A program made the translations under genes and the position numbers. A stretch of DNA of 64,000 nt. Origin: Flavobacteriales bacterium. Lineage in GTDB: Bacteria > Bacteroidota > Bacteroidia > Flavobacteriales > UBA7312. The notes under the pieces are model-generated. The model was not told where the DNA came from. It did not search any database and saw nothing but the letters and a program-made list of their open reading frames with translations. Below are positions 1-64,000 of this stretch, piece by piece. Positions within the stretch are counted from its first letter, which is position 1. Every line of letters begins with the position of its first letter. The stretch covers positions 3,572 through 67,571 of the forward strand of contig JADHMQ010000010.1 in assembly GCA_016779935.1 (NCBI GenBank), written 5' to 3'.

Positions 1-1394
1 ACTTCAAACCTATCAGCATCTACACCAAAGACATCAACAAGATATCGAATAGCGTTTTCTGCTCTTTCCTTTGCTAACTCTAAATTGAAGTCAACAGTAC
101 CTCTGTTGTCAGCATGACCAACGACAAAGTATTTATCGCCCTCATTTTCATTCATAATTTTTGCAGCTATTGCTAGCCTTTTGAAGTCTTCACTACGAAT
201 TTTAGTACTTGCTGTACTGAAGAAAATTGATGGCAGAACAGTTGATGATGAATTGGCAGATGACTTTTTAGATACTTCTATACCTTGATAATTTACTATA
301 GCACCCTTAACAGAATTTTCTAAATCTCTACTGTCTGGAACACCGTCACCATCTGTATCTATTTCAACACCATCAGAATTTACCTTAGCATTTCTTGCTG
401 TGAAAAGATCTTTATCTTGATAATCGAAAACACCATCATTATCTACATCCATAGGTACCCCTGAACCGTCTACACTAACACCTTCAGGCGTTTCATTATC
501 TTTATCAAAGTAATCTGCAACACCATCTTCATCCGTATCTTTTGACATCTTTTGGACTTTTTGAGCAATACGTTTTTGAGTGTGATAAACTTCATTTAAT
601 GGATTATACCAAAGCACGGATTTCTTTTTTGAACCTAAAGAATAGTTCAGCCCTAGTGAAAATGACATAAATTTGTCTTTTGAAGCTAAAAGATCTCTTC
701 TTCCTGAGTTTTGAGCGACATCAATATAATCTGAATTAATCAAATAATATTTAATTTTTGCAGCAAAGTCAAAACGATCATTAATTTTAAACAATACATG
801 TGTTGCGGCTTTTACATATGCCTCTGTTTGCAAGTCTTTATTTTCTAAATCACTACTCTCATACCCTCTGTATCCTAAAACCTCATTATTTGATATTTTT
901 CTATGCACTGAACGGAATGACATAAGGCCAGCTCCAAATTCACCCAAGACTGTAAATTTTGAAGGTTTGAGTTTAGAAGTGTTCAGAACAAAATTTGATA
1001 AATTAAGCAGTAAACTTCCATCAAAATTTGTGTAATGTGCCAAAAATTTTGTTGATTCAGAATCCAAACTAGCACTGTAATCTGAAGAAGTGCAATAATC
1101 ACAACTGCCAAAAGCTCTTCTTATACCAGCTAACTTTCCAATACCAACCTCTGCTTGAAGGCCATAAACATTATTAAACATTTTTTTCACATTGACAGCT
1201 CCTGAAAATCGAAACTCATTAAAGTTCCCAACCCTTGAGGGATAAAAATCATGCTGTTTAATGTCACCCAAGAAAATATTGGAGGATAAGAAATCAGCAC
1301 CGACAGAAAATGAATTAAATTGTGAACTTCTCGTCTGAGCATATGAACTTAAAGAGCCAAGAAGAAGTAAAAAGACTATTGTTAAATTTTTCAT
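1..1394 (-). CDS. OmpA-family outer-membrane protein, 3' end runs off the window (signal peptide, barrel region, thrombospondin type-3-like Asp-rich repeats, OmpA C-terminal domain)
   Basis: Absent from the ORF track because it is truncated. My reverse-strand translation from ATG 1394..1392 gives [24 protein letters not shown]. The same frame later gives SKDTDEDGVADYFDKDNETPEG, MDVDNDGVFDYQDKD and ENEGDKYFVVGHADNRGTVDFNLELAKERAENAIRYL (OmpA_C signature). Confidence 0.85.
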   Translation of the reverse strand, partial: MKNLTIVFLLLLGSLSSYAQTRSSQFNSFSVGADFLSSNIFLGDIKQHDFYPSRVGNFNEFRFSGAVNVKKMFNNVYGLQAEVGIGKLAGIRRAFGSCDYCTSSDYSASLDSESTKFLAHYTNFDGSLLLNLSNFVLNTSKLKPSKFTVLGEFGAGLMSFRSVHRKISNNEVLGYRGYESSDLENKDLQTEAYVKAATHVLFKINDRFDFAAKIKYYLINSDYIDVAQNSGRRDLLASKDKFMSFSLGLNYSLGSKKKSVLWYNPLNEVYHTQKRIAQKVQKMSKDTDEDGVADYFDKDNETPEGVSVDGSGVPMDVDNDGVFDYQDKDLFTARNAKVNSDGVEIDTDGDGVPDSRDLENSVKGAIVNYQGIEVSKKSSANSSSTVLPSIFFSTASTKIRSEDFKRLAIAAKIMNENEGDKYFVVGHADNRGTVDFNLELAKERAENAIRYLVDVFGVDADRFE

Positions 1395-1535
1395 GATTTA
1401 AAATTATTTATTTTGCCCACAAAAGTACGTTATTTAATAAAACATTGTTAACAATGGTATATTTAAAATTATACCATGCACACACATCGTTTGTAACCTA
1501 ATAAATATATATTTGCAATTATCAACTAACTTTAA

Positions 1536-3230
1536 ATGAAATTCATGATAATGAAAAAGACAATTTTTTTCAAATCCTCAATAGTATTCACAGTTCTATT
1601 ATTACTTAGTTCTTGTGGATTAGATTTAATGGTTTCTAAGTTCAACACTTTAGAATACTCAGTCACGCCAACTCAGGTTGAAGTTCATGGCGGCGTAATC
1701 AATATTGAATTGGATGTCAATATTCCAAAAAAATATTTTCAAAAAAACGCTTCTGCTGAGTTCAGACCCATGCTAGCAGAGAGTGCTGACAGCGAAAACA
1801 AAGTGTTTTTTGAGCCTGTAAAACTACAAGGTGAAAAAGTTTCCTCTAACGGCAAAACTATTGGCTACGTAACTGGCGGTAAGTTTACTTATGAAGGTAG
1901 CGTTAATTATACCGATGATATGTTTGCATACGATCTATTTGCAACAGCTACAGCCACTATGAATGACAATAGTAAATACTTAGGTTCATTGAAAATTGCA
2001 GATGGCGTTATGGCTACTGCTACAAGAGTAAAAGACAATGAAGAGCCAAAATTTGCTGACCACACTTATGAAAAAGAAACTATCCTTGAAGAAACTGCTG
2101 TTATATACTTTACCGTAAATAACTCTACTGTAAGATATTCACAAAAAAGTTCTGATGAAGTAAAGCGATTAAAAGAATTCGCTAAACAAGGATTTAAGAC
2201 AAAAAATATTGAAATTTCTTCTTATGCTTCACCAGAAGGAAGCTTAGATGTTAACGATAAAGTTTCTAATAATAGATCTAAATCGACATTCTCCTACGCT
2301 AAGCGATTAATGAGGGATTTAAAAGTTGACGGAGCTTATAACGATGATATTTATATCAATAGTTCTAAAGGTGAAGACTGGGGCGGTTTCAATAAGCTTG
2401 TAAACTCTTCGGACTTAAAAGACAAAAGCAAGGTTTTAAATATTGTCAGAAATCAGAAAGACCCACAAAAACGAGAGGAAGCTATAAGGGATATGGCTGA
2501 AATTTATGACGCAATTGAAGATGATGTTCTTCCTAAACTAAGAAAAGCAACTATAACTCTTCGTGTGTATGAGCCTAAGAAAACGGATGAAGAAATTGCA
2601 TCTTTAGCTATTTCCAACCCTTCTCAGTTAGACATGAAAGAAATGCTATTTGCTGCTACTTTGTTAAATGACAATTCAATTAAGAAAACCATTTATAAGG
2701 CAACTACAAAAGCATATCCAAACGACTATAGAGCCTATAACAATTTACTATGCCTGAATATCATTGAAAAAGACTTCAATAGTGCTAAAATGAATTTAGG
2801 TAAAGCTGAAAAGTTAGGCGCTAACGCAAAGGAAGTAAGTGAAAACAAAGGAATAGTGGCTGCTTTTGAAGGCGATTTTGAAGGGGCTAATTCATTGTAT
2901 AACAAATCAGGAGCATCTGATTTAAATAAAGGCATACTAGCAATCAAAATGGGTAATTATAAATCCGCTAGCAGCAAACTAAAAGGTAATGGCTACAATG
3001 CCACACTTGCTCAAATCCTAAATGGGAATAATGCTACTACAAACGATAAAACAGCTGATGGATATTATCTAAACGCTATTTCAAATACACGCTCAGGCGA
3101 TTTTGGTAAAGCTGTACAAAACTTAACTCAAGCAATAAGTCTTGACGCAAAACTATCAGACGAGGCTGCTAAAGACGTTGAGTTCTTAAAACTAAAAGAT
3201 AACTTAGAATTTCAATCCTTAGTTAAATAA
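1536..3230 (+). CDS. Hypothetical lipoprotein with C-terminal TPR-like repeats
   Basis: 564-aa ORF with the lipobox-like signal LLLLSSCGL and a central SSYASPEGSLDVNDKVSNNRSK segment. The C-terminal third is Ala/Asn/Lys-rich and repeat-like. A hairpin terminator follows at 3257-3279. Confidence 0.6.
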   Translation: MKFMIMKKTIFFKSSIVFTVLLLLSSCGLDLMVSKFNTLEYSVTPTQVEVHGGVINIELDVNIPKKYFQKNASAEFRPMLAESADSENKVFFEPVKLQGEKVSSNGKTIGYVTGGKFTYEGSVNYTDDMFAYDLFATATATMNDNSKYLGSLKIADGVMATATRVKDNEEPKFADHTYEKETILEETAVIYFTVNNSTVRYSQKSSDEVKRLKEFAKQGFKTKNIEISSYASPEGSLDVNDKVSNNRSKSTFSYAKRLMRDLKVDGAYNDDIYINSSKGEDWGGFNKLVNSSDLKDKSKVLNIVRNQKDPQKREEAIRDMAEIYDAIEDDVLPKLRKATITLRVYEPKKTDEEIASLAISNPSQLDMKEMLFAATLLNDNSIKKTIYKATTKAYPNDYRAYNNLLCLNIIEKDFNSAKMNLGKAEKLGANAKEVSENKGIVAAFEGDFEGANSLYNKSGASDLNKGILAIKMGNYKSASSKLKGNGYNATLAQILNGNNATTNDKTADGYYLNAISNTRSGDFGKAVQNLTQAISLDAKLSDEAAKDVEFLKLKDNLEFQSLVK

Positions 3231-3256
3231 TTTAATGAATTTCTAAAATTTAAAAA

Positions 3257-3279
3257 GTCCGTTGTAACGGGCTTTTTTT
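3257..3279. terminator. Intrinsic terminator shared by convergent genes
   Basis: GTCCGT-TGTA-ACGGGC hairpin flanked by AAAAA upstream and TTTTTTT downstream. It lies between 1536-3230 (+) and 3278-3907 (-). Confidence 0.7.
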
Positions 3280-3907
3280 ATATAATAATTCTATGTATTC
3301 CTTTATCATAAGTCTGTTCGGTAAGCTTCACTAACTTATGGAAAGTGAACTTATCAGCAACAAAATCTTTGTCTGAAACATCTACAATAAGAACAGGATA
3401 ATCTGTTTGTTTTTTAAAAAAATCAAAATACTTATTCTGAATATCTAACAGATAAGTATCGGTAATATCTTGCTCATAATCTCGGCCTCTTTTAAGGATA
3501 TTTTGTTGCAATCGATTTACATTAGAGTGCAAATACAAAATTAAATCTGGCTTTGGTAAGTTGTTAAGGGCAATATCAGAAAGTCTATTGAACAATAATA
3601 ACTCGTCATCGGTTAAGTTATTCTTTGCGAACAACTTTGATTTAACGAAAAAATAATCTGAAACCAAGCCTTTTGAAAATAAGTTCTGGTCTCTAAGCTC
3701 ACCAAGTTGACGATAGCGTTCAGCCATAAAAAACAACTCTAATGAAAAGGCATACCTTTCAGGGTTTTTATAAAATTTAGGAAGAAATGGATTATCAGCA
3801 AACTCTTCTAAAATAAGCTTATAGCCCAACTTTTCAGACAGCATATTTGAAAAGGTAGTTTTCCCAACCCCAATATTTCCTTCTATAGCTATGAATTGAT
3901 AACTCAT
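3278..3907 (-). CDS. Deoxynucleoside kinase (dNK family), paralog 1
   Basis: P-loop IAIEGNIGVGKTT at the N-terminus, an ERY motif (FMAERYRQ) and RGRDYEQ, with the 209-aa length typical of dAK/dGK-type kinases. Its start overlaps the folK stop by 4 nt. Confidence 0.88.
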   Translation of the reverse strand: MSYQFIAIEGNIGVGKTTFSNMLSEKLGYKLILEEFADNPFLPKFYKNPERYAFSLELFFMAERYRQLGELRDQNLFSKGLVSDYFFVKSKLFAKNNLTDDELLLFNRLSDIALNNLPKPDLILYLHSNVNRLQQNILKRGRDYEQDITDTYLLDIQNKYFDFFKKQTDYPVLIVDVSDKDFVADKFTFHKLVKLTEQTYDKGIHRIII

Positions 3908-4389
3908 ACCTTAACTACTTTTGAATAATCTGTACACTCCTTTAATAAATCACTGATAGTCATCTTCAATACTGGGTGAACAAAACGTTCTGCTATTTCA
4001 CACAGTGGCAAAAGCGTAAAGCGTCTTTCCCAAATTCTAGGATGTGGAACGCTTAACTTCTTTGATTCTATAATGTCATTATTATAAAACAAAATATCTA
4101 TATCAATTTCTCGCGCTAAATATTCAATAGAATTTAGCCTCACTCTCCCTAATTCTTTCTCAATAAGTTGACATTCGTCTAAAACCTTATCCACTTCAAA
4201 ATCTGTTTTGATTAATAGCACTTTATTTAAAAATGAATTCTCATGACTAAACCCCCATGGAGGAGACTCATATAAAGAGGATTCTTTAACTACTTCTCCT
4301 ACATTACGAAATATAAGACCTACAGCTTTATCAATATACAATTTAGAGTCTCCTAAATTACTACCTAAAAGCAGATAAACATAATTCAT
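3904..4389 (-). CDS. folK: 2-amino-4-hydroxy-6-hydroxymethyldihydropteridine diphosphokinase (HPPK)
   Basis: 161 aa with MNYVYLLLGSNLGD..., SSLYESPPWG, REIDIDILFYN and LSVPHPRIWERRFTLLPL, which are classic HPPK motifs. Confidence 0.92.
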   Translation of the reverse strand: MNYVYLLLGSNLGDSKLYIDKAVGLIFRNVGEVVKESSLYESPPWGFSHENSFLNKVLLIKTDFEVDKVLDECQLIEKELGRVRLNSIEYLAREIDIDILFYNNDIIESKKLSVPHPRIWERRFTLLPLCEIAERFVHPVLKMTISDLLKECTDYSKVVKV

Positions 4390-4444
4390 TCTACTAATTT
4401 AATTAAGCTTAAAGAATAAATCCTACAAATATTCTAAAAAAATG

Positions 4445-4452
4445 TAACTTTG
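4445..4452 (+). promoter_or_regulatory. Bacteroidota-type -7 box TAACTTTG upstream of sppA
   Basis: Exact match to TAnnTTTG, 31 nt upstream of ATG 4483. Confidence 0.45.
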
Positions 4453-4482
4453 AATTCAATTGTTAAGCAAAATCTCTCAGCT

Positions 4483-6246
4483 ATGCTAAAATTCATTAAA
4501 AGCGTTTTCAAATCAGTTTTTGTTACTATAATTTCATTTTTTCTTATTGTCTTGATATGTGTTTTTATTGGTATTTCATCTTCTAGTTCAGAAAAAGAAG
4601 TTGTGGTGAAGGATAAAAGTATTCTTGAAATTAATCTAAATGATAAAGTGGTTGACAGAGGCTCAGAATTTGATTTTGATTTTAATTCAATACTCGATGA
4701 AGAAAATACATTTGGATTAAATACAATTCTCAAATCCATTGAAAAGGCTAAGTATGACGATAGAATTAGTGGTATTTATTTGAATATAGAAATGCCACAA
4801 ACGAGCTCTGCAACAACTAACGAAATCAGAAATAAACTTCAAGAATTTAAGGACTCAACAGACAAGTTTATAATTGCTTATAGTGAGGTGTATTCCCAAA
4901 AAAGCTATTACCTATCATCAGTAGCAGATGAAATCTACTTACACCCAGAGGGTGCTATAGAATTTAAAGGCCTTTCATATGAAGGGATGTTTTTTAAAGG
5001 TGCTTTAGAAAAATTGGAAGTAGAACCACAAATAATCAGACACGGTAAGTTTAAAAGTGCCATTGAACCTTTTATTCTTGACAAAATGAGTGACGAAAAT
5101 AGATTGCAAGTCAATCGTTTTCTTTCCTCTATATGGAATAATATGAAGATGGGAATTTCAAGGGCTAAGAATATTTCGGAAGATGAATTAAATACTCTTG
5201 CTGAAAATCTATCAGTTCAATCTCCTATTGACGCTGTTAACTTCGGATTGGCAGATGCTCTACTGTTTGAAGATCAAGTAAGCGATACCATCAGAAAAAA
5301 AATACAGATAGAAAAAGATGCTGAAATCAATAAAATATCTCTAAGAGAATATTCTGATGTAAGCGTTAAAACTGCTAAAAAGAAGTATTCCAAAGATAAG
5401 ATTGCTGTTATTTACGCTCAAGGTGGAATTAGTAGTGGAGAGGGAGATAATTTAAATATTGGTTCTGTTACTACTTCAAAAGCAATTAAAGATGCAAGAG
5501 AAGATAAAAAAGTTAAAGCGATAGTCTTAAGAGTCAACTCACCTGGTGGAAGTGCTTTAGCCTCTGAAACTATTTTGAGAGAAATGGAATTAGCAAAAGA
5601 AAGTAAACCTGTTGTTGTATCCATGGGTGATGTTGCTGCATCAGGAGGTTATTATATTTCTTGCAAAGCTGACACCATAGTTGCAAACCCTACAACTATA
5701 ACTGGATCAATTGGCGTATTTGGTATGTTGCCTAACCTTGAGAAAATGATGAAAAACAAACTCGGGATTACCACTGATAGAGTAAAAACAAATGCATATT
5801 CGGACTTGGGGTCACCATTTAGAGCTTTGACTACTAATGAAAGAGGTATTATACAAAATCAAGTTGAAAGAATTTATGACACTTTCATCACAAATGTTTC
5901 TGAAGGAAGAAATATGACAAAATCAGCTGTTGACTCCATTGGTCAGGGTAGAGTATGGACTGGAGAGGATGCCAAAGAATTAGGGCTCATAGATGTTCTT
6001 GGCGGATTAGAAGATGCTATAAATATAGCAGCTGAAATGGCAGGTTTAGATAATTACAGAATCAAAAATCTTCCTAAACTTAAAAATCCAATTGAAGAAA
6101 TTTTAGAAGATTTGGGCGGTCAAGTCACAACGAGGTTAGTGAAAAATGAAATAGGTGAATCGTATCAGTATTACCAACAAATAAATAATATAATGCAAAT
6201 GGAAAACGTACAAATGCGTATGCCTATGCAATTTGAGATTTATTAG
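4483..6246 (+). CDS. sppA: Signal peptide peptidase SppA, 67K type
   Basis: Duplicated S49 peptidase domains (LRVNSPGGSALASE, GDVAASGGYYIS) behind an N-terminal TM helix. The ORF-track start 4450 is the TTG inside a TAACTTTG promoter box, so ATG 4483 (MLKFIKSVF...) is preferred. Confidence 0.9.
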   Translation: MLKFIKSVFKSVFVTIISFFLIVLICVFIGISSSSSEKEVVVKDKSILEINLNDKVVDRGSEFDFDFNSILDEENTFGLNTILKSIEKAKYDDRISGIYLNIEMPQTSSATTNEIRNKLQEFKDSTDKFIIAYSEVYSQKSYYLSSVADEIYLHPEGAIEFKGLSYEGMFFKGALEKLEVEPQIIRHGKFKSAIEPFILDKMSDENRLQVNRFLSSIWNNMKMGISRAKNISEDELNTLAENLSVQSPIDAVNFGLADALLFEDQVSDTIRKKIQIEKDAEINKISLREYSDVSVKTAKKKYSKDKIAVIYAQGGISSGEGDNLNIGSVTTSKAIKDAREDKKVKAIVLRVNSPGGSALASETILREMELAKESKPVVVSMGDVAASGGYYISCKADTIVANPTTITGSIGVFGMLPNLEKMMKNKLGITTDRVKTNAYSDLGSPFRALTTNERGIIQNQVERIYDTFITNVSEGRNMTKSAVDSIGQGRVWTGEDAKELGLIDVLGGLEDAINIAAEMAGLDNYRIKNLPKLKNPIEEILEDLGGQVTTRLVKNEIGESYQYYQQINNIMQMENVQMRMPMQFEIY

Positions 6247-6260
6247 TTAGATTTGCTTTT

Positions 6261-6935
6261 GTGAGAGAGCAAGCACAAACACTTTTCCTTATACTTAGCG
6301 GCGTTTTTATTGCTGCCTTAGTAAGTTGTAACCTAATTTTTCAAAAGTTTTTTAGCTGGTCCCCATTCGGACTATATACATTTGAGATTTCCGTAGGAAT
6401 TTTACCTTACCCCATTACATTTCTAGTAACCGATATTATTTCGGAAATATATGGTAGAAAAAAAGCCAATAAAGTGGTTTTAGCAGGTTTATTTTCAAGC
6501 CTTTTTGTTCTTGCCATTATTATGGTAGCCAATGCCACTCAAGCAACAGAATGGTCACCCATTGACAACCAAGTATTTAGCAGTGTCTTTGGACTTACTG
6601 GCGTAGCTGTTGGTGCGTCTATGCTAGCATACTTACTGGCTCAATTTATAGATATACGTGTTTTTCACTTTTGGAAAAAACTAACTAAAGGAAAATATCT
6701 GTGGTTAAGAAACAATGCCTCTACTTTCACTTCTCAACTGGTAGATACTGCCACCATTTTGATACTATTATGTTTAAGCGAAAGTATTGCCTGGGACAAA
6801 TTCTGGCTCTTGTTACTAAATGGCTTTCTATTTAAAGTGATTATGGCTATGATTGACACCCCAATACTGTATTTAATTATCGGTATTATCCGTAAAAAGT
6901 TTAACTTGAAAGCAGGTCAAGAATTAGACTTTTAA
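6261..6935 (+). CDS. Queuosine-precursor transporter, YhhQ/DUF165 (VUT) family
   Basis: 224-aa polytopic membrane protein with ILPYPITFLVTDIISEIYGRKKA, typical of YhhQ. It has a GTG start. Confidence 0.8.
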   Translation: MREQAQTLFLILSGVFIAALVSCNLIFQKFFSWSPFGLYTFEISVGILPYPITFLVTDIISEIYGRKKANKVVLAGLFSSLFVLAIIMVANATQATEWSPIDNQVFSSVFGLTGVAVGASMLAYLLAQFIDIRVFHFWKKLTKGKYLWLRNNASTFTSQLVDTATILILLCLSESIAWDKFWLLLLNGFLFKVIMAMIDTPILYLIIGIIRKKFNLKAGQELDF

Positions 6936-7726
6936 TATTCCAAACTCACTACATAGCCCTGATGCTTTCTTATATTAAGAACATTCAGGTAATCAAGCAT
7001 TAAGTATTGTCCTTTTATTCCAGTAAGTACTCCTTCAATAACAGGGAGTTTATCAAAACCTAAACTCTTTACCTTTTCAGGGTAATCAAGAACGGGGTAA
7101 CTTAAATCCTGTAATTCAGAATCAACCACATACTTTCTTAAATCAGCGGACAGATTTTGAGTCATTTCCTTCTTTAACTCTACAAGGTTTATATTAGGGT
7201 TTATCTGGTTCTTCAACATCTTCTGCCAATGGGTTTTATCAGCAATAAAAGCTTTAAGAGATACTTCTATCATTCCCGCTAGGTATCTATTAGGCGCTTC
7301 AGCTAATATAATTGTTTGAACTGCCCCTTGGTCAATCCATCTAGTGGGAATTTGAGGTTTTCTGGTGATACCTACTTTAGCATTTGCTGTTAAAGCTAAA
7401 TACACTATTTGTGGGGTTAAATGGTATTTGGCTTCCCATTCCATATCCCTTCCAATGCCTAAATGAGCTTGACACCTTTCTGGATGAATAATACATTCTG
7501 AAGCTAAAGGTGAACTTTGAAAACATGGGTAGCACATACCTTGATTAAATGACTTATACGTTTTTGCTCCACAATTAGTGCAGAAAATATCATTCTCATA
7601 AGTTAGGCGAATACGTTTGTTAATTAACAAGTTCATATCAATCAATTCCTCACCAATGGGTAAATGGTAATGTATAGGTGCCTTCAGCTCTGCCTTCATT
7701 TTTAGTAATCCACCTGTTATTTTCAT
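6932..7726 (-). CDS. DUF2797-like zinc-ribbon protein
   Basis: 264 aa with CTNCGAKT...CYPCF and a conserved ECIIHPERCQAHLG...VYLALT..KVGITR block. I recognise this as DUF2797 from memory only. Confidence 0.6.
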   Translation of the reverse strand: MKITGGLLKMKAELKAPIHYHLPIGEELIDMNLLINKRIRLTYENDIFCTNCGAKTYKSFNQGMCYPCFQSSPLASECIIHPERCQAHLGIGRDMEWEAKYHLTPQIVYLALTANAKVGITRKPQIPTRWIDQGAVQTIILAEAPNRYLAGMIEVSLKAFIADKTHWQKMLKNQINPNINLVELKKEMTQNLSADLRKYVVDSELQDLSYPVLDYPEKVKSLGFDKLPVIEGVLTGIKGQYLMLDYLNVLNIRKHQGYVVSLEY

Positions 7727-7767
7727 TTCAAAATATTATTTTTATGCATCAATACTTTAACCAAGAT

Positions 7768-9288
7768 ATGATTTTTTCTTTAAAAAATTCATTAATGTCA
7801 TGGGTAATGAGAAAACGAATTCATCAAATAGATTTGTTCAGAAATTACCCTCATGAAGTTCAGCAAGAATGGCTTGAATCTCTATTAAACACAGCTAAAA
7901 ATACCGAATGGGGTAAGCAGTATAGGTTTAATGAAATACAATCTTATGAGGAATTCAAAAAAAGAGTTCCTATATCAGATTACAATGAACTTAGTCCATT
8001 TATCGACCGCTTAAGAAAAGGCGAAGAAAATATTTTATGGCCTAGCGAAAGTAAATGGTTTGCAAAATCATCTGGAACAAGTGGAAACAAAAGCAAATAC
8101 ATTCCCGTTACTAAAGAATCTCTCTATGATTGCCACTTTAAAGGCGGAAAGGATATGCTAACAATATACTGCGACAACTTCCCAGAAACACAAGTGTTCA
8201 ACGGAAAAAGTGTAATAATGGGCGGTAGTCATGAACCCTCCTTGAATGAACAAAAAAAGGAAGGGGATTTGTCTGCAATTATAGTAGAAAACTTACCCTT
8301 TTGGGTAAACGTGCACCAAACCCCAAATAAAGAAATTCGCCTAATGAACGATTTTGAAAAAAAAATCGACCAAATGGCTTTAATTACATCACAAGAAGAT
8401 GTTACTAATATTTCTGGAGTTCCTTCTTGGATGCTTGTTTTGTTTCATAAAATATTAGAAAAAACAGGGGCAAAAAATATCAGTGAAGTCTGGCCAAACC
8501 TTGAACTGTATATGCATGGCGGAGTACAATTTACACCTTATAAAAATCAGTTTAACACCCTTATTCCAAAAGGAGTCAACTACTTAGAAACCTACAATGC
8601 CTCAGAAGGTTTTTTCGGCATTCAAGATCAAAAGAATACCAATGACATGTTGCTTATGTTAGATTATGGTATTTTTTATGAATTTATCCCGACAGAAAAA
8701 TTAAGCGAACGAGAAGCTATTGGCATTTGGGATGTAAAACTTGGAGTTGATTATGCAGTCGTGATTTCTACCAATGCAGGCCTTTGGAGATACCTTATTG
8801 GTGATACGATACAATTCACCTCAATAAAGCCCTACCGCTTTATTATAAGTGGACGAATTAATCAATTTATAAATGCTTTTGGTGAAGAAATTATTATGGC
8901 AAATGCTGAACAAGCCATAAAAATAGCCTGTCAAAAAAACAATGCTGAAGTCAATGAGTACAGTGCAGCACCAAAATTTATGACAGATGGCAAAAAGGGA
9001 GCTCACGAATGGGTATTCGAATTTAACTCCCCTCCGAATAGCACAACTAAATTTATACATGACCTTGATAATGCTCTCAAAGAATTAAATTCAGATTATG
9101 CTGCCAAGAGAAACAAAGATATGGCACTAGAAATGCCAATTGTTCATTTTGTACAGAAAGGTTTTTTCTATAAATGGATGAAATCACAAGGAAAATTAGG
9201 GCGTCAATTTAAAGTGCCAAGACTTGCAAACCATCGTAATCACATTGAATCTATTTTTAATTTGATGGAAGCTATGAAATCAGAATAA
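7768..9288 (+). CDS. GH3 (auxin-responsive promoter) family acyl-adenylate-forming protein
   Basis: Motifs SSGTSGNKSKYIPVT, YNASEGFFG and RYLIGDTIQFTS match the GH3 family. The ORF-track GTG 7678 overlaps the divergent gene. ATG 7768 (MIFSLKNSLMSWVMRKRIHQ) is preferred, and ATG 7744 is the alternative. Confidence 0.85.
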   Translation: MIFSLKNSLMSWVMRKRIHQIDLFRNYPHEVQQEWLESLLNTAKNTEWGKQYRFNEIQSYEEFKKRVPISDYNELSPFIDRLRKGEENILWPSESKWFAKSSGTSGNKSKYIPVTKESLYDCHFKGGKDMLTIYCDNFPETQVFNGKSVIMGGSHEPSLNEQKKEGDLSAIIVENLPFWVNVHQTPNKEIRLMNDFEKKIDQMALITSQEDVTNISGVPSWMLVLFHKILEKTGAKNISEVWPNLELYMHGGVQFTPYKNQFNTLIPKGVNYLETYNASEGFFGIQDQKNTNDMLLMLDYGIFYEFIPTEKLSEREAIGIWDVKLGVDYAVVISTNAGLWRYLIGDTIQFTSIKPYRFIISGRINQFINAFGEEIIMANAEQAIKIACQKNNAEVNEYSAAPKFMTDGKKGAHEWVFEFNSPPNSTTKFIHDLDNALKELNSDYAAKRNKDMALEMPIVHFVQKGFFYKWMKSQGKLGRQFKVPRLANHRNHIESIFNLMEAMKSE

Positions 9289-9321
9289 TTCCTATTAAAT
9301 TAGTGGCTAAATTTTATTGAA

Positions 9322-9936
9322 ATGCACATAGCAATAGCTGGAAACATCGGCTCTGGTAAAACCACCTTAACAACTCTTTTATCAAAACATTATAGTTGGG
9401 AGGCGCAATACGAAGATGTTGATGACAACCCATATCTTAACGACTTTTACAAGGACATGCAACGCTGGTCCTTTAATCTTCAAATTTATTTTTTGAATAG
9501 TAGATTTGCTCAAGTACAAGAAATACATAACGGCGACAAAGACGTTATACAAGATCGAACAATGTATGAGGATGCATTTATATTTGCTCCTAACTTACAT
9601 GCAATGGGATTAATGAGTACTAGAGATTTTGAAAATTATAAAAGTCTTTTCAATCTAATGAATACTTTTATTCCTAGCCCAGATTTACTCATTTACCTAC
9701 GTTCAACAGTTCCTAATTTGGTAGAACAAATTCAGAAGAGAGGGAGAGATTATGAGAACTCTATAAGAATCGATTACTTATCGCGTCTCAATGAAAGGTA
9801 CGAAGCATGGATATCTTCATACACCCATGGTAAACTTTTAATTATTGAAGTGGATAACCTTGATTTTCAACAGAATAAAGAAGACTTAGGCTTCATAATC
9901 GATAAGATTGATGCCGAGATAAATGGATTGTTCTAA
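9322..9936 (+). CDS. Deoxynucleoside kinase (dNK family), paralog 2
   Basis: P-loop IAIAGNIGSGKTT, DRTMYED and RGRDYEN in 204 aa. It is a paralog of 3278-3907. Confidence 0.88.
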   Translation: MHIAIAGNIGSGKTTLTTLLSKHYSWEAQYEDVDDNPYLNDFYKDMQRWSFNLQIYFLNSRFAQVQEIHNGDKDVIQDRTMYEDAFIFAPNLHAMGLMSTRDFENYKSLFNLMNTFIPSPDLLIYLRSTVPNLVEQIQKRGRDYENSIRIDYLSRLNERYEAWISSYTHGKLLIIEVDNLDFQQNKEDLGFIIDKIDAEINGLF

Positions 9937-9957
9937 TTTTCATTAAAAAACTAGACA

Positions 9958-9989
9958 CAAAAAAACCCAGCTTATGCTGGGTTTTTTAT
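9958..9989. terminator. Bidirectional intrinsic terminator (dNK paralog 2 / hppA)
   Basis: AAAAAACCCAGC-TTAT-GCTGGGTTTTTT, a perfect GC-containing stem with an A-run and a T-run on either side. Confidence 0.85.
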
Positions 9990-10012
9990 TAGTAATAAAG
10001 TATGTATTAAAC

Positions 10013-12520
10013 TTATTTTATATTAATTTCTCCTCTAATCATATCATCAGTTGTGAATTCAAAGATTACAGGCATACTTCCCGACTCAAATTTAAGATTA
10101 CCACTAGAAACATATAATCCGTTTACTGGTTTTTTTACACTTATAGAGTTGAAAGAAAGCACTCTAGAAGACAAAATAGGATTTTTAGATTTTAAAGGTT
10201 TTAAATCTTTAACTTTAAAACCAACTTCAAAACCCTTATCACCTTTTTTGAAAAAGGTATTAACATTTACTTTCAATCTTTCACCATCAACATTAATGAC
10301 TACAACACCAGTAGTTAAATCTCTAGAATACTCAGTTGTCATTTCCGTTTTTACTGGCATTTCAGAGGTGCTTTCAGTAGCATTAACTGGCACTAATGAA
10401 GGTGCAATTACTAAAGCTACAACAGACATTAATTTCAATAAAATGTTTAGAGATGGACCTGAAGTGTCTTTGAATGGATCACCAACAGTATCACCAACAA
10501 CTGCAGCTTTGTGAGCATCAGTTCCTTTACGCCCTGACTCTTCAATCATCTTCTTAGCGTTATCCCATGCTCCACCTGCATTAGATTGGAAAATTGCCAT
10601 AAGGACACCACAAGTCGTTACACCTGCAAGTAATCCACCTAACATCTCAGCACTTCCTAAAAATCCAACAAGTACTGGAACAACGATAGCTAATAAACCA
10701 GGAAGAACCATCTCGCGAATTGATGCTTTTGTAGAAATTTCAACACATTTGTCGTATTCTGCAACACCATCTGCTGCATCAAATATTTTCTTGTCAGCAG
10801 CAGAAGCTTTAGACATATCAGAATTATTCTTACGCATTACTTCTAATGCTGCTTTTAGTGCTGGAATATCTCTAAACTGTCTTCTTACCTCTTCAATCAT
10901 TGCCATAGCTGCGCGGCCTACAGCATTCATTGATAATGCAGAGAACACAAATGGTAGCATACCCCCTACTAATAAACCTGCCATAATTTCTGGCTTAGAA
11001 ACATCAATAGATGTAATTTTTGCGGTTTTCATGAAAGCTGCAAATAATGCTAAAGCGGTAAGAGCAGCAGAGGCAATAGCAAAACCTTTACCAATAGCTG
11101 CAGTAGTGTTACCTACAGCATCTAATTTGTCAGTTCTTTCTCTAACTTCTGGATCTAATTCAGCCATCTCAGCAATACCACCAGCGTTATCAGAAATAGG
11201 ACCGTAAGCATCAACTGCTAACTGAATACCAGTATTAGCTAACATACCTACTGCTGCAATTGCAATACCGTAAAGACCTGCAAATTTGTGAGAAACTAAA
11301 ATTGCCGCAGCAATTAAAATAATCGGAATAGCTGTTGACATCATACCTACTCCTAAACCAGCAATAATATTTGTTGCTGAACCAGTTTCTGATTGCTCAA
11401 CAATAGAGTTAACTGGTTTTGTGCCTGTTCCAGTGTAGTATTCTGTTACTTTTCCTACTGCTAATCCAGCAACTAAACCTGCAATAGTTGCCCAAAAGAC
11501 ACCCATTGAAGTGTACTGAATGCCAGATTCTATCCATGTTTCAGGAAGCATAGCATTAATAATGAAATAAGAAGCAACTAGCATTAATCCTGCTGAGCCA
11601 AATTCACCAATGTTAAGTGCTGCATGTGGCGAACCACCGTCTTTTACTTTAACGAAGAATGTACCGATAATTGACATTATAATACCAACTGCAGCTAAAG
11701 CTAATGGCAAATACACAGCTCCCAAGCCATCAAATTGAGCTTGGAATTCTGGTAATGTTGCATAAACAGCACCCAATACCATTGTACCAATAATAGAACC
11801 GACATAAGATTCGAATAAGTCAGCCCCCATACCAGCAACATCACCTACGTTATCACCTACGTTATCGGCAATAGTAGCAGGATTTAGAGGATGGTCTTCT
11901 GGAATACCAGCTTCAACCTTTCCAACTAAGTCAGCACCAACATCAGCAGCTTTAGTGTAAATACCACCACCAACACGTGCAAATAATGCAATTGATGAAG
12001 CACCAAGAGAAAATCCAGAAAGAACATTAAGTACCTCTCCTAACTCCCAACCTTGACCACTGTAGATCATAAATAAAGAACTTAATCCTAGTACACCTAA
12101 ACCAACAACTCCAAGTCCCATTACAGCACCACCAGCAAAAGCAACTTCTAAAGCTGCCCCTAAAGATGTTCTTGCAGCATTAGTTGTTCTTACGTTTGCT
12201 TTAGTCGCTACTCGCATTCCAATGAATCCAGCAAGTGCAGAACAGATAGCACCAACAATAAATGATACTGCAACCATTCCGTTTGAGCCATCCTCGCTAC
12301 TTCCTTTGAAGTAAAGAAGTATTGCCACTGCTAAAACAAATACAGATAATACTTTGTACTCCGCCTTCAAGAAGGACATTGCACCATCGGCAATATTCTT
12401 AGCAATTCTCGACATTTTTTCAGTTCCTTCCTCTTGCTTAGAAACCCAAGCATTCTTCCAGAATACATAGACTAATGCCAGTACACCGAACAACGGAAGA
12501 TAATCTACAATCATTTTCAT
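10013..12520 (-). CDS. hppA: K+-dependent-type membrane pyrophosphatase (H+/Na+-translocating) with a 124-aa C-terminal extension
   Basis: Motifs [29 protein letters not shown] and [16 protein letters not shown] (the GNTTAA form is the K+-dependent class), plus [19 protein letters not shown]. After the last TM helix (...[11 protein letters not shown]) a non-membrane tail of about 124 aa follows. Confidence 0.93.
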
Positions 12521-12550
12521 ATTTTGAAATTTTAGTTAATTTAGGTTAAT

Positions 12551-13534
12551 TTAATTCTTAGTGTAGGTAACTTCTTTGACCGCCTCAATGAGCTTGTCTT
12601 TGTTTGGTAAAAAGGCTTCAACTAGTGTAGGTGCATAAGCCATTGGAGTATCCAAACACGTTACTCGTTTTATTGGTGCATCAAGGTAATCAAAAGCATC
12701 CTTTTGCACTCTGTATGAAATTTCAGTAGCAATAGATCCAAGCGGCCATGCCTCTTCTAATACTACTAATCTATTAGTCTTCTTTACCGATTCTAATATT
12801 GTATCGTAGTCAATCGGTCTTACTGTTCTTAAATCTATAACTTCAGCCTCTATTCCTTGTTCAGCCAGTTCATCAGCAGCTTTGTAAGCCTCTTTTATTA
12901 TCTTCCCAAATGACACAATAGTTACATCTGTACCTTTTCGTTTGATGTCTGCAACACCAAGAGGCAATAAGTATTCACCTTCAGGAATTTCACCTTTATC
13001 ACCATACATCTGCTCTGACTCCATAAAAATTACAGGATCATTATCTCTAATAGCGGATTTTAATAATCCTTTTGCGTCGTATGGGTTTGATGGTACTACA
13101 ACCTTTAGACCAGGACAATTAGCATACCAACTTTCAAAGGCTTGTGAGTGTGTAGCTCCAAGCTGACCGGCAGATGCTGTTGGACCTCTAAAAACAATAG
13201 GAATTGGGAACTGACCACCAGACATTTGCCTCATCTTAGCAGCATTACTGATAATTTGGTCAATAGCAACTAATGAAAAGTTAAAGGTCATAAATTCAAT
13301 TATTGGTCGAAGACCATTCATGGCCGATCCAACACCAATACCAGCAAAACCAAGTTCTGAAATAGGGGTGTCAATAACGCGTTTTTCACCAAACTCATCA
13401 AGCATTCCTTTAGATGCTTTATATGCGCCATTGTACTCCGCTACCTCTTCACCCATCAGGTAAATGTTAGCGTCTCGACGCATTTCCTCACTCATGGCTT
13501 CACAAACAGCCTCTCGAAATTGTACTTCTCTCAT
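12551..13534 (-). CDS. pdhB: Pyruvate dehydrogenase E1 component, beta subunit
   Basis: 327 aa with MREVQFREA..., RVIDTPISE.GFAG and a transketolase-like pyrimidine-binding plus C-terminal domain pattern. Confidence 0.9.
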   Translation of the reverse strand: MREVQFREAVCEAMSEEMRRDANIYLMGEEVAEYNGAYKASKGMLDEFGEKRVIDTPISELGFAGIGVGSAMNGLRPIIEFMTFNFSLVAIDQIISNAAKMRQMSGGQFPIPIVFRGPTASAGQLGATHSQAFESWYANCPGLKVVVPSNPYDAKGLLKSAIRDNDPVIFMESEQMYGDKGEIPEGEYLLPLGVADIKRKGTDVTIVSFGKIIKEAYKAADELAEQGIEAEVIDLRTVRPIDYDTILESVKKTNRLVVLEEAWPLGSIATEISYRVQKDAFDYLDAPIKRVTCLDTPMAYAPTLVEAFLPNKDKLIEAVKEVTYTKN

Positions 13535-13661
13535 TGTATTCCTACTCTATTTAGGGTCTGCAAAAATAACATTTTTTACAAATTACCAAAGCGAGAAAAC
13601 TACTATTAAAATCTTGTTGATACTAAAGTGTTATTCGTGCTCAATAATTACTTAAAAATCT

Positions 13662-13669
13662 TACTTTTG
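13662..13669 (+). promoter_or_regulatory. -7 box TACTTTTG upstream of etfB
   Basis: Exact TAnnTTTG, 28 nt upstream of ATG 13698, in the divergent pdhB/etfB intergenic region. Confidence 0.45.
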
Positions 13670-13697
13670 TGAAATCATAACTAACACTAATTTAACG

Positions 13698-14444
13698 ATG
13701 AATATACTGGTATGTATTAGTAACGTCCCAGACACAACTTCCAAGATTGAATTCACTAGTGACTCTGCCTCATTTTTAACTGAGGGAGTACAGTTTATTA
13801 TCAATCCTTACGACGAGTTTGGACTAACTAAAGCTATAAAACTTAGAGAACAACATGGCGGCAAAGTCACTGTTGTAAATTTTGGCGAAAACACAAGCGA
13901 GCCAACCTTACGAAAAGCACTTGCAATTGGTGCCGATGAAGCCATAAGAATTGATGGTGTACCTACCGATAGTTTTTTAGTTGCCAAAGAACTGTCCAAA
14001 ATTATTTCAGAAAACAACTTTGACCTCATTGTATTAGGGAGAGAATCCATAGACTATAATGGTGGTGCAGTACCGGCTATGATTGCCGAGCTATTAGACT
14101 TGCCATTTGTAAACGCTTGTACCGGTCTAACTATAGATGGCAATGAAGCTAAGATGGAACGAGAAATTGAAGGCGGCAAAGAATTTATCAGTGCGACTCT
14201 TCCATTGGTTATTGGAGGGCAAAAAGGATTGGTAGAAGAATCGGATTTACTGATTCCTAATATGCGTGGCATTATGACTGCGAGAACAAAACCTCTAGCC
14301 GTAGTTGAAAGCAGCAGCAATTCTGGAAAAAGTTCTTCAGTATCGTTTGAAAAACCAGTCGCAAAGCAAGACTGTAAAATGGTAGAGGCTGGTCAAGAAA
14401 AAGAATTAGTAACCTTACTTCATCAAGAAGCTAAAGTAATATAA
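13698..14444 (+). CDS. etfB: Electron transfer flavoprotein, beta subunit
   Basis: MNILVCISNVPDTTSKI..., INPYDEFGLTKA, and a 248-aa length. Confidence 0.9.
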   Translation: MNILVCISNVPDTTSKIEFTSDSASFLTEGVQFIINPYDEFGLTKAIKLREQHGGKVTVVNFGENTSEPTLRKALAIGADEAIRIDGVPTDSFLVAKELSKIISENNFDLIVLGRESIDYNGGAVPAMIAELLDLPFVNACTGLTIDGNEAKMEREIEGGKEFISATLPLVIGGQKGLVEESDLLIPNMRGIMTARTKPLAVVESSSNSGKSSSVSFEKPVAKQDCKMVEAGQEKELVTLLHQEAKVI

Positions 14445-14446
14445 AT

Positions 14447-15412
14447 ATGTCTGTAGTAGTTTTTGCCGAAAGTTGGAACGGCACATTTAAAAAAGGAACA
14501 TTTGAAATACTAACATATGCTCATGATGTGGCAAAAAAAATGGATGCTAAATGCATTGCCCTTACCATTGGAAACATTTCGGATGACATTAAAGTACTAG
14601 CCAAATATGGCGCTGACAAAGTGCTTAGCATTTCTAATAATTTTGATGCTTGTGATAATAAAGGCATTTCATCAGCAATAGCACAAATTGCTGATGCTGA
14701 AGGTGCTAAAATTCTTATTCTTTCAAACACTAATACTGGAAAAACCATCGGACCAAGAATAGCCGTAAAAATGGACGCTTCATTTATAAGTAATTCGATT
14801 GAAGTACCTACCGAATCAAGTCCTTTAGTAGTTAAGAAAAAATCCTTTTCAGGTAAGGCATTTGAGATGGCACAAAGCCATACTGATAAGACAGTTATTG
14901 CCTTATCACCTAATGCTTACTCCATTACTGAAAACAACAATGACTCTTGTGAGTTTACAACCGTCGATTGTCAAGTAGATGACACCAATGTAACTTCAAT
15001 TAAAGTTGAAAAAGCAAGCGGTAAAATTAGCTTAGCAGAAGCTGAAATCGTGATTTCTGCAGGACGAGGACTGAAAGGACCAGACAATTGGGGAATGATT
15101 GAGGAACTTGCTGATTTACTAAATGCTGGAACAGCCTGTTCTAAGCCCGTCTCTGATATCGGATGGCGACCTCACAGCGAACATGTTGGTCAAACTGGCA
15201 AAGCCATTGCACCAAACCTATATATTGCTATCGGTATTTCTGGCGCTATTCAGCACCTTGCTGGAGTGAACTCATCCAAAGTTATGGTGGCTATTAATAC
15301 CGACCCTGAAGCCCCATTCTTTAAGGCTGCCGATTACGGAATTGTAGGCGATGCTTTTGAAGTTGTACCACGACTAATTGAAGAAATAAAACAATTCAAA
15401 TCGTCTAATTAA
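14447..15412 (+). CDS. etfA: Electron transfer flavoprotein, alpha subunit
   Basis: C-terminal FAD-binding motif VGQTGKAIAPNLYIAIGISGAIQHLAG. The gene starts 2 nt after etfB. Confidence 0.9.
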   Translation: MSVVVFAESWNGTFKKGTFEILTYAHDVAKKMDAKCIALTIGNISDDIKVLAKYGADKVLSISNNFDACDNKGISSAIAQIADAEGAKILILSNTNTGKTIGPRIAVKMDASFISNSIEVPTESSPLVVKKKSFSGKAFEMAQSHTDKTVIALSPNAYSITENNNDSCEFTTVDCQVDDTNVTSIKVEKASGKISLAEAEIVISAGRGLKGPDNWGMIEELADLLNAGTACSKPVSDIGWRPHSEHVGQTGKAIAPNLYIAIGISGAIQHLAGVNSSKVMVAINTDPEAPFFKAADYGIVGDAFEVVPRLIEEIKQFKSSN

Positions 15413-15999
15413 TGAAATTGATTCAACTAGATATAGTTGGACTATCCAATAGCCAAACCCAATCCGGTGCATTTGCTCTTGTACTTGGCGAAGTTCAAGG
15501 AAGACGAAGACTGCCAATTGTTATCGGAAACTTTGAAGCTAAAGCCATAGCAATTGCCCTGGACAATGAGTTCAAAAGTCAGCGCCCTATAACACATGAT
15601 TTATTCAAAAGCATATGCAAAGGTTATGATATAGTCGTTCAAAAAATCGTTATCAGCTCCATCAATTCTGGTGGAATTTTTTCCTCTATCATCTATTGCA
15701 TAGATATGAATGGGAAAGAAATTGAAATTGATTCTAGAACCTCTGATGCTGTTGCCATAGCTATTCGTTTCAAAGCACCCATATTTACTTATGAAGCTAT
15801 TCTCGATGAAGCAGGTATTATTTTGGAACAAGACATCACTGATGAAAAAGAGGTTGTAGAACACAACAAGCTGGAAGACTCTTCAACTTTTGAAAACTTT
15901 AGTAATTCTGAACTCAAAGAACGTTTAGAAAAAGCTATACTTGAAGAAGATTATGAGCTTGCCTCTAAACTAAGGGATGAAATTGAAAAACGAAAATAA
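15412..15999 (+). CDS. Bifunctional nuclease (DUF151/BFN) with C-terminal UVR motif
   Basis: RRLPIVIG..EA.AIA, RPITHDL and IDSRTSDAVAIAIRF match the BFN domain. The tail EEDYELASKLRDEIEKRK is a UvrB/C-like UVR motif. Its start shares TAATG with the etfA stop. Confidence 0.8.
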   Translation: MKLIQLDIVGLSNSQTQSGAFALVLGEVQGRRRLPIVIGNFEAKAIAIALDNEFKSQRPITHDLFKSICKGYDIVVQKIVISSINSGGIFSSIIYCIDMNGKEIEIDSRTSDAVAIAIRFKAPIFTYEAILDEAGIILEQDITDEKEVVEHNKLEDSSTFENFSNSELKERLEKAILEEDYELASKLRDEIEKRK

Positions 16000-16008
16000 A
16001 AACAGCAC

Positions 16009-17676
16009 ATGCTTAGACACCTAACCTTACTCTTTCTATCTCTAATTTCTTTGAGTATATATGCTCAAGAAATTAATAGAAAATGGATGTTTGAAAGCAT
16101 CACACAGATTAATGATGCCACTCCAATAAGAACGATTGGCACAGATGATTTTATGCTCATTAATAGCGATGGCACCTTTGAATACGAAATAGCCTCTGTA
16201 CCTCTCAAAGCCTCTGGAGAGTGGAGTTTAGTAGGCAATACACTTCAATTTGACTATAACCTACCATCAGACACCAGTCGATTTTATAAAATAGAGCTTT
16301 CCACAAACGATCTCATTCTTAGTGAAAACGGTATTAATTACGCATTCAGATCTAGCCTTCAAGACTACAAAAATGGAGGTTTTAACATAATGAATATTAT
16401 AAGAGGACTACTGGGAATTGCCGTACTTATTGGTATAGCCTTCATTTTTAGTAGAAATCGAAGAGCCATTAATTGGTCATTAGTCTGGAAAGGATTGCTC
16501 ATTCAAATTATATTTGCACTAGCCATTCTCAAAGTACCATTTATACAACGTTTATTTGACTGGCTCAGTTCTATTTTTGTAGTGCTTCTAGGTTTTACTC
16601 AAGAAGGTTCGCTCTTTCTGTTTGGAAATTTAATCAGTGACACCACTAGCTTTGGCTATATTTTTGCCTTTCAAGTATTACCAACTATTCTTTTCTTTTC
16701 AGCACTTACCAGTATACTATTTTACTACGGCATACTTCAAAAGGTCGTTTATTTCTTCGCTCTTATAATGAAGAAAACCTTGAATTTATCGGGTTCTGAA
16801 AGCTTAGCTGCTATTGGTAACATATTCTTAGGGCAAACGGAATCCCCACTACTCATTAAGCCCTATATAGAGAAGATGACGCTTTCAGAATTGCTATGTC
16901 TGATGAGTGGCGGAATGGCAACAATTGCAGGCGGTGTACTTGCTGCCTACATTGGATTTTTAGGCGGTAATGATCCCGTTCAGCAATTATTTTTCGCTAA
17001 GCATTTATTGGCTGCTTCTGTAATGTCCGCTCCAGCTGCTGTGGTAGCTGCAAAAATACTCTTACCAGAAACAGAAGAAGTTAGTCAGGACATGACTATT
17101 TCTGATGAACAACTAGGTAGTAATGTCTTGGAAGCTATAAGTATAGGGACTGGACAAGGTATAAAACTAGCAGTAAATGTAGGAGCAATGCTACTAGTAT
17201 TTATCGCTTTTATTTCTATGGTAAATTACTTCCTAACGAATTTTGTTGGTGACTTCACGGGTATAAATACATGGGTTGAAAATATTACAGATGGCCAGTT
17301 TACAGGCTTTAGTTTAGAGTTTATTTTGGGTTATGCTCTTGCCCCTATTACATGGCTTTTGGGTGTATGCAAAGAGGATATTGTTTTGGTTGGTCAACTA
17401 TTGGGTGAAAAAACTATACTTAATGAGTTTGTAGCCTACGTTTCTTTAGGAGAAATGAAAGCCTCGTCCAGATTTTTTGAAGAAAAATCAATTATAATAG
17501 CTACCTATATTTTATGCGGATTTGCCAATTTCTCTTCTATTGGCATTCAAATAGGTGGTATTGGAGCTTTAGCGCCATCGAGAATGAAAGATTTATCAAG
17601 ACTAGGAATATTAGCACTTATTGCAGGGACATTAGCGTGTTTATTTACCTCTGTAATTGTAGGAATGATTTTATAA
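16009..17676 (+). CDS. NupC/CNT-family nucleoside transporter with N-terminal lipocalin-like extension
   Basis: Residues from about 125 to 555 form the CNT core (GNIFLGQTESPLLIKPY, GGMATIAGGVLAAY, GFANFSSIGIQIGG). Residues 1 to about 122 are a signal peptide plus a soluble beta-rich domain (RKWMFESI...GEWSLVGNTLQF...YKIELSTNDLIL). Confidence 0.88.
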   Translation: MLRHLTLLFLSLISLSIYAQEINRKWMFESITQINDATPIRTIGTDDFMLINSDGTFEYEIASVPLKASGEWSLVGNTLQFDYNLPSDTSRFYKIELSTNDLILSENGINYAFRSSLQDYKNGGFNIMNIIRGLLGIAVLIGIAFIFSRNRRAINWSLVWKGLLIQIIFALAILKVPFIQRLFDWLSSIFVVLLGFTQEGSLFLFGNLISDTTSFGYIFAFQVLPTILFFSALTSILFYYGILQKVVYFFALIMKKTLNLSGSESLAAIGNIFLGQTESPLLIKPYIEKMTLSELLCLMSGGMATIAGGVLAAYIGFLGGNDPVQQLFFAKHLLAASVMSAPAAVVAAKILLPETEEVSQDMTISDEQLGSNVLEAISIGTGQGIKLAVNVGAMLLVFIAFISMVNYFLTNFVGDFTGINTWVENITDGQFTGFSLEFILGYALAPITWLLGVCKEDIVLVGQLLGEKTILNEFVAYVSLGEMKASSRFFEEKSIIIATYILCGFANFSSIGIQIGGIGALAPSRMKDLSRLGILALIAGTLACLFTSVIVGMIL

Positions 17677-17679
17677 AAT

Positions 17680-18474
17680 ATGCAACAGTATTTAGATTTA
17701 ATGACCAGAGTGATGAATGAAGGCACTCTAAAAGCAGACCGCACAGGAACAGGAACAAAAAGTGTGTTCGGTCATCAAATGCGATTTGATTTATCCGAAG
17801 GTTTTCCATGTGTAACGACAAAAAAACTACACCTTCGCTCAATTATTCACGAGTTACTGTGGTTCCTCAAAGGCGACACCAATATCAAATACCTCAAAGA
17901 AAACGGGGTAAGAATATGGGACGAATGGGCAGACGAAAATGGAGACTTAGGGCACGTTTACGGTTACCAGTGGAGGAGTTGGCCAACACCTGATGGTCGA
18001 CATATTGACCAAATCACTCAAGTTGTCAATCAGATAAAGAACAACCCTGATAGTAGACGAATGATTGTGAGTGCCTGGAACGTAGGCGAAATCGAAGACA
18101 TGGCACTACCACCCTGTCACGCTTTCTTTCAATTTTATGTAGCAGACGGAAAATTATCCTGTCAATTGTATCAAAGAAGTGCTGATATATTTTTGGGCGT
18201 TCCTTTCAATATTGCTTCTTATGCCTTATTGACTATGATGATGGCTCAAGTATGTGATTTAGAAGTTGGCGATTTCGTTCACACCCTTGGTGATGCTCAC
18301 ATATACACCAATCACTTTGAGCAAACTGAATTGCAACTTAGCAGAGACACTCGACCACTTCCAACAATGAAAATAAACCCAGAGGTAAAGAGTATTTTTG
18401 ACTTTAAATACGAGGATTTTGAGCTTCAAAATTACGACCCACATCCACATATTAAAGGAAAAGTAGCAATATAA
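17680..18474 (+). CDS. thyA: Thymidylate synthase (ThyA)
   Basis: MQQYLDLM..., DRTGTGT.SVFG and [12 protein letters not shown] (active-site Cys) in 264 aa. Confidence 0.97.
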
Positions 18475-19586
18475 TGGCAAAAATAATCGTTTTAGGCGCT
18501 GGTCTTGTTGGCGGCGTAATGGCCAAAGATTTGACCAATGCACATGAAGTTACTTCAGTAGATTATAGCGAAGATGCTTTGTCGCCACTAAAAGCATTGG
18601 GTATTCATACCATTCACGCCGATTTATCGGATACAAATACCATACAACGACTTATTAGCGATTACGACTTAGTGGTAGGAGCAGTACCCGGATTTATGGG
18701 TTATAAAGTGCTTGAAACCGTTATAAAATCACAAAAAAACATCGTAGACATTTCCTTTTTCCCTGAGGATCCTTTCGGGCTCGATGAACTCGCCAAAGAA
18801 ATGGGAGTTGTAGCAGTAATGGATTGTGGTGTAGCACCAGGAATGGGTAATATTATTTTAGGGCATCATGATAAACTAATGAAAATATCCGATTACGAAT
18901 GTTTGGTAGGTGGACTTCCAGAGGTAAGAGAATGGCCCTATGAATATAAAGCCGTCTTTTCCCCTATTGATGTAATCGAAGAATACATCAGACCTGCACG
19001 TTATGTTCAACACAGTCAGCTCATTACTAAAGAAGCCTTGTCAGATACTGAGCTAATTGAATTTGAGGGTGTTGGCACTTTAGAGAGTTGGAATTCGGAC
19101 GGTTTGCGTTCACTTATAGACACCATGCCTCACATTCCTAATATGATTGAAAAGACACTACGCTACCCTGGTTGTGTGGAGTATTTGAAAGTCTTGAGAG
19201 CTAGCGGATTTTTCTCCTATGATGAAATAGAAGTTAACGGTCAAATGGTACGACCCATTGATTTAACCTCAAAATTGCTTTTTCCTAAGTGGCAATTGAA
19301 AGATGGTGAAAAAGACTTTACCGTCATGCGAATTCGCATGACTGGCGAAGAAGATGGTAAAAAAGTGAGGTATCAATACGATTTACTAGACCGTTATCAA
19401 GACAATACTATTTCTATGGCACGAACAACAGGCTTTACGTGTACTGCTGTAGCAAATTTAGTTGTGAATGGAGAATACAATAGGGTTGGGATTTCACCCC
19501 CAGAATACCTTGGCGGACATTTTGAATTTGTCAGAAATTACCTAGAACAAAGAGGGGTCATTTATACATTAAATAAAAGCGCATGA
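18474..19586 (+). CDS. Saccharopine dehydrogenase-family NAD(P)-binding protein
   Basis: N-terminal Rossmann motif IIVLGAGLVGG, then CGVAPGMGNI and a C-terminal Sacchrp_dh_C-like region. It is translationally coupled to thyA (TAATG) and folA (ATGA). Confidence 0.8.
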   Translation: MAKIIVLGAGLVGGVMAKDLTNAHEVTSVDYSEDALSPLKALGIHTIHADLSDTNTIQRLISDYDLVVGAVPGFMGYKVLETVIKSQKNIVDISFFPEDPFGLDELAKEMGVVAVMDCGVAPGMGNIILGHHDKLMKISDYECLVGGLPEVREWPYEYKAVFSPIDVIEEYIRPARYVQHSQLITKEALSDTELIEFEGVGTLESWNSDGLRSLIDTMPHIPNMIEKTLRYPGCVEYLKVLRASGFFSYDEIEVNGQMVRPIDLTSKLLFPKWQLKDGEKDFTVMRIRMTGEEDGKKVRYQYDLLDRYQDNTISMARTTGFTCTAVANLVVNGEYNRVGISPPEYLGGHFEFVRNYLEQRGVIYTLNKSA

Positions 19587-20083
19587 AAGTTTCCTTAATC
19601 GTTGCTGTATCAGAAAATAAGGTCATTGGAAAAGACAATGATTTAGTTTGGCATTTGCCTACAGATATGAAGTTCTTTAAAGATACTACAAAACACCATT
19701 TTGTAATTATGGGCAGGCGAAACTTTGAGTCTATTCCCCACAAATACAGGCCCTTACCAAACCGTACAAATGTAGTGGTTAGTCGTCAAGAAAACTTTGA
19801 GGCTGAAGGCTGTATAGTAGTCAATTCTATTGAGGAAGCTATCGACTTGGCTAAAAAAGCCAACGATAATGAACCTTTTGTTATTGGTGGCGGACAGATT
19901 TACAAGTACGCTCTGGATAACAAACTCATAGATAGAGTTTATCTTACACGTGTACATACCGAAATTGAAGGCGATACTTTTTTTGAAGATTTGGACGAGA
20001 GTTGGGAATTAGTAAATGAGAAACACCACCCAGAGGACGATAGACACTGCTTTTCGTTTACCTTTCAGACCTTTGAGCGTTAG
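19583..20083 (+). CDS. folA: Dihydrofolate reductase
   Basis: VSLIVAVSENKVIGKDN.L.W.LP.DMKFFK..T and VIMGRRNFESIP in 166 aa. Confidence 0.95.
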   Translation: MKVSLIVAVSENKVIGKDNDLVWHLPTDMKFFKDTTKHHFVIMGRRNFESIPHKYRPLPNRTNVVVSRQENFEAEGCIVVNSIEEAIDLAKKANDNEPFVIGGGQIYKYALDNKLIDRVYLTRVHTEIEGDTFFEDLDESWELVNEKHHPEDDRHCFSFTFQTFER

Positions 20084-21318
20084 GCTACTTTTAGTTTCTT
20101 GAGTTTAGAATTCTCAATTTTATTCTGAGCATATTCTAGAGTGAGTTTAAATTCCTTTATCTCTTCTTTGGATGGACTATCGAACATTACATCTATCATA
20201 ATAGTCTCGCAGATGGAACGCAAGCCCCTTGCTCCTAACTTAAAGTCAATGGCTTTATCAACGATATAATCTAATACATCATCGTCTATAGTTAGCGTTA
20301 TGCCATCCATTTCAAACAATTTCACATACTGCTTTGTGAGTGAGTTTTTAGGCTCTGTAAGGATTTGACGCAGTGTGCTTTTATCTAAAGGCTTTAGATG
20401 AGTAAGCACTGGCAAACGCCCAATTAACTCAGGAATAAGTCCGAAACCTTTAAGGTCTTGTGGGGAAACGTATTGTAATAGATTGTCTTTATCTACTTTT
20501 TCTTTTTTAGTTGATGAATAGCCAATGGCTTGGGTACTTAATCGTTTACCTATGACTCTATCAATACCGTCAAATGCTCCACCGCAAACAAACAAAATGT
20601 TGCGTGTGTCAATAGATACCATTTTCTGTTCGGGGTGTTTTCTTCCGCCTTGTGGTGGCACCTGTACAACAGCACCTTCTAAGAGTTTTAGCATTGCTTG
20701 TTGAACACCTTCACCAGAAACATCTCTAGTGATTGATGGGTTATCGCTTTTTCTAGCAATCTTATCCACCTCATCGATGAATACTATTCCTCTTTGAGCA
20801 GCTTTTACATCGTAGTCTGCGGCTTGTAATAGTCTTGAGAGAATGGCTTCAACATCTTCACCAACATAACCTGCCTCAGTAAGTACTGTAGCATCGGCAA
20901 TACAGAAAGGGACATTTAATACTTTTGCAATAGTTCGTGCTAGGAGTGTTTTACCCGTACCTGTTTCTCCGATCATAATAATATTGGATTTTTCAATCTC
21001 AATTTCTTCAGCATCTGTGGATGGAGGTTGTACTAATCTTTTGTAGTGATTGTAAACGGCTACGGACAATACTTTTTTTGCTTCATTTTGTCCGATAACG
21101 TATTTGTCCAAATGGTCTTTAATGTCAATAGGCTTGAGCAAATTCATTTGTGCGGCAAGCACTTGCTGATCTTTGCCTTCTTTTTCAGAATGAACAATAC
21201 CAACTGCTTGCTCTATACAGCTATCGCAAATATGAGAGTCAATGCCAGCGATGAGCACATTAGTGTCTTGCTTATCTCTTCCGCAAAATGAACAATTGAT
21301 ATTTCTCTCTTCAGACAT
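20080..21318 (-). CDS. clpX: ATP-dependent Clp protease ATP-binding subunit ClpX
   Basis: N-terminal zinc finger CSFCGR...CDSC, Walker A GETGTGKT, and IVFIDEVDKI. Confidence 0.97.
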   Translation of the reverse strand: MSEERNINCSFCGRDKQDTNVLIAGIDSHICDSCIEQAVGIVHSEKEGKDQQVLAAQMNLLKPIDIKDHLDKYVIGQNEAKKVLSVAVYNHYKRLVQPPSTDAEEIEIEKSNIIMIGETGTGKTLLARTIAKVLNVPFCIADATVLTEAGYVGEDVEAILSRLLQAADYDVKAAQRGIVFIDEVDKIARKSDNPSITRDVSGEGVQQAMLKLLEGAVVQVPPQGGRKHPEQKMVSIDTRNILFVCGGAFDGIDRVIGKRLSTQAIGYSSTKKEKVDKDNLLQYVSPQDLKGFGLIPELIGRLPVLTHLKPLDKSTLRQILTEPKNSLTKQYVKLFEMDGITLTIDDDVLDYIVDKAIDFKLGARGLRSICETIMIDVMFDSPSKEEIKEFKLTLEYAQNKIENSKLKKLKVA

Positions 21319-21332
21319 GGTACAAAAATACT

Positions 21333-21361
21333 AAAAAACCACACACTCTAGGCATGTGGTT
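21333..21361 (-). terminator. Intrinsic terminator/attenuator between clpP and clpX
   Basis: Minus-sense AACCACA-(11 nt)-TGTGGTT followed by TTTTTT. It lies 26 nt downstream of the clpP stop. Confidence 0.6.
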
Positions 21362-21386
21362 TTCAATTAGTCTTATTTTAAATAGA

Positions 21387-22064
21387 TTAGGCTTTCTTAA
21401 CGAGCACTTCGTCAATCATACCGTATTGTTTGGCTTCTTCAGCCGTCATCCAATAGTCTCTATCGCCATCTTTCCAAACTTCCTCGTAAGTTTTGCCAGA
21501 ATGATGAGCTATAATTTCGTATAATTCCTTTTTCAACTTCTGAATTTCACGAGCGGTAATTTCAATATCTGAAGCTTGTCCGCTAGCACCACCCAAAGGC
21601 TGATGAATCATTACGCGCGAGTGCTTTAAAGCAGTACGCTTTCCAGTCGCTCCAGCACACAACAATACTGCACCCATTGAGGCTGCCATACCTGTACAGA
21701 TAGTAGCTACATCAGGGTTAATGTATTGCATGGTATCGTATATGCCTAAACCGGCATAAACACCTCCACCAGGTGAATTCAAGTAAATTTGGATACCTCT
21801 TTCAGCGTCAACAGACTCTAAGAATAAGAGCTGTGCTTGAATGATGTTGGCAACATAATCGTTGATAGGTACGCCAAGAAAGATGATTCTATCCATCATC
21901 AATCTAGAGAACACATCCATTGATGCTACATTCATTGAACGTTCTTCAATAATTGTTGGCGAGATGTAGTTGGCATAAGCCGACTGAAAGCGATCTAGTG
22001 TTGTACTGCTAATACCACGGTCTTTGGTGGCAAATTTTCTAAATTCTTCTGAGGGGTCAAACAT
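21387..22064 (-). CDS. clpP: ATP-dependent Clp protease proteolytic subunit ClpP
   Basis: DRIIFLG..I, GMAASMGA (catalytic Ser) and MIHQPLGG (catalytic His). Confidence 0.96.
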   Translation of the reverse strand: MFDPSEEFRKFATKDRGISSTTLDRFQSAYANYISPTIIEERSMNVASMDVFSRLMMDRIIFLGVPINDYVANIIQAQLLFLESVDAERGIQIYLNSPGGGVYAGLGIYDTMQYINPDVATICTGMAASMGAVLLCAGATGKRTALKHSRVMIHQPLGGASGQASDIEITAREIQKLKKELYEIIAHHSGKTYEEVWKDGDRDYWMTAEEAKQYGMIDEVLVKKA

Positions 22065-22077
22065 AGTATTATGAGGT

Positions 22078-23418
22078 TTATTTTTCAGAAGCTAATTTAA
22101 CAAATTCATCGTAAGTGACCTCTTTATTTTTGAGACTAAACTTTTCCTTATACAAACTCATGGTTTTTACGTCATAAAGCTGATTGTAAACTTTCTTACG
22201 TTCTTCCTCATTACCTAAGACTTGTACGGCTATCTCTTCTAATTTTTTGTCATCTGGAGCCGCTTGTCCGTACTGAGCAAAGTTAGAAACGATAAGTTCT
22301 TTAGTATGGTTGATAACGTCTTCATTTTTTACTTCAAGCTCATTATCTTTTATGATTTTGTTTTCAATCAACTGCCATTTTAAGCTCTTGGCATACTGCT
22401 CGTATTCTTGCTCTACTTGCTCTTCAGTAAGTCCTTGCTCGTTGGTGGTTACTAACCACTTTTTTAGGAATGTATCTGGCAAGGATAATTTAGTTTTTTT
22501 AATGAGGTGAAGAATCACATCATTTTTCAATTTATTATCGCTTTCGCCTACAAAAGATTTTTCTACTTCTTCTTTGACCTTGGCTCTGAATTCTTTTTCG
22601 CTTTTTACAGTGTCTTTTCCAAAAACTTTATCGAATAAATCCTGCGTCATATCTGCCGGTTCCATTCTACTGATTTTATTGACTTTGAAATTAAAGTCAC
22701 TATCCAAAGTCTCTAATTCTTCCTTTTTGATGTTCAACATATGGTGAACATCGTTTGAAAATTCTTTATTTATGTGCAGCTTCACTTCATCGCCTGGGGC
22801 TAAACCGACTAATGCTTTTTGAGCTTTTTTGTCTTGCACAATATCCAAAGCTAACGAAGCGGTATGTTGTATTCCGCCTTCTAGAACATTACCCTCAGCA
22901 TCAAGTTGAATAAACTCACCCATCATAAGGTCTGTTTTCTCAGACTTCTCTGGCTGAGTCATTTTACCATAACGCTTTGCCATATCGGTTACGTAATGGT
23001 CTACCATCTTTTTATCGGCAACGATTTGTAGGTAATCGAATTTTCCTTTTTTGTCAAGAGTCACTTTAAACTCTGGTGCTAAGCCCATTTCATACTCAAA
23101 AACGAATTCGCTAGCATTATCCCAATCTACTTCATTGGTTAATGGTAAAGGATTACCCAAAACCTCCACTTTATTTTCGGTAATGTGCTTGTATATACTT
23201 TCTTGAAGCAGTTTGTTTACTTCATCAATCAGCACAGATTTACCAATCATTTTTTTAACCTGTCCCATAGGTACTTTACCTTTACGGAAGCCAGGAATGT
23301 TTGCTGTTTTTCTGTAATTGACTATGACCTCTTCCACCTTGGATTGATAGTCATCCGCTTTAACTTCTACTTTAAGTATAGCGTTTAAGTCGTCTATTTT
23401 CTCTTGTATAATATCCAT
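22078..23418 (-). CDS. tig: Trigger factor
   Basis: 446 aa with GFRKGKVP, the ribosome-binding signature, near the N-terminus. It lies directly upstream of clpP. Confidence 0.93.
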   Translation of the reverse strand: MDIIQEKIDDLNAILKVEVKADDYQSKVEEVIVNYRKTANIPGFRKGKVPMGQVKKMIGKSVLIDEVNKLLQESIYKHITENKVEVLGNPLPLTNEVDWDNASEFVFEYEMGLAPEFKVTLDKKGKFDYLQIVADKKMVDHYVTDMAKRYGKMTQPEKSEKTDLMMGEFIQLDAEGNVLEGGIQHTASLALDIVQDKKAQKALVGLAPGDEVKLHINKEFSNDVHHMLNIKKEELETLDSDFNFKVNKISRMEPADMTQDLFDKVFGKDTVKSEKEFRAKVKEEVEKSFVGESDNKLKNDVILHLIKKTKLSLPDTFLKKWLVTTNEQGLTEEQVEQEYEQYAKSLKWQLIENKIIKDNELEVKNEDVINHTKELIVSNFAQYGQAAPDDKKLEEIAVQVLGNEEERKKVYNQLYDVKTMSLYKEKFSLKNKEVTYDEFVKLASEK

Positions 23419-23452
23419 ACTAATTCTGAACTTCTTTACTATTAATGAGGCG

Positions 23453-23460
23453 CAAAAATA
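23453..23460 (-). promoter_or_regulatory. -7 box TATTTTTG upstream of tig
   Basis: Exact TAnnTTTG on the minus strand, 35 nt upstream of the tig ATG (23418). Confidence 0.45.
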
Positions 23461-23547
23461 AATAATATTATGTTATGAGCCATTCTAATTGACTGGCAAT
23501 ATCTTTTTTTTGTATATTGCAGTTCTCCATCTATTAAACTTAAAGTT

Positions 23548-24744
23548 ATGATTGTATACAAGCCAACTTGTCGGCAATTTATATTTGTCCTTTTTTTCTT
23601 TTTTGCTGTTCATTGTATGGGTCAGAATGGCAGCCAATTGATACGAATTCATACCGTCAGTAATATTGCTTCGATGAACGCCATAAGCACTCCTATGGAA
23701 GGAAATCTAGTATATGTTCAAACTGTTGATGCTATATACTACTACGATGGCACCAATTGGTTGGCTTTGTCTTCTAGCTCCTCAGCAAGTACAATCAGTT
23801 GGAAATTAGCAGGGAACCAAGCTTCTTCCACTGATGTTATAGGAACAACCAATAACAGTGACCTAAATATTCGTACCAATAACATACAAAGAATGACAGT
23901 AAAAAATGATGGGAAAGTGGGTATTGACATCACCAACCCCAGTGGTGCTTTTCAAATAGGAGAAACTCAAGGAGGTGGGTATGTTTTTCTAACGGCAAGT
24001 ACAACAAGTGCCGAAAATGAAATAATAGATAATGATTTAAGCACTACTGGTTGGATAAATATTGGAAATGAAGTCCTGTACAATGGGTCTTCACAAATTC
24101 TCATCGGAGCATATAATTTAATTAAATCAACCCAAACTACATTATCATCTCCGTCCTCGCTAGTTTTTCAAGCTAGGTCAAACGATAATAGCCCTTGGGT
24201 TACTTTAGATACACAAACAAGCATTAACTGGTCAGCAACAACAATGTTTCAAGTAATGTTTACTACTATTACCCAAACTTATGAAGATTACAGAATAGTT
24301 TTTAATAGTGATGGATATTTGGTAGAGGCGCGTATGTTTGAAAGACAACCACCAACAGAAGAAACTAAATTTATTGTTTTAGAAAATGGTAATGTTGGTG
24401 TCGGCACAGACAATCCAACTCAAAAACTACATGTAAGTGGAAACATTTTAGCTAGCGGAACTATAGCCCCTGATTACGTTTTTGAAAGTTACTTTGAAGG
24501 GGAAAGCCAATTAAATCCTGAGTACCAGTTTACTGAACTAGAAAAAACCATTGAATTTGCCAAGAAACACCACCACTTGCCGAATATTCCTTCTGCAAAA
24601 GAGGTAAAAGAACAAGGCGGTATAGTACTCAATAAAGCAGTTGAACAAAATTTAGAGAAAATCGAGGAATTATACATTCATACAAGTAATTTAAATAAAG
24701 AATTAACGGAAATGAGAAAAACAATTTTAGAGTATTTGGAATAA
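23548..24744 (+). CDS. Secreted tail-fibre-like protein, paralog 1 (conserved N module, divergent galactose-binding-like central domain, conserved C module)
   Basis: Signal peptide, then QLIRIHTVSN...GNLVYVQ..DAIYYYDGTNW, W.LAGN...IGTTNNSDLNIRTNNIQRMTVKNDGKVGI. The C module is KLHVSGNILASGTIAPDYVFESYFEG...EKTIEFAKKHHHLPNIPSAKEV...LEKIEEL. It is paralogous to the next two ORFs. Confidence 0.75.
   Translation: MIVYKPTCRQFIFVLFFFFAVHCMGQNGSQLIRIHTVSNIASMNAISTPMEGNLVYVQTVDAIYYYDGTNWLALSSSSSASTISWKLAGNQASSTDVIGTTNNSDLNIRTNNIQRMTVKNDGKVGIDITNPSGAFQIGETQGGGYVFLTASTTSAENEIIDNDLSTTGWINIGNEVLYNGSSQILIGAYNLIKSTQTTLSSPSSLVFQARSNDNSPWVTLDTQTSINWSATTMFQVMFTTITQTYEDYRIVFNSDGYLVEARMFERQPPTEETKFIVLENGNVGVGTDNPTQKLHVSGNILASGTIAPDYVFESYFEGESQLNPEYQFTELEKTIEFAKKHHHLPNIPSAKEVKEQGGIVLNKAVEQNLEKIEELYIHTSNLNKELTEMRKTILEYLE
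24451..24672 (+). repeat. 222-bp conserved 3' block of the tail-fibre-like paralogs, copy 1
   Basis: My manual alignment to copy 3 finds 13 mismatches in 222 nt with no gaps. It contains a 65-bp stretch (24529-24593) identical in all three copies. Confidence 0.85.
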
Positions 24745-24756
24745 CAAACTAAAAAC

Positions 24757-26052
24757 ATGAAAAAACTATATTGCATCCTAAATCTACTCATTTACAGCTT
24801 GGCGTACAGTCAGACTAGCGACCAGTTAATTCGTATTCAGTCAGTCAGTAACCTTTCTACAATGAATGCCATAACTAATCCATTAGAAGGAAATCTTATT
24901 TATGTAGAAAGCACAAGCCTCGTATATTATTATAATGGTGCCAATTGGGTTTCAATAGCATCTACAAATTCAAATTCAACAAATGGTTGGCAACTATTAG
25001 GGAATACAGCTACTTCCTCTGATTTTATTGGAACTACCAACAATACTGATTTTAATATTCGCACCAATAATACTCAGAGAATGACAGTAAAAAATGATGG
25101 AAAAGTAGGTATTGGAACGAATAATCCAACTGGCATTTTTGAAGTATCTACTCAAGGGACAAATCAAAACTTAATACCTCCAATGAGTAGTAATACGGAC
25201 AACAACATAAGTGTTTCAGTAAATTTTCATTCTGGACATACTAGCTCTTTAACTAATTCAGCCTTTCACATCTTTGACAATAATAATAACACATCAATTA
25301 CTGCTAGTTCTACCGCACCAACATCGAGTACAATCACCAATCCAGCTTTTTGGGTAATGGTTGATTTTGGGAACATTAATTACGTAGTTAATTCCTATGA
25401 TTTTAGGGTTGATCCTAATGAATCTCAAAATACCCCCAATAAATTCAAACTAGAAGGCTCCAATGATGGTACAAACTGGACATCTTTGGAAAATTTACAC
25501 ACTATTAATGAATCTGCTTATCAATGGAACCCTCTACAATCTTTTAACATTACTAATACCACTTCTTATAGATATTACAAATTTCATGTGTATGAGATAA
25601 ATTCTAACGTTACAATAGGTGATGCAGTAGTTGGAGAATGTAAATTGATTGAACTAAATCTTTATGGCGTAATCTCAAGTTTTTCTGTAGCTACAAATGG
25701 GAATGTAGGAGTGGGTACCGTAAACCCCAGCGAAAAACTACAGGTATTAGGTAATATTCTGGCTTCAGGAACTATTACACCTGATTATGTTTTTGAACAT
25801 TATTTTGAAGGAAAAAGTCAACTAAAGCCAGAATACCAATTTACTGAACTAGAAAAAACCATTGAATTTGCCAAGAAACACCACCACTTGCCGAATATTC
25901 CTTCTGCAAAAGAGGTAAAAAAACAAGGTGGCATACTGCTAAATAAAGCTGTTGAACAAAATTTAGAGAAAATCGAGGAATTACACCTACATATCTATCA
26001 AACCTTAAAAGAGATTGAAGAAATTGAAAAATTAATACTAAAACTTGATTAA
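24757..26052 (+). CDS. Secreted tail-fibre-like protein, paralog 2 (central F5/8 type C / discoidin-like domain)
   Basis: It has the same N and C modules as paralog 1. The central FWVMVDFGNINYVVNSYDFRV...FKLEGSNDGTNWTSLEN...YRYYKFHV reads as a discoidin/galactose-binding-like domain. Confidence 0.78.
   Translation: MKKLYCILNLLIYSLAYSQTSDQLIRIQSVSNLSTMNAITNPLEGNLIYVESTSLVYYYNGANWVSIASTNSNSTNGWQLLGNTATSSDFIGTTNNTDFNIRTNNTQRMTVKNDGKVGIGTNNPTGIFEVSTQGTNQNLIPPMSSNTDNNISVSVNFHSGHTSSLTNSAFHIFDNNNNTSITASSTAPTSSTITNPAFWVMVDFGNINYVVNSYDFRVDPNESQNTPNKFKLEGSNDGTNWTSLENLHTINESAYQWNPLQSFNITNTTSYRYYKFHVYEINSNVTIGDAVVGECKLIELNLYGVISSFSVATNGNVGVGTVNPSEKLQVLGNILASGTITPDYVFEHYFEGKSQLKPEYQFTELEKTIEFAKKHHHLPNIPSAKEVKKQGGILLNKAVEQNLEKIEELHLHIYQTLKEIEEIEKLILKLD
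25762..25983 (+). repeat. 222-bp conserved 3' block, copy 2
   Basis: The 65-bp identical core is at 25840-25904. The last 144 nt differ from copy 3 at 5 positions, and the 5' third is more diverged. Confidence 0.8.
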
Positions 26053-26837
26053 TGAGAAAATATATACTGCTAACTCTTTTTTCAATATTTAATTACACAT
26101 CCATCTGCCAAAACTTTAATCAGTTGATTTGTGTAAATATCGTTAGTAATGAAACTACAATGAATGCTATTAGTAGTCCACAAGAGGGAAATCTTATATA
26201 CGTTCAAAGCACAGATGCTATTTACTATTATGACGGAACAAATTGGATGCTTTTTTCCAATGGTAATTCATCAAGCTCTAATGACTGGAATTTAGCGGGA
26301 AACTCAATAGCTTCCTCCAACTTTTTAGGAACCTCCAACAACACTGACTTAGATATTCGCACCAATAACACACAAAGAATGACAGTAAAAAATGATGGGA
26401 AAGTGGGCGTCAACACTCTAAGTCCAACTGGTGCTTTTCAAGTTGGAAATAATCAATTTATTATAGCTAATAACGGTAATGCAGGCATTGGCATAAACCC
26501 TAATGAAAAACTTCATGTTAGCGGAAATATTTTGGCTAGCGGAACAATTACCCCTGATTACGTTTTTGAAAGTTACTTTGAAGGGAAAAGCCAACTAAAA
26601 CCTGAGTACCAGTTTACTGAACTAGAAAAAACCATTGAATTTGCCAAGAAACACCACCACTTGCCGAATATTCCTTCAGCAAAAGAGGTAAAAAAACAAG
26701 GCGGCATACTACTAAACAAAGCGGTTGAACAAAATTTAGAGAAAATCGAGGAATTATTCTTACATCTATACGAACTTAATCTTAAAAAAGATAGCCTAAA
26801 GGAAGTATTCAATAAGAAGATTGCCGGAATCAAATAG
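26052..26837 (+). CDS. Secreted tail-fibre-like protein, paralog 3 (N and C modules only, no central domain)
   Basis: In this 261-aa protein the N module joins the C module after only about 10 residues. Its start shares TAATG with the paralog 2 stop. Confidence 0.75.
   Translation: MRKYILLTLFSIFNYTSICQNFNQLICVNIVSNETTMNAISSPQEGNLIYVQSTDAIYYYDGTNWMLFSNGNSSSSNDWNLAGNSIASSNFLGTSNNTDLDIRTNNTQRMTVKNDGKVGVNTLSPTGAFQVGNNQFIIANNGNAGIGINPNEKLHVSGNILASGTITPDYVFESYFEGKSQLKPEYQFTELEKTIEFAKKHHHLPNIPSAKEVKKQGGILLNKAVEQNLEKIEELFLHLYELNLKKDSLKEVFNKKIAGIK
26535..26756 (+). repeat. 222-bp conserved 3' block, copy 3
   Basis: The 65-bp identical core is at 26613-26677. See copies 1 and 2. Confidence 0.85.
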
Positions 26838-27237
26838 ATTTGTAAACTCTAGTAGCGGTTTCACCAATATTAAAATCTTGCTTAACAAACTGTCCAATAG
26901 AAGTTTGTTTGCACCAAGATTCAATAGAGTATCCTTTACCAGAGTAATTGTCTTTTACCCATTGCATGCGCGTGTCCCATAGCAATTTATAAATGCCTCT
27001 TCCTCTGAATTCTGGAGAAACAAAAGCATCCTGAAACTTAATAACTTTATCTTTTTGAAAAGTCAAATTGACCCAACCAACGGCTTGGTCATCTGTCGTC
27101 ATGGCTACCCAACCCAAAAAGTCCCTTGAATGAGTATGTGCTACCACACGTATACTAAATCTGGACCTCTTCATAAACAATTGCTTTCTCTTTAATTTAG
27201 ATTTAATCATCATAATAACAGCATAATAACACCACAA
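26830..27237 (-). CDS. GNAT-family N-acetyltransferase (small)
   Basis: FVSPEFRGRGIYKLLW is the acetyl-CoA-binding R-x-x-G-x-G motif. The start is uncertain (ATG 27237 or ATG 27174, MKRSRFSIRVV). Its 3' end overlaps the convergent paralog 3 by 8 nt. Confidence 0.65.
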   Translation of the reverse strand: MWCYYAVIMMIKSKLKRKQLFMKRSRFSIRVVAHTHSRDFLGWVAMTTDDQAVGWVNLTFQKDKVIKFQDAFVSPEFRGRGIYKLLWDTRMQWVKDNYSGKGYSIESWCKQTSIGQFVKQDFNIGETATRVYKSI

Positions 27238-27312
27238 TAATAACTTAAAAACTTAATCCTAAAATTATTGAAAACCCAATTTTGGGTTAATAAATTCAAA
27301 ATTTTTAGCCCG

Positions 27313-27320
27313 CAAAAATA
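27313..27320 (-). promoter_or_regulatory. -7 box TATTTTTG upstream of the GNAT gene
   Basis: Exact TAnnTTTG on the minus strand. The AACCC-AATTTT-GGGTT hairpin (27273-27288) would lie in the resulting 5' leader. Confidence 0.35.
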
Positions 27321-27588
27321 ATTTTTTTTACAATACAGTTACATGAAAAAATGACGCCTTAAAAATAAACTTATGTTTTCTTAAAATTACTAGAGTAAGA
27401 TTGTAAAATCACTTAAAAAGAATCTGCAAAAAAAAGACAGTTTAAAAGACGTCTTACAACAAAAAATTGATCTATTTGAATTAATGCAAACACACATATT
27501 TATATTTTCACTTCAATTTGGACTAAAACAAGCTGGCATAGCTCCAAGTGATTGAGCAAAATAAATCGAAAGAAAAAAAGATTAGCAT

Positions 27589-27613
27589 AAAAAAACCTCC
27601 TGTTGTCAGGAGG
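27589..27613 (-). terminator. Intrinsic terminator of pepF
   Basis: CCTCCTG-TTGT-CAGGAGG, a 7-bp stem followed in minus sense by a T7 run. Confidence 0.85.
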
Positions 27614-27637
27614 TTTTGTATTATTTAGAAACAATAA

Positions 27638-29350
27638 TTAACGATTTAACTGAGCCTTTATAAAGTCTGCCAATTCGTTCACATAGTCTTGAGAGAAATT
27701 AAACTCAATTCCTGCCGTTTGATATATCTCACCGATAGACTTGGTATAGCCTAGTCTTAAAGCTTCGTCATATTTATTTAAAGCTTCTTTACCCAATTGC
27801 TTATAGCTTCTCCACATTGCAATAGCTCCTAATTGAGCCATCCCATATTCTATGTAGTAAAACGGCACTTCGTATAAATGCAATTGCTTTTGCCATAGAT
27901 TCAATAAAGCCTCTTCTTGCCCGTCCCAATCAACGATTGAACTGCCCAATTTTTGCATAATATTTTTCCACTCCGTTTTTCTTTCCTCAGCAGTATGAGG
28001 TGTGGTATATATCCAGTGCTGAAATTTATCTATGGCAGCTATCCAAGGCAAACCCTCTAATACTTTTTGCATTTGTTCGGTCTTTGCACGTTCTAGCTCA
28101 TCCGTATTAGAATAGAATTCATCCCATGTATCCATGCTTATTAACTCCATAGACATAGAAGCCAATTCAGCAACTTCTGAAGGTGTACTTTTGAAATCGC
28201 ATAAATCCAAATCTCTACTCAAGAAAGAGTGTACAGCGTGTCCGCCCTCGTGCACCATAGTCACTAAGTCGCGTTGAGAACCAACTGCATTCATATAAAT
28301 AAACGGCACGCCAATTTCATATAATGGGTAGTTGAAACCACCAGGTGCTTTACCTTCTTTAGAAACTAAGTCGAGGTGCTTCATTGCCTTCATAGTACTC
28401 AAGCATTGTCCATAATACGGACTAAGTCGCTCAAAACAACGTATAGATTTATCAATTAAATCCTCACCGTCTTCGAATGGTTTTAAAGGGGCATTCCCTT
28501 CAGCATCTACAGCAGTATCCCAAGGCTTATAGGCCTCTAACTTCATTTTGTTTTTTCTGTCCACATCAAAGGATTCAATGATGGGCACAATTTCTTTTTC
28601 TATGGCAGCATGAAAATCGGCACAATCTTCGGGAGTATAATCGAATCTTCCCATAGCTGCAAACATATAATCGCGGTAATTATCAAATCCAGAATTTTTG
28701 GCAATCTTTTGCCTCAAAGCAATTAAGTCATCAAATAGCAGGTCCAATTTTTCAACATCCTCCGCACGTCTTTGGCTCATCTTTTCATAGGCATCTTGAC
28801 GTTTGCTTCTATCAGTATCTTTCAAGAACTGAGCTGCTTTTTGCATAGTCATTTTTTCGCCATCAATCTCCACAGTCATTTTAGCTGAAATAGCACCATA
28901 CTCCTGTTGCTTAGTTTCCATTTCAGTAAATAGTGGTATATTTTCTTCTCTAAAAATCTCAATGGACTTGTGCAGCCCCCTAAGGTAAATACGATATTTC
29001 TCTTGGTCTAACTCCTTAATAAATGGGCTCTCGGTTACTTTTAAGTTTAACTGGTGAGTGAATGGGGCTACCTTAGGCGATATTTCTGTAACCCAAAAGT
29101 GAAAGGTTTTTGAAAGCTCTTCGTCTCTGGTATCAATATTCATTTTGATGTATCGCCAAGCTTGCTCCTCTTCTAATACAGATTCTAACTCACTACGATT
29201 AAGCATCCATTGTTCTAAGTCTGCCACAGACTGAATGTTAGCATCAAGCAAACTTTGAAAGTAATTTTCTATTTGTGACCACGACTTTACTTCTAAGTTT
29301 TCGTCTATAAAATGTCGCTTTGGTCGTTTAGGGATATCTGCTGTAAGCAT
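27638..29350 (-). CDS. pepF: M3-family oligoendopeptidase F
   Basis: 570 aa with the zinc motif VHEGGHAVH. A strong terminator follows at 27589-27613. Confidence 0.9.
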   Translation of the reverse strand: MLTADIPKRPKRHFIDENLEVKSWSQIENYFQSLLDANIQSVADLEQWMLNRSELESVLEEEQAWRYIKMNIDTRDEELSKTFHFWVTEISPKVAPFTHQLNLKVTESPFIKELDQEKYRIYLRGLHKSIEIFREENIPLFTEMETKQQEYGAISAKMTVEIDGEKMTMQKAAQFLKDTDRSKRQDAYEKMSQRRAEDVEKLDLLFDDLIALRQKIAKNSGFDNYRDYMFAAMGRFDYTPEDCADFHAAIEKEIVPIIESFDVDRKNKMKLEAYKPWDTAVDAEGNAPLKPFEDGEDLIDKSIRCFERLSPYYGQCLSTMKAMKHLDLVSKEGKAPGGFNYPLYEIGVPFIYMNAVGSQRDLVTMVHEGGHAVHSFLSRDLDLCDFKSTPSEVAELASMSMELISMDTWDEFYSNTDELERAKTEQMQKVLEGLPWIAAIDKFQHWIYTTPHTAEERKTEWKNIMQKLGSSIVDWDGQEEALLNLWQKQLHLYEVPFYYIEYGMAQLGAIAMWRSYKQLGKEALNKYDEALRLGYTKSIGEIYQTAGIEFNFSQDYVNELADFIKAQLNR

Positions 29351-29355
29351 AATTT

Positions 29356-29784
29356 TTAGTTTTTTTCTTCGGTTTTTTCTTTCACTTTTTTAGTGGCTTT
29401 AGGCACTTCGATAAATCCATTTTCTTGCAAAATGTTGTACCACTGTGCTAACTTTTTAATGTCGGAATGGTACACTTGATCTTCATCAAATTCTGGCAAA
29501 ACCTCACGCATCCAACTAAACATTTCATCTTTTGAAGATTTGTGATTAATGCATTGCCCTCCATTTTCTTTTTTGGCAATAGCATCGAAAATATCGGCTA
29601 ACGGTGTAGTGTCAGAATAGGTGTAAATGCCAATATCTTCTAATGCACTTACCTGATGAGAAGCGTATAATGGCATACGTTTTTTATCAACGATACCTTC
29701 AACAACAATGGTATTTTTAGCTTGACTAACTAGCTTATACAAACCAGGCTTTCCTGAAATAGATAGTATTCCTTCTAGATTCAT
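29356..29784 (-). CDS. Conserved hypothetical protein (DUF5606-like, from memory)
   Basis: 142 aa starting MNLEGILSISGKPGLYKLVSQ, with a Lys/Glu-rich tail. It lies 5 nt upstream of pepF on the same strand. Confidence 0.55.
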   Translation of the reverse strand: MNLEGILSISGKPGLYKLVSQAKNTIVVEGIVDKKRMPLYASHQVSALEDIGIYTYSDTTPLADIFDAIAKKENGGQCINHKSSKDEMFSWMREVLPEFDEDQVYHSDIKKLAQWYNILQENGFIEVPKATKKVKEKTEEKN

Positions 29785-29848
29785 TTTTAAAAATTTTAGA
29801 AGTGCAAAACTACAATTTTGAAACTAAGAATAGGAAATATATTGAAAA

Positions 29849-30310
29849 TTAATACGAAGATTCTATAGTGCTAAAAGACGGGATATCTTCAAGAAAAGTA
29901 AAGCTATTACTGTCATAGTTCATCTGACAGCAGTAATGCTTTAGGCCATTGGTAACAAGTAAAAAAGGCACTTTTAACTCAAAATTATAGCGTGCAATTT
30001 GCTCAAATACACTCTGATTAATCTTTACTGTCGATGCCTTACATTCTACCAATAAAATGGCTTTACCATTACGGTCATAACAAATAATATCGGCACGTTT
30101 GTTCATGCGATTGTAAGTCAATCCTTGCTCAACAGTAATCCAAGCAGGAGAAAATTGCTTGTCATAAATAAGGTGGTGCACCATATTCTGACGCACCCAC
30201 TCTTCAGGGGTAAGTTTGACGTATTTTTTTCTAATAACATCAAAAATATGTGTGATTCCTTCAATACTTTTAAGATTGAAGTCGTATTTTGGCAAACTCA
30301 AATCAGACAT
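29849..30310 (-). CDS. HsdR N-terminal-like (PD-(D/E)xK nuclease fold) stand-alone protein
   Basis: ADIICYDRNGKAILLVECKAS is a D...E-x-K nuclease motif, and the ~150-aa length fits. ATG 30310 (MSDLSLPKYDF) is preferred over the ORF-track start 30343. Confidence 0.7.
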   Translation of the reverse strand: MSDLSLPKYDFNLKSIEGITHIFDVIRKKYVKLTPEEWVRQNMVHHLIYDKQFSPAWITVEQGLTYNRMNKRADIICYDRNGKAILLVECKASTVKINQSVFEQIARYNFELKVPFLLVTNGLKHYCCQMNYDSNSFTFLEDIPSFSTIESSY

Positions 30311-30326
30311 CATAAGAAGCAAAGAA

Positions 30327-31325
30327 ATGAAATTTGAACACATCCTTTCAGATTTAGAGGCAAAAAAATACAGTCCAGTGTACTTTTTGATGGGAGAAGA
30401 AAGTTTCTTTATTGATAAACTATCTGATTTTATTGGTCAAAATGTGTTGGATGAGACTGAAAAAGATTTTAACCAATCGGTTATCTACGGCAAAGAATGC
30501 AGTATTGAAAGTGTATTGAGCAAAGCTAAACAGTTCCCCCTAATGGGCGATAAAGTTGTGGTAATTGTTAAAGAAGCTCAGCATCTTAAAAAAATTGAAC
30601 AACTGCAAAGCTATATCGAAAACCCTCAGCAGTCTACTATTCTAGTCATTTGCTATAAAAATAAGGTGTTAGACAAACGCAAAAGCTTTGCCAAAGCAGT
30701 AGCAAAAAATGCTGTTCTATTTGAAAGTAAAAAACTTTACGACAACCAAATTCCTGAATGGATAAGCAATTTTGTGAAGAGCAAAAACTACCAAATTCAG
30801 CACAAAGCGGCTTATTTGCTAGGGGAATATTTGGGTAACGACCTAAACAAAATCACTAATGAGCTAAATAAACTCATGATTATTGTTCCAGAAAATTCAG
30901 AAATTAGCTCAGACGTTATTGAACGAAACATTGGAATTAGTAAAGACTTTAACAACTTTGAACTTACCAACGCTTTAGGTCAAAAAGACATTTTAAAGTC
31001 CAACAGAATTGCCTCCTATTTTGCCAATAATCCAAAATCAAATCCTCTTGTAGTTACTTTAGGCGTTTTATTCAGTTTTTTCCAAAAAGTACTGCTTTAC
31101 CATGTACTTACGGATAAATCTCAACGTAATGTTGCTACAGAACTAAAAATCAATCCCTATTTTGTAAAAGACTATCAACTGGCTTCCAAACACTATGGAA
31201 AGCGTAAGTGTATGACCATTATCTCATTACTGAGGGAATACGACATGAAATGTAAAGGGGTTGACAATGCCACCACTCCTGATGGTGAACTTCTTAAAGA
31301 ATTACTTTATAAAATTCTGCATTAA
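30327..31325 (+). CDS. holA: DNA polymerase III delta subunit
   Basis: MKFEHILSDLEAKKYSPVYFLMGEESFFIDK is a typical HolA N-terminus, and the protein is ~333 aa. The ORF-track start 30216 is the TTG of a TAAGTTTG box inside the divergent gene. Confidence 0.85.
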   Translation: MKFEHILSDLEAKKYSPVYFLMGEESFFIDKLSDFIGQNVLDETEKDFNQSVIYGKECSIESVLSKAKQFPLMGDKVVVIVKEAQHLKKIEQLQSYIENPQQSTILVICYKNKVLDKRKSFAKAVAKNAVLFESKKLYDNQIPEWISNFVKSKNYQIQHKAAYLLGEYLGNDLNKITNELNKLMIIVPENSEISSDVIERNIGISKDFNNFELTNALGQKDILKSNRIASYFANNPKSNPLVVTLGVLFSFFQKVLLYHVLTDKSQRNVATELKINPYFVKDYQLASKHYGKRKCMTIISLLREYDMKCKGVDNATTPDGELLKELLYKILH

Positions 31326-31355
31326 ATACAGTAACTTTGGACCTTTAAACTTTGA

Positions 31356-33605
31356 ATGAAGAAATTAAACACCCTCATATTTTTTATTTTCATTAGCGTC
31401 GGACTTTTTGCTCAAAAAGGCGACATACGTGGTTTTGTTTACGATAAAGATAATGGAGAGCCCATCATGTTCTGTAATGTCATTGTTGAAGGCTTGGCAA
31501 TAGGTACAGCTACAGACGTTAATGGATTTTTCAATATTAGTGGTGTGCCGGCAGGAAATCAAACCTTGTTGGTAACCTACATAGGTTATGATACGCTAAG
31601 ACAAAGCCTAACTTTAAAAAATAAACAGATACTCAATCAGAAACTGGAAATTTCTTCTTCCTCTGTTCAGATTGAAACCGTTACAGTTTCGGCAGACAGA
31701 CAAGAGATGAAATCCGAAGTAAAAGTATCTGTAACAAAAATTACACCTAAAGACATAAAAATTATTCCGGCAATTGGTGGTGAGCCTGACCTCGCCCAAT
31801 ACCTGCAAGTTTTACCTGGCGTAGTCTTCACTGGCGACCAAGGTGGACAACTGTATATTAGAGGAGGGTCGCCCATTCAAAATAAAGTATTGCTAGATGG
31901 AATGATTGTGTACAATCCCTTCCACTCTATTGGTTTATTCTCTGTTTTTGATACAGACATTATGAGAAATGCCGATATTTATACCGGTGGTTTTGGCGCT
32001 CAATATGGTGGTCGTATTTCATCCATCATGGACATCACCACAAGGGATGGCAACAAAAATAGACTGAGTGGAAAAGTAGCTACAAGCTCTTTTGGCAGTA
32101 AGCTAATGCTGGAAGGGCCTTTATTCAAAAAAGGGGGGAACTCTTCCTTCATTATGTCGGCTAAGACTTCTTATCTCGACAGGAGTTCCAAAACACTTTA
32201 TACATATATTGATACGGCGGGTTTACCTTATAGCTACACAGACCTCTACGGTAAAATATCCTTTACAGGAAATAGCGGAAGCAAATGGAGCATGTTTGGC
32301 TATAACTACCAAGATAAAGTAAGTTATAGAGATGTATCTAACTTAGGTTGGAAATCTGGCGGTGTAGGGAGTAACTTCATATTAATTCCAAGCGGCAACT
32401 CTACAATTATTGAAGGTACATTTGCCTATTCATCATACCTTATCAAGCTTGAAGAAGCACTCCTTCAGCCAAGGCAAAGTGGGGTTAACGGCTTTAATTT
32501 AGGGCTTAATTTTACCTCCTTCCAAAACGAAAATGAAGTCCAGTACGGCTTAGAAATTTTGGGATATCAAACCGATTTTGACTTTACTAATGCTACCGGC
32601 ATTCAAATTGAACAAAAAGAAAATTCCACAGAACTTTCTGGATTTATAAGATACAAAATCAAAAAAGGAAAATTCATTTTTGACCCAGGTGTACGAATCT
32701 ACAAATACAATTCTCTTCGTGCTACTTTTGAACCTAGACTAGGCGCCAAGTTTTTGGCAAGTGAAAAACTTCGACTAAAACTAGCAACTGGAAAATATTC
32801 TCAAAACCTAGTCAGTACGAATTCCGACCAAGACGTTGTGAATCTATTCTATGGGTTTTTATCCGCTCCAGACAATTTACCGGATGAATTTAGAGGCGAA
32901 GAGGTAGTAAATGGTCTGCAAATGGCAAACCACCTTATCGTTGGTATGGAATACGACATTTCTAATAAAATAGACTTTAATATAGAGGGTTATGTCAAAG
33001 ACTTTACACAACTAACGAACATCAATAAGAATAAATTAACCGCATCAGATCCAGACTTTATTGTTGAAGAAGGACGTGCTAAAGGGGTTGACTTTGTGCT
33101 TAAATACAATGACCCAAAAATTTACTTTTGGCTAGTCTATTCGCTAGGTCATATTAGCAGGACTGGAGAGGAAATTACCTATAACCCACACTTTGATAGA
33201 CGTCATAATGTAAACCTTGTGAGTACGTATCGATTTGGCACCGACAAGAGTTGGAGTTTTGATGCACGTTGGAACCTTGGTTCTGGTTTCCCATTCACAC
33301 AAACACAAGGCTTTTATCCTAATCTAGATTTTTCTGATGGTATAGACACTGACTATACCTCTGAAACCGGAGGACTTGGTATTTTGTACGCCGGACTAAA
33401 CGAAGGGCGTTTACCTTGGTACCACCGATTAGATATTGCCCTTAAAAAGACACACGACCTTAGTAAAAATTCAAACTTTGAATGGAACGTTGGAGTTACC
33501 AACCTTTACAATAGAGAGAATATTTTTTACTTCAACAGAATAGAATATAAGAGGGTAAACCAACTGCCTATTATGCCTAGCGCAGGCATGAGTTTAAGTT
33601 TTTAA
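31356..33605 (+). CDS. TonB-dependent receptor (CarboxypepD_reg-like N-terminal domain, plug, barrel)
   Basis: Signal peptide, then GDIRGFVYDKDNGEPI...VNGFFNISGVPAG.QTLLVTYIGYD, a plug region LQVLPGV and a C-terminal barrel ending in ...MSLSF (terminal aromatic residue). Confidence 0.88.
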   Translation: MKKLNTLIFFIFISVGLFAQKGDIRGFVYDKDNGEPIMFCNVIVEGLAIGTATDVNGFFNISGVPAGNQTLLVTYIGYDTLRQSLTLKNKQILNQKLEISSSSVQIETVTVSADRQEMKSEVKVSVTKITPKDIKIIPAIGGEPDLAQYLQVLPGVVFTGDQGGQLYIRGGSPIQNKVLLDGMIVYNPFHSIGLFSVFDTDIMRNADIYTGGFGAQYGGRISSIMDITTRDGNKNRLSGKVATSSFGSKLMLEGPLFKKGGNSSFIMSAKTSYLDRSSKTLYTYIDTAGLPYSYTDLYGKISFTGNSGSKWSMFGYNYQDKVSYRDVSNLGWKSGGVGSNFILIPSGNSTIIEGTFAYSSYLIKLEEALLQPRQSGVNGFNLGLNFTSFQNENEVQYGLEILGYQTDFDFTNATGIQIEQKENSTELSGFIRYKIKKGKFIFDPGVRIYKYNSLRATFEPRLGAKFLASEKLRLKLATGKYSQNLVSTNSDQDVVNLFYGFLSAPDNLPDEFRGEEVVNGLQMANHLIVGMEYDISNKIDFNIEGYVKDFTQLTNINKNKLTASDPDFIVEEGRAKGVDFVLKYNDPKIYFWLVYSLGHISRTGEEITYNPHFDRRHNVNLVSTYRFGTDKSWSFDARWNLGSGFPFTQTQGFYPNLDFSDGIDTDYTSETGGLGILYAGLNEGRLPWYHRLDIALKKTHDLSKNSNFEWNVGVTNLYNRENIFYFNRIEYKRVNQLPIMPSAGMSLSF

Positions 33606-33668
33606 AAAAAATATATCTTCAATTTATTTCTTCTTATATTTTACTTTATTTTGCAGACGATAAATTAA

Positions 33669-35315
<1,647 letters not shown>

Positions 35316-35320
35316 TTCAC

Positions 35321-37132
35321 ATGGACAAAAATTCCTTAACAGGTGTTATCCTAATCGTTCTAATTGTAGTTGGCTACAATGCTATGTTTCCTCCAGTTGT
35401 AGAAACAGAAACACCAAAAGAAGAAAATAATACGACAGTAGTTCTTGAAGCAAAAGAGAAAGTTATTGAACAAAATTCCACTACACTTTCTTTGGATACT
35501 GTATTGGTAAATGAAGCATATGAAAGAAGCTTTGGCGTATTTGCCCCTTCTGCTTCGGGCTCTGAAGAGGCTATAATTATTGAAAATGAGAAGTTATCAT
35601 TAAGCATTTCTCCAAAAGGTGGACGAATAATTTCAGCAATCCTAAAAGAGTATCAAACTTCCGATTCCTTACCACTAAACCTTATTGACAAGGATTCATC
35701 TGCATTCAACATTACATTTTTCTCTGAAGGAAATAGAATCATTAATACTGAGGACCTTTATTTTCAAGCTAGTAATCAATCTGACCAATCGGTTTCAATG
35801 CGATTAATGGCATCCAATGGTGGCTATCTCGAATACGTCTATAATTTGAGCAATGACGATTTCATGATGGACTTCCAAATCAATACGGTTGGCTTGGAAG
35901 ATATTATTCCTTCAAACAGAAATGAACTCGAACTAAACTGGACCATCAACCTTCCACATACTGAAAAGAGTATGGAAAACGAAAGGATGTATTCAACGGT
36001 TTATTACAAGTACCTCAACGATGATGTTGACTACTTATCTGAAACAAAAGACGATGAAGAAACTTTAGACGGTAGAGCGCAATGGATTGGTCTAAAGCAC
36101 CAGTTTTTCAGCACTGTATTTATAAATAATGCGGGTTTTGAAAAACCCACTTCAGTAAGTGCTGTTACCAACGAAGGCTCTCAAAGGTTTGTTAGAGAAC
36201 TATCCTTAGAAACTACTCTACCATACAAGCATGAATCTAGAGAAAGTATTCCCTTGCAAATTTATTTTGGACCTAACCACTACGAAACACTTTCGGCCTA
36301 TAATATGGAGCTTGAGCGAATGATTCCTCTTGGATGGGGAATATTTAGATGGGTAAACAAATACGCTGTTATTCCTATTTTCAACTGGTTAGATAACAGT
36401 ATTACAAACTACGGTATCATTATTCTAATAATGACCATAATAATTAAAATGGTGCTTGCACCATTTACTCTCAAAGCCTACAAATCACAGGCTAAGATGA
36501 AAGTCTTAAAACCTGAGATTGATAAAATTAATGAGAAGCACAAGGACAAAGATCCTATGAAGGCTCAACAGGAAACTATGGCTTTGTACAAAAAGACAGG
36601 GGTAAACCCATTAGGTGGATGTATTCCAATGTTATTGCAAATGCCGATCCTCTTTGCCTTATTTAGGTTCTTCCCTGCTAGTATAGAATTACGTCAAAAA
36701 TCATTCTTATGGGCAGATGACTTATCGAGTTATGATTCTGTATTAAGCCTACCGTTTGAAATACCGTTTTACGGTGATCACGTGAGTTTATTCACCTTAT
36801 TGATGACCGTTTCAACCATTCTCTATACTCGAATGAATAGCCAGATGAGTGGCCCTCAAATGGCACAAATGAAATGGATGATGTACTTGATGCCAATCAT
36901 GTTCTTAGGCTTCTTCAATAACTATGCTGCCGGATTAAGCTACTATTACTTCCTAGCTAATATGGTGACATTCGGACAACAATTTGTAATGAGAAAATAC
37001 TTCATTGACGAAGCGGCTATTCTTACACAAATGGAAAACAATAAGAAGAAACCTGTTAAGAAGTCAAAATTTCAGAAGCGTTTGGAAGATATGGCGAAGA
37101 AGCAACAAGAAGCTGCTTCAAAAAGAAAGTAA
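35321..37132 (+). CDS. yidC: Membrane protein insertase YidC
   Basis: 603 aa with a large periplasmic domain. The C-terminal 60-kDa insertase core carries GVNPLGGCIPMLLQMPILFALF. Confidence 0.93.
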   Translation: MDKNSLTGVILIVLIVVGYNAMFPPVVETETPKEENNTTVVLEAKEKVIEQNSTTLSLDTVLVNEAYERSFGVFAPSASGSEEAIIIENEKLSLSISPKGGRIISAILKEYQTSDSLPLNLIDKDSSAFNITFFSEGNRIINTEDLYFQASNQSDQSVSMRLMASNGGYLEYVYNLSNDDFMMDFQINTVGLEDIIPSNRNELELNWTINLPHTEKSMENERMYSTVYYKYLNDDVDYLSETKDDEETLDGRAQWIGLKHQFFSTVFINNAGFEKPTSVSAVTNEGSQRFVRELSLETTLPYKHESRESIPLQIYFGPNHYETLSAYNMELERMIPLGWGIFRWVNKYAVIPIFNWLDNSITNYGIIILIMTIIIKMVLAPFTLKAYKSQAKMKVLKPEIDKINEKHKDKDPMKAQQETMALYKKTGVNPLGGCIPMLLQMPILFALFRFFPASIELRQKSFLWADDLSSYDSVLSLPFEIPFYGDHVSLFTLLMTVSTILYTRMNSQMSGPQMAQMKWMMYLMPIMFLGFFNNYAAGLSYYYFLANMVTFGQQFVMRKYFIDEAAILTQMENNKKKPVKKSKFQKRLEDMAKKQQEAASKRK

Positions 37133-37861
37133 TTAGGGCATTAGCTCAAAAAATAACTGCATCGACTTTCTTTTATCATCAGTAAGATGGTAGTTTATTA
37201 TCTCTTTCAGATATTTTCTTTTATCAATAGTAGTATCAAACAAATGGCTTTTACTTTCAATAGCCACATCTAAATTATCAATTCCATATTCTAAGGCTTT
37301 GCAAAAAGCCAATTCTTTTTTCACATCTAATGGAGTATTGCTCACCCAACAGGCAAATACAAATGGTAAAGAGGTGTGCTTTTTCCACTCTTCAGAAAGG
37401 TCATAAATATAATCGAAAGAGCCCCTATATGCATTGGCTCTATCCCCAATAATAACTCCTGCTGTTCGACCTTCTATGTTTTCTTCAAAAGAGTCTTTAC
37501 CATCAATGAATTTAGGCTTGATATTCCAAAATTTTTGACACAGTATTTGTACTAAAGCATTTGAGGTTTTAGAATGGTAATCCAAATAAATAGTCTCAAT
37601 TTCTTCCAAAGGACACTCACTAAACAAACATACCGTCTGCACAGCACCATCAGAAGAAATACAAAATGGACTAATAATTTTTGAATAGTCTAATTGTGGA
37701 ATTATTGCCACTGGCACTAGAGCTACATCCACTTCCATATTCAATAGCTGAGATGCACAATCCGAAGGGATGGCAGTAGAAATTTCTATTTCTAACTGAC
37801 TATTTTCCAAGCCAAAAACAAATGGAATACTATTAAGATATGATACCGAACAAACTTTCAA
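37133..37861 (-). CDS. mqnA: Menaquinone (futalosine pathway) MqnA/MqnD-family protein, probable chorismate dehydratase
   Basis: MKVCSVSYLNSIPFVFGL is an MqnA-like N-terminus. The protein is 242 aa with a periplasmic-binding-protein-like fold pattern. Confidence 0.75.
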   Translation of the reverse strand: MKVCSVSYLNSIPFVFGLENSQLEIEISTAIPSDCASQLLNMEVDVALVPVAIIPQLDYSKIISPFCISSDGAVQTVCLFSECPLEEIETIYLDYHSKTSNALVQILCQKFWNIKPKFIDGKDSFEENIEGRTAGVIIGDRANAYRGSFDYIYDLSEEWKKHTSLPFVFACWVSNTPLDVKKELAFCKALEYGIDNLDVAIESKSHLFDTTIDKRKYLKEIINYHLTDDKRKSMQLFFELMP

Positions 37862-38345
37862 AGTAGGGAGTTATGATTAAACAAAATTCATATATGAGGT
37901 ATCCACAAACGACAAGCTTAAGCACTAAACCGCCTATAAAACCTATTAAAGCTCCTGAAGCTATCTTCAAGACTCTCATCATATCTTCTTTCTCATCCAA
38001 ATAAGCACCGATAAAAGCTCCTGCAAATGGACCAATTATAAACCCAAATGGTATCGGAGCAAACAGACCTACAAACAGACCAATCATGGTACCATTGATG
38101 GCTTTTTTAGTGCCTCCAAATTTTTTAACTCCATAGACTTGAAGCCAAAAGTCAGCTACAGTTACGGCAATGACTATTCCTGCCCATTGAACTAATACCG
38201 AATCTTCAAATTTATAGTCCGTGAATATTGAAAGGATTAGCAATGCCGCATAAGCCAAGGGGGGTCCAGGAATAACCGGCACAAAACAACCCAATAATCC
38301 TAATGCTAAAAGAACAACACAAATAATAATGATTAATGAAGCCAT
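37833..38345 (-). CDS. DUF456-like small membrane protein
   Basis: 170 aa with 4-5 TM helices and VPVIPGPPLAYA near the N-terminus. It overlaps the mqnA start by 29 nt. Confidence 0.6.
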   Translation of the reverse strand: MASLIIIICVVLLALGLLGCFVPVIPGPPLAYAALLILSIFTDYKFEDSVLVQWAGIVIAVTVADFWLQVYGVKKFGGTKKAINGTMIGLFVGLFAPIPFGFIIGPFAGAFIGAYLDEKEDMMRVLKIASGALIGFIGGLVLKLVVCGYLIYEFCLIITPYFESLFGIIS

Positions 38346-38436
38346 GGTGCAAAAATATTAAAGGTTTTTTGATTAAAGTTTTTTAAGTCCGTAATTATTT
38401 CATTAAACTTGTTGAATAAACATTAATTAAAAAAAA

Positions 38437-40491
38437 ATGCAAAAATTATTTACTATTGCTTTTTTACTGTTTTCTTTCACGACAACATTCGCACAATTTT
38501 CATTCAGTGACGATTTCGAATCTTACGCGCTAGGAAATTACATCGGAGAAGCCGATACATTATGGACAACTTGGTCTGGAACTACTGGAGGAACTGAGGA
38601 TGTCCAGACCACTATGGCAAACGCATATAGCGGCTCACAATCTATTTATTTTTCTTCCTCTTCTGCAAATGGTGGCCCACAAGATGTGGTTTTGCCTTTC
38701 GGTGAAGTTTTTGACCAAGGAGATTTTGATTTTTCATCACGATTTTTCGTTAATGGTGGGGCATACTTTAACTTTCAAGCAGAAACAACAATTGGAAACA
38801 CATGGGCTGTTGACTGTAATATGAATAGTGACGGAACTATTGTCTTTTCTACAGGAGGTGGCGGCACTGTTTTCTTGAGCTCTACCTACCCTTCAGAAGA
38901 ATGGTTTAAGCTAGATGTGAAAATTAATCTAACACTAAACAAATGGGAAGTATTTATCAATGATAATTCAATTGGCTCATTCTCAAATACTGTTAATGAA
39001 GTAGCGTCTCTTGATTTATTCCCCCTGAATGGACATTCATTCTATGTAGATGATGTAATGGTTTCTCACCAACCATTTAATCCAATTGGTATCAATGCTA
39101 TTTTAACAGATTTAAGCATACCTTCCTATATTCAGATTCCTGCAGATGTTGATATCGAAGGAAGCATACTAAACTATGGAGCTGATACTATTACTTCAAT
39201 GGACATCGTTTGGACTGACGGCACAAATTCATTAACCGACAATGTTAGTGGAATATCAATTCCAACTCTTGGCACTTATGATTTTACACATGCTGACCAA
39301 TTGTCAATGACAACTCTAGACACAGCAAATATTTCCGTTACTATTGAAAATATAAATGGTGGTTCTGATGTAGACACTTCAAATAATTCCATTGACTTTA
39401 CCATAATCAGTGTTGAATTTGTAACGCAACGCATTCCATTATTTGAACACTTTACAAGTAATACTTGCGGTCCTTGCGCTAGCTTCAACCCTGGTTTCCA
39501 AACACTTCTTGACGCCAATAACGTTAATGAATTATCAAACGCTAAAGTCGGTGCTATTAAATATCAAGTGAATTGGCCAGGAAGTGCTGACCAATCGTTT
39601 AATGCCGACGTTGCTTCAAGAGTAAGTTATTACAACGTGCAAGGTGTGCCATCGGCACATATTGATGGTATATCAACATCTAGCTCTCAAGATGAAATAG
39701 ACGAGCATGCAGCGGCACCATCTTTTATAAAAATAGAAGGAACAGCAGTTGCAACAGATGGAACAGATTTAGACATTGAGCTTACAGTAACCTCTTATGT
39801 AGACTATCCTAATGCCAGTATTCATATCGCTGTTGTAGAAGATGAGTATAACAATACTGCCGGAACAAATGGTGAAAGTGAATTTTTTCAAGTATTGAGG
39901 AAGATGCTTCCAGATGGTGATGGAACTACTGCTGATTTGAGTAATGGAAATAGCGTTACAGTCAATGAATCAGCAATTTTTGCAGTAGGAAATGTAACGG
40001 CAGACTCTTATAGGTTGTGGAATGGCTTAGGAAATTGTAGAGTCGTTGCCTTTGTACAAGATGAAGACAGCAAGCAAGTTATTGATGCTAGAATTATAGA
40101 AATCACTGGTGATTTAGAAGTAACACCTAGTTGGGAGTGTGTATCTAACGCTTGTGTTGACCCTGGAACTGGTGAAGGAGAATACTCTTCATTAGCTGAC
40201 TGCGAAACTCAATGTGTTACTACTAGCATTTCTGCTTGGGAAGATATTAATGTTCAGTTAATGCCAAATCCGGCTATGGATAACTTATCTATTTCGATTA
40301 ACCCTAGTTCTCAAGCACTTAATTTGAGCATCCTAAGTATGACAGGTCAAAAAGTTTTTGAAAAGAATTACGGTATTTTGGATGACGAACAGCTCTTAAC
40401 TCTAGACATAAGCGACTTATCTACTGGTTTCTATACACTAAAAGTTCAGTTAAACGATAAAACATCTATTCTTAGGTTTATCAAACAATAA
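38437..40491 (+). CDS. T9SS-sorted secreted protein: LamG/ConA-like N domain, CARDB-like domain, thioredoxin-fold (Omp28-related) domain with CGPC, T9SS C-terminal domain
   Basis: Signal peptide, then FSDDFESY...W..W. FEHFTSNTCGPCASFNP places CGPC at 39466-39477. The C-terminal LMPNPAMDNLSISI...GFYTLKVQLNDKTSILRFIKQ is a type A sorting-domain pattern. Confidence 0.8.
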   Translation: MQKLFTIAFLLFSFTTTFAQFSFSDDFESYALGNYIGEADTLWTTWSGTTGGTEDVQTTMANAYSGSQSIYFSSSSANGGPQDVVLPFGEVFDQGDFDFSSRFFVNGGAYFNFQAETTIGNTWAVDCNMNSDGTIVFSTGGGGTVFLSSTYPSEEWFKLDVKINLTLNKWEVFINDNSIGSFSNTVNEVASLDLFPLNGHSFYVDDVMVSHQPFNPIGINAILTDLSIPSYIQIPADVDIEGSILNYGADTITSMDIVWTDGTNSLTDNVSGISIPTLGTYDFTHADQLSMTTLDTANISVTIENINGGSDVDTSNNSIDFTIISVEFVTQRIPLFEHFTSNTCGPCASFNPGFQTLLDANNVNELSNAKVGAIKYQVNWPGSADQSFNADVASRVSYYNVQGVPSAHIDGISTSSSQDEIDEHAAAPSFIKIEGTAVATDGTDLDIELTVTSYVDYPNASIHIAVVEDEYNNTAGTNGESEFFQVLRKMLPDGDGTTADLSNGNSVTVNESAIFAVGNVTADSYRLWNGLGNCRVVAFVQDEDSKQVIDARIIEITGDLEVTPSWECVSNACVDPGTGEGEYSSLADCETQCVTTSISAWEDINVQLMPNPAMDNLSISINPSSQALNLSILSMTGQKVFEKNYGILDDEQLLTLDISDLSTGFYTLKVQLNDKTSILRFIKQ

Positions 40492-40511
40492 TCCCTTTTG
40501 AAAATATTTTT

Positions 40512-40545
40512 AAATCAGTCCAACTTAGTTGGGCTGATTTTTATT
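40512..40545 (+). terminator. Intrinsic terminator of the T9SS protein gene 38437-40491
   Basis: AAATCAGTCCAA-CTTAG-TTGGGCTGATTT, a 12-bp stem with one G-U pair, running into TTTTTATT. Confidence 0.85.
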
Positions 40546-40571
40546 GCCTAAATTCAAAAAGTGTAAATTTG
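40544..40571 (+). promoter_or_regulatory. Promoter of purB: TTG (-33) + 17 nt + TAAATTTG (-7)
   Basis: TTG at 40544-40546 and TAAATTTG at 40564-40571. The ATG at 40601 is 30 nt downstream. Confidence 0.5.
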
Positions 40572-40600
40572 CAGCGTTCAATACTAATACCATACGATTA

Positions 40601-41953
40601 ATGTCATTATCTGCTTTAACTGCAATTTCTCCAATAGATGGTCGATACCATTCAAAAGCCAATGAACTTAGTGTCTTTTACTCAGAAGCAGCACTAATAA
40701 AATACCGACTTAGAGTAGAAGTGGAATACTTTATTTCTCTTTGCGAATTACCTTTGCCACAACTTGAGAATTTTGATTCAGATTTATACAGTTCTTTGAG
40801 AGATATTTATCTAAAATTTGACGATGAAGACGCTCAGAAAATTAAGGATATCGAAAGCATTACAAATCATGACGTTAAGGCTGTAGAATATTTTATTAAA
40901 GAACGTTTTGACGAGCTTAAAATAAGTGAGTACAAAGAGTTTATTCATTTTGCATTGACCTCACAAGACATTAATAACACAGCTACACCTCTTCTTATTA
41001 AGGAATCTGTTGAAGATGTTTACGTTCCTAACTATATGGAATTATTAGATAAACTCATTAGTTTAAAAAATGAATGGGCATCTATTCCATTATTAGCGCG
41101 TACACACGGTCAAGCGGCATCCCCAACCTTACTGGGTAAAGAAATAATGGTATTTATCGAACGTCTTGAACGACAAATAGGCTTATTAAACATGGTGCCG
41201 TTCTCCGCGAAATTTGGAGGTGCAACAGGTAATTTTAATGCCCATCACATTGCTTACCCTGAAATCGATTGGGTTTCTTTTTCAAACGATTTTGTAGATA
41301 ACAATCTTGGACTAGACCGTTCACAAGTTACTACTCAGATAGAACATTACGATAACCTCGCTGCTCTTTTCGATAATCTTAAGCGTATTAATACCATTCT
41401 CATTGATTTAAGTCGAGATGTGTGGACATATATTTCAATGAATTATTTCAAGCAAAAAATAAAAGAAGGCGAAGTAGGTTCATCGGCAATGCCTCATAAA
41501 GTAAACCCTATTGACTTTGAAAATGCTGAAGGGAACTTAGGAATAGCGAATGCTATATTTGAACATCTTTCCTCGAAACTTCCTGTTTCTAGACTTCAAA
41601 GAGATTTAACAGACTCCACCGTCCTAAGAAACGTTGGTGTACCTATGGCACATACATTATTAGGTTTTAAATCTATTCTAAAGGGGCTGAATAAATTGAT
41701 TTTGAACGAATCTGCTATTAATGCTGATTTGGATGATAATTGGGCTGTAGTGGCTGAAGCTATTCAGACTATTCTGAGAAAAGAAGGTTATCCAAAACCT
41801 TATGAAGCACTTAAAGAATTAACTCGAACGAATAGCGTCATCGAGAAAGATACTTTAGCTGTATTTATTGATGGACTTGCCATTAGTGATGACCTCAAAG
41901 ACTATTTAAAAGATATTTCTCCTTTTAACTATACTGGAATAGAAAAACTTTAA
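40601..41953 (+). CDS. purB: Adenylosuccinate lyase
   Basis: MSLSALTAISPIDGRYHSK, TSQDINNTA and GSSAMPHKVNPIDFEN (signature loop). A TTG(17 nt)TAAATTTG promoter at 40544-40571 supports ATG 40601 rather than the ORF-track start 40544. Confidence 0.95.
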   Translation: MSLSALTAISPIDGRYHSKANELSVFYSEAALIKYRLRVEVEYFISLCELPLPQLENFDSDLYSSLRDIYLKFDDEDAQKIKDIESITNHDVKAVEYFIKERFDELKISEYKEFIHFALTSQDINNTATPLLIKESVEDVYVPNYMELLDKLISLKNEWASIPLLARTHGQAASPTLLGKEIMVFIERLERQIGLLNMVPFSAKFGGATGNFNAHHIAYPEIDWVSFSNDFVDNNLGLDRSQVTTQIEHYDNLAALFDNLKRINTILIDLSRDVWTYISMNYFKQKIKEGEVGSSAMPHKVNPIDFENAEGNLGIANAIFEHLSSKLPVSRLQRDLTDSTVLRNVGVPMAHTLLGFKSILKGLNKLILNESAINADLDDNWAVVAEAIQTILRKEGYPKPYEALKELTRTNSVIEKDTLAVFIDGLAISDDLKDYLKDISPFNYTGIEKL

Positions 41954-42498
41954 TTGACCTTGTACTTGGCAAGATAGTCAGACCAATTCCAAATAAAATT
42001 ACTCATTAAATCTGTTAGTTCTTGTAAAAAGACAGGATTAGGCTCGTTTTGATTTTTCAGTAAATCGCCCTGAAATTCATTAAGGTTATACTTTACAAAT
42101 ATTGACTTTGCCATGGCTTTTTCGATTGTTGTATCATCTGAATACTGCTCTTTAAAGAACTGTTCATAATCCAAAAACATATCGCGAACTAAATCCTCTT
42201 CCATATCAAAGAAACCTATTAGCTCATTTAGGCTAGCGTGGTGCAAACGATGAACCACTTCATCGTCAAAATGTTCAGATAAAGAATGATTATTTGCAGC
42301 AAATACAATCATTAAAAACCAGTTTGTATCCTCAAGTTTTAAATTGGGTGACTCTTCAAATTTTCGGTTATCATTTACAAATTCAATGATTTCAGGAAAG
42401 CCCAATTCAATAACTTCGAATAGGGTTTTGGTATAAACCACTGCCAATTCTTGGATAGATACTTTCTCTTTCTTGTTAAAGCCAAATATTTTCAACAT
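41950..42498 (-). CDS. Hypothetical protein
   Basis: 182-aa acidic, helical-looking ORF with no motif I recognise. It lies 6 nt downstream of lhgO on the same strand. Confidence 0.5.
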   Translation of the reverse strand: MLKIFGFNKKEKVSIQELAVVYTKTLFEVIELGFPEIIEFVNDNRKFEESPNLKLEDTNWFLMIVFAANNHSLSEHFDDEVVHRLHHASLNELIGFFDMEEDLVRDMFLDYEQFFKEQYSDDTTIEKAMAKSIFVKYNLNEFQGDLLKNQNEPNPVFLQELTDLMSNFIWNWSDYLAKYKVN

Positions 42499-42504
42499 AT
42501 ATCG

Positions 42505-43719
42505 CTAAGTTAAACTAAAATTCTTTTTAACTATTTCTAGCACTTCATCACCAATGGATAAACAAGCTGTTGCAGCTGGCGAGGGAGCATTCAACACATG
42601 AATACTATTGCCTTTACATTCAATTTTGAAATCATCAAAAACATCTCCATCGTGACCTAATGCCATAGCTCTTACCCCACTTCGTCCTTCTACAATATCA
42701 TCCATCGTCAACGAAGGTATTAATCTATTTAATTCTTTCAAAAATAATCGCTTGGAAAATGCTCTTTTATATTCTTTTAGTCCAAACCTCCAATGTTTGA
42801 AAAACAATTTCCAAGTGCCTTTGTACAACAAGGCTTCAAAAGTATCTCTGAAATCAAAGTCCGTTTTACCATAGCCTTCTCGCTTAAAGGTAAATACCGC
42901 ATTTGGTCCACACTCAATCGTGCCATCAACCATTCTAGTAAAATGAACTCCTAAAAATGGAAATTCTGGGTTTGGCACGGGGTAAATTAAATTTTTGACT
43001 TTTGATTTTCCTTTTTCTGAAAGGTCATAATAATCGCCTCTAAAACCGACAATTCTTACATCCGAATCAACATTATCTTTTTGTGCCATTCTATCGGAAA
43101 ATAATCCAGCACAGAACACTTTATAATTAACCTCAAATCGTCCTTTTGACGTATGAATAGTGTCTTCATCAAAGGATTTTACCTCACAAGAAGTAATGAT
43201 TTGACTATTTGAGTTTATGCCTTTAATCCGTTCAGCCAATTTATTGGTTACGCCTACAAAATCAATTATTCCAGATTCGGGCACCCATAAAGCTGCAACA
43301 CCTTCTACATGTGGCTCAATTTCTTTTAGCCTTTCCTTTGTGATTTTTTCTACACCAAGAAGTCCGTTAGCTTTACCCCTTTCATATATTCCATCTAGCC
43401 TATTCAGCTCTTCATTATCAACTGCAACAACAACCTTGCCACAAACATCGTGATTGATGCTGTGTTCTTTTGCAAATTCGACCAATTGCTTTCTTCCGTT
43501 TACACAATTTTTAGCCCTGAAAGAACCAGGTTTATAGTATAATCCGGAATGAATTACGCCAGAATTACGCCCAGTCTGATGAGCTGCTAAAATATCTTCT
43601 TTCTCTAAAACCAATAGATTCAAATGAGGATATTCTTGTTGAATTTTAAAGGCACAGGAAAGTCCTACAATTCCACCACCAATAATAGCTATATCTGATT
43701 GCATTGTATTGTTTACCAT
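42505..43719 (-). CDS. lhgO: L-2-hydroxyglutarate oxidase (FAD-dependent)
   Basis: DIAIIGGGIVGLS (FAD dinucleotide fold) and HQTGRNSGVIHSGLYYKPGS in 404 aa. Confidence 0.85.
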   Translation of the reverse strand: MVNNTMQSDIAIIGGGIVGLSCAFKIQQEYPHLNLLVLEKEDILAAHQTGRNSGVIHSGLYYKPGSFRAKNCVNGRKQLVEFAKEHSINHDVCGKVVVAVDNEELNRLDGIYERGKANGLLGVEKITKERLKEIEPHVEGVAALWVPESGIIDFVGVTNKLAERIKGINSNSQIITSCEVKSFDEDTIHTSKGRFEVNYKVFCAGLFSDRMAQKDNVDSDVRIVGFRGDYYDLSEKGKSKVKNLIYPVPNPEFPFLGVHFTRMVDGTIECGPNAVFTFKREGYGKTDFDFRDTFEALLYKGTWKLFFKHWRFGLKEYKRAFSKRLFLKELNRLIPSLTMDDIVEGRSGVRAMALGHDGDVFDDFKIECKGNSIHVLNAPSPAATACLSIGDEVLEIVKKNFSLT

Positions 43720-44561
43720 TCAAAAACTCTTGAAATATTAAACCCAAAATAGATATCGCCTTCAAAGAAGTCGCCACTAGTCTGAGTTAGAAATACATGT
43801 TCATTCATCCCTCTAGAGTTACTTAAATGCAATGAGAAAACATGTCCGCCAGTTTCAATATCAAATCCAATAGACAACATGTTTTGATGGGTTGATGAGA
43901 GTTCACTTAATGCGTAAAAATACTCCCCATTTAATGTTACTCTTTTAGAGAATTTATAACGTCCTCCTAGACCTAAAAACAACGGGTCAGAAGAGGTGCC
44001 AAAGACAAATTGATTCAAATGAACATGAGTAGGTAAAACGATCGCCGAAAACTTGGAACTAAACTTTCGAGCTATGATGAGCTGATTGGCAAAAGATATC
44101 TGATTTAGAAAATCGTAATCTGCTTGCTGTCGTAATGACTCTGAAGGGTGTGCTAAAAACAATGCCGAAAAAACAGATAAAACTACTGGAGATTTATCGG
44201 ATTGATTCAAAATTTTTCCTTTTAAAGATGCGTCGTATTGTTTGTTGGTAGAGCTACGCCCTACACTCACTGCTATTCGGTCAGACACACCATAGTCTAA
44301 ACCCATCCTGACTTGTGAATTATCTAAACCCCAAAGGTTATAAAAGCCAGAATTTAAAGTACCAAAGCGGTGTTGAATTAAAAATTTAAATTCTCCTTTT
44401 GAAGATTGTTTAGAGGATTGAGCATTTACTACTCTACTATCTTTAAATAAAGAACTGACAACTTTGGGTTCAGCATTATCCTCATTCAATAAGCTCAATA
44501 AATCTTGACCAAACGAAAATTGGGCGGTTGACAAAAGCATCAGTAGTATTAATCTAATCAT
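43713..44561 (-). CDS. DUF5777-like beta-barrel protein
   Basis: Signal peptide, alternating beta-strand pattern and terminal ...NISRVFEW. It overlaps both neighbours (8 nt and 7 nt). The family name is from memory. Confidence 0.6.
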   Translation of the reverse strand: MIRLILLMLLSTAQFSFGQDLLSLLNEDNAEPKVVSSLFKDSRVVNAQSSKQSSKGEFKFLIQHRFGTLNSGFYNLWGLDNSQVRMGLDYGVSDRIAVSVGRSSTNKQYDASLKGKILNQSDKSPVVLSVFSALFLAHPSESLRQQADYDFLNQISFANQLIIARKFSSKFSAIVLPTHVHLNQFVFGTSSDPLFLGLGGRYKFSKRVTLNGEYFYALSELSSTHQNMLSIGFDIETGGHVFSLHLSNSRGMNEHVFLTQTSGDFFEGDIYFGFNISRVFEW

Positions 44562-45093
44562 TGGAGAGTTTTTGAAGATTCATCTCTATGTTAACATTTA
44601 TTTCCTCAGCAATTTTATACATCATTATTTTTGGAATATCAATATTGAAATCATCCAATATAATATCAAATTTCGAACCAATCGTCAGTTTGTCATCTTT
44701 CAACGAAATGGTAGCCGTCATATTCATTTGACGGTTAATGCCATGAAGTAGAAAATTACCTTTTACATCAATGGTTTGTTCTTCAGACAAATCAAGACTT
44801 GAAATATCAGGGATAACGCCAGTAAATGTCGAATTAGGGAATTTTTCGCTTTCCATATAACTTTCGTTAAAGTGTTCTTGCATAAGAGAGTTGGGAAATA
44901 CGAAATCTTCAATCAAAATTTGAAAAGCAAAACCGCCAGTTCTTAAGTCAACAACTCCAGTTGCTTTTTTATTTACAGCTTCAATGTTTTCTATTGGTGC
45001 TTCAGAATAAAAACTAACTACACCTTCTTTACTTAAATATTGCTGAGCAAAAATCTGTGATGAAAAAAGAAAACAAACTAAGATTAAACGCAT
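44554..45093 (-). CDS. YceI-family periplasmic protein
   Basis: Signal peptide, VSFYSEAPIENIEAVN, GNFLLHGINRQMNMTATI. The 179-aa length is typical of YceI. Confidence 0.75.
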   Translation of the reverse strand: MRLILVCFLFSSQIFAQQYLSKEGVVSFYSEAPIENIEAVNKKATGVVDLRTGGFAFQILIEDFVFPNSLMQEHFNESYMESEKFPNSTFTGVIPDISSLDLSEEQTIDVKGNFLLHGINRQMNMTATISLKDDKLTIGSKFDIILDDFNIDIPKIMMYKIAEEINVNIEMNLQKLSND

Positions 45094-45121
45094 GTAACAA
45101 AGATACTAAATCTGTTGGCTT

Positions 45122-46426
45122 TTAAACTTTTTTCAAAAAAAGGTATCCACAACTAAATAACAGTATCACAACAAATAATCCTGCTTGCTGAGTGTTGAAG
45201 TATGAAGTCGCCATGCCAAAAAATAATGGTCCAACAAAAGCAGTGGCCTTACCCGAAAAGGCATAAAAACCAAAAAATTCATTTCTATTTTTTTTAGGGG
45301 TAATTCGAGCCATCAAAGAACGACTAGAGGATTGATTTGGTCCTGAAAAGAGACCAATAAAAATTGCCGCTAACCAAAATAAGTTTTTAGAATTGAACCA
45401 TTGAGGGATAAGGCTACCTCCAAAAATCAATTCAAATAAGCCAGGTAGCTCAGGTGATAAAATAGCTATGACGCATGCCAATGCTAAAAATACAATACTC
45501 CAATTGACGACCTTTTTACTTCCTATTCTATCATCGAAATACCCGAAGATAAAAGCCCCAAGTCCAGCTAAAATATTCAAAACAATGCCTAGCATCATTA
45601 TTTCTTCGAATGAGAAACCAACAGTAGTTGAGGCATATATTCCTCCAAAAGCAAAAATGGTAACTAAGGCATCATTATAGAATAAGCGCGCCAGGAGGAA
45701 ACGATAAATTGTTTTATGGTCTTTTACTTTCTTGAAGGTGTTTTTTAATTGCTCAAAGGCTTGTTTTAAAACGGTTTTTATTGAAATTTCTTTATTCTTT
45801 TTAGCCTCTTTGACGCCAAAAATTAGAGGCAAACTAAAGATAAGAAACCATACAGCAACCAATAAGTTCGTTGCCCTAATATGTTCACCACTGTCAACAT
45901 CAAAACCAAAAATTGGCGCTTCGGACTGAACCAATAGTACTAATGATAGCGCTAAAGCAATTAGTCCACCTAAATAGCCCAAACCCCAAGCTAATCCGGA
46001 GGTCTTTCCCATTCTTTTTTCTGAAGATATATCTGGCAAATATGCATTACAAAAAACTGTACCTATCTCAAAACTAATATTAGCAATCACAAATAATAGC
46101 AAAGCATATGCCACTTGCCCTTCAAGTGGAAAAAAGAGCAAGGCTGTAGCAGAAATGCAGATGAAAGTAGAAATTGCCATTATTTTTTTTCTAGCACCTA
46201 CCTCATCGGCGATAGCTCCCAAAAAAGGCGATGTAACTGCCACAACAATAGCAGTTAGTGACACTGCCCAAGACCACCATTGTGTCCCTTCAATTTCTGT
46301 TGGTGCTATTGATTTTGTAAAATAAGTTCCATATACAAAGGTTACCACTAAAGTAGTGAAGGCCGAATTGGCAAAATCATAAAATGCCCAAGACCAAATG
46401 GTTGCTTTATTATCTTTTTTAAACAT
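45122..46426 (-). CDS. MFS transporter (UMF1/ATG22-like family)
   Basis: WSWAFYDFANSAFTTLV is a UMF1-type N-terminus, and there are 12 predicted TM helices. ATG 46426 (MFKKDNKATIW) is preferred over the ORF-track start 46480. Confidence 0.8.
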   Translation of the reverse strand: MFKKDNKATIWSWAFYDFANSAFTTLVVTFVYGTYFTKSIAPTEIEGTQWWSWAVSLTAIVVAVTSPFLGAIADEVGARKKIMAISTFICISATALLFFPLEGQVAYALLLFVIANISFEIGTVFCNAYLPDISSEKRMGKTSGLAWGLGYLGGLIALALSLVLLVQSEAPIFGFDVDSGEHIRATNLLVAVWFLIFSLPLIFGVKEAKKNKEISIKTVLKQAFEQLKNTFKKVKDHKTIYRFLLARLFYNDALVTIFAFGGIYASTTVGFSFEEIMMLGIVLNILAGLGAFIFGYFDDRIGSKKVVNWSIVFLALACVIAILSPELPGLFELIFGGSLIPQWFNSKNLFWLAAIFIGLFSGPNQSSSRSLMARITPKKNRNEFFGFYAFSGKATAFVGPLFFGMATSYFNTQQAGLFVVILLFSCGYLFLKKV

Positions 46427-46494
46427 ACAATCGAATGTACAATTAAAAACGGAATAATAATTAGATGATTTTTTAAACAATCCATTGAAAAACC

Positions 46495-46502
46495 TACTTT
46501 TG
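46495..46502 (+). promoter_or_regulatory. -7 box TACTTTTG upstream of the SulP transporter gene
   Basis: Exact TAnnTTTG, 26 nt upstream of the TTG start at 46528. Confidence 0.4.
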
Positions 46503-46527
46503 CCGACTTAATCAAAACAATAACTCA

Positions 46528-48123
46528 TTGAGCAATTTTAGATTTATTGACAAAACAAACGGAAGTGTAAAAGACGATATCCTTTCAGGACTTACCGTAG
46601 CACTCGCACTTGTACCTGAGGCTGTAGCCTTTGCATTTGTAGCAGGTATTTCACCAATTGTTGGTTTATATGGTGCTTTTATGATGGGCTTAATCACCTC
46701 TATTTTTGGTGGTAGACCAGGAATGATTTCTGGAGCAACGGGCGCTTTAGCTGTTGTAATGGTTCATTTGGTAAGTGAAGGAAATATACTCGGTGGCAAT
46801 GATGGTGCTGGTCTACAATACCTCTTTGCTACTCTTATTTTAGCTGGAATTTTTCAAATGTCTGCTGGAGCATTAAGGCTAGGGAAATTTGTTAGGATGA
46901 TTCCGCACTCCGTTATGATGGGTTTTGTTAATGGATTGGCAATAGTTATTTTTATTTCTCAGCTCGGAATGTTTAAATCTAATGGAGAATGGCTCAATGG
47001 TGGCACTCTATATATTATGTTAGCTCTAGTAGGGTTAACAATGGCTATTATGTATTTCTTGCCCATGTTAACCAAGAAAGTGCCTGCTGCTTTAACGGCA
47101 ATTGTGATAGTATCATTAATCGTCATTTTTGGAGGTTTAGAAACTGAAACCGTTAAATCTTTTATTATTTCTAATGGTGGCGAAGGTATAAAAGCGGGCT
47201 TGCCAAGCTTCAACGTACCTATGATTACATTGAGTTTTGAGACGCTACGATTTATAACGCCTTACGCGCTTATTCTTGCTGCTATTGGGCTCATTGAGTC
47301 ACTAATGACATTGAATCTTATCGATGAGCTTACAGATTCTCACGGACATGGAAACAGAGAATGTGTGGCTCAGGGAGCTGCTAATTTTGTAAATGGTTTC
47401 TTTGGCGGAATGGGCGGTTGTGCTATGATTGGACAGAGCATCATCAATATCAAATCTGGTGGTAGAGGGCGACTTTCGGGCATTACTGCTGCCTTAGCCT
47501 TATTAGGTTTTATATTATTTGGCTCTACTTACATTGAAATGGTTCCTATTGCTGCACTAGTTGGCGTAATGTTCATGGTAGTTATTGGTACCTTTGCTTG
47601 GAGTAGTTTTAAAGTATGGAATAAAGTGCCGGTAAGTGATGTATTTGTGATTATTCTTGTTACTGGAATGACTGTAATATTTGATTTAGCCATTGCTGTA
47701 ATTGCTGGTGTCATTGTATCCTCTTTAGTCTTTTCTTGGGAAAATGCTAAACGCATTAGAGCTAGAAAACACATTGACGAACACGGAGTAAAACATTACG
47801 AAATATATGGACCATTATTCTTTGGTTCTATTGAGTTATTTCAAAGTAAATTTGACGTAGCTAACGACCCTAAAGAAGTTATTATTGACTTTAAAGAATC
47901 CAAAATTACTGATCAGTCAGCCATAGAGTCTATCAATAAGCTAACTGAGAAGTATTTGAAGAATGGCAAAAGCATTCACCTCAGACATTTATCTTCTGAC
48001 TGTATTAAACTCATTAAAAAAGCAGAGAAGATATGCGAGGTTAATGTGGTAGAAGACCCTAATTACTTTGTAGCTATCGACAATTATAGACAATTAATGA
48101 GCACAAAAAATAAGGAGGCTTAA
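46528..48123 (+). CDS. SulP-family inorganic anion transporter with C-terminal STAS domain
   Basis: [24 protein letters not shown], followed by a STAS-like tail. It has a TTG start, with no in-frame ATG before the conserved N-terminus. A TACTTTTG box lies 26 nt upstream. Confidence 0.88.
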
Positions 48124-48136
48124 AAAAAGCCTCCTT
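48105..48136 (-). terminator. Intrinsic terminator of the 994-aa T9SS protein gene (overlaps sulP 3' end)
   Basis: AAGGAGGC-(9 nt)-GCCTCCTT hairpin. In minus sense it is followed by ATTTTTTG. Confidence 0.7.
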
Positions 48137-48166
48137 ATTAACCTTAATTCTAGTTAAAAACTAATT

Positions 48167-51151
48167 TTACTTAATCAGAATACGTTTGTTAAAGGATAAA
48201 TTATCATTTTTCAAGTTCAATATATATACCCCTTTTTCAACATCTGTTAATTCGATATTGACCTTAAAATCATCCACTTCTTGTGCATAAACCACTTGAC
48301 CTAGGGTATTTGAAATGGATAGCTTCAAGTCATTAGGCAACTTATTCAAATCTATTGTAAAATAACCATTGTTCGGATTTGGATAGACCTCTACATCTGA
48401 CTTTTCAAACTGATATATAGAGGTTACAGAATCGAGGGATGTCACCGCAATACATTCTGAAAGTTGAGTACAATTACCAATAGTAATCTTGCAGGCATAC
48501 TCACCCAATTCTGAAGCTGTAAAGTCAGCACTAGTCGCTCCAATAATTGGAGTTAAATCCTCACAGTTTACCCACTGGTAAGATGCGGAAGGATCGCTTT
48601 CATTGGATGAAAGGTTAAAGTTATAAAACATATCTATTGATAAGTCTACATATAAAACTGAAAGATAAGTCTCAATTATACTATCACAATTGTTTGTATT
48701 TGGAATGGTGTCAAAATAAATTCCCGTTTCAGTATATTGATTTCCTGTAATAGACACAAAAGTATCACACTCAATTATTTCCAAAAAATCAAATGTTACA
48801 TTATTAACAACAATATCCATTATGAAGACACTATCACAGGTCTGTAATGAGATTGTATCTGTATAAATGCCTGTAGAATCATAAGCAAATCCAGATGGTG
48901 ATATAAAACTAGTACAAACCGTATCTTCAATAAAGATATAGTCAGTACATTTATTAATCCTAAAATTATCTACATATACATTTATATCTTGATTACTCAG
49001 TTGTGATTCACCATAAAAAGCAAACTTTACCTTTCCTGAATAAGGAGATAAATCGATTACAATTTTATCTTCTACGCTAATTGAGTTTGAATCATTCCAT
49101 TCTTGCAAAACATTAGCGCTTGACCATGTATTACCATTATCTGTTGAAATGATAAAAGCAAATTTATCGTCACTTCCTAAATTTGAACCATTGGTGCCAA
49201 AATAATTTGTTAAGCCTAAATCAAATTCAACTTGATAATTGGTTTGGGCTGTTCCTAAATCAAATGAGTTTGTAATAAGCCAATCGTTTACATATTCTCC
49301 ATATATATTAATACGAGCAGAGCCTGTATATCCATCATTACCAAAACCATCTTCCGTCCAATTTGAACTTAACATGCTCGTAAACTGGGTAGTATCGCTT
49401 AATAAACCTTTTGCCTGAGACCAACATATGTTAGGTAATACATCGTCAAACGTTTCAAGAGTTGATGGTGGCGAAGTTGCACCGCAGCCTGTTATAAACG
49501 AAAATGGGCCTACCCATTCACTCGAATCCAAACCAGCGCATAAAATAGTTACATAAAACTCATATTCTGTTGACTGAGTTAATGAATTCATCAATAAACT
49601 ATCAGTATTGGATTCTATAAGAAATCCTGTCCCCAACTCAAAACCTAGAGCACCTAATTCTACGTAATAAATAGAATCGTTAGAATTTCCTGACCAACTT
49701 AAAATAGCTGAAGTATCCATTATAGAGCTTGCATCTAAATTTATTGGGTTAGGGCAAGGGGGTATTTCTGTTACTTCAAAATTATCGATATATAAATCTA
49801 TATCATTATTGATGATTGGTGAATAAGCATAAAATGCTATTTTAATCTCATCAGTATAAGCAGAAAGATCTATTACAACCGATTCGCCAGAGTTTGAAAA
49901 AGTCATTCCAGGACCCCATGTTCTTAAGGTGTCATTTTGACTCCAAGTTAGTCCATTATTCTCTGAGATAACTACTGAAAACTGGTCATCACTGCCAAAA
50001 GTATTTGCAGAAGTGCTATTGTAAGACGTTAAGGCTGCATCAAATTCCAATTGATAAGCAATTGAACCATCCCCTAAATCAATAGTTGGACTTATAAGCC
50101 AATCGTTTACATTACCATATACATTTATTTTAGCGGCATCATCACTCCCCGTATTAGCAAAAACTCCAGAATCCCAATTTGATGTTTCAAAGTTAGTAAA
50201 GGATGTAGAATCTGAAATAATGCCTCTTCGTCTTGTCCAACAATTAGAGAGGTGATTTGTAAACGTTTCAAGATAATCAGGAACTTGGGATTGACAAAGT
50301 GTAGTAAAATTAATTGTCGTTAAAATAGATGTATCACCTGCACCACAAATCTCTTTAACTAAAAAATCATAATTGGTATTAGGTGTAAGTGCATTTATAG
50401 ATGTAGACGTTCCAATAGCTAGCAACGTATCAGAGAAAGCTACTGTTGAATTAGCCGTTTCAACCACATTAACTACGAAATTAGATGTCGAATCGGCAAC
50501 CCACTCAAAATAAGCTGAGGAAGCAGTCAAACTGTCCATTGATAAACTATCTGGTTTTTGACACGTTTGCACCAAACCATGAAAGGTTATATTGGGATAA
50601 AATGCATTTACTGCCCCTTGAGGCGGTGAAGAAGGGTCAGGGTTATTAGAATCATTAAAGTAATAAATAGAATTATTTGTTACTCCCTCTGTACAATAAA
50701 AATGATTACCCCAAGCACCATAACCTCCAGCATTATCTTCAACAGCGAGAACTATGTTTTCTGTACCATTATAGCTAAAAGCACTATCGAAAACAATATG
50801 AACGGTATCACCAACTACAGAAACGGTGCCTGAATACACAGTATCAAATGTAGAGATATCTATCCAAGATGATGTGCCAGCAAATGAGGATTGGCTAGTA
50901 TGACCGATATATACATTCCAGTCATCCGCAAAAGATAAATCCAAACTAGGAGTTCCATAATAGATAATAGCCGTTATATCACCAGAAACACCTATTAAAG
51001 TAGAAGAGTATATACTTTGAGAATAAGAATAACCATAATATGCCTCTATAGGTATACTTTTTCCAGTTTCAGTACCCTCTCCTACTTTAATTTGAGAGAA
51101 AGAAAAAGTGGTTAGTAATAGAAATACTAACAATAGTAGATGTTTTTTCAT
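48167..51151 (-). CDS. Large T9SS-sorted secreted protein with duplicated FN3-like plus lectin-like (choice-of-anchor-J/MAM-like) modules and Cys-rich repeats
   Basis: 994 aa with a signal peptide. Residues ~197-462 and ~465-734 form an internal duplication. Two ~45-aa Cys repeats follow (C..F.S..G..Y..TGIY.DTI....CDS). The C-terminal VEVYPNPNNGYFTIDL...GVYILNLKNDNLSFNKRILIK is a T9SS sorting domain. Confidence 0.8.
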   Translation of the reverse strand: MKKHLLLLVFLLLTTFSFSQIKVGEGTETGKSIPIEAYYGYSYSQSIYSSTLIGVSGDITAIIYYGTPSLDLSFADDWNVYIGHTSQSSFAGTSSWIDISTFDTVYSGTVSVVGDTVHIVFDSAFSYNGTENIVLAVEDNAGGYGAWGNHFYCTEGVTNNSIYYFNDSNNPDPSSPPQGAVNAFYPNITFHGLVQTCQKPDSLSMDSLTASSAYFEWVADSTSNFVVNVVETANSTVAFSDTLLAIGTSTSINALTPNTNYDFLVKEICGAGDTSILTTINFTTLCQSQVPDYLETFTNHLSNCWTRRRGIISDSTSFTNFETSNWDSGVFANTGSDDAAKINVYGNVNDWLISPTIDLGDGSIAYQLEFDAALTSYNSTSANTFGSDDQFSVVISENNGLTWSQNDTLRTWGPGMTFSNSGESVVIDLSAYTDEIKIAFYAYSPIINNDIDLYIDNFEVTEIPPCPNPINLDASSIMDTSAILSWSGNSNDSIYYVELGALGFELGTGFLIESNTDSLLMNSLTQSTEYEFYVTILCAGLDSSEWVGPFSFITGCGATSPPSTLETFDDVLPNICWSQAKGLLSDTTQFTSMLSSNWTEDGFGNDGYTGSARINIYGEYVNDWLITNSFDLGTAQTNYQVEFDLGLTNYFGTNGSNLGSDDKFAFIISTDNGNTWSSANVLQEWNDSNSISVEDKIVIDLSPYSGKVKFAFYGESQLSNQDINVYVDNFRINKCTDYIFIEDTVCTSFISPSGFAYDSTGIYTDTISLQTCDSVFIMDIVVNNVTFDFLEIIECDTFVSITGNQYTETGIYFDTIPNTNNCDSIIETYLSVLYVDLSIDMFYNFNLSSNESDPSASYQWVNCEDLTPIIGATSADFTASELGEYACKITIGNCTQLSECIAVTSLDSVTSIYQFEKSDVEVYPNPNNGYFTIDLNKLPNDLKLSISNTLGQVVYAQEVDDFKVNIELTDVEKGVYILNLKNDNLSFNKRILIK

Positions 51152-51203
51152 AATAGTATAAGTTTTGATTCCCTATCAATTTATAAAAAAAATCACCCCC
51201 TCA

Positions 51204-51224
51204 CCGTATTTCGACGAAATACGG
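51204..51224. promoter_or_regulatory. Perfect 21-bp palindrome CCGTATTTCG-A-CGAAATACGG upstream of the 994-aa T9SS protein gene
   Basis: 10-bp arms that are exact reverse complements, 53-73 nt upstream of the ATG at 51151 (minus strand). It is a candidate operator or 5'-leader hairpin. Confidence 0.3.
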
Positions 51225-51350
51225 GATTTAATAGATAAACAAATTATTAATATCGATAAAAGAGAATTTACACTGACAAATTAAATTTACATACTATCAT
51301 TTAAAGCATGAATTTTGTTACCAAAACGTCATTTTTTTATTAAGTGAATA

Positions 51351-51379
51351 AAAAAAACGCATCAATACAAGTTGATGCG
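51351..51379 (-). terminator. Intrinsic terminator of acn
   Basis: CGCATCAA-TACAAG-TTGATGCG hairpin. In minus sense it is followed by a T7 run. Confidence 0.85.
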
Positions 51380-51404
51380 TTTAATATCTTTGTAACAAAG
51401 TGGT

Positions 51405-53672
51405 TTAAGCGTTTTGTTCTCTAATTAGATTTAGTGCAGAACCCGCCTTAAACCAATCGATTTGCTGAGCATTGTAAGTATGGTTTAATAGTATGCTATC
51501 TGTTGAGCCGTCAGTATGAAGCACCTCTAAAGTCAATTGTTTTTGAGGCGCAAAATTTGCTAAATCAATTAAGTTAAAGGTATCGTCTTCTCGTATTAAA
51601 TCGTAATCGCTTTCGTTAGCAAAAGTCAAGCCAAGCATCCCTTGTTTTTTCAAGTTCGTTTCGTGAATCCTTGCAAAAGATTTTACTATCACGGCTCTTA
51701 CCCCCAAATGACGAGGCTCCATAGCAGCATGCTCTCTAGATGAGCCTTCACCGTAATTGTGGTCACCCACTACGATAGTATCAACGCCAGCCGCTTTATA
51801 TGCTCTAGCTACATTGGGCACTTCGTCTTTACTACCATCCAATTGATTAACTACGCTGTTAACAGCACCGCCAAAGGCATTAACTGCTCCAATGAGGCAA
51901 TTGTTAGAGATATTATCCAAATGTCCTCTGAACCTCAACCATGGACCTGCCATTGATATATGGTCAGTGGTACATTTGCCCTGTGCTTTGATAAGTAATT
52001 TAGCCCCTGTTATATTACCGCCATTCCATGGAGTGAAAGGCGTTAGCAATTGCAGTCTGTTAGAGTCTGGATTAACCACTACTTCTACGCCACTACCATC
52101 AATAGCTGGAGCTTGGTATCCGTTATCTTGTACATCAAATCCTTTTTCTGGTAATTCTAAACCTGTAGGCTCTGCTAAGCTAACTTCTTCGCCATTTTTA
52201 TTCGTTAATGTATCCGAAATAGGGTTAAAATCTAATCGCCCTGAAATGGCTATTGCCGCTACCATTTCTGGCGAGGCTACAAAGGCGTGTGTATTGGGGT
52301 TACCATCTGCTCGTTTAGCAAAGTTTCTGTTAAAAGAGTGAACGATGGAGTTTTTTTCTTGTTTGTCAGCCCCTTCTCTATCCCACTGACCAATACATGG
52401 TCCGCAAGCGTTTGTAAAAATTCGAGTCGACTCAAACTTGTTAAAGCTGTCAATAAGACCGTCTCTTTCAGCAGTATAACGCACTTGCTCCGAGCCAGGA
52501 TTTATTCCTAAAGTTGCTTTAGGCTCTAGTCCTTTAGCAACGGCATCTTCGACAATAGAGGCAGCACGTGTTAAGTCTTCATAAGAGGAGTTAGTACATG
52601 AGCCTATCAATGCCCATTCAATATCTAAAGGCCAATCGTTTGCTCTGGCTTTGTCTTTCATTTCTGAAACTGGCGTTGCCAAATCTGGCGTAAAAGGACC
52701 GTTCAAATGCGGCGTTAATTCTGAAAGGTTGATTTCAATGACCTCATCAAAGTACTGCTCAGGGTTTGCATAAACTTCTGCATCACCAGTCAAATGTTCT
52801 TTGACTTGGTTGGCTGCATCAGCAACATCGTTTCTGCCTGTTGCTCTGAGGTATCTTTCCATACTCTCGTCATAACCAAAAGTAGAGGTAGTAGCTCCTA
52901 TTTCAGCACCCATATTGCAAATGGTTCCTTTTCCTGTACAAGAAAGCGACTCGGCACCTTCTCCAAAATATTCAACAATACAGCCCGTACCACCTTTTAC
53001 AGTAAGTATTCCTGCCACCTTTAATATAACATCTTTAGCAGAAGTCCAACCGTTAAGTTTTCCTGTAAGCTTAACACCTATCAATTTTGGAAATTTCAAT
53101 TCCCAAGGCATCCCTGCCATTACGTCTACAGCATCGGCACCACCCACACCAATAGCAACCATACCCAATCCACCTGCATTTACAGTGTGAGAATCTGTTC
53201 CTATCATCATACCTCCTGGGAAGGCATAATTTTCTAAGACTACTTGGTGAATAATCCCTGCTCCTGGCTTCCAAAAGCCAATGCCGTATTTATTACATAC
53301 AGAACTTAAAAAATTGAATACCTCATTATTGGTGTTCAAACTTTCTTGTAAATCTTTATCTGCTCCAATTTTGGCTTGAATAAGGTGATCGGCATGAGCT
53401 GTTGAAGGTACAGCTACTTTGTCTTTTCCTGCTTGCATAAATTGAAGGAGTGCCATTTGAGCAGTTGCATCCTGCATAGCTACTCGGTCAGGACCAAAGT
53501 CAACATAATCTACACCTCTTGAGAATGCTTTATCGTTATTTTCATTCCACAAGTGAGTATATAGAATCTTTTCTGCTAAAGTCAAGGGTTTGCCTACTAG
53601 TGTTCTTGCACGTTCTACGCCTTGTGGAAATTTAGCATAAACTGCTTTAATCATTTCAATGTCAAATGCCAT
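51405..53672 (-). CDS. acn: Aconitate hydratase (755-aa mitochondrial-type)
   Basis: IGTDSHT, GSCTNSS and [10 protein letters not shown] are the three Fe-S cluster Cys motifs, and [14 protein letters not shown] is also present. Confidence 0.95.
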
Positions 53673-53717
53673 AATGTGTGTAAATTTTGATAACGTTAAA
53701 CCTTATTTTTAGCCTTG

Positions 53718-53725
53718 CAAAAGTA
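53718..53725 (-). promoter_or_regulatory. -7 box TACTTTTG upstream of acn
   Basis: Exact TAnnTTTG on the minus strand, ~45 nt upstream of the acn ATG (53672). Confidence 0.4.
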
Positions 53726-53771
53726 ATTTTTTAAATCCAGTATTACAAGAGAAAACCGTACATTAGCACTG

Positions 53772-55001
53772 ATGAAATTAGTCATTGAAAATATAAAGAT
53801 TGCTCTTCAGTCGATACGAACTAATCTTCTTCGAACAGTCCTGACTATTTTCGTTATTGCCATTGGTATATCTGCTTTAGTAGGTATTCAAACGGCTATT
53901 GAATCCATTAAATCTAGCATTAGCGAAAACTTTACACGCATGGGCTCTAATACCTTTAATATTAGAAACAAAAGCTCAAACGTTAGAGTCGGCAAAAAAG
54001 GGACAAAACCAAAACGGTATGCATCCATTACTTATGCTGAAGCTAAACGATTTAAAGAGCGTTTTGCCTCTACTACCTCAATCTCAACATGGGCAAGCAG
54101 TACGGCTGTTTTAAAATACAAATCCACAAAATCAGACCCCAACACTCAAGTTACAGGCACTGATGAAAATTACCTACAAACTGCTGGCTACGATTTATCA
54201 GAGGGTAGGAACTTCACCAAAGACGAAACGGAAATTGGAAAGCATGTAGTAATTATTGGAAAAGAAATAGTAGACAAACTGTTTGAGAACGTTTCACCAA
54301 TTGGCGAGCTTATCTCTATTGGAAACAGTAAATACAGAGTTATAGGCATTTTAAAAGAAAAAGGCTCTAGCGCTACTTTTGGCGGGGATAAAACTTGTCT
54401 AATCCCTATCACTACTGCCAGGCAATATTTTGGCTATGCTAATCAATCCTTTACCATTAGTGTATTCTCTCAAAAAACGTCATCGCTAAACGCTACTATT
54501 GGTAATGCTATTTCTGAAATGCGTATCGTTAGAGGCTTAAAGCCTGTTGAAGAAGATAACTTCGAAATCATTAGAAGCGATAACATTACCCAAATATTAC
54601 TCGAAAATATAAAGTACGTTACACTGGCTGCCCTTATCATTGGCATAATTACGCTTTTCGGCTCTGCAATAGGACTCATGAATATTATGTTGGTTTCTGT
54701 AACGGAACGTACTAAAGAAATAGGAACGCGTAAAGCCATTGGTGCCACTTCCTCTATAATTCGTTGGCAATTTTTGATTGAAGCGATTGTAATATGTCAA
54801 TTGGGCGGCATTATGGGGATAGTGTTTGGTATACTTATTGGCAATGTGACCTCCCTGTATATCGGCTCTAGTTTTATTGTCCCTTGGGTTTGGATTCTAT
54901 CTGGTATTGCTCTCTGTGTTTTTGTTGGTTTAGTTTCGGGATATTTCCCTGCTGCCAAAGCGGCAAAGCTTGACCCCATTGAGGCTTTGAGGCACGAATA
55001 A
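53772..55001 (+). CDS. ABC transporter permease (MacB/FtsX-like)
   Basis: N-terminal TM helix, a MacB-type periplasmic domain and a C-terminal FtsX domain (ERTKEIGTRKAIGAT, PAAKAAKLDPIEALR). Confidence 0.88.
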   Translation: MKLVIENIKIALQSIRTNLLRTVLTIFVIAIGISALVGIQTAIESIKSSISENFTRMGSNTFNIRNKSSNVRVGKKGTKPKRYASITYAEAKRFKERFASTTSISTWASSTAVLKYKSTKSDPNTQVTGTDENYLQTAGYDLSEGRNFTKDETEIGKHVVIIGKEIVDKLFENVSPIGELISIGNSKYRVIGILKEKGSSATFGGDKTCLIPITTARQYFGYANQSFTISVFSQKTSSLNATIGNAISEMRIVRGLKPVEEDNFEIIRSDNITQILLENIKYVTLAALIIGIITLFGSAIGLMNIMLVSVTERTKEIGTRKAIGATSSIIRWQFLIEAIVICQLGGIMGIVFGILIGNVTSLYIGSSFIVPWVWILSGIALCVFVGLVSGYFPAAKAAKLDPIEALRHE

Positions 55002-55034
55002 AAAAAATGCCCTCGACAAGCGAAGGCATTTTCT
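55001..55034. terminator. Bidirectional intrinsic terminator (ABC permease / rplI)
   Basis: A7-TGCCCTCG-ACAAG-CGAAGGCA-TTTTCT, an 8-bp stem with one mismatch. Confidence 0.7.
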
Positions 55035-55054
55035 AAATTATAGTTGGTTGAACA

Positions 55055-55501
55055 TTACTTTGCAGGAACTACCTCAACTGAAAGTGAAGCTTTTACTTCT
55101 CTATGCAAACGCACTTCAGCATCGTATACTCCAACTGTTTTAATATTGTTTAATTTAACAAACTTCTTGTCTATAGTAAAACCTAATTTCTCGAGCTCTT
55201 CAGCTAAGTGGTTAGACGTGATAGAACCAAATAATTGCTTTCCACCTTCAACAGTCTTAGCTGCAATTTTTACAGTAAGTCCATTAATTTTTTCCGCAAC
55301 CTTTTTAGAGTCATCAATAAGTTTGTTTTCCTTTTTTGCTCTCTGACGCAAGTTTTCTTCTAAAACTTTACGTGCTGCTTCAGTAGCTAAAACAGCCTTT
55401 CCACCAGGAATTAAGAAGTTACGACCGTAACCGTTTTTCACGTTTACAATCTCATCCTTAAATCCTAATTTCTCTACGTCTTGTAATAATATCAATTCCA
55501 T
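55055..55501 (-). CDS. rplI: 50S ribosomal protein L9
   Basis: MELILLQDVEKLGFKDEIVNVKNGYGRNFLIP, 148 aa. Confidence 0.96.
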   Translation of the reverse strand: MELILLQDVEKLGFKDEIVNVKNGYGRNFLIPGGKAVLATEAARKVLEENLRQRAKKENKLIDDSKKVAEKINGLTVKIAAKTVEGGKQLFGSITSNHLAEELEKLGFTIDKKFVKLNNIKTVGVYDAEVRLHREVKASLSVEVVPAK

Positions 55502-55510
55502 AGTTTTAAC

Positions 55511-55774
55511 TTATTTTAGCATATCACCAACATATGGCATTAGGGCCAAATGACGACATCTTTTGATTGCTTGTGAGACTTTTCTTTGAAATTTCAAAGA
55601 CGTACCAGTAATTCTTCTTGGAAGAATTTTTCCTTGTTGGTTTACAAAACGCATTAGGAAATCAGGGTCTTTGTAATCGATATATTTAATACCCGCTTTT
55701 TTGAAACGGCAATACTTCTTTGTATTTCTGTTGTTTACATCTACTGGAGATAGATATCTAATGTTATCTGCCAT
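55511..55774 (-). CDS. rpsR: 30S ribosomal protein S18
   Basis: [16 protein letters not shown]...L..F....[15 protein letters not shown]....AIKR.R.LAL.PY. Confidence 0.95.
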
Positions 55775-55776
55775 GA

Positions 55777-56130
55777 TTATGCCTCCTGTTTTTCGTTAGT
55801 ATTTAGTCTTTTTCTTCTTCGTTCAGCATAAGCAAGTGCGTGCTTGTCTAACTTTACAGTTATCCAACGCATTAGGCGTTCGTCACGCTTGTATGCTAAT
55901 TCAAGCTTGTTAATTATTTCGCGGTCTTCAGAAGTGAATTCCATCAAATAATAGAAGCCTGTTCTTTTCTTCTGAATGCTGTATGCCATCTTTTTGAGGC
56001 CCCAGTTTTCTTCAACAACAACTTTTGACTTACTATCTTTGAGAAGCTTTTTGAACTTCTGAACCGTCTCCTTTATCTGCTCTTCAGATAAAACGGGATT
56101 CAAAATGAAAACGGTTTCGTAATGATTCAT
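55777..56130 (-). CDS. rpsF: 30S ribosomal protein S6
   Basis: [18 protein letters not shown]..., [18 protein letters not shown]. It is the first gene of the rpsF-rpsR-rplI operon. Confidence 0.95.
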
Positions 56131-56182
56131 AGTTAATTATTTTGGTTTAAAATTTCGTTTACCCTCTCGTAAAAAAGGGATG

Positions 56183-56190
56183 CAAATCTA
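56183..56190 (-). promoter_or_regulatory. -7 box TAGATTTG upstream of the rpsF operon
   Basis: Exact TAnnTTTG on the minus strand, 53 nt upstream of the rpsF ATG. A CCCTTT-TTTACG-AGAGGG hairpin (56162-56179) follows in the leader. Confidence 0.45.
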
Positions 56191-56286
56191 AGCCAAAGTT
56201 TTCATAAAAACAAAGATTTCGCGAACAGACTTTCTCAAAGGCTATCTTTCCAAAAAAATAGCTTTTAAATCCTACGTTTTACATCA

Positions 56287-57096
56287 CTATTTATTTATAA
56301 ATACAGTATGTGGAAAAGGGATCTCTATTTCAGCTTGGTTGAGTGCTATTTTTACATTTTCATAGGTACCAAAATAAACTTCCCAATAGTCTGCTGGCTT
56401 ACAATAGGGCCGCACTACAAACTGTACTGAACTGTCTGCCAATTGACTAACACCAACAAAAGGAGCAGGGCTTTGCAAGACCTTAGAATTATCTGTTAAT
56501 ACTTTTAACAATACTTCTTTCGTTTTTTTGATATCGGAATCGTAGGACACCCCCACTTCTAAATCTACTCGAATTTTACCTTCGGCAGTATAGTTGATGA
56601 TATTTCCATTTGCCATAGCGCCATTGGGCACAACTATCATTTTATTATCTGGTGAGACTAATCGAGTATTGAAAATATCTATTTCGGACACCTCACCAAT
56701 CACGCCTTGAGCTTCTACCAAATCGCCAATTTTGTATGGTTTGAACACCATAATAAGTACTCCACCAGCAAAATTGGAAAGTGATCCTTGTAGGGCTAAA
56801 CCTACAGCCAAACCTGCTGCCGCTATGATGGCTGCAAAAGCTGTAATGTCAATTCCTAGTGTGGACACAACCATTAGGACAAGAATTATTTTGAAAGACC
56901 AGGACAAAATATTGCTAAAGAAGCGCTGAAGAGTTAGGTCATACTTTGTTTTGGATAGGAGCTTTTCGACACCCATTAACATTTTTTTGATTATCCAAGA
57001 CCCTATGAAAAAGATTAAGATAGCACCCAATACTTTTGGGCCGTAGTAAGTCACAAAATCCAATGTTTTTTCAAGCAAAATATTTGCATTTTCCAT
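56287..57096 (-). CDS. mscS: Small-conductance mechanosensitive channel (MscS family)
   Basis: Three TM helices followed by FKPYKIGDLVEAQGVIGEVSEIDIFNTRLVSPDNKMIVVPNG, the MscS beta-domain signature. Confidence 0.9.
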   Translation of the reverse strand: MENANILLEKTLDFVTYYGPKVLGAILIFFIGSWIIKKMLMGVEKLLSKTKYDLTLQRFFSNILSWSFKIILVLMVVSTLGIDITAFAAIIAAAGLAVGLALQGSLSNFAGGVLIMVFKPYKIGDLVEAQGVIGEVSEIDIFNTRLVSPDNKMIVVPNGAMANGNIINYTAEGKIRVDLEVGVSYDSDIKKTKEVLLKVLTDNSKVLQSPAPFVGVSQLADSSVQFVVRPYCKPADYWEVYFGTYENVKIALNQAEIEIPFPHTVFINK

Positions 57097-57160
57097 GTTT
57101 TAAGAGTTTATATTAAGACTGCAAAAGTAAGGAAAAAGAAATCACACTAAGGATTATTCC

Positions 57161-57346
57161 GTTTCGATTAGCTTCAAAATATGTTTTAGCACAACAAAAA
57201 CTGCGCTGAGCTTGCCGAAGTGCCTGTTGTGTGCAATATCAATAGTTGTGAATCGCTTTCAAATTGTATTTTAGCACAACAAGGTATGCAGAACTTAATT
57301 GACAGCATACGTTGTGAATCGCTTTCAAATTGTATTTTAGCACAAC
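57161..57346. CRISPR. Orphan mini CRISPR-like array: two perfect 36-nt repeats, one 30-nt spacer, one degenerate repeat and one truncated repeat stub
   Basis: GTTGTGAATCGCTTTCAAATTGTATTTTAGCACAAC occurs at 57245-57280 and 57311-57346. The spacer AAGGTATGCAGAACTTAATTGACAGCATAC is at 57281-57310. A degenerate copy GTTTCGATTAGCTTCAAAATATGTTTTAGCACAAC is at 57161-57195. The 57196-57244 interval is 30 nt followed by a 19-nt stub beginning GTTGTG. The repeat termini GTTGTG and CACAAC are reverse complements. Orientation cues conflict (see findings). No cas genes are present in the window. Confidence 0.6.
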
Positions 57347-57354
57347 ATTAAGTC

Positions 57355-57381
57355 GCCTCGTCTTTCTACGGGGCATTTTTT
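57355..57381 (+). terminator. Plus-sense hairpin + T6 immediately 3' of the CRISPR-like array (overlaps HIRAN stop codon)
   Basis: GCCTCG-TCTTTCTA-CGGGGC, a 6-bp stem with one G-U pair, followed by ATTTTTT. There is no A-run on the other side, so it is unidirectional in plus sense. Confidence 0.55.
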
Positions 57382-57706
57382 ATTCCTCCTTATCCAAAAT
57401 TCTCACACACAATTCTATCCGTTCGTTCATGGGTCTGTCATCATAAATACTTTCTATAAGCACTTGATAAGGGTTCCAGCCCGCTTTCAAAATCTTTGCC
57501 ATATGCCTGTTCTCTCCTCTTGGAATATAACCCAACTTGGCGTCTTTCCATTTTACCGCCAAAGCATGCCTGTCGAACTTATTATCGAGTTCGGGCTCAA
57601 TGCTCAATTCCAAGCCTGTTTTTAAATCGCTCCAAACTTCTAGAGCATCATAGTATTGTAGTCCAGCTATGTGGCAAGTCATCAAGTAGGTTTTTTTGGC
57701 TTTCAT
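57380..57706 (-). CDS. Stand-alone HIRAN-domain protein
   Basis: 108 aa with HIAGLQYYDA, SIEPELDNKFDRHALAV and KLGYIPRGENRHMAKIL, which match the HIRAN consensus (GlqyY...EP.N.yD.nAi.V....lGyiPr). Confidence 0.8.
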   Translation of the reverse strand: MKAKKTYLMTCHIAGLQYYDALEVWSDLKTGLELSIEPELDNKFDRHALAVKWKDAKLGYIPRGENRHMAKILKAGWNPYQVLIESIYDDRPMNERIELCVRILDKEE

Positions 57707-57859
57707 CTTCTTTAAAATTAATTTAATACACTAGTTATGCCCCAAGGCGTAGTCAAACCATTTCATAAATTATATTGTAAAGGGGGATCGGCTTTAATAA
57801 ATCGTAGAGCTCAAATGTAAACAATCTCAAATAAAAACTCAACTTTTCAATCATTATAT

Positions 57860-57867
57860 TATATTTG
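57860..57867 (+). promoter_or_regulatory. -7 box TATATTTG upstream of dnaX
   Basis: Exact TAnnTTTG, 19 nt upstream of ATG 57886. Confidence 0.4.
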
Positions 57868-57885
57868 TTTTCGCAAAAATTATTG

Positions 57886-59637
57886 ATGGAAAATTTTGTT
57901 GTCTCGGCTCGTAAATACCGTCCTTCTACTTTTGATACAGTAGTAGGTCAGCAGTCCATTACAAACACTCTAAAGAATGCCATTAAGAACAATCATTTAG
58001 CACAAGCCTTTTTGTTCTGCGGACCTAGAGGCGTTGGTAAAACCTCTTGTGCCAGAATACTCGCCAAGACCATCAATTGCATGAACCTCACTGAAAACAT
58101 TGAGGCTTGTGATAATTGTGACTCTTGTAATGGCTTTAACGACAGTCATTCGTTCAATATTCACGAATTGGATGCTGCCTCAAACAATGGGGTGGATAAA
58201 ATCAGAGAACTAGTCGACCAAGTGCGCTTTGCCCCTCAAGTTGGGAAATACAATATTTACATTATTGATGAGGTGCACATGCTTTCACAAGCTGCCTTCA
58301 ATGCCTTCCTAAAAACATTGGAAGAGCCACCGGCTCATGCCCTATTCATACTAGCAACTACCGAAAAGCATAAGATAATTCCTACCATTTTGTCCCGTTG
58401 TCAAATCTTTGATTTCAAAAGAATTCAAATTGAGGACATCGCCAATCATTTAGCCTATGTCGCTAAAAGTGAAGGAATAACGGCCGAAGAAGAAGCCTTG
58501 CATACCATCGCCCAAAAGGCTGACGGTGCCTTAAGAGATGCTCTTTCTATCTTCGATCAAATCATTAGTTTTTGCGGTAATAATTTGACATACAAAGACG
58601 TTATAGCCAACCTAAACATTCTGGACTATGACTACTACTTTAAAGCGACTGATGCTCTTGCCAACAACGATATTCCTAGCTCACTGAATTTATTCAATGA
58701 TATTCTGAACAGTGGTTTTGATGGACATCACTTTATCAATGGATTAGGCATGCACTTCCGAAATCTATTGGTCGCTAAAGACCCTTCTACCCTTAGTCTG
58801 TTGGAAGAAGGTGAAAACGTTAAAAAACGATATCTAGAGCAAAGTCAAAATTGGAAACAAGAATACCTTTTGAAAGGCTTAGAGCTTTGTAATAAGGTAG
58901 ATTTGAGCTATAAACTCAGCAAAAATCAACGTCTACTTATAGAAATAACCCTAATGCAATTGTGCAGCATTGACTCTCTTTCAAGTTCTACTGAAAAAAA
59001 AACTTTCGTAGTAAAAAAACAGACTGAAAAACAGCCTAAATCAGAGGAAAAAAAGGCCAAAGAGCAAGGAGAAAAAACTGCCGAAGCTGTTTCTAAACCC
59101 ATTGCAAAAGAAGAAATAGTTATTGAAAAGGACGATAAAAAATCCATTAAAATTGTCAATTTCAAAGACACTATTGAAAAGAAGACCATTTCAATAAAAA
59201 TTAACAAAAACGAAAGTGAAGAAAAGGAAAACGTTGAGGAACAAAAGGTTTTAAACCAAAGAGAAACACCTTTCACTCTTTCTGATTTAGAAACCGTTTG
59301 GACTGAATATAGCACTCTCAAACAGAAGGAAGGAAAACATAATTTATTTTCTATATTGAATGAAAAGAAGTTCAAAGTAGAAGAAAATTATAACATTACC
59401 TTAACCGTCGACAATAAAGTACAAGAAGAAGTGTTAATCGAAGAGAAAACAAACTTGGTTTACTTCTTAAAAAACAAACTAAAGAACGACATATTATCAC
59501 TAAAAATTGACGTCAAACAATTGGAACAAAAAGAATTAACGGCTTATACCGATGAAGATAAGTTCAAAAAAATGGCAGAAAAAAAACCAATACTATTAGA
59601 ATTAAAAAACCAATTTAATCTTGAACTAGATTATTAA
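57886..59637 (+). CDS. dnaX: DNA polymerase III subunits gamma/tau
   Basis: ARKYRPSTFDTVVGQ, GPRGVGKTS and a zinc module C..C..C. IIDEVHMLS is also present, and the tau tail is Lys/Glu-rich. The ORF-track start 57865 is the TTG of a TATATTTG box, so ATG 57886 (MENFVVS) is preferred. Confidence 0.95.
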   Translation: MENFVVSARKYRPSTFDTVVGQQSITNTLKNAIKNNHLAQAFLFCGPRGVGKTSCARILAKTINCMNLTENIEACDNCDSCNGFNDSHSFNIHELDAASNNGVDKIRELVDQVRFAPQVGKYNIYIIDEVHMLSQAAFNAFLKTLEEPPAHALFILATTEKHKIIPTILSRCQIFDFKRIQIEDIANHLAYVAKSEGITAEEEALHTIAQKADGALRDALSIFDQIISFCGNNLTYKDVIANLNILDYDYYFKATDALANNDIPSSLNLFNDILNSGFDGHHFINGLGMHFRNLLVAKDPSTLSLLEEGENVKKRYLEQSQNWKQEYLLKGLELCNKVDLSYKLSKNQRLLIEITLMQLCSIDSLSSSTEKKTFVVKKQTEKQPKSEEKKAKEQGEKTAEAVSKPIAKEEIVIEKDDKKSIKIVNFKDTIEKKTISIKINKNESEEKENVEEQKVLNQRETPFTLSDLETVWTEYSTLKQKEGKHNLFSILNEKKFKVEENYNITLTVDNKVQEEVLIEEKTNLVYFLKNKLKNDILSLKIDVKQLEQKELTAYTDEDKFKKMAEKKPILLELKNQFNLELDY

Positions 59638-59650
59638 TTAATTGACAACT

Positions 59651-62572
59651 ATGAAAACTAAACTAACATTTATCCTCATTCTACTTGCACTAGGGTGGAT
59701 AGTATTTAACGTAACACAGGACATGAGTAAAATTGAAAATAAATACGAAACCGTTAAGAATGACCCAATGAAGTCTAGACTCTATACTTTAGATAATGGA
59801 CTTAAAGTTTACTTGAGCGTTTACAAAGATGCACCAAGAGTACAAACTTATATTGCCGTAAGAGCAGGTAGTAAAAATGACCCTGCTGACGCTACAGGTC
59901 TGGCTCATTACCTAGAGCACATGCTGTTTAAAGGCACAGACAAGTACGGTTCGTTGGATTATTCTAAAGAAGCTCCTATGCTTGAAAAAATAGAAGAGCT
60001 ATACGAAGAGTACCGACAAATTGATATGACAGATACTGTCAATAGAGACAGGGTTTGGGGGCAAATAGATTCTATTTCTGGAGAGGCTGCTAAATTTGCT
60101 ATTGCCAACGAATACGATAAAATGATTTCTAGTGTAGGGGCTAAAGGAACAAATGCCTACACCTCTGCCGAAGCGACAGTTTATCTAAATGATATTCCAT
60201 CTAATCAACTTGAAAAGTGGTTAGACATAGAAGCTGAGCGTTTCCGCATGCCTGTTTTCCGTCTATTCCACACTGAATTAGAGGCGGTGTACGAAGAAAA
60301 AAACATAGGCATGGATACAGACGGGCGTAAAATGTTCGAAGCCCTTCTTTCTGGACTATTCAAAAACCACACTTATGGCACACAGACTACCATCGGAACA
60401 GTTGAACACTTGAAAAACCCTTCAATCAAAGAAATTAGAAAGTACTTCAACAAAAATTATGTTCCAAATAATATGGCAATATGTATGTCAGGAGATTTTG
60501 ACCCCGATTCAGTTATCACATGGATAAATGAAAAGTTTGGTTCATTCGAGAGAAAAGAAGACCCCGAATTTATTCCTGGTATAGAAGAGCCTATAACTGA
60601 GCCAATAGTCAAAGACGTTTATGGCCCTGATGCTGAACGTTTATACTTAGGCTACCGCTTCCCAGGCTCTAAAGATAAAGACACCAAAGTCATGAAAATT
60701 ATAGACATGATTTTGAGCAACAGCCAAGCGGGCCTTATTGACCTAAACCTCAACCAAGAACAAAAGGTATTACAAGCAAGCTGTTTCCCATACATACTAA
60801 CTGATTACAGTACACATATTATTTACGGCTCACCAAAACAAGGGCAATCGCTTGATGAATTAAAAGACCTATTACTTTTAGAGATTGAAAAGGTTAAGAG
60901 TGGAGATTTCCCAGATTGGTTAATCCCTGCTATCATCAGTGATATGAAACTCTCAAAAATAAAAACCTATGAAAGTAACTCATCAAGAGCGGACGAATTT
61001 GTAAAAGCCTTTATTCAAAATATAGAATGGGAAGACTACATTAATGAAATGGACGTTCTCGAAAGTATTACTAAAGAAGAGGTAGTTGAAGTGGCCAACA
61101 AATACTACAACGACAATTATGTGTTGGTAAGAAAAAACCTTGGTGAAGATAAGAGTGTTATTAAAGTTGCTAAACCAGCCATTACACCTGTTGAAGTAAA
61201 CAGAGACGCTCAGTCAGACTTCTTAAAAGCCATCACTGAGGCTGAATTAAACGAAATTGAGCCTGAGTTCTTAAATTACGAAGACGATATTCAGCAAACA
61301 GATATCGGCGTTCCATTTATCCACAAGCAAAACACAGAAAATAGCCGTTTTAAACTATATTACATCAGCGACAGAGGAAATAACCACGATAAAAAGCTAA
61401 GCATGGCTATCGAGTACTTCAATTATTTAGGAACAGAAGATATTTCTCCCGCTCAGAAAAAAGAAGAATTCTACAAACTTGGTTGTGAAGTTTCCGTAAA
61501 TAGCCAAAACGAACAAAGCTATATTTCACTTTCCGGACTAGACGATAATTTCGAGGCTTCAGTAGGACTATTTGAAAAACTATTATCTGAAGTTGTCGCC
61601 GACGAAGAAGCTCTTGAAAACCTTAAAATGGATGTACTCAAGAAAAGAGCCGACGCAAAATTAAATAAGCGTACCATACTATATAGCGGAATGAATAATT
61701 ACGCCAAATATGGACCAAACAACCCATTTACTAATAATCTGTCTGATGCTGAAATAATGGCAATATCATCTGATGAGTTGATTGATATTATTCGAAACAT
61801 GACGTCGTATGAGCACAGAATATTGTATTATGGACCAAAATCTTTAGAAGACGCTTCTGCATCTGTTCAGAGTTTACACCCTTTAAAAGATAACCTAAAT
61901 CCTATAACAGAAATCAATGATTTTACTGAACTAGACATCAATAAAACATCAGTTTATGTTGTTGATTATGACATGAAACAAGCCGAAATACTAATGGTTT
62001 CAAAAGGTGAAACATTCAACAAAGAAAATATGCCTTTAATAAAGTTACACAATGAGTATTTCGGGGGAAGCATGGGAAGTATTGTATTCCAAACCTTGAG
62101 AGAATCAAAAGCCTTAGCCTATTCGGTGTACAGCACATACAGCTCGCCAAGAGAAATGGACAAATCGCATTATGTAATGGCATACATTGGCACTCAAGCC
62201 GATAAGCTTAAAGAAGCGATGATTGGTATGAATGAGTTACTAGATGAGCTTCCTGAAGTTGAAGCAAATCTTGAAAATGCTAAGGATGCAGTCGTTCAGA
62301 AAATACGTACTGAAAGAATTACTAAAGATAGAGTTCTGTTTAACTATGAAGCAGCTAAGCGATTGGGCTATGACTATGATTCAAGAAAAGACATCTATGA
62401 CTCTATAGAGCAATTCGACATGTCTGATCTTACAGATTTTCATAATAACTATATGAGTGGAAAGGATTACACCATATTAGTACTTGGAAATAAAGAAGAC
62501 TTAGACCTGAAAGCGCTTAAAGAGTATGGCGAAGTAAAATTTCTAACTTTAGAAGATGTTTTCGGATACTAA
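59651..62572 (+). CDS. M16-family (insulinase/pitrilysin-like) zinc metallopeptidase, two-half single chain
   Basis: The inverted zinc motif HYLEHMLF (HxxEH) follows a signal/anchor sequence. The ~973-aa length corresponds to fused active and inactive M16 halves. Confidence 0.88.
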   Translation: MKTKLTFILILLALGWIVFNVTQDMSKIENKYETVKNDPMKSRLYTLDNGLKVYLSVYKDAPRVQTYIAVRAGSKNDPADATGLAHYLEHMLFKGTDKYGSLDYSKEAPMLEKIEELYEEYRQIDMTDTVNRDRVWGQIDSISGEAAKFAIANEYDKMISSVGAKGTNAYTSAEATVYLNDIPSNQLEKWLDIEAERFRMPVFRLFHTELEAVYEEKNIGMDTDGRKMFEALLSGLFKNHTYGTQTTIGTVEHLKNPSIKEIRKYFNKNYVPNNMAICMSGDFDPDSVITWINEKFGSFERKEDPEFIPGIEEPITEPIVKDVYGPDAERLYLGYRFPGSKDKDTKVMKIIDMILSNSQAGLIDLNLNQEQKVLQASCFPYILTDYSTHIIYGSPKQGQSLDELKDLLLLEIEKVKSGDFPDWLIPAIISDMKLSKIKTYESNSSRADEFVKAFIQNIEWEDYINEMDVLESITKEEVVEVANKYYNDNYVLVRKNLGEDKSVIKVAKPAITPVEVNRDAQSDFLKAITEAELNEIEPEFLNYEDDIQQTDIGVPFIHKQNTENSRFKLYYISDRGNNHDKKLSMAIEYFNYLGTEDISPAQKKEEFYKLGCEVSVNSQNEQSYISLSGLDDNFEASVGLFEKLLSEVVADEEALENLKMDVLKKRADAKLNKRTILYSGMNNYAKYGPNNPFTNNLSDAEIMAISSDELIDIIRNMTSYEHRILYYGPKSLEDASASVQSLHPLKDNLNPITEINDFTELDINKTSVYVVDYDMKQAEILMVSKGETFNKENMPLIKLHNEYFGGSMGSIVFQTLRESKALAYSVYSTYSSPREMDKSHYVMAYIGTQADKLKEAMIGMNELLDELPEVEANLENAKDAVVQKIRTERITKDRVLFNYEAAKRLGYDYDSRKDIYDSIEQFDMSDLTDFHNNYMSGKDYTILVLGNKEDLDLKALKEYGEVKFLTLEDVFGY

Positions 62573-62576
62573 ATAG

Positions 62577-62584
62577 TACATTTG
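62577..62584 (+). promoter_or_regulatory. -7 box TACATTTG upstream of icd
   Basis: Exact TAnnTTTG, 28 nt upstream of ATG 62612. Confidence 0.45.
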
Positions 62585-62611
62585 CAAACTTATAATTTGA
62601 ATAAAAAAATC

Positions 62612-63838
62612 ATGAGCAAAATCAAAGTAGATAATCCAGTAGTTGAATTGGACGGAGATGAAATGACAAGAATCATTTGGAAGTTTATTAAAGATAAATT
62701 AATCCTTCCATATCTTGATTTAGATATTAAATATTACGATTTAGGCATGGAAAGCCGTGATAATACTGATGACCAAATCACTATTGATGCTGCTAATGCT
62801 ATCAAAGAATATAAGGTAGGAATTAAATGTGCTACAATTACTCCAGATGAACAACGTGTAGAAGAATTCGGATTGAAAAAAATGTGGCGTTCGCCAAACG
62901 GAACTATCAGAAATATTGTTGGTGGTACTGTTTTCAGAGAGCCTATCATCTGCAAAAATGTTCCTAGACTTGTTCCAAACTGGACACAACCTATTTGTAT
63001 TGGACGTCATGCATTTGGAGACCAATACAAAGCTACAGATACTGTTATCAAAGGAAATGGCAAATTAACTATGACCTTTACCCCTGAAAATGGCGAGGAA
63101 GTATCTTGGGAAGTTTATCAATTTGAGGGACAAGGTGGTGTAGCAATGAGTATGTACAACACTGATGAATCTATTTATGGCTTTGCACGTTCTTGTTTCA
63201 ACCAAGCGCTTTCAAAAGGATGGCCATTATACCTTTCTACAAAAAACACTATTCTTAAAGCTTATGACGGACGCTTTAAAGATATTTTTGAAGAAGTATA
63301 TCAAAATGAATTTAAAGCTGACTTTGATAAGGCTGGAATCATTTACGAACACCGTTTAATTGACGACATGGTTGCCTCAGCACTAAAATGGAATGGTGCT
63401 TTTGTATGGGCATGTAAAAACTACGACGGCGATGTTCAATCAGATACAGTTGCTCAAGGATTTGGATCATTAGGTCTAATGACTTCAACACTTGTAACTC
63501 CTGAAGGTGATGTTATGGAAGCTGAAGCGGCTCACGGAACTGTTACACGTCACTATAGACAACACCAACAGGGTAAGAAAACCTCAACTAATCCAATTGC
63601 TTCTATTTTCGCATGGACAAGAGGGTTAGCTTTCAGAGGGAAACTTGACAACAACCAAGCACTAATTGATTTCTGTCAAACTTTAGAAGACGTTTGTGTT
63701 GAAACGGTAGAAAGCGGTACGATGACTAAAGATTTAGCACTTTGTATTCACGGAAAAGACCTTAACGAAAGTCATTACGTTGTTACGGAAGACTTCCTAG
63801 ACGCTTTAGATAAAGGATTGAAAATAAAAATGGCTTAA
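62612..63838 (+). CDS. icd: NADP-dependent isocitrate dehydrogenase (eukaryote-like type)
   Basis: [38 protein letters not shown], and [18 protein letters not shown] box at 62577-62584 supports ATG 62612. Confidence 0.95.
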
Positions 63839-63856
63839 TAGCCATTTTTATTTTTC
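63825..63856 (+). terminator. Intrinsic terminator of icd
   Basis: AAAAATGGC-TTAATA-GCCATTTTT hairpin that includes the stop codon, followed by ATTTTT. Confidence 0.7.
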
Positions 63857-63902
63857 GTCTTAAACACCTACTTTTATAGGATAAATAAATTACCTTATAA
63901 CT

Positions 63903-64000
63903 ATGAAAAAATTAATACTACTCTTTGTAGTCGTTTACTCTTTGTTTTCGACCTCAAAAGCACAGCAAGCAGGTGACACAATCGTCATAGAGTCCTTCAA
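63903..64000 (+). CDS. Secreted protein, N-terminal fragment (runs off window)
   Basis: ATG 63903 gives MKKLILLFVVVYSLFSTSKAQQAGDTIVIESF, a signal peptide. Only 32 codons are visible. Confidence 0.45.
   Translation, partial: MKKLILLFVVVYSLFSTSKAQQAGDTIVIESF

Follow-up and report, generated by a model that had tools for sequence, protein, structure and literature searches.

The locus and its genes

The window analyzed here is a 64,000-nt stretch of a contig from a Flavobacteriales bacterium. It carries three consecutive genes on the forward strand: paralog 1 (23548..24744, 398 aa), paralog 2 (24757..26052, 431 aa), and paralog 3, the minimal form (26052..26837, 261 aa). The tandem, same-strand arrangement reported in a first-pass annotation is real, with a gap of 12 nt between the first two genes and a 1-nt TAATG overlap between the last two. 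The start of paralog 1 at 23548 is supported because the ortholog in the sister genome L001 has Ile at the position of Met24, the alternative start used by NCBI. The immediate flanks are, as previously described, tig and a GNAT-like ORF. The latter (26830..27237, reverse strand; weak match to PF00583) is convergent with paralog 3 and overlaps its 3′ end by 8 nt. Taken more widely, the neighborhood consists of clpX, clpP, tig, an M3 peptidase gene, and holA.

Alignment of the ORF translations, together with AF2 models of paralogs 1 and 3, bears out the common module order proposed earlier: each protein starts with a signal peptide, continues with an N module and a C module, and closes with a divergent coiled-coil tail. 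In paralog 1, the signal peptide (aa 1–25) precedes a PTL_trimer-type domain (aa 30–71), a beta-helix turn with capping loop 1 (aa 85–137), a divergent CBM32/discoidin domain within aa 138–279, capping loop 2 (aa 280–307), the C core (aa 308–375), and the tail (aa 376–398). The corresponding parts of paralog 2 are the signal peptide (aa 1–18), PTL_trimer domain (aa 23–64), shaft and capping loop 1 (aa 78–130), an F5/8 type C (discoidin) domain within aa 131–313, capping loop 2 (aa 314–341), C core (aa 342–409), and tail (aa 410–431). Paralog 3 has the signal peptide (aa 1–19), PTL_trimer domain (aa 24–65), shaft and capping loop 1 (aa 79–131), a 9-residue junction, capping loop 2 (aa 141–167), C core (aa 168–235), and tail (aa 236–261). 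This layout is mirrored in the DNA by direct repeats of 299, 168, and 102 nt, each present in three copies.

Variation of the array

The number of copies and the presence of the central domain differ between related genomes, as had been predicted from the sequence. Arrays of one to three copies occupy two genomic slots. The sister genome L001 has one short, frameshifted copy. In the second slot, individual genomes carry copies of 261, 425, and 265 aa, a single copy of 421 aa, or copies of 267, 266, and 274 aa. Within the window, the three C-core copies (24469..24672, which lies in a homogenized block; 25780..25983, assigned to repeat family D1; and 26553..26756; each 204 nt, forward strand) share 91–95% nucleotide identity; the N module reaches 67–71% and the tails about 50%. 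This homogenization of the C core was seen only in the window genome among those compared. The array appears to change through duplications and deletions and through gene conversion among its repeated modules.

N module and shaft

The N module is conserved among the three proteins, with 65–68 of 109 residues identical in a three-way alignment over residues 26–135 of paralog 3. In the near-identical locus L005, each of the three proteins has a precomputed match to PF26696 (PTL_trimer) that is marked as weak; the matches on homologs P0014 and P0044 carry no such flag. DUF2793 matches occur in 12 of 18 family members (best E 8e-5) and Collagen_trimer matches in 3 of the 18. In a Foldseek comparison, the N domain of the paralog 3 model resembles the trimerization domains of collagens XV and XVIII (TMt 0.6–0.68). 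These weak but convergent sequence and model matches suggest that the N module contains a small trimerization-type domain of a PTL_trimer, DUF2793, or collagen-trimerizer-like kind.

Following this domain is a beta-helix turn that bears the capping-loop motif of Bdellovibrio MAT (mosaic adhesive trimer) and phage fibers. The capping loop is a feature of trimeric fibers, with the consensus V-G-G/N-pi-X-X-P-X-X-X-L (PMC10769870). When searched with phmmer, the motif TNNTxRMTxxxxGxVGxxTxxPT of paralog 3 finds two solved Bdellovibrio fibers, Bd3182 (8ojn, E 2e-4) and Bd2133 (8ond, E 8e-4), to both of which the stretch TNNTQRMTVKNDGKVGxxTxxPTG is aligned. The AF2 monomer model of paralog 3 (m175d00f41296; mean pLDDT 83.9) has as its top Foldseek matches in the PDB the Bdellovibrio fibers Bd2133, Bd3182, Bd1334, and Bd2439, with an E of 7e-5 for 8ond; among viral models, the best matches are phage fiber proteins. 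The tail-fiber-like character that had been proposed from the residue pattern agrees, in sequence and in fold, with the solved MAT fibers.

The MAT fibers of Bdellovibrio bacteriovorus (Bd3182, Bd2133, Bd2439, and Bd1334; Caulton et al. 2024, PMC10769870) are the closest characterized relatives of the trio. Both are bacterial, phage-fiber-like proteins that bear a Sec signal, a beta-helix shaft unit, and the capping-loop motif, and both are mosaics with constant ends, variable binding domains, and multiple paralogs. They differ in several respects. MATs are about 600–1,100 aa long, whereas the mature trio proteins would be 240–410 aa. The MAT N domain is a beta-rich domain of about 130 aa placed directly after the signal peptide, while that of the trio is of the PTL_trimer type and about 45 aa, and identity of the two N domains looks unlikely. 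MATs also carry a variable adhesive domain or an S74 domain at the C-terminus. In the trio this end is formed by a helical module that is constant and distinct from S74, and the variable domain is a lectin inserted internally.

Probable central lectin domains

Between the capping loops, paralog 1 has a segment of about 142 aa and paralog 2 one of about 183 aa. The first-pass annotation called these segments unrelated; both instead appear to be divergent discoidin/CBM32 lectin domains. They share 21% identity (E 7e-4) and fall in one BLAST-connected cluster with homologs that carry PF00754/PF22633. For paralog 1, which has no Pfam match to discoidin/CBM32 families, the assignment comes from an AF2 monomer model (mbec7e1fd7c45; pLDDT 81–95 over aa 165–265), in which the high-confidence part is an all-beta sandwich of about aa 160–270 (24025..24357, forward strand). 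Foldseek against the PDB places the CBM32/discoidin fold on top for this segment (TMt 0.65–0.68, probability 1.00), with chitosanase, CpGH89, AlyQ, and NanJ as the leading CBM32 matches. In paralog 2, aa 167–280 score just under the cut-offs of PF22633 (26.9 bits against 27.8) and PF00754 (25.6 against 28.2). P0003, a database protein near-identical to paralog 2, carries precomputed PF00754/PF22633 matches, as do many homologs, and is named by NCBI as discoidin domain-containing.

Paralog 3, with 9 residues at this position, essentially lacks a center, as had been observed. What was taken for a swap is probably no exchange for an unrelated domain: the same lectin fold would be either diverged or absent. 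CBM32 and F5/8 type C modules share the fold modeled for the center of paralog 1 and predicted for that of paralog 2, which also has near-threshold sequence matches to them. Such modules are appended to a glycoside hydrolase, whereas those of the trio interrupt a fiber shaft. In classical receptor-binding proteins, the binding domain is at the tip and not inside the chain, which counts against the interpretation that we favor below. The trio may have an adhesin or receptor-binding role.

The C module

The C module is near-invariant among the paralogs (63–68 of 69 residues identical), and the coiled-coil tails diverge, with 3–8 identities in the last ~22 residues; both features had been noted before. 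In the paralog 3 model, the module is a confident helical bundle with a 40-residue helix. It has no match in Pfam-A, NCBIfam, PADLOC, or the PDB, and the matches in PHROGs are weak. A profile search recovered 36,143 clusters (counted at 50% identity), of which 33,159 reached E <= 1e-10. The named members are mostly from Bacteroidota, with one Ignavibacteria MAG, and the N-terminal parts joined to the module are diverse, including LamG, LRR, YadA-head, and multi-repeat fiber parts. Some single polypeptides contain the module two or three times. Across thousands of clusters, Asp, Tyr, His, Pro, and Lys residues of the module are near-invariant. Such conservation exceeds what a simple zipper would need. 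The module might thus also bind a partner or act as a catalyst, a role for which our preferred explanation does not account.

A test for an intramolecular-chaperone-like C module had been suggested, and a cryptic chaperone of the S74 type, cleaved after folding, would leave a mature fiber that ends past capping loop 2 with the lectin near its free tip. There are grounds for the comparison. The C module is placed like S74, ~25 residues after the last capping loop; some family members are labeled “Peptidase S74 domain-containing” in UniRef; and the best viral fold matches are S74/ICA fiber proteins, aligned over most of the chain. S74 phage fibers and tailspikes (endosialidase K1F, T5 pb1; PF13884) also share with the trio a triple-beta-helix-type shaft with capping loops and a helical C-terminal domain ending in a coiled coil. 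However, no sequence test supported S74 homology. The Ser-Lys motif SDxxxK is absent from the three paralogs and from all 246 family sequences scanned, in which Pro, Ala, or Trp takes the place of the catalytic Ser. The full proteins give no PF13884 match at E <= 1, nor do 43 C modules at the looser limit of E <= 10, and no S74 chain was found when the C-module profile was compared with the PDB. With hhalign, the probability of a match to S74 was 1% against 5 sequences, 34% against 114 sequences (in the tails only), and 94–96% for extended full-module alignments that included the tails. Without the coiled-coil tails it dropped to 0.5%, which does not exceed the 1.2% of a reversed-sequence control, so the profile similarity is confined to the coiled coil. 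Two or three modules per polypeptide also misfit a terminal self-cleaving cap, and the trio proteins, unlike S74 phage fibers, carry signal peptides. We consider a cleaved chaperone improbable.

The C module also occurs in uncultured marine viruses (IMG/VR loci L010, L015, L021–L023, L025, and L027). There it ends the large proteins of likely tail-fiber genes, and one of these genes lies immediately downstream of a gene for a baseplate wedge (phrog_219, E 4.5e-26). The viral modules (PDYVF...HLP...LLEKIEEL and a coiled coil) are 31–36% identical to that of the window and have a variant middle motif, HLPNVPDMDDM..W. While the trio has both a signal peptide and a PTL_trimer N domain, the viral proteins, at 680–1,800 aa, have neither. 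A tblastn search of 50,697 deposited phage records gave no match, and the phage link is known from metagenomic viral contigs alone.

These viral relatives, the weak PHROG tail-fiber matches, and the decaying copy in L001 could be taken to mean that the trio is a remnant of a prophage, tailocin, or contractile injection system, that is, leftover tail-fiber genes without a cellular role. This seems very improbable. All three signal peptides obey a host rule (see below), whereas the viral versions have no signal peptide, the housekeeping flanks are free of phage genes for about 6 kb in both directions, such arrays are found in two unrelated housekeeping slots, and deposited phage genomes yielded nothing similar.

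Export and cellular location

The prediction of a Sec signal is borne out by a hydrophobic N-terminus followed by Gln in all three paralogs. Among the family members with such an N-terminus, 176 of 182 have Ala, Ser, Gly, or Cys followed by Gln directly after it. This fits the Q-rule of Bacteroidetes signal peptides (PMC5837995, PMC10653852) and supports export. NCBIfam and Pfam searches agree with the earlier statement that no T9SS or other secretion signal accompanies the proteins: the three paralogs have no match to a T9SS C-terminal sorting domain (type A or B), and the C-terminus of the paralog 3 model is helical, as opposed to the beta-sandwich of that domain. No lipobox or beta-barrel anchor was seen in the three proteins, and Pfam gave no match in them to the YadA-type C-terminal beta-barrel of trimeric autotransporter adhesins. 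P0072, another member of the family, combines YadA head repeats with the same helical C module at its end. As no outer-membrane translocation signal is visible, surface display of the trio proteins is only assumed.

An alternative is a periplasmic or envelope scaffold, in which the proteins cross the inner membrane only and serve, for example, as trimeric coiled-coil struts with the lectin on peptidoglycan or another envelope glycan. A Sec signal with no T9SS domain, lipobox, or outer-membrane anchor would suit this, as would the housekeeping neighbors and the lack of a dedicated export partner in any context examined. The extreme conservation of the C module would be expected if it bound one invariant cellular partner. 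However, the Bdellovibrio MATs, which likewise have a Sec signal only, were demonstrated at the cell surface (PMC10769870). Close relatives differ in copy number, in the presence of the lectin, and in pseudogenization, which fits accessory, outward-facing proteins better than core parts of the envelope, and the occurrence of this module in proteins encoded by phages speaks for a role outside the cell. On balance, we regard a purely envelope location as unlikely.

Proposed architecture and its implications

We favor the interpretation, with a probability of roughly 0.55, that the trio is an operon-like array of Sec-exported, probably homotrimeric, phage-fiber-like glycan-binding proteins. The mature chain would begin at the Gln exposed by signal peptidase I, continue through the trimerization-type domain of ~45 residues and a Ser/Asn-rich linker into a short beta-helix shaft between two capping loops (G-x-VGIGT-x-x-P-x-x-K-L-x-V), and end in the helical C module of ~70 residues that runs into the coiled coil. 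Paralogs 1 and 2 would hold a discoidin/CBM32 lectin between the capping loops, and paralog 3 would be a bare shaft. Three identical chains could assemble by contacts in the N domain, in an intertwined shaft, and in the coiled coil at the C-terminus, and each lectin-bearing fiber would then present three lectin domains to a glycan on algae, particles, or other cells. The C module may act as a C-terminal registration or assembly element at the position that S74 takes in phage and Bdellovibrio fibers; with no Ser-Lys dyad, it is probably not cut off by the S74 mechanism. The paralog-specific tails may stop mixed trimers from forming among co-expressed paralogs.

More tentatively, and with rather less than even confidence, we propose that the PDYVF...HLPxxPSA...LEKIEEL module is a distinct fiber-assembly or anchoring domain, a non-cleaving functional replacement of S74 common to Bacteroidota and their phages. 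It would define a huge class of trimeric adhesins, derived from phages and exported by Sec, that in Bacteroidota comprises tens of thousands of clusters. If so, the trio would be a small, fast-evolving lectin-fiber locus of that class and a Bacteroidota counterpart of the Bdellovibrio MAT repertoire. Within the literature searched, phage-fiber-like adhesins that bacteria make for their own use have been experimentally characterized only in Bdellovibrio, and this locus indicates a compact version in marine Flavobacteriales with the lectin inserted in the shaft. Knowledge of the function of the C module, whether in trimer registration, anchoring, or otherwise, would annotate a large block of proteins whose present labels are “cell wall anchor,” “tail fiber,” or hypothetical. 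Such knowledge would also bear on the attachment of Bacteroidota to polysaccharide particles and on the means by which these bacteria, using neither T9SS nor lipid anchors, bring proteins to the outside. Paralog 3, with its 261 aa, and family members of ~155 aa are small enough for practical structure determination.

Sequence downstream of the array

The GNAT-like ORF lies inside a segment that is missing from the sister genome L001. Beyond this ORF, an intergenic stretch (27430..27468, forward strand) encodes a short possible relic, QKKDSLKDVLQQKIDL, that resembles the coiled-coil tail of the family, although the match is weak (tblastn E 0.51 on its own). Its translation is close to the tail of the homolog P0036, QKKDSLKTVLQQKINQ.

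Organization and module anatomy of the trio

The three proteins are encoded by consecutive forward-strand ORFs, P1 (23548-24744, 398 aa), P2 (24757-26052, 431 aa), and P3 (26052-26837, 261 aa), with a gap of 12 nt between P1 and P2 and an overlap of 1 nt between P2 and P3. Protein alignment and codon-level comparison confirmed the shared modules described in the first-pass annotation, along with the divergence of the coiled-coil-like tails. The signal sequence is variable among the three, the N module is identical at 65-68 of 109 residues in pairwise comparisons, the C core at 63-68 of 69, and the tail of approximately 22 residues at only 3-8. Three families of DNA repeats (299, 168, and 102 nt), with three copies each, are arranged in parallel with the protein modules. 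Outside the trio, no other copies of the N module or C module were found in the 64-kb window. The comparisons reported here establish, at the level of sequence, the module anatomy, predicted signal peptides, and locus variability of the trio.

Of the flanks, tig and the GNAT-like ORF are as first described; clpX and clpP also lie upstream, with tig, on the opposite strand, and an M3 peptidase gene lies downstream along with the GNAT-like ORF. No gene neighbor recurred across six contexts, and neither P1-P3 nor the GNAT ORF had a PADLOC match for anti-phage defense. No tRNA or tmRNA genes were found in the 64-kb window, and no Rfam family reached the gathering threshold. An invertible or phase-variable switch was considered and rejected, as convincing inverted repeats flanking the genes were not found.

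Relation of the shaft to bacterial and phage fibers

The mosaic adhesive trimer (MAT) fibers of Bdellovibrio bacteriovorus form a superfamily defined by a Sec signal and a conserved N domain, with an intertwined trimeric beta-helix bearing capping loops and a C-terminus that is either an S74 chaperone or another tip; their surface display has been demonstrated experimentally (PMC10769870). Weak but specific sequence matches in the PDB were obtained to three of these fibers, Bd3182 (8ojn, E 2e-4), Bd2133 (8ond, E 8e-4), and Bd2439 (8ol4), with GT.NN.D...TNNT.RMT....G.VG..T..PT as the aligned motif. The same fibers were the best Foldseek PDB matches of the AlphaFold2 model of P3 (mean pLDDT 83.9), with 8ond at E 7e-5. 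Consequently, the tail-fiber-like character recognized from the sequence alone is upheld, and the shaft is related to MAT and phage fibers in both sequence and predicted fold. A homologue search with a 44-aa fragment of Bd3182 returned no candidates.

In the P3 model, the N-terminal ~45 residues of the mature chain (QLIRI...EGNLIYV...YYYDG.NW) fold as a beta-alpha-beta-beta-beta unit. The precomputed annotation of a near-identical locus (L005) names this N domain PF26696, “PTL_trimer”, marked as weak, and the same annotation stands without that mark on homologues. Among 18 N-domain segments, 12 had a below-threshold match to DUF2793 and three matched the Pfam collagen trimerization domain. The Foldseek list for the P3 model also includes collagen XV/XVIII trimerization domains (TMt 0.6-0.68), which presumably belong to the N domain, the Foldseek output carrying no alignment positions. 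Because the PTL_trimer, DUF2793, collagen-trimerizer, and Foldseek signals agree, these four lines of evidence weakly suggest an N domain of trimerization type. P1-P3 would probably form homotrimers. A literature search for PTL_trimer or PF26696 found nothing.

Related motifs occur beside another family member, P0044, in a Chryseobacterium locus (L009, 8324-12210). There, a 1,112-aa protein whose Asp-rich repeats are thrombospondin-type-3-like terminates in a PTL_trimer-like motif, and the next protein, of 172 aa, comprises two of these motifs. Use of the small N domain thus extends widely beyond the family.

A lectin-like fold at the center

The central sequences of P1 and P2 had been described as unrelated, which does not hold. 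In P2, residues 167-280 score just under the cut-offs for two discoidin families (PF22633, 26.9 bits against 27.8; PF00754, 25.6 bits against 28.2). A near-identical database twin of P2 (P0003) is named “discoidin domain-containing protein” and has both domains; an exact look-up of the P2 sequence returned no record. The P1 and P2 centers share 21% identity (E 7e-4). When homologue central regions were compared all against all by BLAST, both fell in a single connected cluster of 20, which has PF00754-annotated members. The AlphaFold2 model of P1 has a pLDDT of 81-95 over residues 165-265, and its top PDB matches are family-32 carbohydrate-binding modules (4zy9, 4a42, 7d2a, and 2v72; TMt 0.65-0.68, probability 1.00). 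Given the discoidin scores, the BLAST linkage, and the matches of the P1 model, both centers are predicted to be divergent lectin-fold domains of the same kind, which may bind glycans. P3, as was noted from the outset, has essentially no center, with nine residues at this position.

Export and the P1 start

In each of P1-P3, an N-terminal hydrophobic stretch precedes a small residue and Gln, in keeping with the Sec signal peptides originally proposed. A hydrophobic core is present in 182 of 228 Met-starting members of the family (proteins carrying the C module), and in 176 of those 182 it is directly followed by Ala/Ser/Gly/Cys-Gln. This pattern matches the “Q-rule” for signal peptidase I that is known from Bacteroidetes (PMC5837995, PMC10653852). 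The NCBI call for P1 is 23 residues shorter (start at Met24), which removes the signal. Because a sister genome has Ile in place of this internal Met and keeps the hydrophobic stretch, the long form of P1 is probably the better call. Counts of sigma-70 and terminator signals were no higher than the shuffle level, and the Bacteroidetes -7 motif TAnnTTTG was not found upstream of P1. The sole exact TAnnTTTG near the P1 start lies at 23580-23587 (+), inside the signal-peptide coding region and upstream of Met24.

A search of P1-P3 for a T9SS sorting domain, lipobox, or autotransporter anchor found none, in agreement with the earlier remark on T9SS. Since no outer-membrane route is visible, a role in the periplasm is the main alternative to the outward-facing adhesive function that we infer for the trio.

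The C module and the S74 chaperone

The C module, the helical PDYVF...HLP...LEKIEEL domain common to P1-P3, is modeled as three short helices followed by a 40-residue helix (pLDDT >90). The first-pass annotation had proposed checking it for an intramolecular-chaperone-like character, and membership in S74 (PF13884) is suggested by its placement after the last capping loop and by whole-chain fold matches to viral S74/ICA proteins. Against this, the SDxxxK motif was found in none of the 246 family sequences scanned. As a control, we used real S74 domains from the PDB matches and 114 PF13884-annotated proteins. The hhalign probability was 1% against five S74 sequences and 34% against the 114, where the alignment covered the tails only. 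Extended alignments with tails gave 94-96%, but trimming both alignments just after the start of the EKIEEL/IKEL helix reduced this to 0.5% (reversed-sequence control, 1.2%). The apparent 94% signal for S74 homology therefore comes from the coiled coil alone, and it was discounted as evidence. We conclude that the C module takes the position of S74, with neither membership nor homology supported, and that, together with the tail, it may act in assembly or registration.

A catalytic Asp/His/Ser arrangement was also rejected, as versions from viral contigs replace the PSA Ser (PDM, PST). A pure zipper model does not account for how unusually strictly Asp, Tyr, His, Pro, and Lys are conserved in the module.

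A large, mosaic family shared with uncultured phages

The C module had no match in Pfam-A, NCBIfam, or PADLOC; in PHROGs, three of 43 members weakly matched phrog_3660 and no others, and a profile search of the PDB gave coiled-coil noise only. When the profile built from 43 modules was searched against 1.84 billion cluster representatives, 36,143 proteins were recovered (E <= 1e-3), of which 33,159 also passed E <= 1e-10. Nearly all of the best 150 of the 36,143 have DYVF and HLP motifs near the C-terminus and a signal peptide with Gln, while their N-terminal parts are very different. Named members come from Flavobacteriales, Chryseobacterium, Aequorivita, Aquimarina, Salegentibacter, Croceivirga, and one Ignavibacteria MAG, under labels including hypothetical, tail fiber protein, cell wall anchor protein, LamG, LRR, and discoidin; some carry the UniRef label Peptidase S74 domain-containing. 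In the smallest, of ~155 aa, the C module is preceded by just a signal peptide and a single capping loop. Taken together, the sequences describe a large and mosaic family, for which a literature search found no describing paper. A few family members (P0121-P0133, e.g., P0122 of Salegentibacter salinarum, 677 aa) have two or three copies of a unit combining capping loop, C module, and coiled coil in one polypeptide, downstream of LamG or another domain, so the module is not confined to the C-terminus.

An IMG/VR scan with the C module identified 22 loci of two kinds. Those of the first kind (L010, L015, L021-L023, L025, and L027) encode proteins of 680-1,800 aa without a signal peptide and with a variant of the module at the end. 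For example, in L021 a baseplate-wedge gene (phrog_219, E 4.5e-26) immediately precedes the gene, and in L010 the neighbors of the gene match phage families. The second kind (L011, L014, L017, L019, L020, L026, and L028-L031), about half of the matches, is of cellular type, with signal peptides, and most of these loci fall in predicted viral regions of isolate genomes. By sequence match, then, the module is present in viral contigs, and tblastn of deposited phage genomes with P3 and both C module types gave no match.

Database entries for the trio proteins already exist, labeled hypothetical or discoidin-domain, and phage-fiber-like adhesins used by bacteria have been known as a general kind since the MAT work. 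The window proteins differ from these in being compact, with an internal lectin insertion, in their PTL_trimer N domain, and chiefly in their constant, non-S74 C module. This module belongs to a very large family that the libraries tried do not contain and that uncultured phages share.

Variation of the locus

Collinearity between the window and a sister MAG (L001, PKDP01000082) runs through clpP, tig, and the P1 N module to 23970, where the MAG joins straight to a C part; it returns at window position 27559. The MAG thus has just one short gene, disrupted into three or more frames, and ~3.6 kb of the window, including the GNAT ORF, is absent from it. In another lineage, a second slot, flanked by an MGMT-type gene and trmB, contains differing arrays: genes of 261, 425, and 265 aa in L002, of 267, 266, and 274 aa in L006, and of 421 aa only in L003, L004, and a 156-kb JGI contig. 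The cross-strain comparison proposed at first reading thus bore out variable copy number, with one short gene in the sister MAG and one or three genes in the second slot.

Between the window paralogs, nucleotide identity is 91-95% over the 204-nt C core, 67-71% over the N module, and about 50% over the tails, whereas the C core in L002 and L006 reaches just 61-75%. This difference points to recent gene conversion in the window genome, which would account in part for the striking conservation noticed initially.

The GNAT-like ORF (26830-27237, minus strand; 135 aa from a TTG start, 114 aa in the NCBI call) is convergent with P3 and overlaps its last 8 nt. Missing from the otherwise collinear L001, it is therefore part of the variable segment. 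A 15-nt direct repeat lies on either side of it (26773-26787 and 27250-27264). Within the intergenic region at 27238-27637, a short open stretch at 27430-27468 (+), with the translation KKNLQKKDSLKDVLQQKIDL, is very similar to the coiled-coil tails of P3 and of homologue P0036; it may be a relic of the 3' end of another paralog, or a duplication dating from the arrival of the GNAT segment. The space separating the GNAT ORF from the M3 peptidase gene contains a perfect stem of 11 bp with a loop of 4 nt (27592-27617). Readable on both strands and conserved in L001 (3556-3584), it looks like a bidirectional terminator.

Follow-up and report, generated by a model that had tools for sequence, protein, structure and literature searches.

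When two perfect repeats and a single spacer stand between an mscS-family gene and a HIRAN-domain gene, with no cas gene beside them, the question arises whether such a locus is a working CRISPR array, the rest of one, or something else. A preliminary description of this DNA had called it a mini array of the class 2 type seen in Bacteroidota and had offered three options: service in trans, a relic of a deleted CRISPR-Cas locus, or a small-RNA locus with another role. In the following, the window is the whole stretch of DNA that was analysed (64,000 nucleotides). The features of the site are, from left to right:

56287..57096, minus strand: mscS-family gene with Pfam MS_channel domains, left border of the site
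57141..57161, plus strand: tracrRNA scar, ATCACACTAAGGATTATTCCG, with the end of an anti-repeat and the nexus, left of the array
57161..57195 (borders 57160/57161 and 57195/57196), plus strand: degenerate copy of the repeat (68% identity), lying at the old, or trailer, end
57196..57244, plus strand: 49-nt segment with a predicted hairpin (GCACAACA...TGTTGTGTGC)
57245..57280, plus strand: CRISPR repeat 1, 36 nt
57281..57310, plus strand: spacer AAGGTATGCAGAACTTAATTGACAGCATAC, 30 nt, occurring once in the window and common to the window and locus L001
57311..57346, plus strand: CRISPR repeat 2, 36 nt, formerly the one nearer the leader (orientation according to PMC8092290)
57347..57384, plus strand: tracrRNA 3' remnant, ATTAAGTC, with a hairpin (57355-57374) and a T-run (57376-57381)
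57380..57706, minus strand: HIRAN-domain gene (Pfam HIRAN), right border of the site

The repeat, GTTGTGAATCGCTTTCAAATTGTATTTTAGCACAAC, was present in two exact copies of 36 nt, and together with the unique 30-nt spacer these have the make-up of a generic CRISPR array (identical repeats of 23-55 nt, unique spacers). The coordinates in the preliminary description were exact, and its further statements that the repeat ends GTTGTG and CACAAC are reverse complements and that a degenerate copy lies upstream were borne out, as were the two flanking genes by their Pfam domains. It had also stated that the last 13 nt of the degenerate copy are identical to the repeat; this holds when the flanking A is counted, and by the repeat alone the identity covers the last 12 positions (TTTTAGCACAAC). 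The array region fills the 283-nt gap between the mscS and HIRAN genes, and rpsF-rpsR-rplI and dnaX are found nearby. More copies of the 36-mer, which would have pointed to a dispersed REP/MITE-like repeat, were sought in the 64-kb window, and none with up to 3 mismatches was detected (0 expected by chance). The regular arrays in which the repeat family occurs in public genomes, with a period of 66 or 75-76 nt, also speak against such an element. The 36-nt pattern had no match in JGI metagenomes, and Rfam gave no family for the window or for the tracrRNAs described below.

A 16/17 match to the reverse complement of repeat positions 19-35 was detected at window positions 33094-33110; as it falls inside a TonB-dependent receptor ORF (E = 0.02 for the window), we regard it as a chance match. 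The degenerate copy was considered as the anti-repeat of a minus-strand tracrRNA and rejected, as it matches the 3' part of the repeat and not the 5' part, has neither nexus nor terminator, and runs into the start of mscS.

The initial impression that the 64 kb hold no cas gene was confirmed by tblastn, in which Cas9, Cas1 and Cas2 from five related loci gave nothing in the window (best E = 0.26), and a search of the window for the tracrRNA nexus motif gave no match. Ten window ORFs of 536-835 aa were scanned and were either housekeeping genes or without Pfam match. The two longest, of 994 and 976 aa, were identified in the homologous contig L001 as a secreted fn3/Por_Secre_tail protein and an M16 peptidase. 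Within the 64-kb window the array is thus not accompanied by the cas9, cas1 and cas2 of a type II-C locus.

The repeat itself pointed to its origin. A degenerate pattern made from its first 32 nt, run on species-representative genomes, matched 62 stretches, nearly all of them Flavobacterium arrays with the 46-nt repeat GTTGTGAATTGCTTTCAAAATTGTATTTTAGCTTATAATTCCCAAC and a period of 75-76 nt. The likeness to a Flavobacterium type II-C repeat that the preliminary description had suggested is real, this being a repeat found next to cas9-cas1-cas2: in the two loci checked (L025 and L017), the opposite strand immediately past the 3' end of the array has ORFs of Cas1 and Cas2 size and long ones that are Cas9-like. 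The first 31-32 nt of the window repeat match the 46-nt repeat, and about 10 nt are missing near the 3' end. In three loci from relatives (L073, L083 and L085), the domains of cas9 (HNH_4, RuvC_III, Cas9-BH), Cas_Cas1 and CRISPR_Cas2 were identified. Being homologous to repeats linked to cas9-cas1-cas2 without csn2 or cas4, the repeat is a member of the Flavobacteriia type II-C (Cas9) family. In F. columnare the II-C repeats are 36 bp long, and those of other species are about 11 bp longer (PMC8092290). The 46-nt arrays also share a conserved element, GTTGGTAGTTATAAGCT...TTTTGAAA, about 25 nt past the leader-side repeat (L017 3125-3215, L025 4990-5075). This element shows complementarity to the repeat in the latter's middle and 3' half, and a T-run comes after it.

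No internal hairpin was found in the window repeat; only its ends can form a 6-bp stem, and its fold was no better than that of shuffled sequences (z = 0.06). Repeats free of hairpins are typical of the tracrRNA-dependent type II systems, unlike Cas13b repeats. The segment relevant to anti-repeat matching is GTTGTGAATCGCTTTCAAATTG. Folded together with the tracrRNA of L069, a contig from the same site, the window repeat was predicted to form a lower stem of 7 bp and an upper stem of 10 bp with an internal loop of 3 nt between them (-34.6 kcal/mol); beyond the stems this tracrRNA has a nexus, GGCUAUAAGCC, and then a terminator hairpin with U9. As a predicted fold, this is the canonical Cas9 guide architecture. 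With the L083-type tracrRNA, pairing was calculated at -41.1 kcal/mol for the repeat of the cas-less locus L080 and at -41.3 kcal/mol for L083's own repeat. The tracrRNAs at L083 7545-7631 and L085 1-60 have a repeat-like GUUGUGA directly after the nexus. In the predicted fold it can pair with the anti-repeat UCACAAU of the same molecule, and its position coincides with the junction of the orphan arrays; autoinhibition by this structure, or a role as substrate for recombination, is conceivable.

Contigs nearly identical to the window were found via exact-protein look-ups. The mscS / HIRAN-dnaX site of relatives is occupied by complete or partly assembled II-C loci. Two contigs of the single assembly GCA_965658975.1, L069 and L067, match the window at 99.4% and 99.5% identity, respectively. 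On L069 are found dnaX, HIRAN, an 89-nt tracrRNA and the first 228 codons of cas9, and its homology to the window ends at 57376, within the T-run; L067 has mscS, the window's trailer and the same 36-nt repeat, followed by a different first spacer. A Cas1-homologue search for the cas2/leader contig of this assembly gave more than 8,000 matches, and the candidate examined belonged to another genome. L073 and L083 are more distant relatives. The single contig L073 spans HIRAN, tracrRNA, cas9 (1506 aa), cas1, cas2, one repeat and mscS, and L083 has a 24-repeat array, leader hairpin, cas2, cas1, cas9 (1476 aa), tracrRNA and HIRAN homologue; on L085 we found tracrRNA, cas9, cas1, cas2, leader hairpin and a short array. 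In the orientation of the window, intact relatives begin with the trailer and the array, after which come the leader hairpin, the opposite-strand genes cas2, cas1 and cas9, the tracrRNA and finally HIRAN. These loci support the relic option of the preliminary description.

Between L073 and L083, Cas1 is 85% identical and the leader hairpin is the same; the tracrRNAs differ, and the Cas9 proteins are barely alignable (24% identity over about 260 residues). The Cas9 N-terminus of L069 is only 40% identical to that of L073. Such identities indicate separate histories of the adaptation and effector modules at the mscS/HIRAN site.

Two further observations concern cas-bearing loci. At L073 6560-6600 an apparently intact II-C locus with its cognate tracrRNA nevertheless has a lone repeat and no spacer between cas2 and mscS, and the same state was found in a second independent Logan contig, L074. 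When the 228-aa N-terminal fragment of the L069-type Cas9 was searched, 44/44 database matches (P0010-P0053) were short, at 130-391 aa, even though megabase contigs were among their sources. Salegentibacter (L077 8001-12273) has an N-terminal ORF of 335 aa and, after a single base, an HNH ORF of 1087 aa in a different frame, and at L078 145-4356 an in-frame TAA breaks the conserved motif SHPLY*EYKTW, so that the break points differ among lineages of this subfamily. The short forms may reflect repeated decay of cas9 or recoding, or the search tool may be biased.

Comparison with the intact loci revealed pieces of tracrRNA on both sides of the window array. On the right, the last repeat is followed by a plus-strand intrinsic terminator (the hairpin with T6, detected in a terminator scan) in a tail that reaches into the stop codon of HIRAN. 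Together with the T-run, the 28 nt that come after this repeat (ATTAAGTCGCCTCGTCTTTCTACGGGGC) are 27/28 identical to the 3' end of the intact L083 tracrRNA, which sits between cas9 and the HIRAN homologue and reads ...AATCACAAT/AAGGTATTATTCC/GTTGTGAAAAC/ATTAAGTTGCCTCGTCTTTCTACGGGGCATTTTTTTT. We had considered the tail at 57347-57384 as the leader terminator of the array itself and dropped this after comparison with L083 and L085: in L073, L083 and L085 another hairpin, AGCACCC...GGGTGCT, opens the array leader, and the tail matches the tracrRNA 3' end, thus it is derived from a tracrRNA and not from a leader. On the left, the scar at 57141-57161 is identical in 20/21 nt to ATCACAATAAGGATTATTCCG of the cas9-adjacent L085 tracrRNA and also close to the L083 tracrRNA, and the same scar precedes the lone repeat of the cas-positive L073. 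Anti-repeat, nexus and terminator hairpin were found together only in the relatives L069, L083 and L085, the window having fragments.

The degenerate repeat next to the left scar is the positional orthologue of the lone repeat of L073, GTTGTGATTAGCAAACGAATAGTATTTTAGCACAGC, and degenerate terminal repeats are found at the same end in L083, L085 and L017. The following segment, 57196-57244, is probably what is left of the leader hairpin of an older cassette, since it takes the same position as the AGCACCC...GGTGCT hairpin 3' of the repeat in L073, L083 and L085.

The tail of the L069 tracrRNA differs from the one fused in the window, which is of the L083 type. It follows that the window allele did not arise by one-step deletion of the cassette of its sister, and that the site has seen exchange of the effector module, tracrRNA and Cas9 included, as well as loss.

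Several other alleles of the site are without cas genes. L001 (GCA_016777425.1) is 99.8-99.96% identical to the window and has three repeats and two spacers; the HIRAN protein of this MAG is shared exactly with contigs from Black Sea sequencing runs. In the window, L001 and L067 the flanks are 99.5-99.96% identical and the spacers different, a variation among strains that is characteristic of CRISPR arrays. In L072 and L081, with flanks of 92-94% identity, one repeat is followed by TTAAGTCGCC..., and in L080, with flanks of 70-77% identity, there are two repeats of a different subtype, an own spacer and the junction CACAAC/AC/ATTAAGTTGCC.... L082 and L084 lie between mscS and dnaX homologues without a HIRAN gene and have four repeats and three spacers; their junction, R/GTTGTGAAAAC/ATTAAGTTGCC... 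(R being the repeat), has kept the post-nexus pseudo-repeat of the tracrRNA. The repeat count is thus 1 in L072 and L081, 2 in the window and in L080, 3 in L001 and 4 in L082/L084, and the aligned junctions form the series R/GTTGTGAAAAC/ATTAAG, R/AC/ATTAAG, R/ATTAAG, R/TTAAG. As the full repeat stands directly before GTTGTGAAAAC in L082, this junction is not the one expected from simple recombination between repeat and pseudo-repeat.

Between the window and L082, repeat and tail are 94-97% identical and the flanking genes 73-77%. The tail of L080 is equally conserved over flanks of 70-77% identity, and its repeat differs at about 8/36 positions. Such conservation would be expected either from repeated recent losses out of horizontally exchanged cassettes or from selection on the remnant. 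We favour the former, because the junctions differ and the lineage-specific repeats are matched to the tracrRNA types.

Two related observations were made among the cas-less loci. At L072 1753-2202 a shorter T-run removes the HIRAN stop, and the called ORF reads into the repeat remnant (149 vs 108 aa). In Flavobacterium sp. NK2020 (CP051546.1), L053 2864-3210 is an array of five repeats, the last one truncated after TTTTA, and its 8-kb locus lacks any long cas-like ORF; the same genome has long arrays (L009, L041), and L053 may be another cas-less remnant.

The difference between the window and L001 could at first be read as a spacer gained at the leader end, i.e. as active adaptation. In II-C arrays read in the GTTGT orientation, the leader is at the 3' side of the repeat (PMC8092290; also used in PMC10309648), and the cas-linked arrays fetched agree, having degenerate terminal repeats at the 5' end and cas2 beyond the 3' end (L017, L083, L085). 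By this polarity the mscS side is the old end of the window array and the extra spacer of L001 is located there. The reading as acquisition was dropped on these grounds and on the degenerate 5' repeats, and the extra spacer reads as a loss in the window. One repeat-spacer unit would have been lost by repeat-repeat recombination, which needs no Cas proteins and which fits the 1, 2 and 3 repeats among related cas-less alleles.

No protospacer was found for any of the spacers. The three spacers had no exact match in IMG/VR, two spacers gave chance-level matches only in blastn against 50,697 phage records, and no spacer matched the window or any of the fetched loci, cas genes included; the idea of anti-cas spacers is therefore without support among these loci. 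A solitary 46-nt II-C repeat (44/46 nt, no second repeat nearby) was found on an 88-kb viral contig, IMGVR_UViG_3300008255_000118 (L004 5544-5575, minus strand), and may be a phage-borne repeat unit or a candidate RNA anti-CRISPR.

Type II-C arrays are transcribed toward the leader from promoters embedded in the repeats, with TTG about 33 bp upstream of each spacer (PMC8092290). The window repeat retains TTG at positions 2-4 and TATTTTAG at positions 23-30. By analogy, each repeat probably still carries a weak internal promoter, in which TTG precedes the spacer by 33-35 bp and TATTTTAG lies near -7. From it the cell may still produce an RNA of about 100 nt, made up of spacer, repeat and tracr hairpin, with termination at 57355-57381.

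Taken together, we consider it likely that we see here the vestige of the type II-C CRISPR-Cas9 system that occupies the mscS / HIRAN-dnaX site in marine Flavobacteriales. The lineage of the window would have lost leader, cas2, cas1, cas9 and the 5' two thirds of the tracrRNA through the nexus, bringing the last repeat up against the terminal hairpin and U-run of the tracrRNA. Left over would be the trailer with its old scars, two repeats, one spacer and the terminator, and the remnant probably shrinks further by recombination between repeats. It most likely neither guides interference nor acquires spacers, since it is without tracrRNA anti-repeat or nexus and has neither Cas9 nor Cas1-Cas2 nearby.

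The array could instead be a working satellite, with a II-C Cas9, tracrRNA and Cas1-Cas2 encoded elsewhere in the genome and acting in trans. The repeats are still perfect, the three assemblies with near-identical flanks have different spacers beside the first repeat, and use of arrays in trans is documented (PMC8092290; PMC7145637). However, the variable position is at the old end of II-C arrays, related cas-less alleles hold only 0-3 spacers, and the sister strain keeps cas9 and tracrRNA at this very site. Furthermore, two Cas9 searches listed no match named as a Flavobacteriales MAG in a database that covers them, which is a weak point as MAGs are incomplete and the searches were filtered. 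On balance we regard such a satellite as unlikely.

The fusion of repeat and tail might also be a maintained element of cas-less marine Flavobacteriales that holds the leader-side repeat and the Cas9-binding tracrRNA hairpin in place, an idea to which we give little credence. If it were true, an incoming II-C cassette could recombine back via the homology of repeat and flank, or a transient Cas9 could use the stored spacer, and CRISPR-Cas at this site would be a reversible on/off polymorphism. Selection on the fusion in general, be it as a chimeric small RNA, as a terminator for HIRAN or the array, or as a 'landing pad' for cassettes, appears more doubtful still. It would account for the higher identity of repeat and tail than of the flanking genes in the comparison with L082, for the near-identical tail of L080 despite its diverged repeats, for the recurrence of the fusion in at least 4 lineages, and for a sister that shares trailer and first repeat at 99.5% yet has a different effector module. 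On the other hand, the junctions differ between lineages, as they would for independent or decaying scars, L080 has diverged in its repeats and L072/L081 are down to a single one, and the fused RNA is without the nexus that Cas9 binding requires.

A type VI-B (Cas13b) array, which the preliminary description had listed beside type II-C on account of the 36-nt repeat, the 30-nt spacer and the GTTG...CAAC ends, is effectively refuted by a repeat that has no internal hairpin, is complementary to tracrRNAs and is homologous to cas9-linked repeats (the cas-linked relatives found are all type II-C), by the known 36-nt II-C repeats of F. columnare (PMC8092290), and by the window ORFs, none of which exceeds 994 aa and of which the large ones checked are housekeeping.

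As the vestige of a II-C system, the locus is informative through the scar of the tracrRNA fusion and through the series of alleles at one conserved site, in which intact II-C loci differ in their Cas9/tracrRNA modules, one locus is empty with a single repeat, and several remnants are without cas genes. The remnants, in which the array is welded to a tracrRNA terminator, document loss and swapping of Cas9 systems in wild, streamlined marine bacteria. For annotators, a clean mini array is no evidence of active immunity, and the repeat/ATTAAGT-hairpin is a simple marker for scoring CRISPR-Cas loss in metagenomes.

Among known systems, the II-C systems of Flavobacteriia (Fp1Cas9 and Fp2Cas9 of F. 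psychrophilum, and F. columnare) have the same repeat family as the window, with 36 bp in F. columnare as here and 46 bp with the same 5' end in other species. The relatives of the window resemble them in the order tracrRNA-cas9-cas1-cas2-array, in the TTG about 33 bp upstream of the spacers and in the leader 3' of the repeat. The window, in contrast, is without cas9, cas1, cas2 and intact tracrRNA, and the last of its two repeats is fused to the tracrRNA 3' hairpin. Some strains of F. psychrophilum are likewise without Cas9 or have had it exchanged by recombination (PMC10309648). The VI-B system of F. columnare, which uses the II-C Cas1 in trans, also has an array without adaptation genes of its own in a flavobacterial genome, but there the array has an effector gene as its neighbour and new spacers enter at the leader end, neither of which was seen in the window. 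Another likeness is to orphan or remnant arrays such as CRISPR4 in E. coli after loss of the I-F system and those in the survey of Bernheim et al. 2019: a short array without adjacent cas genes, at a position that in relatives has the full system. Arrays of this kind are shorter on average and thought to be degrading (PMC7145637). The window differs from these in being type II, with pieces of tracrRNA on both sides of the array, and in that no anti-cas spacer was found among the fetched cas loci. We concluded that it is a genuine Flavobacteriia II-C array stranded by loss of its cas operon, and that it belongs to the known category of orphan remnants (PMC7145637).
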